Under the pieces are notes generated by a model. It saw only the letters and a program-made list of their open reading frames with translations. It was not told where the DNA came from and did not search any database. From positions 501,368 to 565,367 of the forward strand of contig CALRMK020000002.1 of the NCBI GenBank assembly GCA_943369185.1: a DNA stretch of 64,000 nucleotides, written 5' to 3'. Both the position numbers and the translations under genes were made by a program. The stretch comes from Caulobacter sp. UNC279MFTsu5.1 (lineage in GTDB: Bacteria > Bacteroidota > Bacteroidia > Chitinophagales > Chitinophagaceae). Positions 1 to 64,000 of the stretch are shown here, in pieces (the stretch's first letter is position 1; each line of letters opens with the position of its first letter).

Positions 1-2194
1 TAATGATCTGCGGCATACCTGTAACCGGCTCAATGAACAAACTCTGGCTTCCCTGTACGGTATTAACAATTTTGCCCAGTTGTGCCGCATAGCGCGCCAG
101 TGTATCCAGGTTCTCGCCAAAGATCTTACAAACCACATCCTGTCTGGCGCCCGTCATCAGTTCATTAAATCGCATCTGAACCGGGAACTGAAAACCGGTA
201 GTAATACCTGGAACCTCTTCTAAGGCTACCGACATTTTTTCTGATAATTCTTTGAATGTTTTGGCTGAGGTCCATGCCGATTTGTCTTTTAAGATCACCA
301 TCAGATCACTGGCTTCCATCGGCATCGGATCTGTGGGTATTTCGCCACTACCGATTTTGGTAACCACTTTCTCTACTTCAGGGAATCGGCTTTTTAAGAT
401 ATGAGCAGCTTTTTGTGTACTCTCAATAGTGGTAGTAAGATTACTTCCGGTAAGTACCCTTGTTTCTACGGCAAAATCACCCTCCTCCAGCGCCGGAATG
501 AATTCGCCACCCAGTGTGGTAAGGGTATATACGGCTAACACAAACAGCGCAACCACCGTAGTTAAAACGATTTTTGGAAACTGCAGGATCCTGGCCAGTG
601 CATGCTGGTAAATCCGTTCTACCCTGAACATAAGTCTGTCTGAAATATTGGGCTGGTGTTTTACTTTTTTGCTCAGCATCAGTGCGCTCATCATCGGGAT
701 ATAGGTCAGCGACAGAATAAAGGCACCAAAGAGCGCAAACGCAACGGTTTGTGCCATCGGCTTGAACATCTTGCCTTCAATACCCTGTAACGTGAAGATG
801 GGGAGGTAAACGATCAGGATGATGATCTGCCCAAATACCGCACTGTTCATCATCTTTCCCGCCGATTGGTTTACCTGTTCATCCATTTCTTTTTGCGAGA
901 GGTGGGTGATATGGGCAAATTTTTTACTGTGCGTTAACTGGTGCATCACTGCTTCTACAATGATGACCGCACCGTCTACGATCAGTCCGAAGTCGAGTGC
1001 TCCCAGACTCATCAGGTTGCCACTTACACCAAACATATTCATGAGAATGACAGCCACCAGCATCGACAGCGGGATCACGGAAGCCACCAATAAGCCCGCA
1101 CGGAAGTTGCCCAGGAAGAGTACCAGAATGAACACTACGATCAGTGCCCCTTCCATCAGGTTTTTAGTAACGGTACCAATGGCATTGTTCACCATTTTGG
1201 TACGATCAAGAAAAGGTTCTATTACCACACCCTTTGGCATGGTTTTCTGGATCTGGGCAATTCTGGTTTTTACGTTTTTGATCACTTCACTGCTGTTGGC
1301 GCCTTTCAGCATCATCACCACCGCGCCGGAAACTTCCCCCTTATCGTTATAACACATGGCGCCATAACGGGTAGCATAACCTGTTTTGATCTCTGCAATA
1401 TCCCGGAGAAAAAGCGGGGTGCCGTTCGAAGTGGATTTGATGGAAATATTACCCAGGTCTTCCGGGTTTCCGATCAATCCCTCACTGCGGATAAAAAGTA
1501 CCGTGGCACCTTTCTCAATATACGCACCCCCGGTATTCTGGTTATTCTTTTCCAGTGCCGTAAATACATCGCGGATATTGAGTTGATAGGATTGGAGTTT
1601 GTTGGGATTTACCGCAATTTCATATTGCTTCAGTTTGCCGCCAAAGCTGCTTACTTCTGCCACGCCTTTTACCCCCAATAACTGGCGCCGCACGATCCAG
1701 TCCTGAATGGTTCTTAACTGCGTGGCGTCATATTTGGTTTCGTAGCCATCTTCCGGCCTCACCACATATTGATAAATCTCTCCCAGACCGGTGCTGATAG
1801 GCCCCAGTTCCGGTGTGCCGATACCGGGCGGAATCTGTCCCTGTATCTTCTGCAGTCTTTCTGCCACCTGCTGTCTTGCCCAGTAGATATCGGTTGCATC
1901 ATTAAAAACAATGGTAACCAGTGAAAGTCCGAAGCGGGAAAAACTCCGGATCTCCAGCATACCACTGATATTGCTGTTGGCCTGTTCAATCGGAAAAGTA
2001 ACCAGTCGCTCTATATCGGTAGCACCAAAAGAGGGGGCCACCGTAATCACCTGTACCTGGTTATTGGTGATATCGGGAACCGCATCAATGGGCAGTTTGG
2101 TGGTTTCGTAAATACCGAACCCGACGAGGGTAAGTACAAACAGCCCGATGATGAGTTTATTGCGAATCGAAAAGTTGATAATATTTGTCAGCAT
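1..2194 (-). CDS. czcA: CusA/CzcA family heavy-metal efflux RND transporter (N-terminal part; runs off the window)
   Basis: Manual translation from ATG at 2194: MLTNIINFSIRNKLIIGLFV...LPIDAVPDITNNQVQV...ERLVTFPIE...SRFGLSLVT; later GGKLKQYEI and GNLMSLGALDFGLIVDGAVII, typical of the CzcA/CusA family. Not in the ORF track because there is no stop codon inside the window. Confidence 0.95.
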   Translation of the reverse strand, partial: MLTNIINFSIRNKLIIGLFVLTLVGFGIYETTKLPIDAVPDITNNQVQVITVAPSFGATDIERLVTFPIEQANSNISGMLEIRSFSRFGLSLVTIVFNDATDIYWARQQVAERLQKIQGQIPPGIGTPELGPISTGLGEIYQYVVRPEDGYETKYDATQLRTIQDWIVRRQLLGVKGVAEVSSFGGKLKQYEIAVNPNKLQSYQLNIRDVFTALEKNNQNTGGAYIEKGATVLFIRSEGLIGNPEDLGNISIKSTSNGTPLFLRDIAEIKTGYATRYGAMCYNDKGEVSGAVVMMLKGANSSEVIKNVKTRIAQIQKTMPKGVVIEPFLDRTKMVNNAIGTVTKNLMEGALIVVFILVLFLGNFRAGLLVASVIPLSMLVAVILMNMFGVSGNLMSLGALDFGLIVDGAVIIVEAVMHQLTHSKKFAHITHLSQKEMDEQVNQSAGKMMNSAVFGQIIILIVYLPIFTLQGIEGKMFKPMAQTVAFALFGAFILSLTYIPMMSALMLSKKVKHQPNISDRLMFRVERIYQHALARILQFPKIVLTTVVALFVLAVYTLTTLGGEFIPALEEGDFAVETRVLTGSNLTTTIESTQKAAHILKSRFPEVEKVVTKIGSGEIPTDPMPMEASDLMVILKDKSAWTSAKTFKELSEKMSVALEEVPGITTGFQFPVQMRFNELMTGARQDVVCKIFGENLDTLARYAAQLGKIVNTVQGSQSLFIEPVTGMPQII

Positions 2195-2285
2195 ATTGCT
2201 TGTAGATCATTGATTGGTTAGATGAATTGCATACAAGGTATTGCCAACACGGATTGTGTTAACAGCATACCTATACCAGTAGTGA

Positions 2286-2672
2286 TCAACAGGTTTTGGG
2301 CGGTTGCCAGATGGCAGACATGAATGAAGAACCCCGGAATGCCTCATCTAACAAAGGGTAATTGTTGGATTGACTGGTTACGGGCTTATGGATTTCGGTT
2401 GAGAAATTGTGCGGAACAAAGGCTGCAATCGTGGCATTGGTGCAACCGTCATGCGTTTTGAAGGGCAGTTTCATATCTTTCGCATAATCGGAATCCTTGT
2501 CTGCAGTAGGTGTGTAATGAATACAGAGGAATTGCCAGAGCGTCAGATCGCTTTTTTCCCGTTTGTGTTCTATAAAATGTTCTATCAGCAAGGGTAGTTT
2601 TACCAATTGGTACATTTCTGTTGTAGAAAACAGGTAAATAGAAAGGAACGATATAGCGATCAGTCTTTTCAA
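2286..2672 (-). CDS. Small His-containing hypothetical protein upstream of czcA
   Basis: ORF 2286..2708, probable TTG start at 2672 (LKRLIAI...) just after a TATCTTTA -7-like box; N-terminal hydrophobic segment; EHFIEH, CIHY and KLPFKTHD motifs; co-directional with czcA. Confidence 0.7.
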   Translation of the reverse strand: MKRLIAISFLSIYLFSTTEMYQLVKLPLLIEHFIEHKREKSDLTLWQFLCIHYTPTADKDSDYAKDMKLPFKTHDGCTNATIAAFVPHNFSTEIHKPVTSQSNNYPLLDEAFRGSSFMSAIWQPPKTC

Positions 2673-2805
2673 GGTCGTAAAGATACTGAAAACTCCCCAT
2701 CTAAGCAACCAGCCTGCCGATACAGGAGGGGGATTTGCCGGTTATCAAATCGCTGAAAGCAGATTTGTATGGTAAATAGAGATATCCGAAATTAGAAGCC
2801 AGACC

Positions 2806-3330
2806 ATGATACAATTCACTGCTACCATACAGCAATTTGCCGAACAGGGTGAGAAAACAGGCTGGACCTATGTGGAAGTACCGGCAGATCTGGCGGAGCA
2901 GCTACAGCCCGGTAGTAAAAAATCTTTTCGGGTAAAGGGAAAACTGGACGGGTATGCGATTACAGGGGTGGCATTGATCCCGATGGGAGCTGGGGCCTAT
3001 ATTCTGCCACTGAATGCGGCCATGCGTAAAGCTTTGCAGAAAAAGAAAGGAGCGATGCTGAACCTACGCCTTTCAGTTGATAAACAACCCCTGGCAGTAC
3101 CCCCGGCTTTACTGGATTGTCTGGCAGATGAACCGGAAGCCAGGGATTTTTTTGAGCAGCTCAAACCCTCACACCGCAACTATTTTATTAAATGGATAGG
3201 AGGGGTTAGTTCAGAAGCGGCCGTAGCCAAACGGATTGCCCAGGTAGTAACTGCCATGCTACGTAAGCAGGATTTTGTAACCATGGTGCGCAGCCAGAAA
3301 GCCGAAAAAGCCCAATGGGAAGGCCGTTGA
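2806..3330 (+). CDS. DUF1905 + YdeI/OmpD-associated domain protein
   Basis: GWTYVEVP...RVKGKLDG...LPLNAAMRKAL then VPPALLDCL...FFEQLKPSHRNYFIKWI...KRIAQ. Confidence 0.85.
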   Translation: MIQFTATIQQFAEQGEKTGWTYVEVPADLAEQLQPGSKKSFRVKGKLDGYAITGVALIPMGAGAYILPLNAAMRKALQKKKGAMLNLRLSVDKQPLAVPPALLDCLADEPEARDFFEQLKPSHRNYFIKWIGGVSSEAAVAKRIAQVVTAMLRKQDFVTMVRSQKAEKAQWEGR

Positions 3331-3406
3331 TACAGACTGCTTCCGCTTATCCTTTTCATTTGTCGATCCCTTCGAATAGTCGTAACTTATCTGTCAGTTT
3401 ATTGCC

Positions 3407-4090
3407 ATGAAAACCCTTTGTGTATTTACCTGTCTTGTGCTGCCGCTTTTTTCAGTGGCCCAGGTGAATATGAGTACTCCCGGAACTGAGATCAAAGATA
3501 TCTACGATGTTAGTGGTCGTCCACTTGTAACACTGAATAATACCCCGGTGGTGGGTAGTCCCTTGTTTGCAGACAGTTGGACAAAAGGTACGGTCACATT
3601 TACCAATGGCCGCTATATCACGAATGCGATGCTTCGTTTTAATGTGTACAGTAATGAACTGGCCTATAAAGTGGGGGATATGGTCTTTACTTTTCTGGAT
3701 CAGGTACGATCGTTCCAGCTAATTAATGATGATACTGCCAACCCCTACACAGTTCAGTTCCGCAATGGATATCCCTCTACTGGTAAGATCGGGTCAACTG
3801 TTTTTTATGAAGTAGTGGCCACCGGCGGACGCTACCAGTTATTAAAGCATCATTTTAAGGTGCTGAAGGATTATTACGAATATGGTTCTGCTCCCACCAA
3901 AGCCTACCGTGATGGATCTGCTTTATGGATCTATGATGATAAAACCCAACAGATGACACCCTTGCGAAATACCCATGAGCTGGCTGCCGCTGTGCCCGAG
4001 CTGGGAGGGCTGTTGTCGCAGAAATCGGTGCAGCGGTCCGGACCAGCAATGGAAAAGCTGGTGGCGGCGGTGATCAATCGGCTGCAATAA
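3407..4090 (+). CDS. Secreted hypothetical protein
   Basis: 227-aa ORF with an N-terminal signal peptide (MKTLCVFTCLVLPLFSVAQ) and a GSPLF..W.KG.V motif. Confidence 0.75.
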   Translation: MKTLCVFTCLVLPLFSVAQVNMSTPGTEIKDIYDVSGRPLVTLNNTPVVGSPLFADSWTKGTVTFTNGRYITNAMLRFNVYSNELAYKVGDMVFTFLDQVRSFQLINDDTANPYTVQFRNGYPSTGKIGSTVFYEVVATGGRYQLLKHHFKVLKDYYEYGSAPTKAYRDGSALWIYDDKTQQMTPLRNTHELAAAVPELGGLLSQKSVQRSGPAMEKLVAAVINRLQ

Positions 4091-4125
4091 GCCGTTTATC
4101 ATTTTATTGAAAAGAAAATCTCCCC

Positions 4126-4149
4126 AAAACTTACTAGTTAGTAAGTTTT
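4126..4149. promoter_or_regulatory. Inverted repeat, candidate TetR operator 1
   Basis: AAAACTTACTA-GT-TAGTAAGTTTT, a perfect 11-2-11 palindrome 15 nt upstream of the tetR start. Confidence 0.75.
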
Positions 4150-4164
4150 TAGTATTTTCAACCT

Positions 4165-4737
4165 GTGGCTCCCAGAAATAGCGATACCAAACAGGAAATA
4201 CTGCGGATCGGAATGGATCTGATTAAACGGTATGGTTATAATGCATTCAGCTATGCGGATATTTCGAAAAAACTGGACATGAAAAATGCAGCCGTGCATT
4301 ATCATTTCAGGGGCAAGGAAGATCTGCTGGCCGGGATCCTTGATCAATACCTGAACGACTATGTACTGATGGGGAAACAATTACAGGCTTCCGGCTTAAC
4401 CGCTTTGCAGAAACTGGAAAAATTTATTGAACGGTATTCGGTATTAACAGAGATAGACTGTATCTGTATCATCGGTTCTGTGGCATCCGATTTTAATACT
4501 TTGCCCGAAGCTGTGAAAATCAAAATCAAAGAATTGGTGGCCCTGGTATTACAACTGGTAGAAAAAACACTGCAGGAGGGGAAAAAGAAGGGTGAGTTCC
4601 ATTTTACCGAATCTGCCAAAACCCAGGCCTTGCTGATCATGACCAATCTGGCAGCCGGTGTACAATTATCCAGAATTACCGGAAAGCAGGACTATTCGTT
4701 TATCCGGAAAGCCATCGTTCGGCAGGTAAAAGGCTAA
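4165..4737 (+). CDS. TetR/AcrR family transcriptional regulator
   Basis: GTG start; N-terminal HTH GYNAFSYADISKKLDMKNAAVHYHFRGKEDL. Confidence 0.95.
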   Translation: MAPRNSDTKQEILRIGMDLIKRYGYNAFSYADISKKLDMKNAAVHYHFRGKEDLLAGILDQYLNDYVLMGKQLQASGLTALQKLEKFIERYSVLTEIDCICIIGSVASDFNTLPEAVKIKIKELVALVLQLVEKTLQEGKKKGEFHFTESAKTQALLIMTNLAAGVQLSRITGKQDYSFIRKAIVRQVKG

Positions 4738-4752
4738 TTTTTTTTTGACCAT

Positions 4753-4773
4753 AAAACTTACTTATTAGTAAGT
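4753..4773. promoter_or_regulatory. Inverted repeat, candidate TetR operator 2
   Basis: AAAACTTACT-TA-TTAGTAAGT matches operator 1 at 19 of 21 positions; upstream of the 4801 gene. Confidence 0.7.
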
Positions 4774-4800
4774 AATTATCAACCTTGTAAAACAAAACCT

Positions 4801-5364
4801 ATGAAAAAAATGATCGCATCACTGCTGCTGGCAGCTGTAAGCTTCAGTTACGTTGAGGCACAATCCAATCCCGAATTCCAGAAAGGAACGGTTCTCACGG
4901 CAGCCAATGAGACCCTGGACGGAAGTATCCGCGACCAGGCGGCCAAAAAAGGAACTATCCTCTTTCAGTCTGCCTCCGGCAAGAAAACCATGTATAGTCC
5001 TGCAGAAATTGCGGGATATAACCTGAATGGCAGCAACTATATTTCCTATGCCAGTGATTTTTATAAAGTGCTGGTGACCCCCGGTAAAGCAGGTTTATAC
5101 CAGCGGGTAACCGATAACAGCGGTAAAATGTTATACAATGGCGCAGAAGTGGTTACGGTAAGTACTGCAGAAGGTAAGGCAGGGGATTATTACATTCAGT
5201 TGCAGTCAGATAGTAAATGGATCCGTGTTACCCAGAAAGATTTTGAAACAACCGCCGCTGCTGCCTTTGCGAATTGTGCATCAGTAGTAACAGCCATTAG
5301 GAACAAGCAATCTGATTTTACCCAATTGGCTAAACTGGTAGAGCAGTACAATTCCTGTCAATAA
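4801..5364 (+). CDS. Secreted hypothetical protein
   Basis: 187-aa ORF with signal peptide MKKMIASLLLAAVSFSYVEAQ; followed by a terminator. Confidence 0.8.
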   Translation: MKKMIASLLLAAVSFSYVEAQSNPEFQKGTVLTAANETLDGSIRDQAAKKGTILFQSASGKKTMYSPAEIAGYNLNGSNYISYASDFYKVLVTPGKAGLYQRVTDNSGKMLYNGAEVVTVSTAEGKAGDYYIQLQSDSKWIRVTQKDFETTAAAAFANCASVVTAIRNKQSDFTQLAKLVEQYNSCQ

Positions 5365-5395
5365 GTACTCCATTTTTTTCCTATGACAACCACTA

Positions 5396-5425
5396 AAAAG
5401 GCATCCACATTTGTGGATGCCTTTT
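5396..5425. terminator. Bidirectional intrinsic terminator
   Basis: AAAAGGCATCCAC-ATTT-GTGGATGCCTTTT between convergent genes. Confidence 0.85.
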
Positions 5426-5448
5426 GTATACAATAACTTTTTACTTAT

Positions 5449-6231
5449 TTATAATTCTGAATACTCAGCCGGGTGCAGATACAGTTGTTCGTTTTTAGAA
5501 ACAGTATTCAGGTATTCGGGTATTACTTTCAGTTTTGTCCATTCCGGATCTGATCCAAAAGCTTTCCAATGCGCATCCCTGTCGGCCATATCGTTGAAAC
5601 TGGTCATATACATCAGGTTCGGCATTTTGCTGCCGGCAATTACTTCGGCATAAAAAACCGCATTGAAATTGAGTCGCTTGAACAGCGCAATTTCACCGCC
5701 TGCATTAAACATCTTTACTTTCTGGCGGTACAGTCTTTCGGTAGGGCCCTCATAACTTCTCAATTCATATACCCGATCTGTTTTGTTGCCGGATAATTGC
5801 GGGGCATTAAAAGTGGTCATCAGTGGAAACGCTTTTAATACAATATTCTCTATCCGCTTATAGGGTGGTTCATTATGGGCCGCATTCCAGTAAGCATCCC
5901 CGTCTTTCTGTAACCGGGTATCTTTTACCAGCAGATCTTCCAGAGAACTTACCTGTTCCAGGGATTTCAATGGGATGAAGAGGTAAATTCGTTTTTCAGC
6001 GGCAGTATCATTGCCGATCCAGTGAAATACCCCCACTTTACTGATACCCGCTCTGTGCAGGGCGGGCAGATAGGCATTTTTCAGGAAGGCATCTACTTTC
6101 TGCACCTGTTCATTATTGGCCAGGCGGTAGAGTTTGATTTCATAATAATCTCTTTTGGGTTCTTTTTGTGCGTTCACTGCTGTGTGGAATAAGCCAACAA
6201 ACAGTAGCAATAGACATAGCGTTTTTTTCAT
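5449..6231 (-). CDS. NIPSNAP family protein (duplicated domain, secreted)
   Basis: Signal peptide; YYEIKLY and VYELRSYEG...F..D..W..L motifs. Confidence 0.85.
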   Translation of the reverse strand: MKKTLCLLLLFVGLFHTAVNAQKEPKRDYYEIKLYRLANNEQVQKVDAFLKNAYLPALHRAGISKVGVFHWIGNDTAAEKRIYLFIPLKSLEQVSSLEDLLVKDTRLQKDGDAYWNAAHNEPPYKRIENIVLKAFPLMTTFNAPQLSGNKTDRVYELRSYEGPTERLYRQKVKMFNAGGEIALFKRLNFNAVFYAEVIAGSKMPNLMYMTSFNDMADRDAHWKAFGSDPEWTKLKVIPEYLNTVSKNEQLYLHPAEYSEL

Positions 6232-6243
6232 GGTAGTTGTATA

Positions 6244-7542
6244 TTAATCAGTATGGGATAAACGATAGATCAGTAAAGCAGCCCTTTGTATCAATAAAGG
6301 AAATTCTTTCAGGTTAATGGTCTCTCCGGGCGCATGTGCTCCCCGGCCGGATGCACCCAGTCCGTCAATATTTCCTTTCATGTATTGGGCCACATAAGAG
6401 ATATCTCCGGCACCTCTTGCTCCCGGGTCGCCGGCTTTGGTAGGGCCCAGACCCATGGCTTCGGTAATCCCGCTAACCACTTCGAGCAGTTGGTTATTAC
6501 CTGCGGTTGGCTCCATAGCGGGAATGCCGTCCTGAAACCTGATCTCCGCCTTGCTTCCGTTCAGGTTATTGGCAACGATCCTACGCATTTTTTCTCTTGC
6601 GGCTTCTTTCTGTACCTCGGTCAGAAAACGGAGATCACCTGTTACCACTGTTTCCGGTGAGATAATATTGGTTTTTCCCATGGCTTGTCCGCGGGCTTTG
6701 GATTCTTCGTATTGCATTTCAGAACCACCGAGTATCAGTCCCGGATTGAATGTGAGGTATTTTTCTGTGCTGAGTTCCTCGCGGAAACTGTTCAGGATCC
6801 GGGCTGCCTCATAAATAGCGCCATATCCGGAACCCTTACTGAATACTCCGGATGAGTGGCCGGTTTTACCGCTCACCTGCAGCTGCCATCCACTACTGCC
6901 CCTGCGTGCCGTGGCTATTGAGTTAAGGCCGTTGGCTCCTTCAAAAGCCAGTGCCAGATCACAGGTTTTAGCCCTTTCTATAAAATCTTTCCGGCTTACA
7001 CTGGTAGGTTGTCCCGATTTTTCTTCATCTCCGGTAAAATAAACGATGATCTGTGTATCATTCAATAAACCCGCCGACTGCAAGGCCTGCAGGGCAGCGA
7101 TCACTACCACATCTCCACCTTTCATGTCATTGGCCCCCTGTCCGGTAGCGGTGGAATCATTCAGGCGGGTATAGGGCGAAAAAGCCATATCCGGTTCAAA
7201 AACCGTATCAAGATGACCGATGATAAAGAGTTTTTTCCCTTTTTTCCCCTTGCGGGTAGCTACCAGGTGCCCGGCTCTCTTCAGCGAATCGGGTAAACTC
7301 ACCCATTCTGACGTAAAACCCGCTTTGGCAAATTCCCGGGCAAAAACTTCTCCCACTTTTTTAACCCCGGCAATATGCAGTGTGCCACTGTTGATATTCA
7401 CCACTTCTTCCAGCAATTTCTCTGTAGCGGGCAGGTGAAGTTGAATGTGACTGATGACTTTTTTTTCTGCGTCGGATAAAGGTTGCGAAAAAATATTCTG
7501 ACTTAGAAGCAACGCCAAAACAAAGGCTGGTATCTTACTCAT
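6244..7542 (-). CDS. M20/M25/M40 family metallopeptidase (carboxypeptidase G2-like)
   Basis: GHLDTVF, GANDMKGG, GDEEK, FEG, GAHAPGE metal-binding motifs; likely start MSKIP at 7542. Confidence 0.9.
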   Translation of the reverse strand: MSKIPAFVLALLLSQNIFSQPLSDAEKKVISHIQLHLPATEKLLEEVVNINSGTLHIAGVKKVGEVFAREFAKAGFTSEWVSLPDSLKRAGHLVATRKGKKGKKLFIIGHLDTVFEPDMAFSPYTRLNDSTATGQGANDMKGGDVVVIAALQALQSAGLLNDTQIIVYFTGDEEKSGQPTSVSRKDFIERAKTCDLALAFEGANGLNSIATARRGSSGWQLQVSGKTGHSSGVFSKGSGYGAIYEAARILNSFREELSTEKYLTFNPGLILGGSEMQYEESKARGQAMGKTNIISPETVVTGDLRFLTEVQKEAAREKMRRIVANNLNGSKAEIRFQDGIPAMEPTAGNNQLLEVVSGITEAMGLGPTKAGDPGARGAGDISYVAQYMKGNIDGLGASGRGAHAPGETINLKEFPLLIQRAALLIYRLSHTD

Positions 7543-7807
7543 GTGGCTTTTATTGAAAGCCACCAAGTTAAGTAAGAATTGCCTGCTTTACAAAACCTGT
7601 AAAGAAATAAAAAACCACTTATCCCCGGGGTTATGTTGCTGCAGCTGGTATGCATGGACACCGCTTTGTCTACTACAAAATCTGTAGACATTTATCGGCC
7701 CCGAAAGTTCTTTAACAAATTATTGAAGCAAGTCCGCACGGTTATTGTCTTTATGCGAGTAAAGCAGTCAGCGTATGGTAAAATACTACATCATCAAATC
7801 AATCACT

Positions 7808-8677
7808 ATGAAAACAAAACACATCTTTCTGGCCGCTATCTTGGCTATTACTGTCTCCTCTGTGATGACAGCCTGTAACAAAAGCACTTCTGCCGAGTCG
7901 AATGTGGCAGGTAAGGAACAATTGTCTTTATATCTGACCGATGGTCCCGGTGTATTCGACAATGTGTACATCGATATCCGTTCGGTAAAAGTGCTGGTAG
8001 ATACCAGTAAAGATACCCGCAGTCATGATAATGACGACTGGGACGGGAGAGGAGAGGATGATAAGAAAAAAGATTCTTCTTTTGTATGGGAAGATCTGGG
8101 TATCAAACCCGGTATCTATGATATCCTGAAATTCAGGAATGGTGCCGATACCATACTGGCTTCTGCAGGCATCACCAAAGGTTCTATCCGTTTGATCAAG
8201 ATCGAATTGGGAACCAATAATACATTGGTGAAAGATAGTGTTACGTATCCTGTACAACTGCCTCCCAATGATAAGAATTATGTGCTGATCAAATTAAAAG
8301 GTGGCGAGTGCGAAGAGCATGCTCCGGGTAAAAAACGCCTCTGGCTTGATTTCGATATCACACGCTCAATTGTTGAAAAAAACAATCAGTTTTTCCTGAA
8401 ACCGGTATTTCATTTCTTTGTGGTGAATAATTCAGCCATGGTGGCCGGAAAAGTTACTCCTAAAGAAGCCAAAGCGGTGATTACCCTGTTCAACCAGACG
8501 GATACTGCATACGCCCTGCCAAATCAGGAAGGTTATTTCAAAATGAGAGGACTGAAGCAAGGTAATTATTCACTGTATGTGAACGCTTCCAACGGCTACG
8601 CAGATACCACCATCAACAATATCAGCGTGAAAGCAACAGGCGAAACTTCTGTTGGCATTATCACCCTTCGTAAGTAA
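7808..8677 (+). CDS. DUF4382 domain lipoprotein with C-terminal carboxypeptidase-regulatory-like domain
   Basis: Lipobox VMTAC; LSLYLTDGP, V.IDIRSV and LDFDI..SI motifs. Confidence 0.8.
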   Translation: MKTKHIFLAAILAITVSSVMTACNKSTSAESNVAGKEQLSLYLTDGPGVFDNVYIDIRSVKVLVDTSKDTRSHDNDDWDGRGEDDKKKDSSFVWEDLGIKPGIYDILKFRNGADTILASAGITKGSIRLIKIELGTNNTLVKDSVTYPVQLPPNDKNYVLIKLKGGECEEHAPGKKRLWLDFDITRSIVEKNNQFFLKPVFHFFVVNNSAMVAGKVTPKEAKAVITLFNQTDTAYALPNQEGYFKMRGLKQGNYSLYVNASNGYADTTINNISVKATGETSVGIITLRK

Positions 8678-8693
8678 TTCATCACATTAACAG

Positions 8694-8722
8694 AAAAGGG
8701 AGCCGGGTGCTCCCTTTTTTTA
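8694..8722 (+). terminator. Intrinsic terminator
   Basis: AAAAGGGAGC-CGGGT-GCTCCCTTTT followed by a T run. Confidence 0.8.
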
Positions 8723-8749
8723 TGCGCCGGATTGTTTGTACATTTCCTT

Positions 8750-9808
8750 ATGCAAAACAATACTTTTCTGCTCTATGGTGCCAATGGGTATACCGGACAA
8801 TTAATCGCCCGTATGGCGGCAGACCATGGCTTACACCCCATTCTTGCCGGCCGTAACGAAGCGGCACTCAGCAAACTGTCGGAAGAGTTGGGATATCCCT
8901 TCCGGGTCATCGATCTGTCTGATACCAAAGCCCTTCAGGCAGCATTACTGGAAGTACCGCTTGTGTTACATGCGGCAGGACCTTTTCAGTTTACCGCCCG
9001 GAAAATGATCGAAGCCTGTCTGGTTACACATACGCACTATCTGGACATAACCGGGGAGATCGGTGTTTTTGAAATGGCCAAAAAATATCATGCCCAGGCA
9101 GCAGATATGGGTATTATGCTGATGCCTGGTGTTGGGTTTGATGTTGTCCCCACCGATTGCACGGCTTTGTATTTGAAGAATCAATTGCCTGACGCTACCC
9201 ACCTGCAGCTGGCTTTTGCTACGCTGGGTGGAAAGCTATCGCACGGCACTGCCACTACCATGGCCGAAGGACTGGGAGAGGGTGGCGCAGTAAGAGAAAA
9301 CGGAAAAATTGTACGCAAACCATTGGGGCATAAAGGGCAATGGATTGATTTTGGCGTAAAGAAAATGTTTGTGATGTGCATTCCCTGGGGAGATGTGTCT
9401 ACCGCCTATTCCACTACCGGCATCCCCAATATAGAAACCTATACCGGCGTGGCTCCCAAAACTTTCCAATTGCTGAAATGGCAGTCTCTCTATAACTGGC
9501 TGTTGCGTACTTCTTTTATCCGCAACCGCGCCAAACAACAGATCAAACAGAAGCCAGCCGGCCCTTCAGACGATATGCGCAGCAAAGCCATGAGTCTTGT
9601 TTGGGGTGAAGTGAAAAACCAGGCAGGCGAAACCCGTTCGGTTCGTATGCGTTGTCCGGAAGGGTATACCTTAACCGCCATCAGTAGCCTGCTCATCACT
9701 AAAAAGGTATTGGAGGGTAACTTCAAAACAGGATACCAGACACCCGCAGGAGCGTATGGAGCCGATCTGGTACTGGAGATCCCGGGAGTTACCAGAGAAG
9801 ATCTGTAA
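8750..9808 (+). CDS. Saccharopine dehydrogenase-like NAD(P)-binding oxidoreductase
   Basis: LLYGANGYTG, LAGRN, AAGPF, HYLDITGE, GFDVVPTD. Confidence 0.9.
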   Translation: MQNNTFLLYGANGYTGQLIARMAADHGLHPILAGRNEAALSKLSEELGYPFRVIDLSDTKALQAALLEVPLVLHAAGPFQFTARKMIEACLVTHTHYLDITGEIGVFEMAKKYHAQAADMGIMLMPGVGFDVVPTDCTALYLKNQLPDATHLQLAFATLGGKLSHGTATTMAEGLGEGGAVRENGKIVRKPLGHKGQWIDFGVKKMFVMCIPWGDVSTAYSTTGIPNIETYTGVAPKTFQLLKWQSLYNWLLRTSFIRNRAKQQIKQKPAGPSDDMRSKAMSLVWGEVKNQAGETRSVRMRCPEGYTLTAISSLLITKKVLEGNFKTGYQTPAGAYGADLVLEIPGVTREDL

Positions 9809-9854
9809 GTTTTATTAGATTTGTTCCCTTTTTCATTGTTAATATATCTGACAC

Positions 9855-11087
9855 ATGGCCACGAACCGGAAAGCTGCTATTGGCTTTATCTTTATTACGC
9901 TTTTGATAGATGTGACAGGTTTTGGGGTGATTATTCCCGTTATGCCGAAACTGATCGAACAGTTGCTCGGGATCAATGATATCAGTAAAGTATCGCAATA
10001 TGGCGGTTGGTTAACCTTCGCTTATGCATTTATGCAGTTTCTCTTTGCGCCTGTATTAGGGAACCTGAGCGATAAATACGGAAGAAGGCCTGTTTTACTC
10101 TTCTCACTTTTTGGATTCGGGATCGATTATATCTTCCTGGCTTTTGCGCCTTCCATTATCTGGCTATTTGTAGGCCGTTTGATAGCCGGCGTAACCGGAG
10201 CCAGTTTTACCACTGCTTCGGCCTATATCGCCGATATTAGTACCCCTGAAAACAGGGCTCAGAATTTCGGGATGATCGGTGCTGCTTTCGGACTCGGTTT
10301 TATCATCGGCCCCCTGATAGGTGGTTTGCTGGGCGAGTTGGGGCCCCGTGTGCCTTTTATCGTGGCTGCCTGTCTGGCACTCACCAACTGGTTATACGGA
10401 TACTTTGTGTTACCCGAATCGCTGGATAAGGAACACCGCCGTTCTTTTGAATGGAGAAGGGCCAATCCACTCGGATCTCTGCTGCAACTACGCAAATACC
10501 CGGCAGTAGGTGGATTGGTGGGTTCTTTTGTATTGGTGTATCTCGGTGCACATGCCGTGCAGACCAATTGGAGTTATTTCAATATCGAGAAATTCCATTG
10601 GTCGCCCAAAATGATCGGACTCTCTTTGGGAGCCGTGGGTTTGCTGGTAGGTCTGGTACAGGGTGGGCTGGTACGTGTCATCAATCCCCGTATCGGTAAT
10701 GAACGAAGTGTGTATATCGGATTGGGTTTGTATGCCCTCGGACTGCTGCTCTTTGCCTTTGCCTCTCAAAGCTGGATGATGTTTGTATTTCTGATCCCTT
10801 ACTGTTTGGGGGGAATCGCAGGTCCGGCGCTGCAATCGATCATTTCGGGCCATGTTCCACCCAGTGAACAGGGAGAATTGCAGGGCGCTTTAACGAGTCT
10901 CATGAGTGCCACTTCCATTGTGGGGCCTTTGATCATGACGAACCTGTTTGCGTATTTCACCAGAAAAGATGCGCCGGTATATTTCCCGGGGTCTGCTTTT
11001 TTTCTTGGGTTCCTATTTATGCTGGGTAGTGCTATCTGGGCATATGTAGTACTGCGTGCAGAGAAAGATCCGGCAGGTACTGCATAA
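9855..11087 (+). CDS. TCR/Tet family MFS transporter (TetA-like)
   Basis: Motif [15 protein letters not shown]; AYIADIS; [10 protein letters not shown] motif C; about 12 hydrophobic segments. Confidence 0.92.
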
Positions 11088-11091
11088 CGAA

Positions 11092-11838
11092 ATGTCATCA
11101 CATGGTTATGTGATAGCAGCAAGCGCTACTCTGTATTACTTTCACAGGCAAAGCATCTTTACGTCGCTGAAAATAACCTGGAAATATCTCATCGCTTTTA
11201 TTGCCCTGAATATGATCATGGGCGAGTTGCATGAGCAGGCACATATTCAGATGGGTTACCTGATCTGCGGCTGTTATGGTCCCCGAGATTTTAATGTCTG
11301 GACCACCTGCGACACTTGCGCCCATCCATCTCTGGCCTATTGGGCATCGGTGATGGGCCCCCTTTTCTCTTATCTCGTGTATTGGTTCTCGGCTTTGTTT
11401 TTATTGAAGCAGGCAGATGCGAAACGCAGGCAGCTCGGTATAGCCCTGCTCTTTGCCACACTACCCTTTGCCCGCATTTTTACTGCCTGTTTGGGTGGGG
11501 GAGATGAGAAAACGGTATTGGTAATGTTATGGGGAGAACAGTTTTCCTTACCTATACTGAAAGTGATAGCTGCAGTTTTAGTAACTCTTTTCTGTTTACC
11601 GCCCCTGTGGATGGCCATCAAAACTTTGCCGCAGAAAAACCGCTGGTGGTATGCAGCAGGTTTTTGTATTGGTCCGTTGTTGTTTGGGATGTTCTGGCAG
11701 AGATGGATTCTCAAAAATGCCTTATCGCTGGAATGGTGGAAGGATACTTACATAGCCGGAACACCCTTACTGATAATCATACATTTTCTCCTGATGCTGC
11801 TGTTACTGCTCAGATTCCGGAAATCGTTAATGGGATAA
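11092..11838 (+). CDS. Membrane protein with HExxH motif (M50-like metalloprotease candidate)
   Basis: HEQAH inside a hydrophobic segment, later MGPLFS and GGGDE; start uncertain. Confidence 0.6.
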   Translation: MSSHGYVIAASATLYYFHRQSIFTSLKITWKYLIAFIALNMIMGELHEQAHIQMGYLICGCYGPRDFNVWTTCDTCAHPSLAYWASVMGPLFSYLVYWFSALFLLKQADAKRRQLGIALLFATLPFARIFTACLGGGDEKTVLVMLWGEQFSLPILKVIAAVLVTLFCLPPLWMAIKTLPQKNRWWYAAGFCIGPLLFGMFWQRWILKNALSLEWWKDTYIAGTPLLIIIHFLLMLLLLLRFRKSLMG

Positions 11839-11844
11839 GGGGTA

Positions 11845-12438
11845 TCAGGCCTTCTTTTTTTGCACCTGTACATAATACCTGAATCGGACGATCATCGCGG
11901 CTATCACCAGCAGGAAACAGAATTCTGAAAAGAATTTTTCTGCATCCAACCAGTCGGTAGGTCTGTCTTTTAATAAAGGGTCCATCAGCAATCCATGTAG
12001 GAGGAACAATAAGGCAGTGGCATAAGATACCAGATGAATATTCTTCCACAAACGGAATCCCAGTTGCTTTTTAATAACTTTTTGCGTGGTAATGATCACG
12101 AGCAGTAATGCATAAAAACTGATCGTACCCAACAGCACCACGGTACTTTGTTTGGGTGCATTTACGGGCCAGAGAATATGCTGCCAGGTAAACTGTTGTT
12201 CTTTATCCAATAAAAGAAACAAAGGATGCATGACTACAAAGCATAAAGCAATATACGCAGTCCAGTTATGCAGGTCATCAATGCTGATCTTTTGTACAGC
12301 GGGTGGTAATTTTTTCCAATATATGGAACGTTTGTAGGCAGTGCTCAGCAGCATACCCAGCAGAAAATTAAAAGTCAGTAGCCCGGTGGCACAAAGTCCC
12401 ATGGCTCCGGAAATATCAAGATAACTCAGGCCAAACAT
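11845..12438 (-). CDS. Ferric reductase-like transmembrane domain protein (MsrQ-like heme-binding)
   Basis: LHNWTAY..MHP and WKNIHLVSY..LLHG paired His residues in TM helices. Confidence 0.8.
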   Translation of the reverse strand: MFGLSYLDISGAMGLCATGLLTFNFLLGMLLSTAYKRSIYWKKLPPAVQKISIDDLHNWTAYIALCFVVMHPLFLLLDKEQQFTWQHILWPVNAPKQSTVVLLGTISFYALLLVIITTQKVIKKQLGFRLWKNIHLVSYATALLFLLHGLLMDPLLKDRPTDWLDAEKFFSEFCFLLVIAAMIVRFRYYVQVQKKKA

Positions 12439-12470
12439 AGTCAGTTAATTGTTTTTTTTTAATCATATAC

Positions 12471-14288
12471 CTATTTCACCCGGCTGCTGAACCAGCTATC
12501 CCTGATTTGCTGCATCGCTGCTGTAACCGGTTTGCCGGATTGTTCAAAAGCTGCCACAGAAATGGTCGCATTCTCGCCCAGCACCAGACGGGTTTGTTTT
12601 TCTGTATCCCGGTGTTTATAGGTTACAGTAATAGCGTCTCCCGGTTTTTTCGTGGAAAGATAACTGTTGATATCCATGGAACTTTTTACGGGTGTGTCAT
12701 CCAGCTTCAGGATCTCATCGTCTATATCCAGGCCCGCTTCATAGGCCGGACTTCCTTTCACTGTATTGCTTCCAATCACGAGTTTATTACCGCTAGCTCT
12801 TGTGCTGGCACCCAGCCAGGCTTTGCCTTCTCCTGTTTTCACAAGATCATATCCTGCTTTACCCAGTAAGCTTGCATAATCGATCATCTCGTGCCCGTTA
12901 ATGTATTTACTGAAAAAAGCAGTTGCAAAATTGTTGTCTGTTACAGTGGCCAGTATTTCCTGCATGTCGGCAATGGTGTACGCCGTTTCGGTTTTACCAA
13001 AGCGCTTCCACATGGCCTGCATGAATACATCCAGTGTTTGCTGGTATTTTGTCTGCATTTCCAGGTCAAGTGCCAATGCAATGGCCGCTCCGTAGGTATA
13101 ATAGGAGCTGAACATATTGGCATAGTTATTTTTGTCAATCGATACCGCAGCATCAACAAAAACCGCATGGTTACTGGCTTGTACCGGTGAATACCATTTT
13201 GCGCCGGGTGTGTTCTGTTTGGTATTGATCAGGGATGAGATCTGGTATAGATAGGTAGCGGGTTGCGACAATCCGGCTCTTGCCAGTAACAACTCGCCAT
13301 AATATTGGGTAAACCCTTCTGCAAACCATAATTCATGGCTCATATTGCTTTTATCGAAACGGAAGGGTTCCAGTGTTTTCGGACGGATACGTTCTACATT
13401 CCAGTTATGAAAATATTCATGCGAGAATACGCCCAGCAGACCACCGGCTGAAAAGCTGCTCATGGGTATAGCGATCATGGTGGAATTGCGGTGTTCCATC
13501 CCATCACCATGCACATAGGGATTGGCACTGGCAATAAAAGTGTAACTGCCGTAATCGTATTTCGGAAATTCACCGAATACGGCACGGGCTTCTGTCACCA
13601 TCTTTTTAACCTTCTCTGTCAGTTCCTCCAACTGCGATTCATTGGCTTTGGCCTCCAGTGCAATGCGTATGGTATAGCGGCTGCCATCGGGATTGGTCAC
13701 GGGCCATTCACGGAATTGGATATCGCCGATCTTGGTGGGACTATCCATAAAATACTGGAGTCCCGGTGCGGTGAACGTATAAGGATCAGCCGTCGTAACC
13801 AGCTGTGTGGCCACTATGCCCCGGTTTTCTTTCGGTAACACAAAGCGGATGGTTATCGGCGCTTTGTCCAATCCCTGCATCCACATAAAGACGGCGGGCA
13901 TATTCAGGTGTATGCTTTCCGGATCAATACCGGCATAAGTGCCATCGGCATAATTGCCATAGATGGTGTAAGAGAGTGTAACCGTTCCTTTGTGAGAAAG
14001 CACTTCATACACATCACCATCTACTCTTACCACAGAGAGGGTTTTCCCAGTTGCATCAGTGGCTTTTACATCATACACATTCTTGCCGAATTCATGCGTG
14101 GCATACCGGCCGGGAGAGGAGCGGCTCATCCGGAATTGGGCCTTGGTTAGCGGAATGCCTGAAACGGTCAGTTCAATCTGCGCCTCATGATGCACTGCAT
14201 TGGGAAAGGATACGCGGTAAGAAACTTGCTGGGCACCAACGGTTATCACGGTAACAAGGAGTAGGGCAGATATAAACAGTTTTTTCAT
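12471..14288 (-). CDS. M61 family glycyl aminopeptidase with PDZ domain
   Basis: Signal peptide; GMEHRNST, HEYFHNWNVERIRP, WFAEGFTQYY; C-terminal PDZ (GSPAYEAGLDIDDEI). Confidence 0.93.
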   Translation of the reverse strand: MKKLFISALLLVTVITVGAQQVSYRVSFPNAVHHEAQIELTVSGIPLTKAQFRMSRSSPGRYATHEFGKNVYDVKATDATGKTLSVVRVDGDVYEVLSHKGTVTLSYTIYGNYADGTYAGIDPESIHLNMPAVFMWMQGLDKAPITIRFVLPKENRGIVATQLVTTADPYTFTAPGLQYFMDSPTKIGDIQFREWPVTNPDGSRYTIRIALEAKANESQLEELTEKVKKMVTEARAVFGEFPKYDYGSYTFIASANPYVHGDGMEHRNSTMIAIPMSSFSAGGLLGVFSHEYFHNWNVERIRPKTLEPFRFDKSNMSHELWFAEGFTQYYGELLLARAGLSQPATYLYQISSLINTKQNTPGAKWYSPVQASNHAVFVDAAVSIDKNNYANMFSSYYTYGAAIALALDLEMQTKYQQTLDVFMQAMWKRFGKTETAYTIADMQEILATVTDNNFATAFFSKYINGHEMIDYASLLGKAGYDLVKTGEGKAWLGASTRASGNKLVIGSNTVKGSPAYEAGLDIDDEILKLDDTPVKSSMDINSYLSTKKPGDAITVTYKHRDTEKQTRLVLGENATISVAAFEQSGKPVTAAMQQIRDSWFSSRVK

Positions 14289-14495
14289 CATAAACAGCAT
14301 ATTTAACAGATCAGATGCAGGTAGCTAAGATAAGTGCTGCGAATGGGTTTACACCTATATTGCCCCGTCTCTTACATGAACGGATAAAAGAACTGTATTG
14401 CTGATGCTTAAGCATTTATATCTGCGAAAACCGCCTATTGGCGCATATTTAACAGTTCAGAACCATAATTATTAGGATGGGATGTGTTTTAGCGT

Positions 14496-14503
14496 TACCT
14501 TTG
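14496..14503 (+). promoter_or_regulatory. Bacteroidota sigma-ABfr -7 box upstream of the cold-shock gene
   Basis: TACCTTTG matches TAnnTTTG. Confidence 0.65.
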
Positions 14504-14531
14504 CGGCCATTAATTATTTACAATTTTACAA

Positions 14532-14735
14532 ATGGACACACAAATCACAGGAACTGTAAAGTTCTTTAACGAAGAAAAAGGTTTTGGATTTATTAAGCAT
14601 GATAACTCCAGTAAAGAAACTTTTGTACATGCCAATGGCTTGATCGATCAGATCGAAGCAAACGACAAAGTCGTTTTTGATGTACAGGAAGGACGTAAAG
14701 GCTTGAATGCCGTTAACGTGAAACGTTTAAGCTAA
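14532..14735 (+). CDS. Cold-shock domain protein
   Basis: GTVKFFNEEKGFGFI (RNP1) and FVHAN (RNP2). Confidence 0.97.
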   Translation: MDTQITGTVKFFNEEKGFGFIKHDNSSKETFVHANGLIDQIEANDKVVFDVQEGRKGLNAVNVKRLS

Positions 14736-14760
14736 TCACTGAACTTTCTTAACCTACTAT

Positions 14761-14795
14761 AGGCCACTCCGCTCAGCGAAGTGGCCTTTTTCTTT
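14761..14795 (+). terminator. Intrinsic terminator after the csp gene
   Basis: AGGCCACT-loop-AGTGGCCT followed by TTTTCTTT. Confidence 0.8.
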
Positions 14796-14822
14796 GGGAG
14801 AAACCTTCGTTGCTAAAAATAC

Positions 14823-14850
14823 CTCTCACTACTCACCACTCACTTCTCCC
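14823..14850. repeat. Short heptamer tandem repeat
   Basis: CTCTCAC TACTCAC CACTCAC TTCTCCC, upstream of a TATCTTTG box at 14868. Confidence 0.5.
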
Positions 14851-14895
14851 GATTGCCCCCATATCGTTATCTTTGCCCACTTAAAAAATCAGCAT

Positions 14896-15717
14896 ATGTC
14901 AGATACCATGCAACAGTTGCAGGAAACAGTTACCTATATCCGTGGATTGGTGAATGGGGAAGCTGCTACCGGGATTATCCTGGGTAGCGGACTGGGTAAC
15001 CTCTCTAATGTGATCGTAACAGAAAAAGAGATCCCGTATAACGATATCCCCCATTTTCCGGTTAGCACTGTAGAAGGGCACAAGGGCCGTTTGATCTTTG
15101 GCGAACTGGGCGGTAAAAAAGTGTGGGTAATGGCCGGTCGTTTTCACTTTTATGAAGGGTATACTGCGCAGCAGGTTTCTTTCCCGGTACGGGTGATGCG
15201 ATTACTGGGTGTACAAACCCTTTTACTCTCTAACGCAGCCGGTGGGGTGAATCCTGCTTTCGGGATTGGTGACCTGATGATCATTAACGACCATATCAGC
15301 CTCTTTACGGTCAACCCGCTACTGGGTAAGAATGAGGACAAGCTGGGAACCCGTTTCCCGGATATGAGCGAGCCATACAGCAAAGAATTGATCAAACTAG
15401 CACGTGAGATCGCAGCTAAAAACAATATCTCCCTGCAACAGGGGGTATACACCGGCGTAACCGGCCCCACATTCGAAACCCGGGCAGAATATAAACTGAT
15501 CCATATTCTGGGTGGCGATGCTGTGGGTATGAGCACCGTTCAGGAAACCATTGCAGCTGTTCATTGCGGTATGCGGGTATTTGCGATCAGCGTTATCACC
15601 GATCTGGGGATCCGCGAAGAGGAAAATACCATCACCCATGAAGAAGTATTACAGGCAGCCAAAGAAGCAGAACCCAAACTTACCCTGCTGTTCACCGAAC
15701 TCGTGAAAAGCCTGTAA
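14896..15717 (+). CDS. punA: Purine-nucleoside phosphorylase (trimeric type)
   Basis: GIILGSGLG, GRFHFYEGY, NAAGG, GPTFET, DAVGMSTV.E. Confidence 0.95.
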   Translation: MSDTMQQLQETVTYIRGLVNGEAATGIILGSGLGNLSNVIVTEKEIPYNDIPHFPVSTVEGHKGRLIFGELGGKKVWVMAGRFHFYEGYTAQQVSFPVRVMRLLGVQTLLLSNAAGGVNPAFGIGDLMIINDHISLFTVNPLLGKNEDKLGTRFPDMSEPYSKELIKLAREIAAKNNISLQQGVYTGVTGPTFETRAEYKLIHILGGDAVGMSTVQETIAAVHCGMRVFAISVITDLGIREEENTITHEEVLQAAKEAEPKLTLLFTELVKSL

Positions 15718-15718
15718 A

Positions 15719-15792
15719 AGTTAGGAGTTGGGAGTCTGGAGTTAGGAGTCTTGCACAAACCACTCCAGACTCCTAACTCCCAACTCCAGACT
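15719..15792. repeat. GGAGT-heptamer inverted tandem-repeat hairpin, copy A
   Basis: AGTTAGG AGTTGGG AGTCTGG AGTTAGG AGTC / TTGCACAAACC / ACTCCAG ACTCCTA ACTCCCA ACTCCAG ACT. Confidence 0.9.
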
Positions 15793-15847
15793 ATATTTAA
15801 CGCCATCCTTAGTAGCTTTACCCTTATTTTTCAGCACATTTGCAAGC

Positions 15848-17893
15848 ATGCGTCTACTGTCAGGTCGGAATATATTGATGGGACTGTTTTTACTCCTGCT
15901 CGGAAACAGTGCTTTGCAGGCGCAATCCCGGTTTGGGCAAACGGGTAATCTGCAAACGAATACAGCACCCATTACTTACGATAGCCAGGGCCGGCCGATG
16001 AAGAAGAATACAGGTAATGATTCTTTACAACGGCGCGACAGGAATGCGGATTCTATCACCATTTTCTATAAATACTTTGATTCCAGCAGGCTACGGACCA
16101 TTGATTCTTCGATCAATGATTTTACCACCCGTTTCCCCTTGCCCTATTATTACCATACGCTCGGTAATTATTCAACCGCATCACAATCCTATTTTTTCAA
16201 TCCCATTATGAAACCCGGTTTTGATGCAGGGTTTCATCAATACGATATCTACAGTTATACGATCGAGGGAACCCGGCTGTTTCAGACCACCCGGCCTTAC
16301 ACGGAACTGTCTTATGTATTGGGCAGCAAAGCAGAGCAGTTATTAAGCGTTACCCATACACAGAACCGCAACAGCAACCTGAATTTTTCGGTAGAGTACC
16401 GTTTCAATAATGCACCGGGCAATCTGAAAAATCAGAATGCCAGTCAGAATAATTTCCGGTTTGTAACGCATTACCAGACCCTGAATAAGAAATATGAGAA
16501 CTTCCTCGTATTCATCTCTAATAAAAGTGCTTCTTCTGAAAATGGGGGTTTGCAGGATGTGACCAAACTGGATAGTCTGGCACTGAATGATCCCTACGAA
16601 CTGGAAACCCGTTTGGGAAAAGCCGGCACTGCCGGACGAAACCCTTTTAACACCGCTGTGAATACCGGTAATATCTACAAGAATACCACTTTTCTGTACC
16701 GGCATCATTTTGATCTTGGATCAAGGGATTCATTGGTAACAGATTCTATTACTTACCAGTTATTTTATCCTCGTTTCCGCATAGAACATACCTTCCGGTA
16801 TACCACCAGTAACTATAACTTTTTTGATAAGTTCGTAGACTCTGCCCGATATAAAAAATATTTCAATTACAGCACGCCAGACAATGAGCCCATCAGTTTC
16901 AAAGATGCCTGGAGCGATCTCTACAATGAATTCAGCCTGATCTCTTTCCCCGATAAGAACAACCTTTCACAGTTTCTGAAAGCCGGTATCGCCCTGCAGA
17001 ACCTGAAAGGTACTTTTGATGATTCGGTAGCTACCCTGTCTTTGTATAATCTTTCTTTACTGGGCGAATACCGCAACCGAACCCGTAACCAGGTATGGGA
17101 TATTGAAGCTACCGGACAGTTGTATGTCAATGGATTTCACTCCGGCGATTATGCAGCGTATATCAGTATGAAACGGATGCTGGGAAAAAAACTGGGTTAC
17201 CTGAACATCGGATTCCAGAATGTGAACCGGGCACCGTCTTTTATCCTCAACCCGATCAGCCGGTTTCCGGTAACAAACAGAAGCGCCTACGGGAAAGAGA
17301 ATGTGATCCGTTTTTTTGCCCTGTACGAGAATCCCAGAAATGGCTGGAAGCTGGGAGGGGAGTACTTTGCGGTGAATAATTATATGTATTTCGACAGTTT
17401 CTTTTCAGCCAAACAATATGCTACGCTGTTTAATGTACTACATCTGACAGCAGAGAAAAAATTCCGCCTGTCTAAATACTGGAATTGGTATACCGAAATA
17501 CACCTGCAGCAAACCACCGGACAGCCACCTGTAAATCTTCCTTTTATTCTAACACGTAACCGCCTGGCATTTGAAGGTAATTTCGCTACGAATCTTTTCC
17601 TGTCTACCGGTCTGGAAATCCGTTATACAACCGCTTATAAGGCCGATGATTACTCACCCTTTATCGGTCAGTATTTTTTGCAGAATACGAATACCATTTC
17701 CAACCGGCCGGATATAACTGCATTCATGCATTTCAGGATCAAAAGTTTCAAAGGGTTTCTTCGGATAGAAAATCTGAATACATTGAATGTGAAGAGCGGG
17801 TTCTCTTTTAACAAACCTAATTTTATGACCACCCATAATCCCGGCACCGGACTTTGGACGCGTTTTGGCCTCTGGTGGAACTTTATAAATTAA
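15848..17893 (+). CDS. Putative beta-barrel porin (Bacteroidota putative porin family)
   Basis: Signal peptide; 681 aa; YHTLGN and PYTELSY motifs; aromatic C-terminus FGLWWNFIN. Confidence 0.8.
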   Translation: MRLLSGRNILMGLFLLLLGNSALQAQSRFGQTGNLQTNTAPITYDSQGRPMKKNTGNDSLQRRDRNADSITIFYKYFDSSRLRTIDSSINDFTTRFPLPYYYHTLGNYSTASQSYFFNPIMKPGFDAGFHQYDIYSYTIEGTRLFQTTRPYTELSYVLGSKAEQLLSVTHTQNRNSNLNFSVEYRFNNAPGNLKNQNASQNNFRFVTHYQTLNKKYENFLVFISNKSASSENGGLQDVTKLDSLALNDPYELETRLGKAGTAGRNPFNTAVNTGNIYKNTTFLYRHHFDLGSRDSLVTDSITYQLFYPRFRIEHTFRYTTSNYNFFDKFVDSARYKKYFNYSTPDNEPISFKDAWSDLYNEFSLISFPDKNNLSQFLKAGIALQNLKGTFDDSVATLSLYNLSLLGEYRNRTRNQVWDIEATGQLYVNGFHSGDYAAYISMKRMLGKKLGYLNIGFQNVNRAPSFILNPISRFPVTNRSAYGKENVIRFFALYENPRNGWKLGGEYFAVNNYMYFDSFFSAKQYATLFNVLHLTAEKKFRLSKYWNWYTEIHLQQTTGQPPVNLPFILTRNRLAFEGNFATNLFLSTGLEIRYTTAYKADDYSPFIGQYFLQNTNTISNRPDITAFMHFRIKSFKGFLRIENLNTLNVKSGFSFNKPNFMTTHNPGTGLWTRFGLWWNFIN

Positions 17894-17904
17894 GGGAAAT
17901 GGCG

Positions 17905-18882
17905 TTAGTGTTTTAGCGCCCTTTTTTTGATCATACCTCCCCTGGTATCTTTCACACTGTTCATCACTACAAATGCGTGCGGATCAATTTTTTCGATTTC
18001 GGTATTCAGTTTGTTCAGCTCCAGTCGGGTAACTACGGTGTAAATGATATCGATATCATTCCTTTCGCCATGACTTCCGAATCCACGTTTGCCTTTATAC
18101 ACGGTCAACCCACGGCCGATCTTGTCCATGATCATCATCCTGATCTCTTCACTGTGCGGCGATACAATGGTTACGCCGGTATATTCCTCAATACCCTCGA
18201 TCACAAAATCCAGTGCTTTGGAAGCAACGAGGTAAGTGATCATGGAGTAGAGGGCAGTTTCAACAGAGAGGAGATAGGCGGCAGCAGAAAACACGAGCAC
18301 GTTGAACATGATAATAAAATCACCGATAGTAGTGCCCAGTTTCTTACTCAGGAAAATAGCCAGTACTTCCGTTCCATCAATCACCGCACCACCTCTTACC
18401 GAGAGTCCGATACCGGCACCTAGAAAAAATCCGCCAAAAACGGAGACTAATAATTTATCATGGGTGATTTGCGGAAAATGAACAAAAGCAACTGTGATAG
18501 CCAGGCCGGTAATGGCAATGCCTGTTTTGATGGCGAAATTGCGGCCAATTACTTTGTAGCCCAGGTACACGAATGGAATGTTTATCGTGATCAACAAAAA
18601 GTATAAGGGAATATCTGCCAGTTCAGAAATCAGCAGTGAGATACCGGTGGCACCACCATCTATAAAAGCATTGGGTAAGAGAAAACTTTCGAGACCAAAA
18701 GCAGCAGATAGGATACCAGCTGCCATAAAAAAAATATCTCTGACCAGCCGCAGCAGATTGATCTTTAATTCACGAAACCCCTTGGCAAGTTCATAATCAG
18801 AATAGTCTGCTTCGCCCCGTTCGTTTTCATTTTTCGGGTGCAGTATGGTTCTTGTGATGATTTTTGTCCAGAAGGAATTCAT
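17905..18882 (-). CDS. YitT family membrane protein (DUF161 + DUF2179)
   Basis: FIDGGATGISLL, NIPF, GGAVIDGTEVLAI, C-terminal G.T...G.G and DPHAFV. Confidence 0.92.
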   Translation of the reverse strand: MNSFWTKIITRTILHPKNENERGEADYSDYELAKGFRELKINLLRLVRDIFFMAAGILSAAFGLESFLLPNAFIDGGATGISLLISELADIPLYFLLITINIPFVYLGYKVIGRNFAIKTGIAITGLAITVAFVHFPQITHDKLLVSVFGGFFLGAGIGLSVRGGAVIDGTEVLAIFLSKKLGTTIGDFIIMFNVLVFSAAAYLLSVETALYSMITYLVASKALDFVIEGIEEYTGVTIVSPHSEEIRMMIMDKIGRGLTVYKGKRGFGSHGERNDIDIIYTVVTRLELNKLNTEIEKIDPHAFVVMNSVKDTRGGMIKKRALKH

Positions 18883-18923
18883 GTATTTGAAGATACAAAG
18901 AAATCTGCATCCTTCTGTTGCTG

Positions 18924-20120
18924 CTACGCTTCAAAGTAGGCAAGGCTTCCGCCTACCCATTCCTTGTCTTTGTTATAGCGCACACCGATCATTTTTCCTT
19001 TACTGAGTCTTGCAAGGTTATTGGTAGCTACCGGTCTGACTGCTCCTTCTTTCCAGAAATAAAAGATCCTGATCTCTACTTTGGCAGGGATGTCGGGTGT
19101 AGGTATAACGGCTGCATACTGCACTTTTTTCTGCAGGATCCAGTTTTGCGGGTCGGTAACATTGTCAATATCTTCTTTGGTAACATCAATCACTACACCC
19201 TGTCCGGCAAAAGAGAATAAGGGTTTTAAAACATAGTTCTCCAGATCAGCTGGGATCTCGGTAAGCTGGTTCAGAAACCAGGTTTTAGGAACATAGGGAT
19301 GATCAATAAACGGTAAAGTGTATTTACTGATGCGGTAAAACCAGTTGGGATGCGGTACCCATTCTACCGCCAGATCTGTTAAGAGTAATTTTCCTTTTTC
19401 CTGGATCTCTGCCGATTGTTGCTGCAGATCGTCAAAAATGATCCGGTTATAGATCCTGTGTACAGCGATCTTCTTTCCTTCTTTCAGGTAAAATAAATGC
19501 CGTCCCTCCTGTATCAGCTCTGTTAAACACACAACGGGAATACCTACGTAATCAGTGGTACAATAGAAATCGATCTTTGTTTTCTGCTGGTGTGGCAGGA
19601 TCTCCAGCAGAATCACATTTTCCGGCTGGTGTGTGCCCAGTATCACTTCGCGGAGTAACTGCTGGTAAGTCTCTTTTGTAAATCCACTCAGGTAAGAGTG
19701 ATAATTAGCCGGGATGTCGAAATGTTTGCGTGTTACTTCATCATGCCAGATCTGGTAAGCGAACAGGGTAGGGAAGCCCTGCATTTCGATCAGCTGTGGT
19801 TCCAGTTCACCGCTGGCATTCTCACAGATCCCGAAATCAAATGCAATAAAATGGGTATGCGCATTCTCATTCGGCACTTTTACTTCCGGTGGTATGGCAT
19901 GCGCGCTGATTGAATTGAAATTGAACTGCGTAATCACATCTACAATACTTTCGCAGGCAGACAGGACTTTGTCTGTAAAAACTTTATCAATGAATACCGG
20001 TGTTTCTGCCACCCGGAATTCAATGGCTCCGGGATGTTTACTGTGTAATTCCTTAAGGTAGGCTTCGTATTTCTCCGTAGTAAAATTTTCGTTGAAATGT
20101 TTTCTGACAGATGGTACCAT
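18924..20120 (-). CDS. Circularly permuted ATP-grasp / glutathionylspermidine-synthetase-like amidoligase
   Basis: Motif order FDF...LIEMQGFP, then RISKYTLP, then YVLKPLFSFAGQGV, then WILQKKV. Confidence 0.65.
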   Translation of the reverse strand: MVPSVRKHFNENFTTEKYEAYLKELHSKHPGAIEFRVAETPVFIDKVFTDKVLSACESIVDVITQFNFNSISAHAIPPEVKVPNENAHTHFIAFDFGICENASGELEPQLIEMQGFPTLFAYQIWHDEVTRKHFDIPANYHSYLSGFTKETYQQLLREVILGTHQPENVILLEILPHQQKTKIDFYCTTDYVGIPVVCLTELIQEGRHLFYLKEGKKIAVHRIYNRIIFDDLQQQSAEIQEKGKLLLTDLAVEWVPHPNWFYRISKYTLPFIDHPYVPKTWFLNQLTEIPADLENYVLKPLFSFAGQGVVIDVTKEDIDNVTDPQNWILQKKVQYAAVIPTPDIPAKVEIRIFYFWKEGAVRPVATNNLARLSKGKMIGVRYNKDKEWVGGSLAYFEA

Positions 20121-20247
20121 ATAGCTGTATTTGGCTTCACCTGAAAGTAAAAAATCCTTTCCAATACCCGAAAGATTTTTTAACTCACTGATTAATCGTA
20201 TTTTCCAATAGCAGCTAAACAGTGATTCTGTTATTATTCAAATATCT

Positions 20248-21081
20248 GTGCACATGATTTTAGTAGGTAAAAAATACTTCTTGTCTGTTTTTTCTGTTTG
20301 CCTGCTGGCAACAGGATCTGCGCAGGTGTTACGTGTAGATAATATCACCGTTCAGACTGACAAAGCAAAGGTTTTATATTCGCTGTTTACCAATACCTTT
20401 CAGTTACCGGAGCTGTTTCGCTATCAACCGGCAGGTTCTGCTGTTTCCGGAATGGTTTGGCTGGGTAATACAGCGCTTTCCATTACGGGTGGTGATAAGG
20501 ATACTACCTTTTTCAGTACGCTTTCGCTGGAACCACTGCAGCAAGGGGAAGCGCTTATACAGACCCTGACGGGTTTTGGTATAACACTGAATTCTCCTGA
20601 AAAGAGTAGTTATACATCTGTGCAAGGAGAAAACATTAGCTGGAAAACGATCGGGGTGCGTGATCTCTGCTCAGAATGGGTAAACATAGCTATTTCGGAT
20701 GCCCCCCGTCCTTCACTCTTCGCCAGTTACCGAACGGCGGCAAAAAAAATATTCGCTGAAAGAGCGGGAGGAACACTGGGTTTGCAGGCTGTACAGAAAA
20801 TCATTCTTACTACTGCCGATGCAGCAAAGAGCTTGCAGGCATGGGTCAGTATTCCCGGCGTTCAACGCATGGCCGATATTGGTTTTCGTTTGATAGACGG
20901 GCCTGTCATCCTGGTGGAAAAAGGAAATTACAATGCGGTAAAAGAAATAGTGGTACAGGTAACCTCTCTGGCAGTTGCCGAATCTTTTCTGCAGCAAAAC
21001 GGACTATTGCAAAAAGAAGGGAACAAAACCCTCATCCTTCCGGCTGCAGTACAGGGATTGCGGATACTCTTAGAAGAATAA
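20248..21081 (+). CDS. Secreted hypothetical protein (possibly VOC/glyoxalase-like)
   Basis: 277-aa ORF with signal peptide; fold guess is weak. Confidence 0.6.
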   Translation: MHMILVGKKYFLSVFSVCLLATGSAQVLRVDNITVQTDKAKVLYSLFTNTFQLPELFRYQPAGSAVSGMVWLGNTALSITGGDKDTTFFSTLSLEPLQQGEALIQTLTGFGITLNSPEKSSYTSVQGENISWKTIGVRDLCSEWVNIAISDAPRPSLFASYRTAAKKIFAERAGGTLGLQAVQKIILTTADAAKSLQAWVSIPGVQRMADIGFRLIDGPVILVEKGNYNAVKEIVVQVTSLAVAESFLQQNGLLQKEGNKTLILPAAVQGLRILLEE

Positions 21082-21084
21082 CAG

Positions 21085-21924
21085 TTAGGCTACCACCATT
21101 TCTCCGATAGCCATATTGAGGAAGTTGGGTAGTACATGCTGGTAGGTCCACATAATCTTTTCCGGATCCTGTAGCTGCTCCACCATGCTTTTCCATTTTT
21201 CTTCGCCATGGTTTTCTATCACGGTTTGCTTCTTGTCTTCGCGCAGCAGGTACATATGCATACCGGTAGCATCTGCTTCGGGGTGAAACTGGGTACCCAG
21301 AAAGTGGTCATTAAACCTCACCGACATAATGGCCCGTTCATAAGGCACATGGGGCCGGTCTTTTTCTATTGCGAGTATTTTACCACCCATCTCACGTAAA
21401 CGGGCATGGTTGGGCTCTATCACCTGGTAATCGCGGCTGTCTACGCTGTAAAAGGGGTCTCTCAGCCCTTCAAATACCGGTTCCTGTTTACCATCTTCGA
21501 GCATGTGAATCGGAAATACGCCAAATGCGGTTGATCTCCGCTTGCAAACAGTACCAATGCCGTAATGCCGGCAGGCTAGTTGAAAACTATGACAGATAAA
21601 AAAAACATGTTTTTTGGCAGAATCCTCTGCCTGCCTGTTCCAGTCTTCGATCTGCCCCAGCCAGGTAAAATACTGTTTTTCCCAATCGCTGTTTACGGTG
21701 TCCAGCGGAGAACCCGGACCGCCACTGGAGATATAAATGTCGAAAGAAGTATCGGGCACTTCATTCTTTACACGCACATCAAATTCCTGACAGATCAGTT
21801 CTATCTGGTTAGCAGCTTCCCATTGTAAAAGGATATCCCTGATACAACGCATCCCCTGGTTGGCCTGTCCCTCATACAGATCAAGGATCGCCACACGCAC
21901 ATATGTATTCTCTTTTCCACTCAT
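21085..21924 (-). CDS. Class I glutamine amidotransferase domain protein
   Basis: SGGPGSP, nucleophile elbow FICHSFQL, QFHPE (Cys-His-Glu triad). Start MSGKEN at 21924; the longer ORF start reads through the repeat. Confidence 0.88.
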   Translation of the reverse strand: MSGKENTYVRVAILDLYEGQANQGMRCIRDILLQWEAANQIELICQEFDVRVKNEVPDTSFDIYISSGGPGSPLDTVNSDWEKQYFTWLGQIEDWNRQAEDSAKKHVFFICHSFQLACRHYGIGTVCKRRSTAFGVFPIHMLEDGKQEPVFEGLRDPFYSVDSRDYQVIEPNHARLREMGGKILAIEKDRPHVPYERAIMSVRFNDHFLGTQFHPEADATGMHMYLLREDKKQTVIENHGEEKWKSMVEQLQDPEKIMWTYQHVLPNFLNMAIGEMVVA

Positions 21925-21947
21925 ACGCCGCGAAAATAGGGATTTTT

Positions 21948-22028
21948 GAGAGTTGGGGGTTTGGAGTTTGGTGTTTGGGGTTTTGTAAAATATCAACTCC
22001 AAACACCAAACTCCAAACTACAAACTCC
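21948..22028. repeat. GGAGT/GGTGT-heptamer inverted tandem-repeat hairpin, copy B (degenerate)
   Basis: GAGTTGG GGGTTTG GAGTTTG GTGTTTG GGGTTTTG / TAAAATATC / AACTCC AAACACC AAACTCC AAACTAC AAACTCC. Confidence 0.85.
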
Positions 22029-23149
22029 TACAAATAGCTCAAATTGGTTTTCGGTGAGATGGCCAGTAAAGTATGGTACATCAGTTTAATGGTTTCTTCT
22101 ATATCCCTTTTGTGGAGCATTTCAACCGTAGTATGCATGTAACGGAGGGGGATAGAGATCAGTACGGATGGACAGCCATCATTGGCATACGCAAAACTAT
22201 CGGTATCTGTTCCGGTACTGCGGCTTAAGGTTCTGAACTGTACGGGAATTTTGTTCTTACCGGCTACCTCTTCCACCACTTTCAGCAGTTTGTTATGAAT
22301 TGCCGGGGCATAGGCTAAGGAAGGCCCTTTGCCGCACTGGATATCGCCTTCAATGGCTTTGCTGATCAGGGGTGTGCTGGTATCATGGGTTACATCGGTA
22401 ATAATGGCAATATCGGGTTTGATCCTGCGGGCGATCATTTCTGCACCACGCAAACCGATCTCTTCCTGCACGGCGTTTACGATGTATAAACCAAAGGGTA
22501 GTTTTTTCTTGTTCTGCTTCAGTAAACGGGCCACTTCGGCGATCATGAAACCACCTACCCGGTTATCAAAGGCGCGGCCGATAAAATAATCGTAAGCCAG
22601 TTCATCAAAACCTTCTTCATAAGTAACTACCGAACCAATATGAATACCCAGTGCCTCAACTTCTTTTTTACTACGGGCACCGCAATCCAGGGTCAGATTG
22701 TCAACCTTGGGTTGGGGTTCTTTCTGATCGGGGTTACTCATACGCGTATGAATGGCCGGCCATCCGAATACCGCTTTAACGGGTCCTTTTTTACCATGGA
22801 TCCACACCCGTTTGGCGGGCGCCACCTGGTGATCCACACCACCATTGCGTTTCAGGTAAATAAGTCCTTGCTCGTTGATGTAATTCACAAACCAGCTGAT
22901 CTCATCCGCATGGGCTTCTATGACCACTTTAAAAGGGGCAGTAGGATTGATCACACCCACTGCGGTTCCGTAAGGATCTGTGAAATGGGTATCTACCAGG
23001 GGTTTGATATATTCCAGCCAGATTTTCTGTCCGCCGCTTTCAAAACCTACCGGAGAAGGGGTATTGATATAATTTCTGAAAAAAGCCATGGCCTCATCGC
23101 TGAGAATTGATTTGGCTTTTGTCTTGGAAAGAGTTTTTGCTTTTGCCAT
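22028..23149 (-). CDS. M42 family metallopeptidase (TET aminopeptidase-like)
   Basis: EAHADEI, AFDNRVG, QEEIGLRGA, DVTHD, LRYMHT. Confidence 0.93.
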   Translation of the reverse strand: MAKAKTLSKTKAKSILSDEAMAFFRNYINTPSPVGFESGGQKIWLEYIKPLVDTHFTDPYGTAVGVINPTAPFKVVIEAHADEISWFVNYINEQGLIYLKRNGGVDHQVAPAKRVWIHGKKGPVKAVFGWPAIHTRMSNPDQKEPQPKVDNLTLDCGARSKKEVEALGIHIGSVVTYEEGFDELAYDYFIGRAFDNRVGGFMIAEVARLLKQNKKKLPFGLYIVNAVQEEIGLRGAEMIARRIKPDIAIITDVTHDTSTPLISKAIEGDIQCGKGPSLAYAPAIHNKLLKVVEEVAGKNKIPVQFRTLSRSTGTDTDSFAYANDGCPSVLISIPLRYMHTTVEMLHKRDIEETIKLMYHTLLAISPKTNLSYL

Positions 23150-23154
23150 AGTGT

Positions 23155-24066
23155 TTATTTTAGGAAGATCATACCTGCAATGCCGCAGATTGCTTTAACG
23201 AGCATCAATCCGTCAATGATTGCAAGATAATAGAGAATGCTTTTACGCCGGTGCATAGAGTAGGCTACAGTTATCAACAATAAGAACGGAATCATGTTAA
23301 TGAGGATCGTAGGCAAAGGAAAACCCCGCAGGGTGGTAAATACCAGAAACACGGCCAATCCAACCAGACTGAGCGGAATCAGCAGTGAAAAAATAGTAAA
23401 CCGTAAGCCATAACGTACCACAAAGGTTTTTATCTGGCTGTTATGATCCGCCGCATAGTCTTTGATATCAAACATGATACAGAGCATGGCGATATACATG
23501 AAGTTTTTCAGGGTGAGCAGGAACATAAACAGGTTGGGCGGGTCCAGGCGGTTGTGTTCCAGATCACTTACAATTACCGGATATACGGTAACGGCCCCTG
23601 CCCACACAAAACCGATCACAAAAGGTTTCAGCCAGCCTTTTCTGCGCAGGCTTCTTTTGCCCGACCCCGGCGAAATACTGCCGTAATACAAGGCCGCTGC
23701 TAACGGAAAAATCAAGACAAGCAGCCAACGCCAGCCCTCCAGCGCAAACAGGGCTTTTCTGTTTTCATGAAGCAGGTAACTGCCGGTTGCGAGGCAAACA
23801 ATGGTTAATGATAACTGCGACCAGCCAATGAATACCCGGTTTTGGGCGTACCAGACAGCTCTTTTGTTGTGGTGAAGTAAATCAGTAACGGGCTCAGAAA
23901 TATAGGCATGTGTATAATACAGAACAGTAGCTGCAAAAACAAAGAGGTAATAGTTGATGCTGTTCAGCGGAATACGCTGTTGCAGGTTGGCTTCGATGGA
24001 TAAAGCAATGGCGCAGAAACCGTAAAAATAGTTTCCGAAGAAGAGTAACCTCGTTAAGCCATTCAA
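23155..24066 (-). CDS. UbiA prenyltransferase family membrane protein
   Basis: Multi-TM; LRRKGWLKPF; FDIKDYAAD Asp-rich motif. Confidence 0.7.
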   Translation of the reverse strand: MNGLTRLLFFGNYFYGFCAIALSIEANLQQRIPLNSINYYLFVFAATVLYYTHAYISEPVTDLLHHNKRAVWYAQNRVFIGWSQLSLTIVCLATGSYLLHENRKALFALEGWRWLLVLIFPLAAALYYGSISPGSGKRSLRRKGWLKPFVIGFVWAGAVTVYPVIVSDLEHNRLDPPNLFMFLLTLKNFMYIAMLCIMFDIKDYAADHNSQIKTFVVRYGLRFTIFSLLIPLSLVGLAVFLVFTTLRGFPLPTILINMIPFLLLITVAYSMHRRKSILYYLAIIDGLMLVKAICGIAGMIFLK

Positions 24067-24071
24067 TCGGT

Positions 24072-24524
24072 TTATTTTAATAAGATAATATTACCACTGG
24101 TAATGGTATCGCTCATATTCTGGGCCTTGTCTTTGAGCCAGAATTTGAAATAAGCGGTATCGTTTTTGGTGCCGCAACCGGTAATGGGGTTGTATCCCTG
24201 TATATTGGCATTATACGCATAACCAAATTCAAGCGTGCCTTTCAGATTCGAAGTGCCTGTAAAATTGGGCACTTTGTTTTTGCTGATGAAAGTAGCGCCG
24301 GGTGTAGCCGGACAATTACGGGAAAATTTCTGCACCCATAGCGTATCCTGAATATCACCTTCCTTATCGGTAAATTCCAGTTCAAACAGCAAAAGATCGC
24401 CCTGCGAAAGGGTAGTGGCATTTACGCTTTTGATGCTGATCTGGGGTTTGGTGGTATAGGTATCTTTCTTGCAGGCATAAAACATCACCGGGATTGCCAA
24501 TAGTATCAATAATTTTGTCTTCAT
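24072..24524 (-). CDS. Hypothetical lipoprotein
   Basis: MKTKLLILLAIPVMFYAC lipobox; FTDKEGDI motif. Confidence 0.75.
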   Translation of the reverse strand: MKTKLLILLAIPVMFYACKKDTYTTKPQISIKSVNATTLSQGDLLLFELEFTDKEGDIQDTLWVQKFSRNCPATPGATFISKNKVPNFTGTSNLKGTLEFGYAYNANIQGYNPITGCGTKNDTAYFKFWLKDKAQNMSDTITSGNIILLK

Positions 24525-24573
24525 TCGGGTCACTTTCATTTCAAATTTAGTTAAAACATTACAATACATAGCT

Positions 24574-25560
24574 GTGGGCGCAATTGATGTTAACAATATT
24601 TTCTCTCTTTCTGCCGATCCGGTTGCTTTCCGGGAAGCCTGTTTGCAGACATTCCGCTTTCAATACCGCGAGAATCCGGTTTACCGCGAATGGTGCAGAT
24701 TAACGCATACGGATCCTGCTGCTGTAAAGACGCCCGAATCGATCCCTGCGTTGCCTATCTCATTCTTTAAAAGCAGGGAAGTAATGACCAGTTCTTTTAC
24801 GCCACAAACTGTTTTTGAAAGCAGTGGTACTACGCAAAGCCATACCAGCAGGCATTTGGTAAAAGATATTGCCATCTACCGGCAGAGTTTTCTGAAGGCT
24901 TTTATTCAGTTCTATGGGGAAGTAACAGACTGGTGTATCCTCGGTTTGCTGCCTTCTTATCTGGAACGTCAGCACTCTTCCCTGGTAATGATGGTAGATG
25001 AACTGATCCGGTTAAGCGGTCACCCAGCCAGTGGCTTTTACCTCGATGAACACGAACATCTTTCTACAACCCTGCAACAGCTGGAGGCCCGGTCACAAAA
25101 GACCCTGCTGATCGGCGTTACCTTTGGTCTGCTCGATTTTGCTGCTGCTTATCCGCAACAACTCAAACATACCGTAGTGATGGAAACCGGGGGAATGAAA
25201 GGCCGCCGCAAAGAACTGACCCGTGCAGAAGTCCATCGCTTACTGATGGAGGGACTCGGCGTTAGTTCGGTACACTCAGAATATGGCATGACAGAACTTT
25301 TGAGTCAGGCATATTCGAAAGGAGAGGGCCGGTTTACCTGTCCGCCCTGGATGAAAGTGCTGGTGCGGGATGAAGAAGATCCCTTAGCCGTGCAGGCATC
25401 GGGCAGGGGTATATTGCAGGTCATAGATTTAGCCAATATTTACAGCAGCTCATTTATCGCCACCGAAGACGTGGGCAGGGTATATGAAGACGGCAGTTTT
25501 GAGGTATGGGGCAGGCTGGATAACAGTGATATCAGGGGGTGTAGCCTGTTAGTGGTATAG
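24574..25560 (+). CDS. LuxE/PaaK-like acyl-protein synthetase family protein
   Basis: ALPISFFK, FESSGTT, METGGMKGR, SEYGMTELLSQAY, GRLDNSDIRGC. Confidence 0.88.
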   Translation: MGAIDVNNIFSLSADPVAFREACLQTFRFQYRENPVYREWCRLTHTDPAAVKTPESIPALPISFFKSREVMTSSFTPQTVFESSGTTQSHTSRHLVKDIAIYRQSFLKAFIQFYGEVTDWCILGLLPSYLERQHSSLVMMVDELIRLSGHPASGFYLDEHEHLSTTLQQLEARSQKTLLIGVTFGLLDFAAAYPQQLKHTVVMETGGMKGRRKELTRAEVHRLLMEGLGVSSVHSEYGMTELLSQAYSKGEGRFTCPPWMKVLVRDEEDPLAVQASGRGILQVIDLANIYSSSFIATEDVGRVYEDGSFEVWGRLDNSDIRGCSLLVV

Positions 25561-25572
25561 GACTGCTGAGGG

Positions 25573-25700
25573 AATTAAAAATTAAAAAATTAGAAATTAA
25601 GAATTTAGAGAGAAAAATAGCTTGGTTGGTATCCCTGATTCCCATTATATTTGCAGCCCTGAAACACCAATTGTTAATTTTTAATTTCTAATTATTAATT
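25573..25700. repeat. AT-rich heptamer inverted arms flanking the tRNA promoter
   Basis: Left 25573-25608 AATTAAA AATTAAA AAATTAG AAATTAA; right 25674-25700 TTAATTT TTAATTT CTAATT ATTAATT; TATATTTG -7 box at 25646-25653 between them. Confidence 0.65.
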
Positions 25701-25711
25701 AATAATCATCT

Positions 25712-25795
25712 GCCCAGATGGCGAAATTGGTAGACGCACTGTGTTCAGGTCGCAGCGCTCGCAAGGGTGTGCTGGTTCGAATCCAGTTCTGGGCA
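25712..25795 (+). tRNA. tRNA-Leu(CAG)
   Basis: Acceptor GCCCAGA/TCTGGGC, D-loop AATTGGTAGA, anticodon loop TT-CAG-GT, long variable arm, T-loop TTCGAAT; CCA not encoded. Confidence 0.97.
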
Positions 25796-25797
25796 CT

Positions 25798-25835
25798 AAA
25801 AACCTTATAGACTTAGTTGTTTATAAGGTTTTTTA
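25798..25835 (+). terminator. Intrinsic terminator after tRNA-Leu
   Basis: AAAACCTTATAGAC-TTAGTT-GTTTATAAGGTTTT followed by T-rich sequence. Confidence 0.8.
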
Positions 25836-26270
25836 TTTTTCACAATCTTTCCTGCTGGTGTTACCATCTTCGCCGTTTTTTTTGATGCATAAGACACTCC
25901 TGTAACGAGCGATAACCACAAATTTTCGGTGTTTTCGGCAGGGGATTAGGGTGTTTATAGCAGCCTTTGTAGTCCTCTCATGTTGTAAATTGCCTGAATA
26001 AAGAAGCAGGGAAAATGAAGGGTGTCGGGATGAATGTCATGGTACTGTCTTTTTCTGGAGCCTTAATAAGGGCAGAAAAAGGGGAAGCACTACTAAATAG
26101 TTGATAGTCAAATGTTTATTCCGTTAAACAACGCGGTTTGTGATATGGGAGGTTTGCGGGAATTAGCTGTTGTTTGACGTTTTTTGCAGTCGGACAATAT
26201 CCAAAATACAGTAACTTTGTACAAAACAGATATTTCGTTAATATCCTAAAGTTTTAAAGGAGTAGCAAGA

Positions 26271-26897
26271 ATGAGAATATTGATTGCAGACGATCACACC
26301 CTGATCAGGGAAGGTTTGAGGAAGATATTGGTGGAGTCGTTTCCTTTTGCAGATATACATGATGTATCTGATTCTGCTGATTTGCTGAAAAAAGCAATTC
26401 AGGAAAAATGGGATATTATCATTTCAGATATCAGTATGCCTGGTTATTCCGGCATTGAGATCTTAAAGCAGATCAAAGAAAATGCACCCTTAACACCCGT
26501 GTTGATGTTAAGTATGCATGCTCCCGAACAATATGCCGTTCGTTCGCTGAAAGCCGGCGCCTCCGGCTATCTTACCAAAGAGAGTGCTCCTTATGAATTG
26601 GTAAAAGCGGTGCAGCAAATCCTCAGTGGCCGTAAATATATCACCAGCGAAGTGGCCGAAGTATTGGCGGGTTCTATTGAACAGAATAATACACAAGCCC
26701 CTCACGAACAGCTGTCTGACCGTGAATTTGAAGTCTTCAAAATGATCGTTTCCGGGAAGAGTATTTCTGCTATCGGAGAGATTCTTTCGCTCAATGTCAA
26801 TACGATCAGTACCTATCGCTCCCGGATCATGGAAAAAATGCATTTGCAGAGCAATGCCGATCTGGTAAAGTATGCGATCATGAACAATATTATTTAG
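26271..26897 (+). CDS. NarL/FixJ (LuxR-HTH) family response regulator
   Basis: ADDH, ISDISMPG, GYLTK, LSDREFEV...TISTYRSRIMEKM; TAACTTTG box at 26212. Confidence 0.95.
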   Translation: MRILIADDHTLIREGLRKILVESFPFADIHDVSDSADLLKKAIQEKWDIIISDISMPGYSGIEILKQIKENAPLTPVLMLSMHAPEQYAVRSLKAGASGYLTKESAPYELVKAVQQILSGRKYITSEVAEVLAGSIEQNNTQAPHEQLSDREFEVFKMIVSGKSISAIGEILSLNVNTISTYRSRIMEKMHLQSNADLVKYAIMNNII

Positions 26898-26920
26898 CTG
26901 AATAACTTGTAAAATGTCGC

Positions 26921-26940
26921 TTGTAGTACAATTACTACAA
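26921..26940. promoter_or_regulatory. Perfect inverted repeat, GTAGT-N6-ACTAC site 1
   Basis: TTGTAGTA-CAAT-TACTACAA. Confidence 0.55.
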
Positions 26941-27156
26941 ATTAACAATAATATACTATTGCCGGGGCAGTTTTATATCTTTTACTTTACAAAATAAGGG
27001 AAGCATATAGCGTTCTGCTTTTCGCCTACCTTATCATCGATATCCTTAGAATTCACTATCCTCGGAAATTCCATAAATGCTTACCGGTTGCTTGCCATTG
27101 TAATGCATTTCTTACAACACATTTTTTCCTAGAAAAACCAAGGGACAAAACTGAAT

Positions 27157-27194
27157 AACCCTGTAACATTCGATGTTATAGGGTTTTTCTTTTC
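27157..27194 (+). terminator. Intrinsic terminator with no ORF directly upstream
   Basis: AACCCTGTAACAT-TCG-ATGTTATAGGGTT followed by TTTCTTTTC. Confidence 0.75.
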
Positions 27195-27275
27195 TGTGAT
27201 CTAACCAACAACCTTATTATTTTTTGGAAACAGGATCCGCCCCGCTTTGGGTGACTACGAGCTATTTCTATAATG

Positions 27276-27291
27276 GTAGTGGATCAACTAC
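27276..27291. promoter_or_regulatory. GTAGT-N6-ACTAC site 2
   Basis: GTAGT-GGATCA-ACTAC upstream of the single-domain response regulator. Confidence 0.45.
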
Positions 27292-27361
27292 AGCAGCTCT
27301 ATGAGCAATGCTACAAATCGTTTTCTGCTACGGGTCTATCTTCGATTCATCTATTTATTAC

Positions 27362-27760
27362 ATGATGGAAAATAAAGGGCTTAAGGTTCTGTTGATTGAT
27401 GATACGGTGATGATACTCCAGCATCTGAAGACGATTCTGGCAGAAGTAAAAGATATTACCAGTACGGAGTCTGTAACCAGTGCGGAAGAAGCATTGGTAT
27501 TACTGGATGGCTACCAGCCGGATGTAATGGTGCTGGATATTAATATGCCGGGCATGAGCGGAATAGAAATGTTACGCCGCTTACATCTTCGCAGCATGAT
27601 CAAACCGGTTGTCATCATGCTAACCAATAATACTTTTGCCGGCTATCGCGATGAGTGCATGCGTTTGGGTGCTGATTATTTTCTGGATAAGTCCCGTGAT
27701 TTTTTACTCATTCCCTCTATTGTACAAAAAGTAAAAGAGAAAAATCTGATGCAGTACTGA
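27362..27760 (+). CDS. Single-domain response regulator (receiver only)
   Basis: LIDD, VLDINMPG, MLTN, FLDKS; no output domain. Confidence 0.9.
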   Translation: MMENKGLKVLLIDDTVMILQHLKTILAEVKDITSTESVTSAEEALVLLDGYQPDVMVLDINMPGMSGIEMLRRLHLRSMIKPVVIMLTNNTFAGYRDECMRLGADYFLDKSRDFLLIPSIVQKVKEKNLMQY

Positions 27761-27771
27761 TTTGCCCTTTA

Positions 27772-28509
27772 TCAGATCCCCAGTACTTCTCTCAGTTTGG
27801 CATATCCCGCCTTGCTTACCGGTAATTTTACCCCGATACTTAATACAGCCAGGTGGCTTTCTTTTTCATAAGGATCGATCCTGGTGATCAGTTGTACATT
27901 GATGATATAAGACCGGTGTATGCGGATAAAATTCTGCGACTCCAGTGTTTCTTCAAAATACCCCATCGTTTTATTCTTGAGAAAAACGCCATCAGCCGTG
28001 TGGATCTTTACATAATCATCTGCGGCTTCCAGATAACGGATGGTAGCCGTGGGAATGATCTTTACTTTGCCATTGTCTTTTACCACTACCCGGTTCTGTT
28101 GCGCGGGGTTCAGACCGGAACTGTTCAGCAGGTCTGTAGTTGTATTTTTTCTTTCCTGGTGATTTTGCGTCTGCCATTTTTGAATCGCTTTACCAAAGCG
28201 TTCTTTACTGAAAGGTTTCAATAAATAATCTACCGCATGGGTTTCAAAAGCTTTGATCGCATATTCTTCGAAAGCCGTGGTAAAAATTACCGCCGGTGGA
28301 TTCTCGATCAGTTCCAGCATTTCAAAACCATTGATCTTAGGCATCTGGATGTCCAGTAATACCAGGTCGGGCTGGTGTTGCTGAATGGCTTTGATGCCTT
28401 CAAAACCATCATTGCATTCCTGCACCAGTTCCAGCCCGGGAAAATCCTGCAGGTATTCTTTTACAATACTTCTTGCCAGTATTTCGTCGTCAATGATAAT
28501 TACTTTCAT
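27772..28509 (-). CDS. LytR/AlgR (LytTR) family response regulator
   Basis: IDDE, LDIQMP, TTAF, DYLLKP, FIRIHRSY, LPVSK. Confidence 0.96.
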   Translation of the reverse strand: MKVIIIDDEILARSIVKEYLQDFPGLELVQECNDGFEGIKAIQQHQPDLVLLDIQMPKINGFEMLELIENPPAVIFTTAFEEYAIKAFETHAVDYLLKPFSKERFGKAIQKWQTQNHQERKNTTTDLLNSSGLNPAQQNRVVVKDNGKVKIIPTATIRYLEAADDYVKIHTADGVFLKNKTMGYFEETLESQNFIRIHRSYIINVQLITRIDPYEKESHLAVLSIGVKLPVSKAGYAKLREVLGI

Positions 28510-28513
28510 AAGA

Positions 28514-29554
28514 TTAATGATACTGCGGTATCAGAATGCTAGTGGTGAATAAGGTTCCTGATGTATGGGTTTGTAACAGATCGTGCCGGGCAAACAATAA
28601 ATACAAACGGCGGCGGATGGAAGCCAATCCAAAACCGGTTCCCTGTGTGCTGATAGCCGTTTCTTCATCGTAAGGGTTGGTGATAGTGAGTTGTAACTGC
28701 TCTTTGGCTACCACTGCATCAATGGTGATCAATACATCTTCTGTGGTATCATATAAACCGAATTTGATCGCATTTTCCACGATCGGCTGCAGTAATAAGG
28801 ATGGTACTTGCATGTTACGTGATGCGTCGTCAATCCTAACGGCTGTCTGCAGCCTTTGCCCGAAACGTACTTTCTCAATATCGAGGTATAACTGTAAATG
28901 ATTTAATTCTTCTTCAAGTGATACCCATTGGTGATCGTCTCTTTTTAAAGTGCCACGCAGAAAATCAGATAACTGCTGAATCATATGCCTTGCTTTCTCG
29001 GGCTGACTACCGGCCAGGGCACTGATAGAGTTGAGGCTGTTGAATAAAAAATGGGGTTGCAACTGCTGGCGCAGTTGCAGGAGCTCGGCATCTTTGGTCA
29101 TTTTTTCTGCTTCTTCCTTTCGCCGGTCGGCGGCCTGTTGTTCCTGTAATGTGTACCAAAGCAGACTCAGAATACCCATGCAACCAATCATCAGAAAGCC
29201 AATGACATAACGGATGTAAATGGAGTTATCAAGAAAACGCAGATAAGCAGGATCACTACCCAGAAAAAAACGCAGCACCGTTTTGATGATCCATAACCAG
29301 ATGCCGCTCAGCACCACACTCATCAGTAACACATACCAATACCTTTCTTTCTGTGGCAGATAGTATTTCATGTTATTGGTGATCAGCAGACAACTGGCTG
29401 CCAGTAAAAGATTGCAGAGTATACCATCGGTCAGACTTTGCCGAAAGGTGGCTCCATAACTGCTGATCACCAATACCTGTACCAGCGTCCATACCAGCCA
29501 CCAGCTGGCAAAAGTGATGCGAAAGCGGGAACCGGTGGTAACAGGACTGATCAT
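28514..29554 (-). CDS. LytS/YehU-type sensor histidine kinase
   Basis: LQPHFLFNSLNSI, LQPIVENAIKFG, GTGFGL; N-terminal TM helices. Confidence 0.95.
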   Translation of the reverse strand: MISPVTTGSRFRITFASWWLVWTLVQVLVISSYGATFRQSLTDGILCNLLLAASCLLITNNMKYYLPQKERYWYVLLMSVVLSGIWLWIIKTVLRFFLGSDPAYLRFLDNSIYIRYVIGFLMIGCMGILSLLWYTLQEQQAADRRKEEAEKMTKDAELLQLRQQLQPHFLFNSLNSISALAGSQPEKARHMIQQLSDFLRGTLKRDDHQWVSLEEELNHLQLYLDIEKVRFGQRLQTAVRIDDASRNMQVPSLLLQPIVENAIKFGLYDTTEDVLITIDAVVAKEQLQLTITNPYDEETAISTQGTGFGLASIRRRLYLLFARHDLLQTHTSGTLFTTSILIPQYH

Positions 29555-29557
29555 AAG

Positions 29558-29917
29558 TTATAATGACTGTAGGAATTGTTCCGTACAGCGTTCCGACAAA
29601 TATCTTGATTTTACCTGTACGGTATGCTGGTAATTGTCGCCATCGGAATCTTCGTAAATACGGGAATACACTTCCGCTCCATCTGAAAGTTCTTCCAGTG
29701 TATGCAGTTCGGTTACATTGATGAATTTCCAATGAACGGCCTGTTGCCGGCTGTTTTCAAAACAATCCTGCTCCTTACTGCCGATCAGTTGTGCTTTGTT
29801 AAAAGCCTGTAGCTCATCTTCTGCAAAGATCAACCTGAGTTGTTCATCAAACTGGGCAGTATGGTTACCGGGGCCACAGATGATCCGGTAAACCAGTTTT
29901 GCGAGATACCAATTCAT
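29558..29917 (-). CDS. DUF4288 domain protein
   Basis: MNWYLAKLVYRI...FDEQLRLI.A..A..KA...WKFINVTEL...DGAEVYS. Confidence 0.75.
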   Translation of the reverse strand: MNWYLAKLVYRIICGPGNHTAQFDEQLRLIFAEDELQAFNKAQLIGSKEQDCFENSRQQAVHWKFINVTELHTLEELSDGAEVYSRIYEDSDGDNYQHTVQVKSRYLSERCTEQFLQSL

Positions 29918-29921
29918 GAGG

Positions 29922-30036
29922 TGGGAGTTAGGAGTTTGGAGTTTGGAGTTAGGAGTTTGGAGTTAGGAGTTTGGAGTCTGGAGTCTGGAGTTAGGAGTTT
30001 GCATATAAACCACTCCAGACTCCCAACTCCAGACTA
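29922..30036. repeat. GGAGT-heptamer inverted tandem-repeat hairpin, copy C
   Basis: About 11 units of GGAGT(TT/TA/CT)-type heptamer, loop TGCATATAAACC, right arm ACTCCAG ACTCCCA ACTCCAG ACTA. Confidence 0.92.
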
Positions 30037-30038
30037 TT

Positions 30039-30803
30039 TTAATAGCTTCTGATTTCAATGCCGCCGAATACAGTGGTTCCTTTGAGGATCAGCACTTTGC
30101 TGGGGTCGAATGTGCCGGGTTGTGCGGGGCGCTTGTCTTCGATACCGGCAAAAACGGCAATGGCTTCTGTGCGTATTTCCCAATGCGGGGGAACTACGAG
30201 TTTGGTGCCGCCGAATACCTGTATGATCTCGATGCTTATCGGGCCGGTAATATCTGCCTGACTCAGGTTATATTCGGCTCCTCCCATGAAACAGATGATT
30301 TCTCCCCCCTTAAAATCCTTCGATGTGATCACTTTTTTTACGCCACCGAATACAGAAGTGCTATTGATCACATCTTCGGATGATTGTGTTTCATACCCTG
30401 TGCCAAAATTCAGGTTGTCGTCATAACGGCCCCATTTTTCCTTCATCCTGTCACTGTACCATTTTTTTTTAGGACGGAATATGAAGATCAAACCTACACC
30501 GATGATGATGATGGGCCAGAAATAAGGTTTGAGATTGGTGTCGATCATCATCTCATCCCATAAAAAAAATACACCGATCCCTGTCATGATCAGCCAGGAA
30601 GCATTGGCAAACCGGTGTTTTACTCCGGTTATAATACCGATCACAATCAATATCATGGGCCAGCTGAATAACCAGTCGGGCAAATCAGCACCCATCTTTT
30701 GTACCAGTAAACCGGCACCTACCAGTATTAATACGAGTCCTGTCCAGAACCTGTCATGTCTCTCGCTGATTAATCCGGGTTTCTTGTTTTCGTTGTCCAT
30801 CAT
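30039..30803 (-). CDS. LiaF-like membrane protein (DUF5668 + DUF2154-type domain)
   Basis: Four short TM helices (SWPMILIVIG, FWPIIIIGVG) then SVFGG, FMGGAEYNL, VPPHW, VFGGIEI. Confidence 0.85.
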   Translation of the reverse strand: MMDNENKKPGLISERHDRFWTGLVLILVGAGLLVQKMGADLPDWLFSWPMILIVIGIITGVKHRFANASWLIMTGIGVFFLWDEMMIDTNLKPYFWPIIIIGVGLIFIFRPKKKWYSDRMKEKWGRYDDNLNFGTGYETQSSEDVINSTSVFGGVKKVITSKDFKGGEIICFMGGAEYNLSQADITGPISIEIIQVFGGTKLVVPPHWEIRTEAIAVFAGIEDKRPAQPGTFDPSKVLILKGTTVFGGIEIRSY

Positions 30804-30818
30804 TTTAATTTTATACAA

Positions 30819-30905
30819 CAAAACTAGGGGGCGATAAGGGGCAGGTCAAGTCGTTTTAGGCTGTTAGCGGGAAATGGCCGGTAAGTGGCGGTAAACCGTC
30901 GGTAA
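30819..30905 (-). promoter_or_regulatory. Promoter of the liaF-lytS-lytTR operon with phased direct repeats
   Basis: Minus-strand TAGTTTTG box at 30819-30826; CGG(T/G)AA (+ strand) at 30868, 30879, 30889 and 30900. Confidence 0.55.
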
Positions 30906-30917
30906 AAGAAGCAGGAA

Positions 30918-31835
30918 CTACTGGTTACCGGCTAATTTTGATTGCCAGCCAATGAGGATCACACCGGCAATCACCAAAGCGGTACCAAAAATCTGTGCCG
31001 GAATGATCTCTTCTCCCAGGAACCAATGTGCCTGCAGAATGGTAGATACAGGGCCGATACTGGTGATGATGGAGACATTGTTGCTGCCAATCCGTTTCAT
31101 TCCGTTACTCATCATAAAAGAAGGCAATACAGTGGCAATGATGGCGAGCGCGATTCCATATCCTACCAGGGTGCCGGTAAAAGGAATCTCCTGTACCCGG
31201 TGGGTTAGCAGAAAATGAACGAAAATTCCTGCTGTGGCGGCCAGCATGGCATAGGCGGTATACCGGGTTACACCTACCCGCTGTACCATACGTCCTGTAC
31301 CCACCAGATAAAATGAGTACGTGATGGCACAGAGAAAAATCATGAAGGATCCATAATAAAACCGGGGATTGGAGGTATCCAGTTTCATTTCGCCGAAATA
31401 GGCAATACCGATCCCCAGATATGTTAACACCAGTGCCACCAACTGGATTTTCCCCAGCTTGCTTTTGAAGTAAAAGGTATTGATCAGTACCGCAAAAGTG
31501 GGGTAGAGGAAGAGGATCAGCCTTTCCAGTCCGGCAGAAACATACTGCAGTCCGATAAAATCAAATAAACTACTCAGGTAATACCCCAGTATGCCCATGG
31601 TCAATATCAGCAGCCAGTCGCGGCGGGTAAGCAGTTCTTTATTTTCTTTCCTTGCCACCAGCCAGGCCGCCAGCAGGTAAAAGGGTAGGGAGAACAACAT
31701 CCGCAGGCTCAGCAGGGTAACGGCATCTACCTGTGTGGCCTGGAAAGCCAATTTTACAAAAATGGCTTTGGTAGAAAAAAAGATCGCTCCCATAAGGGTG
31801 ATAAGAAAGCCGGCGAGCGTGATCTTTTTGTCCAT
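30918..31835 (-). CDS. DMT/EamA family transporter
   Basis: Ten TM segments in two EamA repeats; GLQYVSAGLERLILFLYP. Confidence 0.92.
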   Translation of the reverse strand: MDKKITLAGFLITLMGAIFFSTKAIFVKLAFQATQVDAVTLLSLRMLFSLPFYLLAAWLVARKENKELLTRRDWLLILTMGILGYYLSSLFDFIGLQYVSAGLERLILFLYPTFAVLINTFYFKSKLGKIQLVALVLTYLGIGIAYFGEMKLDTSNPRFYYGSFMIFLCAITYSFYLVGTGRMVQRVGVTRYTAYAMLAATAGIFVHFLLTHRVQEIPFTGTLVGYGIALAIIATVLPSFMMSNGMKRIGSNNVSIITSIGPVSTILQAHWFLGEEIIPAQIFGTALVIAGVILIGWQSKLAGNQ

Positions 31836-31902
31836 AAACCGGGTTCAGTCGTAAAAGGATTAGAGAGGTGCATCACCGAAATGCCATGCACCTCTCGGTT
31901 GG

Positions 31903-32715
31903 TTAAGCACTTACATTAAAATCGCGCAGGGCATCATTCAGACTGGTCTTGAGATCGGTACTTGCTTTACGCTGACCGATGATGAGGGCGCAGCTTACGC
32001 TGTATTCGCCGGCATTGAACTTTTTGCTGTAACTGCCCGGAATGACCACACTTCTGGCTGGTACCCGTCCTTTGTATTCCACCGGTTCTGATCCACTTAC
32101 ATCAATGATCTTGGTAGATTGGGTGAGCACCACATTGGCACCCAGTACGGCTTCTTTTTCTACAATCACGCCCTCTACCACAATACAGCGGCTGCCGATA
32201 AAGCAACCATCTTCAATAATTACCGGACTGGCCTGCAGGGGTTCCAGCACACCACCGATGCCAACGCCGCCACTCAGGTGTACACCTTTGCCTATCTGTG
32301 CGCAACTGCCCACCGTGGCCCAGGTATCCACCATAGAGCCTTCATCTACAAAGGCACCGATATTCACATAACTGGGCATCAGTACCACGTTTTTGGCGAT
32401 ATAGGCGCCATAGCGGGCAACTGCATGCGGAACGGCCCGTACACCCAGTTCTTTGTAATTGCTTTTCAGCAGCATTTTATCATAAAACTCGAAGGGAGGC
32501 AGGTTCCAGGTCTGCATCTGCTGTATACCGAAATACATCAGAATGGCCTGTTTAACCCACTCATTCACTACCCATCCGTTGTCGGTTGGTGCAGCTACCC
32601 GGAGGCGGCCCTTGTCTACTTCTTCAATCACGGCTCTTACTGCTTCTGTATAAACAGTATCTTTTAAGAGTTCCCGGTTGGCCCAGGCTTCCTGGATCTG
32701 TGTTTGTAAAGACAT
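31903..32715 (-). CDS. dapD: 2,3,4,5-tetrahydropyridine-2,6-dicarboxylate N-succinyltransferase
   Basis: VNEWVKQAIL, RAVPHAVAR, MPSYVNIGA, DTWATVGSCAQIG, GIGGVLEP. Confidence 0.97.
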   Translation of the reverse strand: MSLQTQIQEAWANRELLKDTVYTEAVRAVIEEVDKGRLRVAAPTDNGWVVNEWVKQAILMYFGIQQMQTWNLPPFEFYDKMLLKSNYKELGVRAVPHAVARYGAYIAKNVVLMPSYVNIGAFVDEGSMVDTWATVGSCAQIGKGVHLSGGVGIGGVLEPLQASPVIIEDGCFIGSRCIVVEGVIVEKEAVLGANVVLTQSTKIIDVSGSEPVEYKGRVPARSVVIPGSYSKKFNAGEYSVSCALIIGQRKASTDLKTSLNDALRDFNVSA

Positions 32716-32822
32716 GCGTATTTTTTTTGCAAACATACAGTATGATAACTTTATGGGAACTTTGTGTTGTAATTGTTCTGTCACAATCAGTAATTTGCCA
32801 TTATAAACAGCTTTCCCAATCT

Positions 32823-33395
32823 ATGCTGCCATTCAGTAATGATATTGACTATTGCCTGGAGAAATTGCAGGAAGGCGGGTTGATACTCTATCCCACAGAT
32901 ACGGTATGGGGGATAGGCTGCGATGCTACCAACCCGGAAGCTGTTGAAAAAATATATCAACTCAAACAACGGGTTGACAGCAGGGCCATGATCGTGCTGG
33001 TGGCCGATGAGCGGGAGATCCTGAAATATGTTACCCAGCCCGAGTTACAGATCTTCGACTATATCAAAGGAGTTACCCGGCCCACAACGGTTATTTATGA
33101 AGGAGCTGTGGAACTGGCCGATAACCTGCTGGCCGAAGATGGTTCAGTGGCGATCCGGATCTGTGAAGATGAATTCTGTAAAAACCTGATCAAACGATTC
33201 AGGAAACCGATTGTGAGTACCTCAGCCAATATCAGCGGATATCCTTCTCCGATGTGTTTTACGGATATTGAACCGGCCATTGTACATGGCGTGGATTATG
33301 TGGTTAGCTACCGCCAGGAAGAGACCGAATACCGCAAGCCCTCCTCCATCATTAAATGGGAAAAGGACGGAACACTTACTATTATCCGCTCCTGA
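32823..33395 (+). CDS. tsaC: L-threonylcarbamoyladenylate synthase (TsaC/Sua5)
   Basis: LYPTDTVWGIGCDA, KQR, PIVSTSANISG, PSSII. Confidence 0.95.
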   Translation: MLPFSNDIDYCLEKLQEGGLILYPTDTVWGIGCDATNPEAVEKIYQLKQRVDSRAMIVLVADEREILKYVTQPELQIFDYIKGVTRPTTVIYEGAVELADNLLAEDGSVAIRICEDEFCKNLIKRFRKPIVSTSANISGYPSPMCFTDIEPAIVHGVDYVVSYRQEETEYRKPSSIIKWEKDGTLTIIRS

Positions 33396-33551
33396 TCATT
33401 CCTCTTTTGCAACAAAAAGTTTCTTTTTTATTCACAGAAAACGGATCCGGTTCAGGGCAGTTTGTCTGTGATGGGAATATTTCGCAGATAAAACTGAAAA
33501 TGCTTGCATTCTTCAATAATATGAAGTAGATTTCTCTAGCATAGTAAAAAT

Positions 33552-33767
33552 ATGACCAGGATCGTTATCGATATTCCCAACAACAAAATGCAACCTTTTC
33601 TCAAGGCCTTACTTGGATTGGGACTGGATTCTCATGTAATACGCACGAACAGAAACAACCAGCCATTTCTCCGGCAGCGTAGGTTGATGAAATCTCTCCA
33701 GAAAATTTCTTCCAGTTTTATTTTATTCGATTGGGAATTTTTCAGCAATGAGCTGGAGTATGAATGA
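33552..33767 (+). CDS. Small hypothetical protein (71 aa)
   Basis: Only ORF filling its intergenic gap; ATG preceded by an AT-rich leader. Confidence 0.55.
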   Translation: MTRIVIDIPNNKMQPFLKALLGLGLDSHVIRTNRNNQPFLRQRRLMKSLQKISSSFILFDWEFFSNELEYE

Positions 33768-33824
33768 TCCTGCTGTCAGATAAAACTTTTCAGTCAACTC
33801 ACTGTACTTGATTAATTTTGCGCC

Positions 33825-34823
33825 ATGCAGCAAATACTGGTGATACAAACTGCTTTTATCGGGGATGTAGTGCTGGCAACCGGGATCCTGGAAAAATTAC
33901 ATGCATATTTTCCCGATGCTCAGATCGATATCCTCGTTCGCAAGGGCAATGAAACACTGTTCACCGGACATCCTTTTCTGCATAAAGTCATCTGCTGGGA
34001 TAAAAAAAATGCCAAATATGCGAACCTGCTGTCCGTATTAAAACAGATCCGTAAAACCCGTTATGATATCCTGATCAATGTGCAGCGTTTTGCGGCTACG
34101 GGTTTGCTAACGGCTTTTTCCAAAGCCCGGCAAACAATCGGGTTTGATAAGAACCCATTCAGTTTTTTGTTTTCAGATGTGATCCGCCATATCATCAGCG
34201 AAAATGAGCTAGTGATGCATGAGATAGAAAGGAATCACCAGTTGATCCGTTCTATCACAGACAGTAAGGCCGGTAAACCCAGGTTATATCCTTCTTCCGC
34301 CGATCAGGAAACTGTACGTAAATGGAAACAGCAACCCTATGTATGTATAGCCCCTGCCTCTGTGTGGTTTACCAAACAGTTCCCCCAAGAACAGTGGATC
34401 ACACTGGTGAATGCATTACCGCAACAGTTGCAGGTTTACCTGATCGGTGCTCCAACAGACAAGGATTTATGCGAAGAGATCCGGAAGGCTTCTATTCATG
34501 GGAATGTGACCAATCTGGCGGGTAACCTCCGTTTTCTCGAATCAGCTGCCCTGCAGCAGGATGCGGTGATGAATTATGTAAATGATTCGGCCCCCATGCA
34601 CTTTGCTTCTTCGGTTAACGCACCGGTAACAGCCGTGTATTGCTCTACCATACCCGCTTTTGGCTTTGGTCCTCTCTCAGATAACAGCCATATTGTAGAA
34701 GTGGCCACTGCATTACCCTGCCGCCCCTGTGGGTTACATGGCAAAAAAGCCTGTCCGGAGTCACATTTTAACTGCGCGAGGCAGATCACTACCGCTCAAC
34801 TGCTGGCCGTGTTGCCCAAATAA
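33825..34823 (+). CDS. Glycosyltransferase family 9 (heptosyltransferase-like)
   Basis: [41 protein letters not shown]. Confidence 0.93.
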
Positions 34824-34855
34824 TTAATTGGCAAAGCACCTTACATTTGCAGCAG

Positions 34856-36274
34856 ATGGAGATTCAATGTACAGATAGGGAGTTAGCTATATTGGAGAAG
34901 ATAGCCGGAGCGGCCGATACATTGGCGGTTCCCTGTTACCTGATCGGTGGTTTTGTGCGCGATAAGATCATTGGTCGCCCTACCAAGGATGCGGATATTG
35001 TATGTATGGGAGATGGGATAGAACTGGCACATAAAGTAGCTGATGCATTCCATCCTCGCCCCACAGTGGCCTATTTCAAAACTTTTGGCACTGCCCAGAT
35101 CAAGCTGGATGATTTTGAGATAGAATTTGTGGGCGCCCGCAAAGAAAGTTACAGCCAGAACAGCCGCAAACCCGAAGTAGTACCCGGTACGCTGGAAGAT
35201 GACCAGAACCGGCGCGATTTTACCATCAATGCATTGGCCATCAGCCTGAACAAGGCAGATTACGGTAAACTGGTAGACCCTTTCGACGGATTGGGGGATA
35301 TTGAAAGGAAATGCTTACAAACACCACTGGCACCTGTTCAGACTTTCAGCGATGACCCCCTGCGAATGATGCGGGCGATCCGTTTTGCCTCTCAGCTCCA
35401 TTTTGAGATAGCACCGGCAACTTTTCAGGCGATTACAGATAATGCACACCGCATTAAAATTGTTTCGCAGGAAAGGATCACGGATGAACTGAACAAGATC
35501 ATGCTCAGCGAAAAACCATCGGTGGGTTGGGATCTGCTGTTCCGCTCAGGACTATTGGCATTGATCTTTCCGCAGATGGTAGACCTGTATGGAGCAGAAT
35601 ATGTAGATGGGAAAGGGCATAAAGATAATTTCTATCACACGTTGCAGGTACTGGATAATATTTCGGAAAATACCGACGATCTCTGGCTACGCTGGGCGGC
35701 TTTACTGCACGATATCGGTAAACCGGCCACCAAGAAATTTGAAGAGGGGCATGGCTGGACCTTTCACGGCCATGAAGTAGTAGGAGCGAGAATGGTACCT
35801 AAAATTTTCACCCGACTTAAATTACCCTTGAATGAGAGGATGCGGATGGTACAGAAACTGGTGATGCTGCATTTGCGGCCCATCAGTCTCACCAAAGAAA
35901 ATATCACCGACAGCGCCATCCGCCGCCTCTTGTTTGATGCGGGTGAAGATATTGACCACTTGATGATGCTGTGCGAAGCGGATATCACCAGCAAAAATCC
36001 GAATAAGGTAAAAAGATACCTGAAAAATTTCGAACTGGTGCGTCAGCGATTGGAAGCTGTGGAAGAAAATGATAAGATCCGTAACTGGCAACCACCCATT
36101 TCCGGGGAGATGATCATGGCCAAATTCGGTTTGTCGCCGGGCAGAACGGTCGGAGTGATCAAAGATGCCATCCGTGAAGCCATCCTCGACGGACTGATTC
36201 CCAATGATTTTGATGCCGCTCACGCTTTTATGCTGCAAAAAGCTGCCGAACTGAACTTGTCGGCGGTGGAATAA
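34856..36274 (+). CDS. cca: CCA tRNA nucleotidyltransferase / poly(A) polymerase family with HD domain
   Basis: [46 protein letters not shown]; TACATTTG box just upstream. Confidence 0.9.
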
Positions 36275-36289
36275 ATTGTAATTTTGAGG

Positions 36290-36392
36290 ATGGGCAATGG
36301 TGAATGGTGAATTGTAAGTAGTGAGTAGTCAGTGGTGAGTGTTTTTGCAGGATAAACCAATAAACCAATAAACGAGTAAACCAATAAACAAC
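36290..36392. repeat. Heptamer run followed by an octamer run in a 5' leader
   Basis: ATGGGCA ATGGTGA ATGGTGA ATTGTAA GTAGTGA GTAGTCA GTGGTGA; then TAAACCAA TAAACCAA TAAACGAG TAAACCAA TAAACAAC. Confidence 0.8.
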
Positions 36393-36400
36393 ACAACCGA

Positions 36401-36973
36401 ATGGCTATATTAAAATTCAGGATTTATCTCGAAGAAGATGATGCAGTATACAGGGATGTGGTGATCAAACACACGCAGAATTTCCAGGAATTGCATTTTG
36501 CGATCTTGAAATCCTATGAATTTGACTCAAAGCACAAAGCTACTTTTTACCGCAGTAACGATAACTGGCAGAAAGGGAGAGAGATCAGTTTTGAACGCTA
36601 TGACAAACCGTATGTGGTAGAACCCTTATTAATGGCCGAGGTAACCATTGGTTCCGAGATCCGTGATACCAACCAGAAATTCGTATACGAATACGATTTT
36701 GAAAAACACTGGGTATTTCTGGTAGAACTCATCAATGTAAGTAAGGAAGAGAGCAGCAAAATTACTTATCCCGCTGTGACCCGCGTAGAAGGAATCGGTC
36801 CGCAACAGTACGGCACTAAAAGTCTGCTGGGCGATAAGTTTGCCGACATAGAAGAAAAATACGATCTCGCCGAAGCGGCCGAAGGATTTGGGACCGAAGG
36901 CGAAGATGGAGATACAGAAGCAGATGAAGAAGAAGCGGCAGACGATAGTACTGGACAGGAAGAAGATTTCTAG
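36401..36973 (+). CDS. pRiA4b ORF-3-like conserved protein with acidic tail
   Basis: VYRDVVIK...ELHFAIL..YEF...F.YEYDF..W.FLVEL; D/E-rich C-terminus. Confidence 0.75.
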   Translation: MAILKFRIYLEEDDAVYRDVVIKHTQNFQELHFAILKSYEFDSKHKATFYRSNDNWQKGREISFERYDKPYVVEPLLMAEVTIGSEIRDTNQKFVYEYDFEKHWVFLVELINVSKEESSKITYPAVTRVEGIGPQQYGTKSLLGDKFADIEEKYDLAEAAEGFGTEGEDGDTEADEEEAADDSTGQEEDF

Positions 36974-37056
36974 TATTGGCTGTTCTGGTAGTTACTATCG
37001 GTAAAAGGATAGTTCAATTCTTGATGTAACCCTTTTTATTGCCCCTACACCCAACT

Positions 37057-37956
37057 ATGCAGCCTACGATCATCATCATTGCCGGACCTACAGCTGTAGG
37101 CAAAACATCTTTTGCCATAGAACTGGCGAAACATTTTCAAACAGAAATCATTTCTGCCGATTCCCGACAGTGTTATCGTGAGATGAAGATTGGTGTGGCC
37201 CGCCCAACGGAGCAGGAACTGGCTGCGGTAAAACATCATTTTATCGCTTCGCATTCGGTTACGGAAGACCTGAATGCCGGCAGCTTTGAAAAATATGCAC
37301 TCGCGGCAGCGGATGAGATTTTTCAAAAAAATCCTGTTGCGGTAATGGTAGGGGGAACCGGATTGTATATCAAAGCTTTTTGTGAAGGGATCGACCCCAT
37401 GCCGGAAATACCGGAAGCGGTTCGACAAGATGTGATCAGTGGTTATGAACAAAAAGGATTGATCTGGTTACAGAAAGAGTTGCAGACCAAGGATCCTGCA
37501 TTCTGGGTAGTTGCCGAAAAGCAGAACCCACAACGGTTAATGCGTGCGCTGGAAGTATTCAATGCTACCGGCCAATCCATCATCGTATTCAGAACGGCCA
37601 AAAAAGCAGAACGTCCTTTCCGGGTGGTTAAGATCGGGCTTGACTTGCCGAAAGAAATATTACACCAACGCATTCACCAGCGGGTAGACCAGATGATGGA
37701 GGAAGGTTTGTTGAACGAAGTGGTCACGCTACAGCCATATCGGCTCCACAATGCATTGCAGACAGTAGGTTATCGCGAACTCTTTGATCATATTGATGGC
37801 AATTGCAGCCTGGAGGAAGCTGTCATCCAGATCAAGACCAATACCCGTCACTATGCCAAACGCCAGCTCACCTGGTTCAGGAAAGATGTAGCATTTGAAT
37901 GGGTTTCTCCAATGTCAGAATCCCTTCCCCGGGTGTATGAAAAAATAAAAGGTTAA
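37057..37956 (+). CDS. miaA: tRNA (adenosine(37)-N6)-dimethylallyltransferase
   Basis: GPTAVGKT, ISADSRQ, GGTGLY, RLMRALEV, VGYRE, YAKRQLTWF. Confidence 0.97.
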   Translation: MQPTIIIIAGPTAVGKTSFAIELAKHFQTEIISADSRQCYREMKIGVARPTEQELAAVKHHFIASHSVTEDLNAGSFEKYALAAADEIFQKNPVAVMVGGTGLYIKAFCEGIDPMPEIPEAVRQDVISGYEQKGLIWLQKELQTKDPAFWVVAEKQNPQRLMRALEVFNATGQSIIVFRTAKKAERPFRVVKIGLDLPKEILHQRIHQRVDQMMEEGLLNEVVTLQPYRLHNALQTVGYRELFDHIDGNCSLEEAVIQIKTNTRHYAKRQLTWFRKDVAFEWVSPMSESLPRVYEKIKG

Positions 37957-38062
37957 AAATTGATAACCTTTGGTGTAATAATCTCTTCTGTTTTATTACA
38001 AATATTGCTGATTCGTTAACTTTCGCTTATTGCGTTTCTGAAATCTATCAAAAAACTATGTT

Positions 38063-39388
38063 ATGAGAAAATGGTTATTCATGCTGCCGGCAGCGCTGTT
38101 AGTCAGCAGTACCCTGCAGGCACAGGCGCCGAAAATTGCGTTTGAAAAGTACACGCTTCCGAATGGATTGACGGTGATCCTGCACCAGGATAAATCGGCA
38201 CCGGTGGTAGCGGTATCGGCTTTGTATCATGTAGGGTCCAAGAACGAAGACACGGCCCGTACCGGTTTCGCTCACTTCTTTGAACACCTGATGTTTGAAG
38301 GGAGTGCCAATGTAAAACGGGGTGATTTTGATAAATACACATCCAATGCGGGAGGCTATAACAATGCCAACACTTCGCAGGACAGAACCTATTATTTTGA
38401 GTTATTTCCAAGCAACCAGGTAGCACTCGGACTCTGGCTGGAAAGTGAGCGCATGTTACATGCCAAGATCGAAGACATTGGTGTGAACACACAGAAGGAA
38501 GTGGTAAAGGAAGAAAAGCGTCAGCGTATTGATAACCAGCCCTATGGAACCATCATTGGTGAGATCTTTAAGCGTGCCTTTAAAGTACATCCTTATAAAT
38601 GGCAGCCCATTGGTTCATTGGAACACCTGAGCCGGGCCAAACTGGCTGATTTCATTAATTTTTATCAAACATTTTATGTGCCCAATAACTGTGTGTTGAG
38701 TATTGCCGGGGATATCGATATTCCGCAACTGAAACAGCAGATCAATGCTTATTTCGGTTCCATTCCCAGGGGCAAGAAGCCGATTCCCAGACCCACTGTT
38801 ACCGAGCCTGCATTGGGCGGAGAAGTGCGAGATGTGATCGAAGATAATATCCAGTTACCGGCCGTGGTAGAGGCCTATCGTTCTCCCAAACAGGGAAGTG
38901 ATGAGTATTATGCATTCAATGTATTGTCTTCTTTGTTATCGGGTGGCAATTCATCGCGTATGAATAAGGCCATTGTGGACGAAAAACAACTGGCCGTGCA
39001 GGCAGGTGCTTTTAACTATGCACTGGAAGATGCAGGTTTGTTCATCACATTTGGCATCGCTAATATGAATGTGAAACCGGAAGATCTTGAAAAAGAGATC
39101 CAGGTAGTAGTGGATGCTGTGAAAAATGAACTCGTAGGCGAAAGGGAATTTGAAAAAGTACGCAATAAGATCACCACAGATTTTGTAAATAAGAATGCCT
39201 CCATGGCCGGTATTGCAGAATCGCTGGCTGATTACCAGGTATATTTCGGCGACGCCAATCTGGTGAATACAGAGATTATCCGCTACAACAAAGTTACCCG
39301 CGAAGACCTGATGAAAGTAGCCCGGAAATACCTGAACAAAGAAAACAGGGTAACCCTGTATTATGTTCCCAAGGGTAGTAAGAAATAA
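38063..39388 (+). CDS. M16 (pitrilysin) family peptidase, catalytic subunit
   Basis: Signal peptide; inverted zinc motif HFFEHLMFEGS; NANTSQDRT. Confidence 0.93.
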   Translation: MRKWLFMLPAALLVSSTLQAQAPKIAFEKYTLPNGLTVILHQDKSAPVVAVSALYHVGSKNEDTARTGFAHFFEHLMFEGSANVKRGDFDKYTSNAGGYNNANTSQDRTYYFELFPSNQVALGLWLESERMLHAKIEDIGVNTQKEVVKEEKRQRIDNQPYGTIIGEIFKRAFKVHPYKWQPIGSLEHLSRAKLADFINFYQTFYVPNNCVLSIAGDIDIPQLKQQINAYFGSIPRGKKPIPRPTVTEPALGGEVRDVIEDNIQLPAVVEAYRSPKQGSDEYYAFNVLSSLLSGGNSSRMNKAIVDEKQLAVQAGAFNYALEDAGLFITFGIANMNVKPEDLEKEIQVVVDAVKNELVGEREFEKVRNKITTDFVNKNASMAGIAESLADYQVYFGDANLVNTEIIRYNKVTREDLMKVARKYLNKENRVTLYYVPKGSKK

Positions 39389-39437
39389 ACTGCAACCTGA
39401 AAGAGGATCCTGTTCTCAACCAACTAAACAAAAGACC

Positions 39438-41507
39438 ATGAAAAAAATATTCTTTTCTTTTCTGATAGCCGCACCGGTAGCCTTATTGGCGCAGGTGAAA
39501 ATTGACAGAACCAAAGCGCCACAACCCGGTCCGGCACCGGTGATCAAAGTGGGAGAGCCTGCATCTTTTACGCTGGCCAACGGCCTGCGTGTTTTTGTGG
39601 TGCAGAATACCAAACTGCCCCGTGTTTCAGCTACCCTTACCATCGACCGGGAAGCCATTGCAGAAGGGGATAAAGCAGGTTTGGTAAGTATGGCCGGACA
39701 ATTGTTAAGACGAGGAACCACAACCATGAAAAAAGCCGTATTGGATGAAGAGATCGATTTTCTCGGAGCCGATATCAATACCTCAGCTAAAACGGTAAGT
39801 GGCAGTTCGCTGAAAAATAATTTCTCCAAAGTATTTGCCCTGATGGCGGATATCGCATTACGTCCATCGTTCCCGGCAGATGAGCTGGAGAAGATCCGCC
39901 GACAGGCTTTATCTGCACTTGCGCAAAACAAAGAAGATGCCAATGCAATTGCATCCAATGTGGTGAGCAGACTGGTGTATGGCAAAGCACATCCTTATGG
40001 CGAAGTGGAGACAGAAGAAAGCGTGAAAAAAGTAAGTGCAGAAGATATCCGTGCTTATTACAATACGTATTGGAAACCGAATATTTCCTATCTGATTTTT
40101 GTGGGAGATATTACCACAGAAGAAGCAAAGAAACTGGCAGAGACATACCTGGGCAGTTGGCAGAAAGCAGATGTGCCTGCTCCCTCTTTTGCCACGCCGG
40201 CTCCTCCTGCTAAAACCTATATCGCTGTGGTTGACAGACCCAGTTCCGTACAAAGTGTGATTAACCTGGTAACACCGGTGCTGTACAAACCCGGCCAGCC
40301 GGATGCCATTGCAGGATCTGTGATGAATACCTTACTGGGTGGCGGTTCTTCCAGCAGATTGTATAAAAATCTCCGTGAAAAATATGGGTTTACTTACGGG
40401 GCTTACTCACAGTTAACTGCCGACAGGTTAGTGGGTAATTTTACCGCCAGTGCTTCTGTGCGGAATGAAAAAACAGACAGTGCCATTGGCCAGTTTTTTG
40501 TGGAGCTGAACCGTTTGCGCAAGGAAGTGGTAGGAGCGGAAGAGCTCAATCAAACCAAAAACGAAATGAGTGGTGGATTTGCGCGGTCATTGGAAAGTCC
40601 GGCTACCATTGCCAATTTTGCCCTGAATGTGGCGCGGTATGGGTTGCCCCGGGATTATTACCAGAATTATCTCAAAAATCTATCAGCGGTAGATGCTCAG
40701 AAAGTGCAGGCTGTAGCAGCTAAATATGTGCTGCCCGGAAACATGCATATCGTCATCGTTGGAAATGCCAAACAAATCGCTCCGGGTCTGGAGAAATATG
40801 GCGAAGTGAAATATTTTGATGTGTATGGTAATGAAAAAGCAGCCCCTGCTGAAAAGAAAGTGGATGCGGGTGTTACTGCGCAATCGATATTCGGCAAAGC
40901 CATTGAGGCACAGGGTGGAGAAACTGCCATTGGTAGTCTGAAAGATGTAACCATGACGGGTGCCGCCAGTGTGATGGGACAAAACCTCGATTTTTCCGCA
41001 CAGTATGTACTTCCTTCGGGATACCTGCAGAACCTGAGTATGGGCGGTATGTCGCTGGCCAAACAGTTAACCAAAAACGGAACCTATTCAGTAGTACAGC
41101 AGGGTATGGAGCAAACGTTGAAAGAGGAGAATAAAGAGGAGTTGGATGAAGCGGCTTCTTTGATCCCTGAAGTATATATGCAGAAAAAAGGTGGATACAG
41201 TTATACCGTAAAAGGCATCGAACAGGTGGAAGGAAAAGATGCGTATAACGTAGAGATCAAATCGCCGAAAGGAAGGGTATTTAATTATTATTATGAGTTG
41301 GCATCGGGATTACGTGTAAAAGAAACCCGTACACAGGAAACACCCGCCGGTAATGCCACTATCACCATTACCAATACCGAATTCAAATCGTATAACGGAG
41401 TGAAACTCCCTGTCAAGACAACACTGGATACAGGTCAGTTTAAGATTAATATCGAACTGGCAGAGGTAAAAGTGAACCAGGGATTGAAGCTGGATGATCT
41501 GAAATAA
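39438..41507 (+). CDS. M16 family peptidase, non-catalytic subunit with C-terminal extension
   Basis: LANGLRVFVV, LREKYGFTYGAYS; no HxxEH; about 200-aa extra C-terminal domain. Confidence 0.9.
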   Translation: MKKIFFSFLIAAPVALLAQVKIDRTKAPQPGPAPVIKVGEPASFTLANGLRVFVVQNTKLPRVSATLTIDREAIAEGDKAGLVSMAGQLLRRGTTTMKKAVLDEEIDFLGADINTSAKTVSGSSLKNNFSKVFALMADIALRPSFPADELEKIRRQALSALAQNKEDANAIASNVVSRLVYGKAHPYGEVETEESVKKVSAEDIRAYYNTYWKPNISYLIFVGDITTEEAKKLAETYLGSWQKADVPAPSFATPAPPAKTYIAVVDRPSSVQSVINLVTPVLYKPGQPDAIAGSVMNTLLGGGSSSRLYKNLREKYGFTYGAYSQLTADRLVGNFTASASVRNEKTDSAIGQFFVELNRLRKEVVGAEELNQTKNEMSGGFARSLESPATIANFALNVARYGLPRDYYQNYLKNLSAVDAQKVQAVAAKYVLPGNMHIVIVGNAKQIAPGLEKYGEVKYFDVYGNEKAAPAEKKVDAGVTAQSIFGKAIEAQGGETAIGSLKDVTMTGAASVMGQNLDFSAQYVLPSGYLQNLSMGGMSLAKQLTKNGTYSVVQQGMEQTLKEENKEELDEAASLIPEVYMQKKGGYSYTVKGIEQVEGKDAYNVEIKSPKGRVFNYYYELASGLRVKETRTQETPAGNATITITNTEFKSYNGVKLPVKTTLDTGQFKINIELAEVKVNQGLKLDDLK

Positions 41508-41520
41508 AGGGTATTCCTGT

Positions 41521-41560
41521 AAAACAAAAGGGCAGCTATGTTTAGCTGCCCTTTTGTTTT
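41521..41560. terminator. Bidirectional intrinsic terminator
   Basis: AAAACAAAAGGGCAGCTA-TGTT-TAGCTGCCCTTTTGTTTT. Confidence 0.9.
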
Positions 41561-41573
41561 ATCAGAAACAGGA

Positions 41574-43106
41574 TCAGAATTTAAAACCCAAAGTCATCAT
41601 CACGGTACCTCTTCCGCCGGTTTGTTCTGCGAATGTATTGGGCTTATCATTTAAACGGTAGGCAAACTGTGCATCTCTGGTTAACATGTGCGAATAGGTA
41701 AGATCAATAAAAATACCATGGTCGCGGTAACCCACACCGCCGGTGGCGAGGATGCGGTTGGCTTTGATGGCATCGTCGGCATAAGGGCTACCGTAATAAG
41801 CACCACCCAGACGGAACATGATGGTATGAAATTTTAATTCGCCACCCACACGCAGATTGATATTGCCTTTATAAGTGTCTTTGATGCCTTCGTTCAGTAT
41901 ATCATAATAATCCCGCAGGGCATTGTCAGATTTGTCGGCGGCCGAAAAACGGGCACTGCGGTAGTTCACGTATTCCAGATCGGCACTGATGAAAGCGCGC
42001 TGTTGGCGGGTATCGCTGATCTCTCGGAATACATAACTCACACTGGTAATCGCTCTCCAGGGAGTGGTCATGTTATATTTTCTTTCGCCTGCTTTGCCAC
42101 TGTTCAATTCATTGCTGGTAGCGGTGCGCGTACCGGCATAAGTTTCTGTGTTGGCTGTAATGGAGGAGCTGATCTTATCTGTGTAGCCCATTAACTGCGG
42201 ACTGTGAAAGGCAAAACCAAAACGTAAGTGTTCCTGTGCTTTGTAGAGAACACCCAGTTTCACACCCACACCAATGCCTTTTGAGCTGAAGGTTTCTTTG
42301 TATTCGAATGATTTGAACTGGTTATCGCTACGGGCAGTGGCATCGGTTTCGCTATACACCAGTTCGCGACGGTAATTGATGACGGGAATAGTGACACTAC
42401 CACCCACGTACATTTTGTCTTCCAGATTACCGGCAAGGCCCAGCGCAATTTCGTGGTAACCACCAAAGGTACTGGCATCATACAATTGGTTAACGCCACT
42501 GGAAATGGGAACAAGGCTCTGATAACCGGCTACGCTGCCTCCCGGTCCGCTGAGTGTATCAACCAGAAAAGTTCTGAAAGCCAGGGATGATCCGAAAATA
42601 TAATTGCTTAGTGCTGCATTGGTATCGGCCCTGTCTTTGGTGAGTTCCTCGAGGTATTGTTCGGTAAAAGAGCTAAGGTTATTAAAACCTCTGAACTGGA
42701 TCCGGTTATTATAATTGGCCAGTTGATTCACCGAAATGGCAACGGCGCTGCTGGTCCATTTTTTTTCTCCCCTGGTGTTGGAAGAACTGAATATGAAACC
42801 CATGGCACCATAATTAAAATTATTCTTGTTATTGCTGGTATCCGTACCACGATAATTGAGTTTGTTTTTGTTCAACCCAAAACCAGGACTCAATACAAAT
42901 TCATTGGTTTTAAACAGACCGATACCGGCCGGGTTTACGTGGTTGGCAGTGATATCTCCACCCAAAGAACCCATCACACCTCCTGTGGCCATGTTACGTG
43001 CGGTACCGTTCTGGGTAAACCAGGCGGTGCGTAAAGCATCTTCCGGGTGCTGGGCCATGGCACTGATGGCGGTTATTGAAAATATGAGGAGTAGTATTTT
43101 TTTCAT
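41574..43106 (-). CDS. OmpP1/FadL family outer-membrane transporter
   Basis: Signal peptide; GTARNMATGG, NPAGIG; C-terminal LGFKF. Confidence 0.85.
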   Translation of the reverse strand: MKKILLLIFSITAISAMAQHPEDALRTAWFTQNGTARNMATGGVMGSLGGDITANHVNPAGIGLFKTNEFVLSPGFGLNKNKLNYRGTDTSNNKNNFNYGAMGFIFSSSNTRGEKKWTSSAVAISVNQLANYNNRIQFRGFNNLSSFTEQYLEELTKDRADTNAALSNYIFGSSLAFRTFLVDTLSGPGGSVAGYQSLVPISSGVNQLYDASTFGGYHEIALGLAGNLEDKMYVGGSVTIPVINYRRELVYSETDATARSDNQFKSFEYKETFSSKGIGVGVKLGVLYKAQEHLRFGFAFHSPQLMGYTDKISSSITANTETYAGTRTATSNELNSGKAGERKYNMTTPWRAITSVSYVFREISDTRQQRAFISADLEYVNYRSARFSAADKSDNALRDYYDILNEGIKDTYKGNINLRVGGELKFHTIMFRLGGAYYGSPYADDAIKANRILATGGVGYRDHGIFIDLTYSHMLTRDAQFAYRLNDKPNTFAEQTGGRGTVMMTLGFKF

Positions 43107-43186
43107 ACAAATGGTTTTGGATATACGATGAGCCATCAAAACAGGATACACTGTTTTACTAGTTAGATGAAATAAGATAGTTAGGA

Positions 43187-43936
43187 TCAGCCCCTGCCTC
43201 CCCGGCCTGTGCTGGTACTGGTACCGGTGCTTTTAAACCCACCACTGTTACCCCCGGCACTGCTGTTGGTAGGAGGTGCAGGTGTAGATGGGTTATTGCT
43301 CTGCGTATTGGAGAAGGTTCTGGCGGGCCTGTCGTAACTGTACGCATTATCCGTACCGCCACCGGTAAATACCCGCTTCAACAGACTGCCGAAATTACTG
43401 CTGCCGCTACCTGGCATAAAACCACCGGTTTTGGGATCCCGGTAGCCATAGTTATTGTTGTTATAACTCTTGTTGCGGTAAGCCGTGATATTGCTGCCTG
43501 AAGTGTAGCCGCCCGGCGTAGACGGAATGGTATAATAGTGAACTACGGTATATACCGGACTGTTCCAGCCCCAGCCATAATTGCCGGGATAATAAGCGCC
43601 ATAACCCAAACGGGGATTCCAGTAAGGATTCAGTCCGCTGTAATATTGGTAATTATAGTTGCCAAAATCATAGCGGCTGTCGTACCAGTAATCAAAATTG
43701 TCGATACTGCTCCAGCGATAACGATTGGCGATCTTCATGCGGAGGTATCTGTCGTCCATACTGCTTACATAATCCTGGTATTCGGCCTTTTGTTTTTCCT
43801 GTACCCTTTCATCCTGCACTATCTCACGGCCTGGTGAAAAATAGACATCGTCGGGTGTCTGGCCAGCTTTAAAAGCAGTGGAGCACCCTGTGAACAGCGT
43901 TATGCTGAATGCTGATAAGAGTAAAACATGTTTCAT
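43187..43936 (-). CDS. Hypothetical lipoprotein (Tyr/Asn/Gly-rich)
   Basis: Lipobox LFTGC; DDVYFSP motif; low-complexity C-terminus. Confidence 0.8.
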   Translation of the reverse strand: MKHVLLLSAFSITLFTGCSTAFKAGQTPDDVYFSPGREIVQDERVQEKQKAEYQDYVSSMDDRYLRMKIANRYRWSSIDNFDYWYDSRYDFGNYNYQYYSGLNPYWNPRLGYGAYYPGNYGWGWNSPVYTVVHYYTIPSTPGGYTSGSNITAYRNKSYNNNNYGYRDPKTGGFMPGSGSSNFGSLLKRVFTGGGTDNAYSYDRPARTFSNTQSNNPSTPAPPTNSSAGGNSGGFKSTGTSTSTGRGGRG

Positions 43937-44073
43937 ACTGCAGGATTGAAGGATTAGATAATGTGAAGTTACCTACATTTGCGCAGCGACGAGGCAACTT
44001 ACAATTATGTGACAAATCCTTTGCCAGCTAACAATTGTAAGTGTTTTAATATGTTAAAAGAAAGTTAAACAAT

Positions 44074-45552
44074 ATGGGTAAGGAAATTACTTCACGGGCA
44101 CAGGATTATTCACAATGGTATAACGATCTGGTGATCAAGGGCAGTTTGGCAGATTATAGTGCAGTAAGGGGTTGTATGGTCATCAAGCCCTATGGCTTTG
44201 CCCTTTGGGAAAATATGCGCGATGTGCTGGACAGGATGTTCAAAGACACCGGGCACCAGAATGCCTACTTCCCACTGTTTGTACCCAAAAGCCTGTTTGA
44301 AGCCGAAGAAAAGAATGCAGAAGGTTTTGCCAAAGAATGTGCGGTGGTTACCCATTACAGGCTGAAAGCCGATCCCAATAACAAAGGCAAACTGATGGTT
44401 GATCCGGAGGCCAAGCTGGAAGAAGAGCTGGTGGTTCGTCCAACCAGTGAAGCCATTATCTGGAATACCTATAAGGGCTGGATCCAGTCTTACCGTGATC
44501 TTCCCATCCTCGTTAACCAATGGGCCAACGTGGTTCGCTGGGAGATGCGTACCCGTTTGTTTCTTCGCACCGCCGAGTTTCTTTGGCAGGAAGGGCATAC
44601 CGCGCATGCTACCGCAGCAGAAGCGATTGTGGAAACCAAAAAAATGCTGGAAGTATATGCCGATTTTGTAGAGAACTGGATGGCATTACCGGTGATCAAA
44701 GGAGTGAAGAGTCCGAACGAACGTTTTGCCGGTGCAGAAGATACCTACTGTATCGAAGCACTGATGCAGGATGGTAAAGCTTTACAGGCGGGTACTTCCC
44801 ATTTTCTGGGACAGAATTTTGCCAAAGCTTTTGATGTGAAGTTCACCGACAGGGATAATAAACTGGATTATGTATGGGCCACGAGCTGGGGGGTAAGTAC
44901 CCGTTTGATCGGTGCCCTGGTAATGGCACATAGCGATGACGATGGCCTGGTACTGCCTCCGCGCATTGCACCGGTACAGGTAGTGATCGTTCCTATTTAT
45001 AAAGGGGATGAGCAGAAAGCGCAGATAGATGAAAAAGTGGGAGAAATGGTGAAGAACCTGAAAGCACTGGGTGTATCTGTGAAATACGATGATTCTGATA
45101 ATGCCAGACCCGGATGGAAATTTGCAGAGTATGAACTGAAAGGGGTTCCGGTAAGGATGGCCATCGGAGCACGTGATCTGCAGAACAATGTGGTGGAAGT
45201 AGCCAGAAGAGATACCAAAGAAAAGAATACGGTGAGTATGGATGGCATTGAGGGATATGTGAAGAATCTGCTGGATGAGATCCAGATCAGTATGTATAAC
45301 AAAGCCAAACAGTTCCGGGATGAGCGTATCACCAAAACGGATAACTGGGATGAGTTTGTGCAGTTACTGGATAACAAAGGTGGATTTGTATCGGCACATT
45401 GGGATGGCACTGCTGAAACTGAAGACAAGATCAAAGAACTCTGCAAAGCTACGATCCGCTGTATCCCGTTAGATAACCCACAGGAAGATGGAAAATGTAT
45501 TTTAACCGGAAATCCATCTACACAGCGGGTATTATTTGCCAGAGCCTATTAA
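44074..45552 (+). CDS. proS: Proline--tRNA ligase (archaeal/eukaryote-like type common in Bacteroidota)
   Basis: [45 protein letters not shown]-terminal FARAY. Confidence 0.98.
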
Positions 45553-45655
45553 ACAGATGAACAGAAGGGCAAGGAACAGATGAACAGAGGAAGGGGCGCA
45601 TGATTAATCAAATGGTTTCCAATCCTTGTTCATCTGTTTGTCTGTTCATCTGTTC
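45552..45655. repeat. Octamer inverted tandem arms between proS and truB
   Basis: AACAGATG AACAGAAG ... AACAGATG AACAGAGG vs TTGTTCAT CTGTTTGT CTGTTCAT CTGTTC. Confidence 0.8.
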
Positions 45656-45667
45656 TACATTTCTTCC

Positions 45668-46396
45668 ATGAAACAGAAACCTCTCCCTGATTATATGCAG
45701 CCTTACCTGGATGGGAAGGTTTTGCTGTTTGATAAACCCCTGCGCTGGACCTCATTTGATATGGTGCGTAAGATCCGGAATATTACTCGGGTGATGAAAG
45801 TGGGGCATGCGGGTACGCTGGATCCTTTGGCTACGGGATTACTGATTGTTTGTACGGGAAAGTTTACCAAGAAGATCAATGAATACATGGGCATGGAGAA
45901 GGAGTATACCGGCACTTTTACATTGGGAGCCGTTACACCTACTTACGATCTGGAAAGTGAACCACAGGACCTGAAAGACTTTTCTCACCTCACCCAAGAA
46001 GCCATACAGAAAGCTACCGAACAGTTTACCGGAGAAATTATGCAGGTGCCGCCCATTCACTCTGCTATTAAACAGGAAGGCAAACCGGTTTACCTGGCCG
46101 CAAGAAAAGGAGTAGACGTAAAACTGGAACCCCGCCCGGTTACTATTTATTCTTTCACGATTGAAAAAATAACCATGCCGGTGGTGTATTTCCGCGTGGT
46201 ATGTTCTACCGGAACCTATATCCGTAGTCTCGCACATGATTTTGGTGCGGCACTGGGAGTGGGTGGGTATATGAGCAGTTTGCGCAGAACACGTATTGGT
46301 CTATTCTCTGTAGAAGAAGCCCGATCGATCGAAGGGTTTGAACAGGAGATCAGACAAATGGCAGCCGCTTCATCAGAAGGGGAGACCAATGCCTAA
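45668..46396 (+). CDS. truB: tRNA pseudouridine(55) synthase
   Basis: [38 protein letters not shown]. Confidence 0.97.
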
Positions 46397-48748
46397 CTGC
46401 AGTGCGTAGTTATTTACCTTTAGCCCATTGGCCCGGTTCTCGGACCATTGAAATTTATCCATCCAACCATTGTTGTATTGCCGGGCAGGGTCTTTTACTT
46501 TATAGGCAAGGTCTAATCGGATCAGGAAATAGGAAAAGTCTATCCTTACACCCGTACCTACTCCGATCGCAAGGTCGCGCCCAAGATTTTTCAACGAAAA
46601 TTTTGCCTCCGGATCCAAAGAATTGGATTTGATATTCCAGACATTACCGATATCCGCAAACAAGGCAGATCCGATTTTTACACCGGCAATGGTGGTCAAG
46701 GGAAAACGATATTCGATATTGGCTTCGAACTGCAGATCCCCGAACCTGTCGCGGTAACTGTTGCTGGTGGTATCGGCTTCACTTCTGCGCGAGCTACCGA
46801 GTCCGAGCTGCCGCAATCCCCAGGCGCGCATACTGTATGGACCACCTGCTGAGAACTGTTTAAAGAAGGGTAATGTTTTATCTCTTGTTGAATCGTTTCC
46901 ATAATTGTATCCCACTCCGGCAAAAGCGCGATAAGCCAGCTCTGTTTTCCGCATTTTTAGCGAAGCGCGGTATTCGGCTTCTACTTTAACATACCGGTAC
47001 ACTTTATCGCGGACACTGCCTAATAAGCCGAATATGCCACCCGCTTCTTCAATGCCGATGCGCATATAATGACTTTTATCCGGGTTGTCAGCATTTTTAA
47101 AATTTCTGATCAACGACAGGCTCTGGCTGATCACTCTACCTGAATTGAAAGAGGTTCTCAAAAACGGGTTGTCAACAAATAGCTTCCGCAATCCATCCAG
47201 GGTATCAATTGCGTACAGCTCTATATTCAAGGGTTTGTACAACCAGATATTATTTCCCTTTTTCCATTCATAGCCCCAACTGGTAACCAGCGAACGTAAC
47301 TGGTAAAAATCCCTTCTGTCTACATAAGATCCGTTAATAGAAAACAGTGTTTTTTTGTTATCGAGCCGGTTTAATGCCCGCCAGTTTTTGAAGGGTACAA
47401 TCAGTTTTGGAAAAGCATAGGTATGCCCCACATTGATGAGAAAGGTTTGTAATAAACGACTCTGGTTGCTGGTTAGCAGGCTTAATTCCACACCTGTTCT
47501 TAATGTGGTTAGCGATTGTACGGCGCTCTTCCAGACATTCTTGTTATTATAGGCGAAATTGGTAGAAATCCCCCAAAGGTTACCCAGTCCGATATCGGCC
47601 GTATTTCGGCTTCCCTCCAGGTCTACCGTGAAATTCTGTTTGATGGCTGGAACGAGGAAAAAATAAATGTCCAGACTATCTCCATTCCTTATCTCCGGCC
47701 GGCCATCTACCTGCTGCCAGGCACCAATCTGTCCCAGCGTATTGATCGTTTTAAAGTAATTGTTCTCATTATACAAACTTCCTCTACGCAGATACGTATG
47801 CTCCCGCAGGGGCCGGTAATTGAACAACCCTTTTTTGTATCGCATGGTTACACCTCTGCGTGTTGTATCCAGAAAATCTGTTCTTTTCAGGAGGCTGTCC
47901 GGGATATCCGTCATTTTGGTTTCCGGGTAATAATACATCCGGCCGATATAGTATTGTTTTAACCGGGCAGAGTCGGTAGTAGGTCTTTTAAAGATGGTAA
48001 AATCCCAGGTAGGATTTTCCCTTCTGGCTTTGGCTGCATCCGCAATGATCTGCGCCTGTTTAAAAGGGTCCAGCGTTAATTGCAATAAAAGCGGATCGGT
48101 TGTATCTGCCTCTGCATAAATATCATCCCTTGTAAACCGGTAATACCCGTTCTGCCGGTAAATGCTCACCAACCTGTCCAGTTCAGCACTGATCAGGCTC
48201 TTGGTATAGGGCTCTCCTTTTTTCAGCAGGGTACTGGCTTCCACTTCTTTGGTGAGTCTTTGCAGCGTAGTATCTCCCAGATCAAATGAAACAGAATCAA
48301 TGGTGATGTTTTTACCAGCCTGTATGGCCATACTCACTTTGGCACGGATCTGGTCTTTGACCGTATCGATTCTGATCGAATCGGCAAATGTTGCATAATA
48401 GTAACCCTGTGAATTCAGGTAGGCATTCATCAGCGAAACAGATCGGCTGAGATTGGCAGAATCGAATACAGGTGGATTTTTGATTTTGTAAAAAATCCCG
48501 AACTGCTGGATCTTTGGTACTTTCAGGCTGTCGTCCCAGTAATTTGCCAGTTCTTCCGACAAACGTTTTTTCTCATCTTTGGAAATATTTCCAGTTAGGT
48601 CGATTCTGTTGTCGAACACAAAGGCTTTATCAACGGGATGATTCTTAACACTGGTAAAATTCAATACCGAACAGGAACTGAAGAGTACCAGCAGCAGGGT
48701 GAAAAGGATAAAAGAACGAACAGGTAATTTTTGAAAGGTCAAACCCAT
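46373..48748 (-). CDS. tamL: Omp85/BamA-TamA family lipoprotein (TamL-like)
   Basis: Lipobox LFSSC; POTRA-like region; F..GG..SMRAW, E.N.EYRF, D.GNVW, RIDFSYFLIRLD, C-terminal IGLPF. Confidence 0.8.
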   Translation of the reverse strand: MGLTFQKLPVRSFILFTLLLVLFSSCSVLNFTSVKNHPVDKAFVFDNRIDLTGNISKDEKKRLSEELANYWDDSLKVPKIQQFGIFYKIKNPPVFDSANLSRSVSLMNAYLNSQGYYYATFADSIRIDTVKDQIRAKVSMAIQAGKNITIDSVSFDLGDTTLQRLTKEVEASTLLKKGEPYTKSLISAELDRLVSIYRQNGYYRFTRDDIYAEADTTDPLLLQLTLDPFKQAQIIADAAKARRENPTWDFTIFKRPTTDSARLKQYYIGRMYYYPETKMTDIPDSLLKRTDFLDTTRRGVTMRYKKGLFNYRPLREHTYLRRGSLYNENNYFKTINTLGQIGAWQQVDGRPEIRNGDSLDIYFFLVPAIKQNFTVDLEGSRNTADIGLGNLWGISTNFAYNNKNVWKSAVQSLTTLRTGVELSLLTSNQSRLLQTFLINVGHTYAFPKLIVPFKNWRALNRLDNKKTLFSINGSYVDRRDFYQLRSLVTSWGYEWKKGNNIWLYKPLNIELYAIDTLDGLRKLFVDNPFLRTSFNSGRVISQSLSLIRNFKNADNPDKSHYMRIGIEEAGGIFGLLGSVRDKVYRYVKVEAEYRASLKMRKTELAYRAFAGVGYNYGNDSTRDKTLPFFKQFSAGGPYSMRAWGLRQLGLGSSRRSEADTTSNSYRDRFGDLQFEANIEYRFPLTTIAGVKIGSALFADIGNVWNIKSNSLDPEAKFSLKNLGRDLAIGVGTGVRIDFSYFLIRLDLAYKVKDPARQYNNGWMDKFQWSENRANGLKVNNYALQLGIGLPF

Positions 48749-48753
48749 ACAGA

Positions 48754-49485
48754 ATGTTAAGCAAGAATGAGCTCAAATATATCCAATCTTTGTGCCAGAA
48801 AAAACAAAGGCAGGAAGAACGGCTGTTTCTGGTAGAAGGTGCCAAATTGGTGGAAGAATTGCTGCAAAGCGGTCTAAATGTCCGGAAGATCTATGCTTTA
48901 CCCGTTTGGGCAGAAAAATATAGTCAGCTATCCCAGCTAACTGTCATCACCGAAGAAGAGCTGGGAAAGATCAGTAATCTGCAGACCCCCAACCAGGTAT
49001 TGGCCCTGGTAGAACAGCCCGAAACTACTTCTGAACCGTTTCTGGCTAACCAACTCACCTTGGTTCTTGACAATATCCAGGACCCGGGCAATCTGGGTAC
49101 CATTATCCGGATTGCAGACTGGTTCGGGATTCATCAGATCGTGGCCAGTATGGATACGGTAGAATTGTACAATCCCAAAGTGATCCAGAGCACCATGGGA
49201 AGTTATGCAAGGGTGCAGGTCTGGTACCGGCCGTTGGCCGATTTTTTGTCTACTGTAAGCCTGCCCGTATTTGGTGCGTTGCTGAATGGACAGAATATGT
49301 ACGAGGCAGCAACGCTGAAAGAGGGCATTTTGCTGATCGGGAATGAATCGAAGGGGATTCATGCAGATCTGCTGCCCTTTGTTTCTCATCCTATCACTAT
49401 CCCCCGGATCGGTGGAGCCGAATCCTTGAACGCGGCTGTAGCAGCAGGAATCATCGTATCACATCTTACCCGACCGGTCTTGTAA
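48754..49485 (+). CDS. TrmH/SpoU family RNA methyltransferase
   Basis: DNIQDPGNLGTIIR, GNESKG, ESLNAAVA. Confidence 0.93.
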   Translation: MLSKNELKYIQSLCQKKQRQEERLFLVEGAKLVEELLQSGLNVRKIYALPVWAEKYSQLSQLTVITEEELGKISNLQTPNQVLALVEQPETTSEPFLANQLTLVLDNIQDPGNLGTIIRIADWFGIHQIVASMDTVELYNPKVIQSTMGSYARVQVWYRPLADFLSTVSLPVFGALLNGQNMYEAATLKEGILLIGNESKGIHADLLPFVSHPITIPRIGGAESLNAAVAAGIIVSHLTRPVL

Positions 49486-49495
49486 AGGAACTGTT

Positions 49496-50734
49496 TTATC
49501 TGAACTGTATGGCTTTTACCGGTTCGATCTTTTTGATCAGCCAGGTAGGGATGATGAGTGCGAGGTAACAAACCACGGCAGTAGCGGTACAAACCAGTAA
49601 TAGTTGCCACCAGATAATATGCACCGGGGCCACAGAAACATAATACGAAGCCTCATCCAGCCGGATAAAACCGGTGGCCTGCTGTAAAAGGCAGAGGCCG
49701 GTTCCAAGAATAAATCCAGTACCAATCCCCGTAAAAGTGATGACAGTAGCATGGTACAGGAATAATTTTCGGATCAGCCCGTCTTCTGCACCCAGCGCTT
49801 TCAGAATGCCTACCATACGGGTTCTCTCCAATATCAATATCAGCAGGCAGGTAATCAGGTTGATAATGGCTACCACCGACATGACAATGAAAATCACGTT
49901 CCTGTTCATATCCTGTATATTGAGCCAATCGAAGATATTGGGATATACTTCCCGGATACTGCGGCTCATCCAGGCGGCAGGTAAGGCGTCAGATAAACGA
50001 TTGCTTACGCTGTCGATTGCGTGATAATCTTTCAGAAAGATCTCATACCCACCTGTCTGGTTCGGTGCCCAATCGTTTACGCGGCGGATCAGGTCCAGAT
50101 CGCCCAATACAAAGAGTTTATCGTATTCTTCGATACCTGTTTTATAAATGCCGACTACATGCAGTTTACGATAGGTGCGGGAACCATCAATGCCTGAGAT
50201 AAAATAGACTGTGATAGTATCAGCGAGTTCAATCTTCAGTTGCGCAGCCAACTGGCTGGATAAGAGGATCTCTTTGCTGTAGGAAGAATCATTGAACCGA
50301 ATCCACCGGCCCTGCCGGAGAAAAGGGTAGAGGCGGCTGCTGTCGTAGCTTTTCTCAATCCCTTTCAATAATACGCCTTCAATCTCCTTGTTTTTTTCAA
50401 GTACCGCCGATTTGGTGGCAAAACCCTGCAATTGCTGTACCCCGGGATCTTTTTTGATCAGTGTTTCAATAGCACTGTCTTTTTCGATCGCTGTTTCCTC
50501 TGCCACCAGTGATTTGTTGGGTTCATATTTCTGTACACGTACATGTCCCCAGAAACTGAATACTTTCTCCGATACCGTTTGCTGGAAACCGTTCACAAAA
50601 GACAGTGTGATGATCATGGCCATTACACTCAGGGCGGTGGCTGTAATGGACAAACGGATAATGAACCGCGAAAAAGTTTTCTGTCGGTTAAAAGCGATTC
50701 GTTTGGCGATATGAAGAGCCAGATTCAACGGCAC
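49496..50734 (-). CDS. LolC/E-like (FtsX-family) ABC transporter permease
   Basis: Four-TM architecture; ERTRMVGILKALG, Y.TG.EEYD, YYVSVAPV. Confidence 0.88.
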   Translation of the reverse strand: MPLNLALHIAKRIAFNRQKTFSRFIIRLSITATALSVMAMIITLSFVNGFQQTVSEKVFSFWGHVRVQKYEPNKSLVAEETAIEKDSAIETLIKKDPGVQQLQGFATKSAVLEKNKEIEGVLLKGIEKSYDSSRLYPFLRQGRWIRFNDSSYSKEILLSSQLAAQLKIELADTITVYFISGIDGSRTYRKLHVVGIYKTGIEEYDKLFVLGDLDLIRRVNDWAPNQTGGYEIFLKDYHAIDSVSNRLSDALPAAWMSRSIREVYPNIFDWLNIQDMNRNVIFIVMSVVAIINLITCLLILILERTRMVGILKALGAEDGLIRKLFLYHATVITFTGIGTGFILGTGLCLLQQATGFIRLDEASYYVSVAPVHIIWWQLLLVCTATAVVCYLALIIPTWLIKKIEPVKAIQFR

Positions 50735-50827
50735 GATTTTGGTTCATTCAAAACTACACTGCTACCGGCAATGCCCCAAAAGCATTTGGTTACAGAAATG
50801 TTGTATGTTTAAATCAGAATTCTTTGT

Positions 50828-52108
50828 ATGCGAAATAGTTTTCTTCTATTATTTATGCTAATTGGTTTTTTGCCGTTGGTTGCACAGCGACAGCCGGATC
50901 GGGTATATATGCCCGATATCCGTACGCCCAAACTGTTTCAGCAGAACAACCAGCAAAGCCTCCCCTTGATCTCGCTGAATTCGGCCGACCAGCTGGAACT
51001 GCATTTTGATGATATGAGCGGATACCCCAAAAACTATTACTATACGTTTGTGTTGTGTAATGCCGACTGGACACCGGCCGATCTGAGTGCTTTCGATTAT
51101 ATCAAAGGGTTTCCGCAGAACAGGCTCAGTCAGTATCGCGTTTCTACGATTGCAGAAACCCGGTATGTGCATTACCAGGCTTTGTTGCCCGACAGAAACT
51201 GTATTCCTTCCAAAAGCGGTAATTATCTGCTGAAAGTGTATCTGGATGCGGATACGGCCAAACTGGCTTTTACCAAACGTATGCTGGTAGTAGATAGCCG
51301 GGCCAGTGTGGGTGCACAGGTGCAGCAGCCTTTCGACAATGAAATTCTGCGCACACACCAGAAACTACAGCTGGCGGTGAATACGCAGCAACTGAATATC
51401 CTCAGTCCACAGCAGACCAAAATCGTGATCCTGCAGAACAACCGCTGGGATGATGCTGTACGCAATATACAGCCTACATTTATCAGGGGTAAGATGATGG
51501 AGTATAATGCCGAGCAGGATTGTATTTTCCCCGCAGGAAAAGAATATCGTTGGGCCGATCTGCAGAGTTTTCGGTTTCTCAGCGACAGGATGGATAAAGT
51601 AGATAAAAGTAAAACACCCAATGAAGTGTTTATCAAACCGGATGTGGAAAGAAATAACCTGCGTTACCTGTTTTTCAGAGACAGGAATGGCTGGGATGAG
51701 ATCAATACCACCGAGTCGTTGAATCCCTGGTGGCAATCTGAGTATGCGAATGTGCATTTTACGTTTGCACCTGCCAACAACCAGCCGTTTGCCGGTAAGT
51801 CTGTTTATATAGTAGGAGAGTTTACAGGCAACCAGATCGGGGATACCTCCCGTATGCAGTATGATGCGACCAACGGTGTATATACCAAGACCCTTTTGCT
51901 GAAACAGGGTTATTACAGTTATACTTATGTAACCAAAGACAATAAACGCCCGGGCGAAAAATCGGACCCAGCTTTAACAGAAGGTAATTACTGGGAAACG
52001 GAGAATGAGTATACCGTACTTTTTTATTACCGCTCCTTCAGTAGCAGGCATGATGAGTTGGTGGGGATTACCACTGTCAATTCCAGAACGGGGAGGCCCG
52101 GGTTTTAG
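50828..52108 (+). CDS. DUF5103 domain protein (T9SS plug-like)
   Basis: LHFDD, YTFVLCNADW, SGNYLLKV, LLKQGYYSY, GNYWETEN.Y...YYR. Confidence 0.75.
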   Translation: MRNSFLLLFMLIGFLPLVAQRQPDRVYMPDIRTPKLFQQNNQQSLPLISLNSADQLELHFDDMSGYPKNYYYTFVLCNADWTPADLSAFDYIKGFPQNRLSQYRVSTIAETRYVHYQALLPDRNCIPSKSGNYLLKVYLDADTAKLAFTKRMLVVDSRASVGAQVQQPFDNEILRTHQKLQLAVNTQQLNILSPQQTKIVILQNNRWDDAVRNIQPTFIRGKMMEYNAEQDCIFPAGKEYRWADLQSFRFLSDRMDKVDKSKTPNEVFIKPDVERNNLRYLFFRDRNGWDEINTTESLNPWWQSEYANVHFTFAPANNQPFAGKSVYIVGEFTGNQIGDTSRMQYDATNGVYTKTLLLKQGYYSYTYVTKDNKRPGEKSDPALTEGNYWETENEYTVLFYYRSFSSRHDELVGITTVNSRTGRPGF

Positions 52109-52238
52109 CGCCAATGAGATATTGTAAAATGGCAGGCTGTTTCTATCAGGAATGAGAAGGACAGGTAAGTGATATTCCCGAAAGTCAGAATCTCTAAAAA
52201 AAACGCCGGATTTACCTGCCAACCCTTATTTTTGCGCC

Positions 52239-52333
52239 GGCAGGTCTCACACGACCAGCTCCTGCTGAACTTCCCCAGGGCAGGAATGCAGCAAGGATAA
52301 GCGGTTGTAGCGGTGCGATGTGAGTAGCCTGCC
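52239..52333 (+). ncRNA. ffs: Small bacterial signal recognition particle RNA (4.5S)
   Basis: Helix-8 signature CAGG-GCA-GGAA-TGC-AGCA (E. coli: CAGG-TCC-GGAA-GGA-AGCA); closing stem GGCAGG..CTCAC/GTGAG..CCTGCC; TATTTTTG -7 box just upstream; T-run after. Confidence 0.88.
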
Positions 52334-52360
52334 ACTTTTTTTTCTATTCGCGGGTAGCGA

Positions 52361-52406
52361 ATTAACGGAAGGCAAAAAATCCGTTAATCCGCCATCCGTT
52401 AATCCG
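52361..52406. repeat. Short inverted/direct repeat between ffs and tal
   Basis: ATTAACGGA ... TCCGTTAATCCG cca TCCGTTAATCCG. Confidence 0.6.
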
Positions 52407-52416
52407 AAATGCAACT

Positions 52417-53067
52417 ATGAAATTTTTTATCGACACGGGCAATCTCGCCCAGATCAAAGAAGCCAATGATTTAGGAATCCTGGATGGTGTTACCACCAAT
52501 CCCAGTCTGATGGCCAAAGAAGGTGTAAAAGGTGAAGAAGCCATTGCACAGCATTACAAGTCCATTTGTGAACTGGTAGATGGAGATATCAGTGCCGAGG
52601 TATTATCTACTGATTTTGCCGGTATGGTAGAAGAAGGTAAAAAACTTGCCGCCATTCACCCCAATATCGTGGTAAAAGTGCCGATGATCAAAGACGGTAT
52701 CAAAGCCATCAAATGGTTCACTGATAACGGGATCCGTACCAACTGTACGCTGATTTTCTCTGCCGGACAGGCTATCCTGGCTGCTAAAGCGGGCGCTTCT
52801 TATGTGTCTCCTTTTATCGGTCGTATTGATGACAGTGGTTGGGATGGTATGGAACTGATTGGGCAGATCCGTCATATTTTTGATATACAGGGCTACAAAA
52901 CCGAGATTCTGGCGGCTTCAATCCGCAATGCACTGCATATCATCAAAGCGGCAGAACTGGGTGCCGATGTTTGTACTTGTCCGTTAAGTTCTATTTTAGG
53001 TTTGTTGAAGCATCCGTTAACAGATATCGGGCTGGCCCAGTTTCTGGAAGATGCTAAAAAAATGTAA
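52417..53067 (+). CDS. tal: Transaldolase (small Tal/Fsa family)
   Basis: [31 protein letters not shown]; the Glu and Phe positions fit transaldolase rather than FSA. Confidence 0.92.
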
Positions 53068-53087
53068 CCACCTTACTTAATTGCTAT

Positions 53088-53127
53088 AAAAAATAAAGCC
53101 TCTCGATTTCGGGAGGCTTTATTTTTT
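53088..53127. terminator. Bidirectional intrinsic terminator
   Basis: AAAAAATAAAGCCTCTCG-ATTT-CGGGAGGCTTTATTTTTT. Confidence 0.88.
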
Positions 53128-54169
53128 ATAGATTGATCACTTTTCTTTCCTGACTGCTCTGTCTTGCTGCTTCAATGATCTGCATCACCTGTATGCCATC
53201 CGTGGCGGATACCTGTACAGGTTTTCCTTCCCGAATAGATTGGTAGATGCTGTCGTAGTAACCATAGTAGTTACCCTGCAGCGTTGGCACCCGCTCGCGG
53301 ATCACCTGACCATTTTTTTCTGTATGCAGTAAACCCTGTTCCGAAACGGGTTCTGTTCCCCAATCGGTGAGGTTAGGCTTTTCATTGGCGAGTAATTTTG
53401 TTTCCTGTACATCTGCCCTTGATTTATGGAAAGATCCTTTGCGGCCATGGATCACATAGGATGGGAAGGGTTCCCGCACCTGGTAGCCTGATTTTAATCG
53501 AACCCGCAGCGTAGGGTAGTAGAGCAGGATCTCAAAATAATCATCCACTTTAGAACCGGGGCGGGTAATCCGGATATCTGCAAATACAGCCTGCGGTTTG
53601 CCGAATAAATGCAATGCCTGGTCTATGAGATGCGGACTCAAATCGTTTAAGATTCCTGCCCCAGGGGCAGGCGTTTCTTTATGTGCTTTGGGACTGAGTT
53701 CATCTTTAAACCGGTCGAAATGAAATTCTGCTTCCATGATCTCACCCAGCCAATCTTCTTCCACGATCTTCTTAACTGTTTTGAAATCACTGTCCCATCG
53801 GCGGTTCTGGAACACAGACAATAAAAGGTTTTTTTCATCAGCCAGGGTTTTCAGCGTTAGCGCTTCTGCAACTGTTGTAGTGAATGCTTTTTCCACTACC
53901 GCATGTTTTCCTGCTTCCAGTACTTTTTTGGCAAAATCGAAATGCGTACCGGTAGGGGTATTAACAACTACCAGTTCGATGGAATCATCTGCTAAAATCT
54001 CTTCCAGTGAACGATAGATCCTAATACCGGGATAAAATTCTAAAGAATCGGTTTTGGATCTTTCCCAGATGCCCACCAGTTCAAAACCCGGGTGCAGGTG
54101 AATAAAAGGAGCATGGAATACTTTTCCCGACATACCGAAAGAGAGAATCGCTGTTTTGATGGGGGACAT
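53126..54169 (-). CDS. Gfo/Idh/MocA family oxidoreductase (YdgJ-like)
   Basis: FGMSGKVFHAP, GKHAVVEK, VFQNRRWDSDF, HLIDQ. Confidence 0.93.
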   Translation of the reverse strand: MSPIKTAILSFGMSGKVFHAPFIHLHPGFELVGIWERSKTDSLEFYPGIRIYRSLEEILADDSIELVVVNTPTGTHFDFAKKVLEAGKHAVVEKAFTTTVAEALTLKTLADEKNLLLSVFQNRRWDSDFKTVKKIVEEDWLGEIMEAEFHFDRFKDELSPKAHKETPAPGAGILNDLSPHLIDQALHLFGKPQAVFADIRITRPGSKVDDYFEILLYYPTLRVRLKSGYQVREPFPSYVIHGRKGSFHKSRADVQETKLLANEKPNLTDWGTEPVSEQGLLHTEKNGQVIRERVPTLQGNYYGYYDSIYQSIREGKPVQVSATDGIQVMQIIEAARQSSQERKVINL

Positions 54170-54173
54170 GGGC

Positions 54174-54210
54174 AATGAGTGAATGAGTGGGTGAGTGAAT
54201 GAGTGAATGA
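54174..54210. repeat. Octamer tandem repeat
   Basis: ATGAGTGA ATGAGTGG GTGAGTGA ATGAGTGA ATGA. Confidence 0.75.
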
Positions 54211-54228
54211 TTTGATTTGTTTAAAATT

Positions 54229-54262
54229 AAAAAACCTGTTCTATATGGGAACAGGTTTTTTT
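54229..54262. terminator. Intrinsic terminator (after the 64-aa gene)
   Basis: AAAAAACCTGTTC-TATATGG-GAACAGGTTTTTT. Confidence 0.8.
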
Positions 54263-54281
54263 GAGCAAAGGCGGAGGGTTG

Positions 54282-54476
54282 TTAGGTCTCTTTGTCTTTG
54301 GTGCTTTTGATCAGACCAATACCTGCCACAAAAAAGATCGCTCCCAGTAGTCCGTAGATTACAATGCTTTTGATATTCCGTGTTCCGCTATCCCCGTTCA
54401 TAAAACTGATGCCGGCATAGATCAGTCCGATGATACCCAGCAGGGATAAAATGATCCCCAGTATTCTTTTTTCCAT
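54282..54476 (-). CDS. Small two-TM membrane protein (64 aa)
   Basis: Two Gly-rich hydrophobic helices; basic tail; followed by a terminator. Confidence 0.75.
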   Translation of the reverse strand: MEKRILGIILSLLGIIGLIYAGISFMNGDSGTRNIKSIVIYGLLGAIFFVAGIGLIKSTKDKET

Positions 54477-54661
54477 ACTGCATAATTACAGTAGCTGGAT
54501 GGGGTTTTCTTATATACCGGTCTTTATAAGTTATATCCTTTACTGACCGAAACCGGATTTGTGTTTAAGTATCGGTGGAAAAATTACATAATTCACTGTA
54601 CAGCAATACTTTCTGACTGTATTTTCCCTGTTTTCTGTGTTTTAATCTTATCTTGTCATCT

Positions 54662-55663
54662 ATGCAGGAGAAAAAAGACTTTGTACATGTTACCGGTTGT
54701 GAGCCACATCGTATCCGAACCAAACTCATTCTCAAAGAAGTGCCGGAAATGCGTAACCTGATCGGTAAGAACCCTTATACTTTTCTGGCTATTGTTGGAC
54801 TGGTGGCTTTCCAATTGGTGGGAAGCTGGCTGGTGGCCGATCAATCCTGGTGGATCGTGGTAGGTGCTGCTTACCTGCTCGGTGCTTTTGCCGATCATGC
54901 TTTATTTGTGATGATCCATGAATGTGCCCACCGACTGATCTTTAAAAACCAGGCAGCCAACCGCCTGGCAGGCATTCTGGCCAATATTCCCCTGATTTTC
55001 CCCAGTTCGGTTTCTTTCGAAACCTATCATATCAAACACCATTCTTTCCAGGGCGTGCATGAACTGGATGGCGACCTGCCCAATTACTGGGAGGCAAGAC
55101 TGATCGATAACTTTTTTATTGGTAAAGTGATCTGGTTACTGTTCTATCCTTTTTTCCAGCTGTTCCGTTTTCCCCGCCTGCGCGAGATTCAGCCATTTAA
55201 CAAATGGGTGGCACTGAACTGGTTGGTACAAATTGTATTCATTAGTCTGATTGGCTGGTTGTTAGGCGCGAAAGCGGTGCTGTTTCTGATCTTTAGTTTT
55301 TTCTTTTCCGTTGGATTACATCCTTTGGGAGCGAGGTGGATACAGGAACATTATCTCACCAAAGGCGAACAGGAAACCTATAGCTATTATGGTGTGTTGA
55401 ATACGGTGGCCTTTAATGTGGGCTATCACAACGAACACCACGATTTCCCCTCCGTTCCCTGGAACCGGTTACCGCAGATCCGGAAGAATGCACCTGCTTT
55501 TTATGATACCTTGAGTTATCATACGTCCTGGACAAAACTTTTTTTCCGGTTCCTGTTCGATAAGGAGATCTCACTCTTCTCACGTATTGTAAGAACCAAC
55601 AGGGGTAAAGTGATGCTGGCCGATGAATCGCGTCCTGATATTGACCTCACAGCGGTTAAATAG
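54662..55663 (+). CDS. Fatty-acid/sphingolipid desaturase, DEGS (delta-4 desaturase/C4-hydroxylase)-like
   Basis: His boxes HECAH, HIKHH, HNEHH; N-terminal DF......PH..R...IL...PE motif; ETYSYYG.LN...[13 protein letters not shown]. Confidence 0.85.
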   Translation: [333 protein letters not shown]

Positions 55664-55727
55664 CAGTTTAGTTAACTACATTAACATACTATTTGCAGTT
55701 TAATTTTTCTGTTAAGCTATAAAGCTG

Positions 55728-55867
55728 TACATTTGCACCCTGAAACTGAGCACATATTAAAAAAGAGTCTCAAGGGTGATAGGTTCTGAGACGTTCTTCT
55801 AACGATTGAATTGGTTTTCCCCCGTTTCCGCTCAGTGTAAAAATTAATATTAAAAAGTAGAAATATT
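55728..55867 (+). promoter_or_regulatory. Strong -7 promoter and structured 5' leader of the 68-aa ORF
   Basis: TACATTTG at 55728; ACTGAGC(55745-51)/GCTCAGT(55830-36) and GTCTCA(55767-72)/TGAGAC(55787-92) nested stems. Confidence 0.55.
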
Positions 55868-56074
55868 ATGAAGAGTAATGTAATGCCTTCTATTGTCCAG
55901 ATCGAAGCAAATGAATTAAAGCAACTGGTAACAGAAGTAAAAGAAACCGTAGCAACAGGAATTGTACCTGTAACAAGAAAAAAAGCCAACCATACCCGTT
56001 TTGGTATTGTTGATCTCTGGAATATCCGTCGTGGTGTGAGAAGTACACGCGTTTCCACACGTTGGTTTGTGTAA
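55868..56074 (+). CDS. Small hypothetical protein (68 aa)
   Basis: Own promoter, AT-rich translation-initiation region, own terminator. Confidence 0.7.
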   Translation: MKSNVMPSIVQIEANELKQLVTEVKETVATGIVPVTRKKANHTRFGIVDLWNIRRGVRSTRVSTRWFV

Positions 56075-56100
56075 ACAGACCCATGCTACATGTAACTAAG

Positions 56101-56128
56101 AATCCTCCGCTTGTCGGGGGATTTTTTT
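56101..56128 (+). terminator. Intrinsic terminator
   Basis: AATCCTCCG-CTTGT-CGGGGGATT followed by a T run. Confidence 0.8.
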
Positions 56129-56154
56129 ATTGGGCCTGTTACTGCTCACCGATT

Positions 56155-56297
56155 AAATGAAGGGCAAGCCCGAATATTGAACTCTAACATCAAGCCTGTC
56201 TGTACTTTTAATCCAGTTAAAGGTTAGAACTCGGTGGCATAGCAATCGGTGCCGGGTAAATAATCCGGAAGCCCCTGCAAAGGGGCTTCTTCATTTT
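56155..56297 (+). ncRNA. Candidate structured non-coding RNA
   Basis: End-to-end pairing AAATGAAG+AAGCCC / GGGCTT+CTTCATTT; internal stems; GCAA-capped terminator-like hairpin GAAGCCCCT-GCAA-AGGGGCTTC; no ORF. Confidence 0.45.
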
Positions 56298-56314
56298 CGA
56301 TATACAGTAATTGT

Positions 56315-56839
56315 CTATAGTTTTTTTTGAAGGATGACCATTCCCCGGTAAGTTTCTTTCATTTGTGTAAATGGCAGAACCAACTTGCCACAAACAGTGT
56401 AGCCCATGCGCTGGTAAAAACCGATGGCGTTCAGACTGCTGTCCATTGCCTTCAGAAAGATCCTGTTTTTGTGGTGTTGCTTTGCTACAGTCTCACTCAG
56501 TTCCATGAGCTGTTTTCCGATGCCTTTGCCGGTAGCAGCTTTGTGCAGGTAGATCCTTTCTATTTCGAGACAATCTTTGTCTTCATACCCGTTGAGAGTG
56601 CCTTTTATCCGCAGTTTGAGATATCCCTGCGCTAATTCCTCTTCATCGTAAACGATATAGTGCAGATTATTGGGATCCGCTAATTCTTCCCGTAGTGTTT
56701 CTTCCGGATAAGCCTGTTCCTCCATATACCAGTTGGCACCGCCGGGATACCACAGATGCAGGTAGTGTTCTACATAAATAGCTTTGGCCAAAGCAGAGAG
56801 CTCAGCAGCATAAGAGGAATTGATCTGTCGGATGATCAT
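56315..56839 (-). CDS. GNAT family N-acetyltransferase
   Basis: LEIERIYL, GKGIGKQLM, AIGFYQRMGY. Confidence 0.92.
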   Translation of the reverse strand: MIIRQINSSYAAELSALAKAIYVEHYLHLWYPGGANWYMEEQAYPEETLREELADPNNLHYIVYDEEELAQGYLKLRIKGTLNGYEDKDCLEIERIYLHKAATGKGIGKQLMELSETVAKQHHKNRIFLKAMDSSLNAIGFYQRMGYTVCGKLVLPFTQMKETYRGMVILQKKL

Positions 56840-57285
56840 ACACCTGTTTTTTCGATCCAGCTGAAATGAGCCGCCCGGGGCAGTTCTTCAAATACTTTCC
56901 GGAAGGATTCCGGCGGAACGGCCAGTTTACGGGTTAGGGTATCCAGCCAGGCACCGTCGATGGTGATGATGGCGCTCAGGGTATTACCGTTCTTCCAGAT
57001 TTCGTGTACCATGGTCCAGCGGCTCATATCATGGGTGCTTTTTACCAATTGTACATTGATGCTTACCGTATCGCTGAAATGGATTTCTCTTTTAAATACA
57101 CATTCCTCCCTGAAAAGTATGGGGCCAATATGTTGATCCTGCATGACAAAGGGAGTAAGTCCGTGCTCATTCATAAAGGATACCCGTAAATAAGCCCCGA
57201 AATCATAATAAGCGGAATGACGAAGGTGAAAATTCGGATCCATATCACTCCAGCGGATCTCTACCGGTTTGCTATATCCACTCAT
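56836..57285 (-). CDS. Acyl-CoA thioesterase (4HBT/YbgC hot-dog family)
   Basis: IRWSDMDPNFHLRHSAYYD, FKREI. Confidence 0.9.
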   Translation of the reverse strand: MSGYSKPVEIRWSDMDPNFHLRHSAYYDFGAYLRVSFMNEHGLTPFVMQDQHIGPILFREECVFKREIHFSDTVSINVQLVKSTHDMSRWTMVHEIWKNGNTLSAIITIDGAWLDTLTRKLAVPPESFRKVFEELPRAAHFSWIEKTGV

Positions 57286-57341
57286 GTAAGTTTTTAAGAT
57301 GGTTTTTATTTTCTGCTATGTTTACATCTCAAAACAAAATT

Positions 57342-57800
57342 ATGCGGGAAATACAAAAGATCGGCCAACTATTTGCCGACCTGCAGCAGGGCGATTGCTG
57401 GGTAGGACTGAATATGCAGCAGGTACTGAAGGATATCACAGCCGAAAAAGCTGCGGTGCGTTTGCATGAGAAGGGGAACAGCATCTGGCAACTGGTGAAC
57501 CATCTCATCTACTGGCGTAAAACAGTGATGATCCGTTTGCAGGGCAAACACGCCGAACCACCCATGCCGGATATGTATCTGCCCGATGAACTAACTGATG
57601 CTTCCTGGCAAACCACACTGTTACATTTTGAAGAAGTTTACCGGCAACTGAGCGCGTTGATCGCAGCTTTTGATGAAAGCCTGCTGGATACTGCATCGCC
57701 TATTAAAGGGCAAACCTATTACCAGTTATTACTGGGCTGCCTGCAGCATGATGCCTATCATATGGGACAGATAGTAATATTGAAAAAGGATCTGTTGTAA
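57342..57800 (+). CDS. DinB family protein
   Basis: W.G..., SIWQLVNHL, QHDAYHMGQI. Confidence 0.88.
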   Translation: MREIQKIGQLFADLQQGDCWVGLNMQQVLKDITAEKAAVRLHEKGNSIWQLVNHLIYWRKTVMIRLQGKHAEPPMPDMYLPDELTDASWQTTLLHFEEVYRQLSALIAAFDESLLDTASPIKGQTYYQLLLGCLQHDAYHMGQIVILKKDLL

Positions 57801-57894
57801 AAGATATTGATCCTGCCTGATTGCTGTAACAAAAAAGCCCTGTAAGAGTACAGGGCCCGGATACATACGTTGCACGTAGTACATGAGAAAAATC

Positions 57895-59337
57895 TTACCA
57901 CAAAGCTTTGCCCTGGTAAAAGTCGAGCACTTTTACGCGTAGCAGGTAATCGTATTTGGCTGCTACAAAATTGGCATTGCTTCTGTCCAGATTGTTTTTG
58001 GCAATCATATATTCTACGGAAGTATTTACCCCATTGGTAAATCTTACTTCTGCTGCTTTAAAAGAAACTGTAAAATCTTCTACCTGTTGTTTCAAGGCCA
58101 GGTAACGTTCAAAAGCGGCATTCATATTCACATAGGCCTGATCCACTGCCTGGCGTAATTGTGTTTTTACCGTTTGTGCTTCAAAGCTGGTTCGTTTTTC
58201 AGCGATTTTTGCCTGGTTCACATTACTGCGGGCACGTAACCCATTCAGGATCGGAATCTGCAGTCCAATACTAAGTGATGAGTTCAGGTTATTGGTCCAT
58301 TGATCGCCATAAGTAATTTTTTGACTCAGATAATTATTTTGCGGTGCAAACACTGGTAGTTTGCTGCCACTGACAGTCACATATTGACTGGTTGCCACAT
58401 CTGCCGTGTTGAGCAGTTCCTGTCGGGTAGCTACACTCGAATAGTTGGTGCCGAAACCGCCATTAAAACTAAGTGTTGGGAGTAATTGGGCTTTTGCAGC
58501 GAGATATCTTTTCTGTGCACTTTGCTTGCGGTACTCGGCAGCTTTGATAAAAGCAAGTTGCTGCTCGGCTGTCTGATAAATATTTTCTGCCGTGCCATCA
58601 TATAATACAGGATTTCCGGAAGCACCAAGGTTCTCGAGCTGCACATTGGCATTGTAGGGTACATTCATTAACTGCGCCAGATTGATTCTGGCAGTCTCCA
58701 GCGTATTTTTTCCATTGATGACGGCTAACTGATCGCCGGAAAGCTGTCCTTTCAGATCATATAACATGGCCGGGGCAATGGCTCCGCTGGCATGTAAGGT
58801 TTCCAGCCGTGCTACCTGGTTTTTGGTTACTTCTACCTGTTTTTGGGCAACTTTCAGTTGCTCCTGTGCACTCAGTACCTGCAGGTAAGCCAGTATTACA
58901 TTGATAGTGATATTGTCTTTTGTCTGCTGCCAGTCCATTTCGCTGGCTTTGGCGGCAAGTTCGTTTTGTTTGATGGCGTTCTGTATAGAAGAACCATTCC
59001 AGATCGTGATACTGGTGTTGATGGAATAGTTGGCGAAATTGATCTGCTGGTTGGCATAGGTATTGGTAAAGGGATCGATACTCCGGCCCTGGTTAATACC
59101 ATGATTTACGTTGCCGGAAATAAACGGTAACTGGCTGCCCTTGGCTTGTTTGTAGGTTACTTTGTCTGATTGTGCCTGGTATTCAGACTGGCGAACAAGC
59201 AGGTTGTTTTCGATGGCTGTTTCCACGCATTGCTGTAAGGTCAGAACTCCGCCGGTAGTACCGGCGTTTTGAGCCTTTACTGTTGTTGTGAGGAGGATGG
59301 CAAAAACTATGATGCCGCTGATATGTTTCTTTTTCAT
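57895..59337 (-). CDS. TolC family outer-membrane efflux protein
   Basis: Signal peptide; LTLQQCVETAIENN, LPTLSF, IPILNG, A..RF..G, AKYDY. Confidence 0.93.
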   Translation of the reverse strand: MKKKHISGIIVFAILLTTTVKAQNAGTTGGVLTLQQCVETAIENNLLVRQSEYQAQSDKVTYKQAKGSQLPFISGNVNHGINQGRSIDPFTNTYANQQINFANYSINTSITIWNGSSIQNAIKQNELAAKASEMDWQQTKDNITINVILAYLQVLSAQEQLKVAQKQVEVTKNQVARLETLHASGAIAPAMLYDLKGQLSGDQLAVINGKNTLETARINLAQLMNVPYNANVQLENLGASGNPVLYDGTAENIYQTAEQQLAFIKAAEYRKQSAQKRYLAAKAQLLPTLSFNGGFGTNYSSVATRQELLNTADVATSQYVTVSGSKLPVFAPQNNYLSQKITYGDQWTNNLNSSLSIGLQIPILNGLRARSNVNQAKIAEKRTSFEAQTVKTQLRQAVDQAYVNMNAAFERYLALKQQVEDFTVSFKAAEVRFTNGVNTSVEYMIAKNNLDRSNANFVAAKYDYLLRVKVLDFYQGKALW

Positions 59338-59355
59338 GTTCTCGGTTCGCTTTAA

Positions 59356-60021
59356 TTATTTTTCGATCCTGCCATCCAGCAGGTTAATGATCTGTTTGCC
59401 GTATGCGGCATTTTTTTCTGAATGGGTTACCTGTATGATGGTGACACCATCTTCTTCATTGATCTTTTTAAACAGTTCCATGATCTCTTCTCCCTGTTTG
59501 GAATTGAGGTTACCGGTGGGTTCATCGGCCAGCAATAATTTCGGTTTGGCAATCAGGGCGCGGGCAATGCCTACCAACTGCTGCTGTCCGCCGGATAACT
59601 GAACCGGGAACAGGTCTTTTTTACCCACGATATTGAAGCGGTCGAGTATATCTGCCACCATGGCCTGCCGCTCGGCTGTTTTGATATTCTGGTACAGTAA
59701 AGGGGTTTCAATATTCTCATAAACGGTTAATTCGTCGATCAGGTGATAGGCCTGGAATACGAATCCGATATTCTGCTTGTACAGTTCCGAGCGCTGTTTC
59801 TCTTTGATGGTGTACACATCCTGTTTCAGAAACCGGTAACTGCCTTCGGAGGGTTCATCCAGCATACCAATGATATTAAGTAGGGTGGAGTTACCGGAAC
59901 CGGATGGTCCCATCACAGAGATAAAAGCACCTTCTTCAATGGTCAGGTTAATATCCTTCAGGATAAATACCCGGTTATTACCGTTGTTATGCCATTTGTA
60001 GATCTTTTCTAACTGGATCAT
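59356..60021 (-). CDS. ABC transporter ATP-binding protein (MacB/LolD-like) with Walker A K->N
   Basis: GPSGSGNST (codon AAC), LSGGQQQ, LLADEPTGNL, VTH. Confidence 0.9.
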   Translation of the reverse strand: MIQLEKIYKWHNNGNNRVFILKDINLTIEEGAFISVMGPSGSGNSTLLNIIGMLDEPSEGSYRFLKQDVYTIKEKQRSELYKQNIGFVFQAYHLIDELTVYENIETPLLYQNIKTAERQAMVADILDRFNIVGKKDLFPVQLSGGQQQLVGIARALIAKPKLLLADEPTGNLNSKQGEEIMELFKKINEEDGVTIIQVTHSEKNAAYGKQIINLLDGRIEK

Positions 60022-60048
60022 ATTGCTGGGTTTACTGTCTGGTCATTC

Positions 60049-60153
60049 TCAAAGCCTGTGCCATCTTTGAAAACCCTTTGCCAGTAAGGGTTTCGCAGGC
60101 TAATAATATTTACAAGTGTACGAAAACGGACAGTTTCTGTCTGTGTGCGTACA
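60049..60153 (-). promoter_or_regulatory. Candidate sigma-54 promoter with tandem enhancer sites
   Basis: Minus-strand TGGCAC-AGGCT-TTGA (60063-60049); TGTACG-N4-CGGACA (60117-32) and TGTCTG-N4-CGTACA (60138-53). Confidence 0.6.
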
Positions 60154-60173
60154 CCCTATTTTCCGGGTTGTTT

Positions 60174-60245
60174 GGGCAATGGTCAACTGTCAATGTGAAT
60201 AGGCAATCCAGTGCGATATTCGCCATTGCCCATTCTCTATTCACC
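60174..60245. repeat. Degenerate heptamer inverted arms
   Basis: GGGCAAT GGTCAAC TGTCAAT GTGAAT AGGCAAT vs TTCGCCA TTGCCCA TTCTCTA TTCACCA. Confidence 0.6.
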
Positions 60246-60249
60246 AAAA

Positions 60250-62685
60250 TTATTCTGTCCGTAAACTTTTTACCGGGTTGGCATTGGCTGCCCGGATGGC
60301 CAGTACACTAACGGTGAGTAAAGCTATTAATGCCGCCACGATACCTGCTGCTGCAAAAATCCACCAGCTGATGGGGATGCGGTAAGCAAAATCGGTTAAC
60401 CACTGGTTCACACCGTACCAGGCAACCGGGAAGGCGATCAGTGCAGCGATCAATACCAGCATCAGAAAATCTTTGGACAGTAATAATACAATACTACCTG
60501 TACCTGCTCCTAATACCTTCCGTACACCAATCTCTTTGATTCTTTGGGTGATGGCGAAGGAGGATAAGCCGAGTAAACCCAGACAGGCAATCAGAATAGC
60601 AATCCCTGCAAACAGGGTGAACAAACTGCTCTGTCTTTGTTCGGACAGGTATAGTTTGTTGTAATTATCATCCAGAAAAGAAAATTCAAATGGGATTCCA
60701 GGTAAATAGGATTTCCATTTTTTTTCAATCTCTGCCAGCGCCTCAGTGGTATTGGAGCCGGCGATTTTGATGGAAAGCGCATTAAAGAATCCGGCTTGTT
60801 CGGGTTTGGGTAAAGACATCACCATGGGTGCGATTTTCTGTTTCAGAGACTCGAAATGAAAATCCTTCACTACCCCTATGACTTTGCCAGACACATTTCC
60901 GTAAGAAAAATTACGGCCCACTGCTTTTTCTGCCGATGGCCAACCCAATGCTTTTACAGTGGCTTCGTTCAGCAGAAAATTAGCGGTATCGGTTGATACG
61001 CCCGTAGAAAAATTTCTGCCGGCAGCCAGACTGATATTGTAAGAGGGGATAAAGTCATGATCGACCGCGAGGTATTTGAGTTCTATGTTTACAGATTGAA
61101 GCGAATCGCCTGATTCGGCTGAAGCGTTCTGCGAATCAAGTAACCTGCCAGTAGGAATCCGCGAAGAGCGGCCCATACTGCGGATATAAGATTTGGTCAT
61201 CAGATCGTTTCTGAATGCTTCAAACTGACTGTTATTGGTAAAATAATAAGGGAATACTGCCACTTGCTCTTTTGAATACCCCAGTTTAGCCTCTTGCATA
61301 AAACGGAGTTGCTGAAAAACGATGGCTGTAGTGATGATCAGTACAATGGAAATACCAAACTGTGTAACCACCAATGCCTTGCGGAATGAAATGGATCTGC
61401 CTCCTACTTTGAACAATCCCTTCAATGTTTTTACGGGCTGAAATGATGACATGAACAGGGCAGGATAGAGGCCTGATACAATACCTACAATAAAGGGAGT
61501 CAACAGGAGAGGCAGGAGAAATTTCCAGTTCAATAACATAGTGGCAGATAATGCAACACCGGCCATTTTATTCAAAGCGGGTAAGATGAGCCAGGCTATC
61601 AGGATGGCGACTGCCATGGCAATCCAGGCGATCAGCACGGATTCACTCAGGAATTGCGCTACCAGTTCACCTTTACCGGCTCCGGATACTTTCCGGATCC
61701 CGATCTCTTTGGCACGTAGCGTGGAACGGGCCGTTGACAGGTTCATATAATTGATGCAGGCAATCAAAAGAATAATCAGTGCGATAATCGAGAACACATA
61801 TACCCGGTTAATATCTCCGTTTTCTTCCGCTTCATAATCTGTGTGAGAGTACAAATGGATATCTGTCAGTTTCTGGATCTCCAGTTTGGTTAGCTTGGAG
61901 AATTGTATGGTGGAAGGAGCACCCGGAAAAAATACATGTTTGTCTATAAATGCAGGTAACTGCGCTTCGATATTCTTAACAGGATAGTTTTCCGGAACCA
62001 AAAAATAGGTAAAAAAGGAATTATTGCCATAGTTGGTCTGTAATTGTCTTTCGCCATATACCGCGGAATCTTTCAGGGTATTGAATGATACCATGATCTC
62101 CGGATGAAAATGCGAGTTGGTTGGAAATGATTTAAAAATACCCGATACTTTCAGGTTGAACTGGTTGTTGAAGCGGATCATTTTGTTCATGGGTTCTTCC
62201 TTGCCAAAATATTTTTCCGCAATTTTTTCTGATAGCATTACGGTAAAGGGATCCGTCAGTGCTTTGGCCGGATTGCCCTTCACAACGTTTACATCAAATA
62301 CATCGAACAGGTTCTCATCAGCAAAAAATAACTGGCTTTCGCTGAATAGTTTGTCTTCGTATTTCACCGGCGTTTTACCATTGGGCAGCAAGCGGGTTAC
62401 TTTCTGGATATCCGGAAAATCATTTTTCAGCAAGGGGCCGAAAGGCGGAGCCACGGTACCCAGTTTCAGCGTTACGGCACCATCCGGATTATTGAAACTG
62501 CGGGTGATCCGGTATATGCGGTTGGCTTTGCTGTGATAAGTGTCGTAACTGGTTTCGTGAATGATATACAGTGTAATGAGCAGGCAACAGGCAAGACCCA
62601 TGGTTAAGCCAAAGAGATTGATGAACGAGATGAATTTGTGTTTCATCAGGTTTCGCCAGGCCATTTTAAAATAATTTTGAATCAT
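60250..62685 (-). CDS. ABC transporter permease (MacB-like, duplicated FtsX domains)
   Basis: MIQNYFKMAWRNL, ACINYMNLSTA, KEIGIRKV, R.KEIGVRKVLGA, NPVKSLRTE. Confidence 0.95.
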   Translation of the reverse strand: MIQNYFKMAWRNLMKHKFISFINLFGLTMGLACCLLITLYIIHETSYDTYHSKANRIYRITRSFNNPDGAVTLKLGTVAPPFGPLLKNDFPDIQKVTRLLPNGKTPVKYEDKLFSESQLFFADENLFDVFDVNVVKGNPAKALTDPFTVMLSEKIAEKYFGKEEPMNKMIRFNNQFNLKVSGIFKSFPTNSHFHPEIMVSFNTLKDSAVYGERQLQTNYGNNSFFTYFLVPENYPVKNIEAQLPAFIDKHVFFPGAPSTIQFSKLTKLEIQKLTDIHLYSHTDYEAEENGDINRVYVFSIIALIILLIACINYMNLSTARSTLRAKEIGIRKVSGAGKGELVAQFLSESVLIAWIAMAVAILIAWLILPALNKMAGVALSATMLLNWKFLLPLLLTPFIVGIVSGLYPALFMSSFQPVKTLKGLFKVGGRSISFRKALVVTQFGISIVLIITTAIVFQQLRFMQEAKLGYSKEQVAVFPYYFTNNSQFEAFRNDLMTKSYIRSMGRSSRIPTGRLLDSQNASAESGDSLQSVNIELKYLAVDHDFIPSYNISLAAGRNFSTGVSTDTANFLLNEATVKALGWPSAEKAVGRNFSYGNVSGKVIGVVKDFHFESLKQKIAPMVMSLPKPEQAGFFNALSIKIAGSNTTEALAEIEKKWKSYLPGIPFEFSFLDDNYNKLYLSEQRQSSLFTLFAGIAILIACLGLLGLSSFAITQRIKEIGVRKVLGAGTGSIVLLLSKDFLMLVLIAALIAFPVAWYGVNQWLTDFAYRIPISWWIFAAAGIVAALIALLTVSVLAIRAANANPVKSLRTE

Positions 62686-62716
62686 ATAGATACTTTAGTT
62701 TGTTAGCTAGCAATAT

Positions 62717-64000
62717 TTATTCTGTTCGTAAACTATCAGCAGGATTGGCAGATGCTGCTTTGAAAGTTTGTAAACTAATCGTGAGTAAAGCTGCGAGAAA
62801 CATGGCCACTCCCGCCAGCAGAAATAACCAGAGATTGATGGGAGTGCGGTACGCAAAATTCTGCAACCATTGATTCAACGCATACCAGGCAACCGGAGTG
62901 GCTATCACAAAAGCTACCAATACCAGCCATAAAAAATCTTTGCTGAGGATGGTAACGATCTGGGTAACAGAAGCTCCTAATACTTTTCGTACACCGATCT
63001 CTTTGGTGCGCTGATGGGTGGTGAAGATCACCAATCCCAGTAAACCCAGACAACTGATGAGTACTGCAAGGCCGGTTGCCCATTTCAGCAAACTGGCAAT
63101 ATGTTGCTCTGCACGGTAGCTCTGTGCAATCGATTCATCGAGAAAATGATAGTCGAAATCTTCTTCCGGATAGATCTGTTTCCAGTTTTTTTCTATTTTG
63201 GCAATCGCTGTTTTCCAGTTACTGCCATCTGCATTTTTAGGCGGCAGGGTAACGGTAAACACACTGTTAATGAGATCCCAGCTTCCCAATGCCAACGGTT
63301 TGATTTTCTGGTGAAGCGATTTCTGGTGAAAATCTGCCAGCACACCGGTAACCAGCATTTTTTTATTATCCCAATTGAGGTATCTACCCACTGCATCTGC
63401 AGGTTGGTTGAACCCGAGGGCTTTTGCATAGGTATCGTTGATGAGGAATTCGCGGGCCGTATCAGAAGCCGAATAGTTTTTTCCGGCCAATAGTTTCATT
63501 CCGAACTGGCGCAGGTATCCGGTATCTCCGAATTTCATTTCCACATCAGAAGTGATTTCTTTTTTGCCGTTGTGGTAAGAGATGGTACTGCTCCAGGCAT
63601 CGGGTGAAGCAGGAGTTCCGGTAGACAAACCAACGGCTGCTACTTCCGGGATCGCTCTTAATTCTTTAGCGAGGATCAGTTTTTTGGCACGTGAAGTATC
63701 GCGGTAGTTGGTACGGAAGAAGATGAGTGCCTCTTTGGAAAAACCCAGATCCTTATTCAATGTAAAATGAATCTGACTGCTTACCACCAGTGTGGCCAGA
63801 ATAAAGAACTGGGCAATGGTGAACTGTGATACCGTAAGGCTTTTTCTGATCCAGTTTTTGCGGCTTTTGCCGCCGTTAAATAGGTTTTGGTTCTTTAATA
63901 CATTCACGGGTTTGAAAGAAGAAAGTACCATGGCTGGGTAGAAACCGGATAAAAAAGTAACTGCGATGATCAGCGCAACCAGGAAACCTATCATCAATGG
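62717..64000 (-). CDS. ABC transporter permease (MacB-like), 5' part outside the window
   Basis: LSGFYPA, QFTIA, RTKEIGVRKVLGAS, NPADSLRTE. Confidence 0.93.
   Translation of the reverse strand, partial: PLMIGFLVALIIAVTFLSGFYPAMVLSSFKPVNVLKNQNLFNGGKSRKNWIRKSLTVSQFTIAQFFILATLVVSSQIHFTLNKDLGFSKEALIFFRTNYRDTSRAKKLILAKELRAIPEVAAVGLSTGTPASPDAWSSTISYHNGKKEITSDVEMKFGDTGYLRQFGMKLLAGKNYSASDTAREFLINDTYAKALGFNQPADAVGRYLNWDNKKMLVTGVLADFHQKSLHQKIKPLALGSWDLINSVFTVTLPPKNADGSNWKTAIAKIEKNWKQIYPEEDFDYHFLDESIAQSYRAEQHIASLLKWATGLAVLISCLGLLGLVIFTTHQRTKEIGVRKVLGASVTQIVTILSKDFLWLVLVAFVIATPVAWYALNQWLQNFAYRTPINLWLFLLAGVAMFLAALLTISLQTFKAASANPADSLRTE

Follow-up and report, generated by a model that had tools for sequence, protein, structure and literature searches.

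A gene in the 64-kb stretch of DNA that was analysed (the window) encodes a bacterial protein whose sequence marks it as a genuine, full-length member of the DEGS/DES family, and the wider DEGS-like family to which it belongs appears from sequence comparisons to be a deep prokaryotic radiation. In the explanation that is proposed, the protein would be an oxygen-dependent, membrane-bound di-iron enzyme that, in freshwater Sediminibacterium, would desaturate, between C4 and C5, the long-chain base of an N-acylated 2-amino-3-hydroxy lipid. The substrate would be either dihydroceramide or its sulfonate analogue N-acyl-capnine (a sulfonolipid), and the product a sphingosine-type backbone. By analogy with the characterised enzymes, this activity is on balance probable. 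The window gene is an ordinary representative of a large, database-annotated family, and its value lies in the family and not in the locus. A literature search found no study of a bacterial DEGS homologue.

The gene, the parts of its product and the adjoining features are listed in Table 1. A TTG codon at 54653 provides an alternative in-frame start, but is less likely to be used than the ATG at 54662 because the start, the length and the N-terminus (MQEKK...) given by the latter agree with those of most orthologues. Both Pfam domains of the protein exceed their gathering cut-offs in profile searches; the Lipid_DES domain is the signature of sphingolipid delta-4 desaturases. The histidine boxes are spaced as HX3H, HX2HH and HX2HH. 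In an alignment of 28 sequences that ranged from Bacteroidota to vertebrates, residues H86, H90, H123, H126, H127, H230, H256 and H259 were invariant and H220 and H260 were at least 90% conserved, H220 and H230 being the two conserved histidines that lie outside the boxes. The GC content of the gene is similar to that of the surrounding window. Pfam searches did not find the FA_hydroxylase domain (PF04116) of SUR2-type C4-hydroxylases in the protein, nor was any FA_hydroxylase ORF found within the 64 kb. Neither a cytochrome b5 fusion nor an adjoining redox partner gene was found for the desaturase.

Table 1. Positions of the desaturase gene, its conserved parts and the flanking features in the window.
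Feature	Position	Strand	Basis or remark
Divergent intergenic region, 185 bp, upstream of the desaturase	54477..54661	.	Promoter presumed
DEGS-like desaturase CDS	54662..55663	+	333 aa plus stop; ORF, Pfam, orthologue start, BLASTP, dN/dS 0.02
N-terminal Lipid_DES domain (residues 4-39)	54671..54778	+	PF08557, 33.2 bits against a cut-off of 23
FA_desaturase domain (residues 62-286), membrane di-iron core	54845..55519	+	PF00487, 102.5 bits against a cut-off of 29.7
His box 1, HECAH (H86-H90); E87 is the DES1 state	54917..54931	+	Alignment
His box 2, HIKHH (H123-H127)	55028..55042	+	Alignment
His box 3, HNEHH (H256-H260)	55427..55441	+	Alignment
Downstream 68-aa ORF, conserved	55868..56074	+	Found in 13 related loci
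Terminator-like hairpin and T-run after the 68-aa ORF	56103..56128	+	Sequence

The relationship with the eukaryotic enzymes was assessed by BLASTP. The protein matched primate DES1 (P0121) with 38% identity over 319 residues and four gap positions (E 3e-75, 222 bits), and matched DES2 (P0219) along its full length with 37% identity (E 9e-65, 195 bits). A human DEGS1 query sequence retrieved primate DES1 entries with 97-100% identity, and the database protein was used for the comparison. The same query also brought up named DES1 and DES2 proteins from the full range of vertebrates, DES2 appearing among vertebrate matches only in this search; DES2 is taken to be a vertebrate paralogue. Judged by these alignments, the likeness of the window protein to DES1 is far beyond chance. 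The first-pass annotation had described a bacterial full-length DEGS homologue from motifs compared with DEGS1, and this description is upheld: the two-domain architecture is collinear with both DES1 and DES2, all four of the quoted motif pairs are present in the alignment with primate DES1, and the Lipid_DES match and the BLASTP comparisons with DEGS1 and DEGS2 that it had suggested as checks gave the results described above and in Table 1.

The window protein and DEGS1/DES1 (KEGG K04712) have in common the Lipid_DES and FA_desaturase domains, the three histidine boxes, the two further histidines and a comparable length (333 versus 323 amino acids). The bacterial protein differs from DES1 in that its host lacks an endoplasmic reticulum, its N-terminus has no counterpart of the N-terminal glycine on which mammalian DES1 is myristoylated, bacteria are without an obvious cytochrome b5/b5-reductase system, and its candidate substrate may be a sulfonolipid. 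The vertebrate bifunctional delta-4 desaturase/C4-hydroxylase DEGS2/DES2 is likewise similar throughout its length, but its first histidine box reads HD..H, whereas the bacterial proteins have HE..H as in DES1. Elsewhere in the ceramide pathway, the bacterial enzymes (bCerS, CerR) are not homologues of the eukaryotic ones (PMC11087976).

Bacterial acyl-lipid desaturases such as the Bacillus delta-5 enzyme (Des/DesA), and the carotenoid enzymes CrtW and CrtR, belong to the same His-box di-iron superfamily (PF00487) but, unlike the window protein, lack the Lipid_DES domain. When scored with curated NCBIfam models, the desaturase reached 30.7 bits for DesA (delta-5 acyl-lipid desaturase, NF052548; cut-off 500), 28.3 bits for the carotenoid ketolase CrtW (cut-off 350), 20.3 bits for the carotenoid hydroxylase CrtR (cut-off 475) and 32.1 bits for GntB (cut-off 380). 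The protein is nearer to DES1 and DES2, with 222 and 195 bits, than to any of these four families, with at most 32 bits. An identity as an acyl-lipid or carotenoid desaturase was rejected on these values (20-32 bits against cut-offs of 350-500), and the clustering with such enzymes that the first-pass annotation had named as grounds for abandoning its proposal was not observed. An AF2 model of the protein (pLDDT 77.6, pTM 0.79) has helices at residues 39-58, 63-89, 152-172 and 181-219. Its significant fold matches in the PDB were only AlkB and the desaturase-like subunit of chloroplast Ycf2-FtsHi, with TM scores of 0.5-0.63. The predicted fold is consistent with the membrane His-box superfamily, but points no further than that superfamily, since the PDB holds no DEGS structure; a sequence search of the PDB likewise returned no solved structure related to the window protein.

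The desaturase gene is a stand-alone cistron and is not part of an operon. Its neighbours encode a T9SS plug protein, a transaldolase-family enzyme, a GFO/IDH/MocA oxidoreductase, a GNAT protein, a 4HBT thioesterase, a DinB protein and a TolC/MacB-type efflux set, all of them with housekeeping or unrelated roles. Chitinophaga defluvii and Ferruginibacter albus have other genes around the desaturase, and when all ORFs of at least 80 amino acids from 84 loci were clustered no neighbour family recurred in more than ten loci, from which the gene is judged to be free-standing. As the neighbourhood is not conserved, the operon logic that might have pointed to a substrate is missing. A sigma-70 scan of the upstream region gave sites that were no more than expected by chance, the model being one that does not cover Bacteroidota promoters.

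The 68-aa ORF lies on the same strand 199-332 nt (677 nt once) downstream of the desaturase in the window and in the 13 related loci. Its product is cysteine-free with a basic C-terminus, matches no Pfam family, and falls to about 35-42% identity in the most distant of the 13 loci. The ORF is limited to a Sediminibacterium-related sub-clade in which most of the local synteny is also kept, and its association with the desaturase is uncertain. At one locus (L042), only the 68-aa ORF is retained.

Several other features of the window were recorded. The efflux cluster (57895-63997, minus strand) comprises a TolC-like outer-membrane protein, an ABC ATPase and two or three MacB/FtsX-type permeases, and is without an evident link to the desaturase. 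A tandem repeat of the TGAGTGAA type, ~40 nt in length, occupies positions 54174-54213, within the leader of the divergently oriented gene for the GFO/IDH/MocA oxidoreductase. Many unrelated contigs from metatranscriptomes match this repeat, and at high depth, which is the behaviour expected of a low-complexity stretch. A small SRP RNA of the Bacteroidales type (93.8 bits) is located at 52231-52338 and a tRNA-Leu(CAG) at 25712-25796, both on the plus strand. A 398-aa ORF at 18924-20120 on the minus strand matched no Pfam family at E ≤0.001.

Genes for sphingoid-base synthesis were sought with an Spt/AONS probe, an approximate SPT sequence of S. paucimobilis. With this approximate probe no ORF of the alpha-oxoamine-synthase family (Spt, SulA, BioF, Kbl) was found among all ORFs of the 64-kb window, in agreement with the first-pass statement that the window holds no spt gene, and no Spt/AONS-like gene was found within 8 kb of the desaturase in 93 related loci. 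Contig contexts also revealed no Spt neighbour beside nine other prokaryotic members of the family.

Some of these other members carry additional domains or lie close to genes for lipid-modifying proteins. A 737-aa fusion (P0331; L084:1945-4158) joins a GT21 domain to Lipid_DES and FA_desaturase, GT21 being the ceramide glucosyltransferase family; a cytochrome P450 gene lies on either side of it, the start and stop codons overlapping, and the three-gene set looks like a prokaryotic lipid-tailoring operon. In a lineage close to the Bacteroidota clade, a 515-aa fusion (P0247; L085:1303-2850 and L086:1266-2813) combines an FA_hydroxylase domain of the SUR2/FA2H superfamily with Lipid_DES and FA_desaturase, and the gene upstream, of about 420 amino acids, has no Pfam family. 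A gene for a DgkA-type lipid kinase, a family that phosphorylates ceramide as well as diacylglycerol, overlaps a DEGS-like gene on another contig (L090:10014-10373). Elsewhere a DEGS-like gene is followed by a pair of Fer4 and CCG Fe-S proteins with an FA_hydroxylase gene 2.4 kb upstream (L087:10067-12156), and an FAD_binding_4 oxidoreductase gene comes directly after or overlaps a DEGS-like gene (L093:2139-3539). The Fe-S pair, the kinase and the FAD_binding_4 oxidoreductase could be redox or head-group partners, though the hints that these neighbours and the FA_hydroxylase gene give are weak. The GT21 fusion, the FA_hydroxylase fusion and the DgkA overlap are indirect hints that tie the prokaryotic members to ceramide-type lipids.

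All DEGS proteins that to our knowledge have been characterised desaturate (DES2 also hydroxylates) C4 of the dihydroceramide long-chain base. We infer the regiochemistry of the window enzyme by analogy with these proteins, together with the substrate class and desaturation rather than hydroxylation. Membrane desaturases that are 38% identical can differ in their substrates and in regiospecificity. A survey of membrane desaturases lists no other known substrates for the delta-4 sphingolipid desaturases (PMC5037126). Synthesis of ceramide or phytoceramide by the host organism, as the first-pass annotation envisaged, is plausible; the curated lists of sphingolipid producers that were consulted do not name the Chitinophagaceae.

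That earlier interpretation considered ceramide and phytoceramide and did not include N-acyl-capnine as a substrate. The N-acyl-capnines of Bacteroidota are sulfonate analogues of dihydroceramide; an Spt-like enzyme builds them, and Lys281 is specific to SulA (PMC9304779). Sulfobacin F, lighter than sulfobacin D by two hydrogens, is a product of Algoriphagus, Cyclobacterium and Echinicola. RIF-2 comes from the same genera; it is described as arising from sulfobacin F through allylic oxidation at C-6, and its chemical synthesis followed routes used for 6-hydroxy-sphingosine (PMC9305409). The allylic C-6 oxidation and the use of the 6-hydroxy-sphingosine routes place the double bond of sulfobacin F at C4=C5 (PMC9305409). 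Zobellia produces flavocristamide A and congeners with a capnoid-base fragment at m/z 348.2214 which corresponds to capnine minus two hydrogens (PMC10501047). C4-unsaturated capnoid bases are thus documented in both Cytophagales and Flavobacteriia; the desaturation step has no assigned enzyme, and neither report mentions a desaturase (PMC9305409, PMC10501047). Algoriphagus machipongonensis PR1, Cyclobacterium marinum LMG 13164, Echinicola pacifica KMM 6172 and Zobellia uliginosa are among the producers of such bases, whereas saturated sulfobacin A dominates in four other strains (PMC10501047).

The sulfonolipid pathway (cysteate synthase, SulA/CapB, 3-ketocapnine reductase and N-acylation) agrees with a role for the DEGS-like enzyme in that N-acyl-capnine is isosteric with dihydroceramide and C4-unsaturated products are known; it differs in that the AONS probe found no SulA-type gene in the 64-kb window or within 8 kb of the desaturase in the 93 loci. 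The DEGS-like gene is present in metagenome-assembled genomes (MAGs) of Cyclobacteriaceae/Cytophagales among the best 80 of at least 565 species genomes. The best 120 homologues of a Cyclobacteriaceae query all derive from uncultured Cyclobacteriaceae/Cytophagales, and the named genera Algoriphagus, Cyclobacterium and Echinicola are absent from this set. As the named producers are not among these homologues, the link between the DEGS-like gene and the C4-unsaturated sulfonolipids is put forward as a hypothesis.

The lack of a sphingoid-base synthesis gene in the window, and within 8 kb of the gene in the 93 loci, also would fit a DEGS scaffold that acts on a different membrane lipid of Bacteroidota: a phospholipid acyl chain, branched monoenoic fatty acids, or an N-acyl amino-acid lipid, candidates for the last being a glycine/serine or ornithine lipid with an amide-linked 3-hydroxy fatty acid. 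Other prokaryotic lineages place the gene near a second FA_desaturase, ACPS, a thioester reductase and an esterase, and the omission of Chitinophagaceae from the producer lists points in the same direction. However, the conserved Lipid_DES domain is specific to the sphingolipid delta-4 family, the scores are far below the cut-offs for bacterial acyl-lipid desaturases, and the GT21 fusion points to ceramide-type lipids. The survey of membrane desaturases bears on both sides: head-group specificity often varies among enzymes with identities of this order, but the delta-4 sphingolipid enzymes are the group for which it records no alternative substrates (PMC5037126). Overall, action on one of these other lipids is rather doubtful, and desaturation of dihydroceramide or N-acyl-capnine is retained as the preferred reading.

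The reaction, in addition to the substrate, might be different. The DEGS family switches between desaturation and hydroxylation, and an enzyme that acts mainly as a DES2-like C4-hydroxylase would make phyto-type (trihydroxy) ceramides or hydroxylated capnoid bases. The 37% identity with DES2 and the label '4-desaturase/C4-monooxygenase' that JGI attaches to some orthologues are in keeping with such an activity, as is the occurrence in Cytophagales of capnoid bases with extra hydroxylation, RIF-1 and RIF-2. However, residue 87 in the first histidine box, the one alignment column that is fixed differently in vertebrate DES1 (Glu) and DES2 (Asp), has the DES1 state in all 20 Bacteroidota sequences; because this is a single discriminating column, it favours desaturation weakly. 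The main reason for preferring desaturation is that DEGS orthologues outside the vertebrates are desaturases; those of fungi and plants desaturate, and hydroxylation there falls to the SUR2 family, which is unrelated. In RIF-1 the additional hydroxyl is at C5, not C4. In RIF-2 the hydroxyl sits at C6 instead of C4 (PMC9305409). A predominant C4-hydroxylase activity is therefore considered unlikely, and the C4=C5 desaturase reading is carried forward.

The gene has numerous relatives. A word-indexed search returned 5960 proteins at E ≤1e-5, with top matches from Sediminibacterium, Chitinophaga and Ferruginibacter, and an exhaustive search of representatives at 50% identity returned 432 clusters at E ≤1e-30. 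A scan of one genome per species found relatives in at least 565 species genomes. The best 80 of these belong to the orders Chitinophagales, Sphingobacteriales and Cytophagales and include, among Chitinophagaceae, Sediminibacterium, Chitinophaga, Ferruginibacter, Puia, Flavisolibacter, Filimonas and Dinghuibacter, as well as Mucilaginibacter and the Cyclobacteriaceae/Cytophagales. Culturable carriers include Chitinophaga rupis DSM 21039, Sediminibacterium soli WSJ-3, Puia dinghuensis, Mucilaginibacter antarcticus and Flavisolibacter nicotianae, and Puia sp. P3 is a further carrier. The nearest genomic match among those listed is a Sediminibacterium MAG with 97% amino-acid identity, and the locus was found in metagenomes from lakes, groundwater and drinking water. 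Orthologues are annotated by NCBI as "fatty acid desaturase" and by JGI as "sphingolipid delta-4 desaturase". The first-pass annotation had presented the gene as unusual; this impression did not hold, as the family is very common in aerobic Bacteroidota, occurs in many other prokaryotes and already bears JGI labels. Certain MAGs (L005, L030 and L077) have copies at odds with their names: those labelled 'Chitinophaga pinensis' hold a Sediminibacterium-type copy that is 97% identical, and one labelled 'Bosea thiooxidans', an alphaproteobacterium, holds a Chitinophagaceae-like copy. Mislabelling or mis-binning is likely in these cases.

Comparison with orthologues of 90-91% nucleotide identity gave a dN/dS of about 0.02, a value that indicates strong purifying selection on the desaturase gene. 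Plankton metatranscriptome contigs with ~90% identity extend over the entire gene, and their assembler depth is about 11-13. These contigs suggest that the orthologue of a close relative is transcribed in situ, DNA carry-over in the contigs being possible.

A neighbour-joining tree built from 134 sequences recovered the Bacteroidota as monophyletic in all 200 bootstraps and always separate from the clade that contains vertebrate DES1 and DES2, nematode and choanoflagellate sequences; the representatives in this tree are mostly metagenomic with few taxon labels, nematode and choanoflagellate being the only ones placed, and the boundary that it draws between eukaryotes and prokaryotes is coarse. 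Recent capture from a eukaryotic host is rejected because the Bacteroidota clade is monophyletic and apart from the holozoan clade. The nearest neighbours of the Bacteroidota clade are metagenomic clusters, of which one (P0241, via its member P0394) sits on a contig that is plainly prokaryotic. The nine other members of the family that were inspected are all on prokaryotic contigs as well, with SecA, toxin-antitoxin pairs, an integrase, T6SS, RND or overlapping operon genes. In the same crude tree a sequence from Mucilaginibacter (Sphingobacteriaceae, L048) nests inside the Chitinophagaceae group, a placement that hints at transfer within the phylum. The idea that the gene is a decaying or non-functional relic of transfer from a eukaryote, which might be supposed from the long-held view of the family as eukaryotic (PMC12993136, PMC11087976), is effectively refuted by the selection on the gene, its intact catalytic histidines, its breadth of distribution, the tree and the prokaryotic contig beside the clade, and a GC content like that of the window.

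Apart from Spt, bacteria are said to encode no homologues of the eukaryotic enzymes of sphingolipid synthesis (PMC11087976), and a recent review of its evolution places the origin of DEGS1 in early eukaryotes (PMC12993136). Thousands of intact bacterial DEGS homologues under selection contradict both statements. It is possible, and is offered tentatively, that the family represents the missing delta-4 desaturase of aerobic Bacteroidota, acting on saturated N-acyl-capnines and/or dihydroceramides, and that eukaryotic DEGS descends from a bacterial enzyme. The products would be sphingosine-type lipids, for example sulfobacin F, the base of flavocristamide A and the precursor of the choanoflagellate morphogen RIF-2. 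If this is true, the bacterial descent of eukaryotic DEGS would follow from the deep and diverse prokaryotic radiation, and DEGS would be a second sphingolipid enzyme besides Spt that is common to both domains, contrary to the textbook statement.

The consequences depend on the substrate. If another lipid is used, Lipid_DES would be an unreliable marker of sphingolipids and automated "sphingolipid delta-4 desaturase" labels in metagenomes would mislead. If the enzymes are active on ceramide or sulfonolipids, many environmental Bacteroidota would make true sphingosine-type lipids and not only the dihydro forms, and there would be a candidate gene, which can be knocked out in culturable strains, for the desaturation behind signalling lipids of the sulfobacin F and RIF-2 type. 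The origin of DEGS would then also gain a proper prokaryotic outgroup.

Follow-up and report, generated by a model that had tools for sequence, protein, structure and literature searches.

Organization of the locus

The window, the whole 64,000-nt stretch of DNA analysed here, belongs to a Chitinophagaceae genome of 3.89 Mb in 19 contigs (the host genome), whose closest named relatives are Sediminibacterium MAGs. Read on the forward strand, the locus under study comprises a Bacteroidota promoter, followed by a leader of ~128 nt (from the predicted transcription start to the ATG), followed by an ORF for a 68-aa protein, followed by an intrinsic terminator (Table 1). A preliminary description had called this a self-contained unit, and the locus bears this out: each of the pieces was located, and a terminator stands right behind the ORF in 51 of 79 homologous loci as well. 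The unit is free-standing, since it is flanked by a desaturase gene on the same strand and by a convergent GNAT acetyltransferase gene (stop at 56315) as its downstream neighbour. The desaturase gene (54653-55663), which lies directly upstream and encodes an FA_desaturase domain and a sphingolipid Delta4-desaturase N-terminal domain, adjoins the small gene on its upstream side in 47 of 80 homologous loci.

Table 1. Features of the small-gene unit, in window positions
Feature	Positions	Strand	Remarks
Candidate -33 region	55704-55708	+	TTTTT in the window, TTTG in relatives; ~20 nt upstream of the -7 box (TTTG/TTG expected ~19-21 nt upstream); placed by position
-7 box, TACATTTG	55728-55735	+	Fits the Bacteroidota sigma-A consensus TAnnTTTG
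C-rich, then A-rich extension, CACCCTGAAAC	55736-55746	+	Common to tRNA promoters
P1, 5' strand, ACTGAGC	55745-55751	+	Covariation in relatives
Inner hairpin, AAGAGTCTCA (55763-55772) / TGAGAC(GT)TCTT (55787-55798)	55763-55798	+	Window-specific
Most conserved interior block, CTAACGATTGAATTGG	55799-55814	+	ACGA-TT core nearly invariant in all leader types
C-run, CCCCC (CUCCC in relatives)	55819-55823	+	Conserved; just before the P1 3' strand
P1, 3' strand, GCTCAGT	55830-55836	+	Covariation in relatives
A/U-rich unpaired spacer and start context, GAAATATT	55837-55867	+	A at -3; length 21-39 nt where the stem is found
CDS, 68 aa	55868-56074	+	Model: helix at residues 7-29, short helix at 47-54 (FGIVDLWNIRR), then basic tail
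Intrinsic terminator, AATCCTCCG-CTTGT-CGGGGGATT and T-run	56101-56128	+	G+C-rich hairpin 56103-56120, then TTTTTTT

The encoded protein and its paralogues

The 68-aa ORF of the preliminary description is a genuine gene under purifying selection, as judged from its homologues and from the distribution of differences over codon positions. A word-indexed search returned 343 homologues, nearly all of 61-70 aa, and an exhaustive profile search returned 631 clusters at 50% identity, most of them of 57-75 aa and a minority of up to 133 aa. Comparison with 17 homologues gave a clear third-position excess, with 234 substitutions at third positions versus 98 at first and 81 at second positions. The conserved residues fall in the N-terminal helix (MPSIVQIEANELKQLVTEVKETVA) and in a C-terminal FGxVDLWNIRR motif, which is followed by a basic tail. 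Searches with the protein against Pfam, NCBIfam, and PDB sequence profiles gave no significant match, and a search of a protein atlas gave no usable match. AlphaFold gave a low-confidence model (pLDDT 60), whose uncertainty was too great for use in a fold search. Homologues carry labels such as EF-1beta and S20 in their sources, all of them evidently spurious.

The family is narrowly distributed. The gene is present in 12 of 21 genomes of its own GTDB family, as against 0 of 179 genomes in 21 other families of the order; within its own family it is present in 44 of 101 sampled genera, and it is accessory because it reaches only this fraction of the genera of one family. Carriers in culture include Sediminibacterium roseum, S. 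goheungense, S. ginsengisoli, and Puia dinghuensis. By these comparisons, the protein family appears to be lineage-restricted, uncharacterised, and without detectable relatives of known function.

The host genome encodes two paralogues. The first, of 63 aa (contig C5, 99875-100063; locus L012, 1465-1656; also present in L014, L015, and L018), has no structured leader. A palindrome with 9-bp arms, GGTACTATG-TGTTG-CATAGTACC, lies just upstream of its -7 box, and a gene for a PadR-family regulator lies directly downstream, accompanied in a relative (L018) by a gene for a HAAS-domain protein. The pairing of PadR and HAAS proteins is described as an envelope-stress signalling module (PMC11237479), and the paralogue probably heads an autoregulated operon of this PadR-HAAS envelope-stress type. 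The second paralogue, a distant one of 72 aa, is located outside the window (contig C2, 88175-88567) and contains the sequence FSHIDLWYLQK; its sharing of the C-terminal motif suggests that F-x3-DLW-x3-(K/R) is the hallmark of the family.

A promoter of the tRNA and translation-gene class

The -7 box of the small gene is located 111-189 nt (mostly 121-152 nt) upstream of the ATG across homologous loci. TAnnTTTG is the -7 consensus of Bacteroidota sigma-A (PMC9723704, PMC7366714), and in Flavobacterium psychrophilum the -7 box occupies positions -12 to -5 (PMC9723704), which places the predicted transcription start near 55740 (±2). The resulting leader would be far longer than the median 5' UTR of 24-32 nt in Bacteroidota (PMC9723704).

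The preliminary description had noted that the promoter context is nearly identical to that of a tRNA-Leu gene in the window (25712-25796; promoter TATATTTGCAGCCCTGAAAC at 25646), and a genome-wide count upholds this. The exact form TTTGCA(N)CCCTGAAA is found at three places in the 3.89 Mb of the genome, namely before the tRNA-Leu gene, before a second tRNA cluster (contig C16), and before the small gene; since ~0.006 occurrences would be expected by chance (estimated from the 203 TAnnTTTGCA sites), the likeness exceeds chance. The genome has 2395 TAnnTTTG sites, and over this whole set base usage just after the box is close to unbiased. A looser form of the extension, namely TAnnTTTGCnnCC..AAA, is present at 24 sites, and NCBIfam assigns ten of the ORFs downstream of these sites to tig, typA, infA, glmM, rpsF, atpG, ndk, mnmE, rpsA, and rpmB. 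Thus, by the exact matches and the list of genes behind the looser form, the small gene uses a promoter class of the translation apparatus. The -7 extension TAnnTTTG-CA-n-CCC-n-AAA marks promoters of tRNA genes and of translation and housekeeping genes in the host genome; in the window, it lies at 25646-25665 for tRNA-Leu and has its small-gene counterpart at 55728-55746.

This promoter class fits strong, housekeeping-type transcription of the small gene, as the preliminary description had proposed in calling the gene strongly transcribed. In E. coli, discriminator-bearing promoters are subject to growth-rate and stringent control. Growth-rate control of the class described here would be an extrapolation from those promoters; the C-rich and A-rich extension of the -7 box may be the Bacteroidota counterpart of the discriminator in stringently controlled promoters.

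A covarying helix closes the leader

The leader was compared over 80 loci from species-representative genomes and 80 loci from metagenomes. The closing stem proposed in the preliminary description, here termed P1, is a helix of 6-9 bp with its strands ~85 nt apart, beginning ~5 nt past the predicted transcription start. At loci where a stem search detected it, P1 starts 7-12 nt past the -7 box (19 nt in one locus) and ends 21-39 nt before the ATG. Its sequence changes on both sides in concert, with variants including ACCGAG/CTCGGT, ACCAAGC/GCTTGGT, ACGGAGC/GCTCCGT, TGAGCAG/CTGCTCA, CAGGGC/GCCCTG, CCGGGCAA/TTGCCCGG, GAACAACC/GGTTGTTC, and TTTTAGGGA/TCCCTAAAA. In one lineage (L040), an extra A in the 5' strand is matched by an extra U in the 3' strand; in another locus (L043), P1 contains a G.U wobble (AAUUGAGCG/CGCUCAGUU), which points to pairing at the RNA level, since the wobble is tolerable on the forward strand only.

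The covariation is quantitative. On the genome loci, 93.7% of cells are paired and five of seven pairs have changed on both sides (43 cells), and on the alignment together with 63 metagenomic leaders, 92.4% of cells are paired and again five of seven pairs are double-changed (61 cells); these counts are tilted towards P1, because the alignments were built from segments chosen by the stem search and were then fitted to P1. None of 500 shuffles reached as high a covariation, and controls in which the 3' strand was slid along the sequence gave pairing of 11-68%. On a plain MAFFT alignment, P1 is the sole helix that RNAalifold predicts; on an 83-sequence alignment, RNAalifold predicted no consensus pairs. 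The central pairs (A-U, G-C, and C-G of GAGC/GCUC) are almost invariant and covary only in distant genera. Covariation of the leader stems, which the preliminary description had treated as decisive for its structured leader, is thus present at P1, and the leader is a conserved RNA element that a covarying helix closes.

The interior is variable around two constant blocks

Three types of leader can be distinguished (Sediminibacterium-like, L053-like, and Puia-like). Common to all three are P1, an almost invariant (U/C)AACGAUU block located 20-35 nt before the P1 3' strand, and the C-run; the variable interior inside P1 always keeps the ACGAUU block and the C-run. In Puia-like leaders, the ACGAUU block lies within a large hairpin loop closed by ACAC(U)/(A)GUGU; this hairpin is present and nearly invariant in most of 36 such leaders, with a few variants (CCU/AGG and CCA/UGG) recognised by eye. 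In some Sediminibacterium-like leaders only (L034, L038, L045, and L073), an optional GUGUA-N5-UACAC hairpin with conserved stem and variable loop follows just after the P1 5' strand.

The inner stem of the preliminary description (AAGAGTCTCA/TGAGAC(GT)TCTT) stands in part: it is kept in the window and its closest relatives (L022 and L023; L024-L026 with a G-C to C-G swap), but it fails as a feature of the family, with 45% of cells paired family-wide. The GGGTGAT within this hairpin (55774-55780) is conserved in Sediminibacterium-like leaders. Several other candidate interior helices were rejected as unconvincing, namely AACAG/CUGUU (64% of cells paired), GGRU-N6-AUCY (76-80%, mostly G.U), GAAG/CUUC (56%), and AUUC/GAAU around UAACGAUU (55%); a pairing of the GGG block with the C-run (GGG:CCC) is possible and conserved, and is without covariation. 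When 28 Sediminibacterium-like leaders were scanned for covariation, all positions against all, P1 alone emerged. A candidate upstream ORF was likewise discarded, the ATG of its CATGGG being AAG in the window and being absent in other groups.

Folding energy by itself fails to single out the leader: the window leader (55735-55880) has z = 0.01 versus shuffles, and the effect is modest for the stem-to-stem segment of 50 homologues (mean z -1.06; 45 negative). Downstream of P1 lies the A-rich start region; start contexts that are A-rich and SD-less have a role in Bacteroidota (PMC6847099).

The leader is specific to one gene family

A covariance model comprising P1 and sequence (R1) has one real match in the host genome; a second match, on contig C1 (E = 0.86), falls within coding sequence and amounts to noise. 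Over 101 genera of the family, R1 yielded nine matches, all of them 25-35 nt before a gene for a homologous protein, on the same strand, and on homologous loci it matched 50 of 77 and 83 of 99, solely at the leader position. A cmscan search against Rfam 15, a check named in the preliminary description (4227 models; gathering threshold and E<=10), returned only noise within 55735-55870, and the leader is in this sense uncatalogued. By these searches, the leader is a gene-specific element, present once per genome and tied to the 68-aa protein family, and the locus represents a new, uncatalogued orphan 5' leader RNA on an uncharacterised small-protein gene.

A proposed protein-recognised leader

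The locus is best explained as a monocistronic unit whose small protein product is abundant and whose ORF has a new, gene-specific, cis-acting leader RNA in front. Judging from the comparative sequence evidence, the leader is most likely recognised by a protein in a gene-specific manner, with feedback by the gene's own product as the simplest version and with 5'-end protection as part of the effect; we put the probability of this reading at roughly 45%. Specifically, P1 would clamp the leader into a compact domain, and the very short free 5' end left by this domain would shield the mRNA from 5'-end-dependent decay. The domain would display the ACGAUU loop, together with GAGC/GCUC pairs that hardly vary, as a putative recognition site for protein, while the ~30-nt A/U-rich start region downstream of P1 would stay free. 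The simplest candidate for the binder would be the gene's own product with its Arg-rich tail, and its binding could exert feedback on translation or stability, in the manner of ribosomal-protein leaders. As expected of an autoregulatory leader, the element is found only in the mRNA of its own gene family. Against recognition by protein stand an interior that contains no convincingly covarying helix and a stability only ~1 sd above that of shuffles.

Comparison with known systems places the leader near several classes. Autoregulatory leaders are exemplified by those of L20, S15, and S4, which are in Rfam, and by the thrS and rne 5' UTRs. Like the ribosomal-protein leaders, the leader described here is a lineage-specific, structured 5' UTR found only before a small, basic-tailed, and (as predicted) highly expressed protein, and the promoter of the small gene belongs to the class that serves rpsA, rpsF, rpmB, and infA in the host genome. 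Unlike the products of those genes, the 68-aa protein is no known ribosomal or RNA-binding protein; in addition, the gene is accessory (44 of 101 genera), no Rfam leader family matches, and mimicry of rRNA sequence is lacking. In particular, a comparison with the host rRNA operon, which addresses mimicry at the level of sequence only, gave no match for any conserved block; the longest exact match between leader and rRNA is of 12 nt and falls in the low-complexity A/T spacer, and the others, of 9 nt or less, are about what chance would give.

A second class comprises 5'-terminal stabilising stem-loops, such as those of E. coli ompA (133-nt UTR), B. subtilis aprE, and others. The leader resembles the ompA type in having a UTR of ~130 nt and a ribosome-binding region that stays open behind the paired part, and its pairing, which starts ~5 nt from the predicted 5' end, would likewise be of that type; it differs in that its 5' end forms no local hairpin and pairs with a distant segment, closing a domain of ~80 nt with conserved blocks. 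E. coli cspA, a monocistronic gene for a 70-aa protein, has a structured 5' UTR of 159 nt in which its regulation resides. The small gene shares with cspA its tiny size, a strong promoter and a terminator that serve it alone, and a structured leader of great length; it is unlike cspA in having no cold-shock domain, no similarity to the cold box, and no sign of temperature-dependent alternative folds in pairing and accessibility tests versus shuffles. With riboswitches and with orphan cis-regulatory motifs from comparative genomics (for example PMC2864571), the leader shares a covarying closing helix, a location upstream of coding genes, and the lack of annotation, but it is set apart from them by its association with a single gene, its fast-evolving interior, and the lack of a recognisable expression platform.

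The alternative ranked next, which we consider unlikely, is that the leader is a passive device for stabilisation and translation, in which nothing is sensed and in which the closing helix hides the 5' end and keeps the UTR off the A-rich start. In mRNAs such as that of ompA, a 5'-terminal stem that leaves a very short overhang gives protection from 5'-end-dependent RNases, and P1, which starts within ~5 nt of the predicted start, would have a precedent in such stems. Likewise, the start region is as open as it is behind shuffled leaders, with no alternative pairing, and the promoter, start context, and terminator suit constitutive high expression. A simple hairpin would be enough for such a role, however, and yet an interior of ~80 nt has been kept in every lineage, the ACGAUU block is almost invariant, and the C-run and the GAGC/GCUC pairs are conserved in sequence; moreover, the paralogue on contig C5 manages without a leader. 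The length of the interior weighs on both readings, as neither a bare stabiliser nor a protein-binding site would need ~80 nt.

The preliminary description had raised the possibility of a riboswitch, in which the leader would be an aptamer for a small molecule or ion controlling translation or decay of the mRNA. This now appears improbable. A closing helix such as P1 is what aptamers typically have, conservation is high at some interior nucleotides, and the optional GUGUA-N5-UACAC hairpin resembles the stems of variable length in riboswitches; but the element occurs once per genome and serves a single family of small proteins of neither metabolic nor transport type, its interior differs between genera and has no covarying junction helices (45-80% of cells paired), and no Rfam family matches. 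There is also no sign of an expression platform: no terminator lies between P1 and the ATG, the start site is not sequestered (mean accessibility z 0.21 versus shuffled leaders), and no alternative partner competes for the P1 strand (mean z -0.39, none significant). The same values dispose of several candidates of their own. A conformational switch in which the P1 5' strand would pair with a proximal copy, attractive by eye in Puia-like leaders, was significant in 0 of 91 cases at p<=0.05; occlusion or insulation of the start site by the leader is the same as with shuffled leaders; and pairing of the start region beyond that of shuffled leaders, as an RNA thermometer would have it, was not found. 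A metabolite riboswitch is thus unlikely, because the element is associated with one gene and has a fast-changing interior, and because platform, occlusion, competing pairing, upstream ORF, and rRNA mimicry are all lacking. Still less probable is a dual-function RNA, as in SgrS/SgrT and RNAIII/hld, in which the leader or the whole transcript of ~390 nt would also base-pair in trans with the ACGAUU loop as its seed. The transcript is short, strongly promoted, and terminated, with a tiny ORF, and, in Puia-like leaders at least, a loop presents a conserved single-stranded block; this block is only 6-8 nt long, however, and the ORF is under clear purifying selection and better conserved than the leader. 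The least probable reading, and in our judgement a far-fetched one, is that conservation acts on the DNA, through transcription-factor operators downstream of the promoter, the RNA helix being incidental. The sequence TTCTAACGATTGAA in the window is indeed an imperfect palindrome (10 of 14), and the promoter of the paralogue on contig C5 has a DNA palindrome that evidently controls this gene. Nevertheless, the palindrome is gone in Puia-like leaders, which read TAACGATTCTTC, P1 contains G.U pairs, and P1 strands ~85 nt apart change together in a manner that keeps their complementarity, of which an operator has no need.

If the preferred reading of a leader recognised by protein is extended to the family as a whole, the 68-aa protein could be the founding member of a small RNA-binding, possibly ribosome-associated, family of the Chitinophagaceae that is transcribed with the translation apparatus and represses itself through the ACGAUU loop and the GAGC helix, with paralogues recruited to the head of PadR-HAAS envelope-stress operons. 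We regard this joint proposal as speculative and rather unlikely in its entirety.

Bacteroidota do without Shine-Dalgarno-based initiation, and to our knowledge few gene-specific post-transcriptional controls are understood in these bacteria. The leader offers a compact test case, in culturable carriers, for control of a highly expressed small protein by a long leader in Bacteroidota, and it gives a handle on an unannotated small-protein family of ~630 sequence clusters.

Other RNA features near the unit

Beyond the terminator of the unit lies the segment 56155-56297, an ncRNA candidate flagged earlier. The hairpin at its 3' side (56267-56290) looks like a terminator on either strand; situated immediately behind the convergent GNAT gene, it may do no more than end transcription of that gene. 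A weak rimP-like Rfam match in the segment rests on the same hairpin. The segment is kept only in the closest relatives (L021-L026). Upstream of the desaturase gene, positions 52231-52338 of the window encode a Bacteroidales-type small SRP RNA (Rfam RF04183, 93.8 bits).
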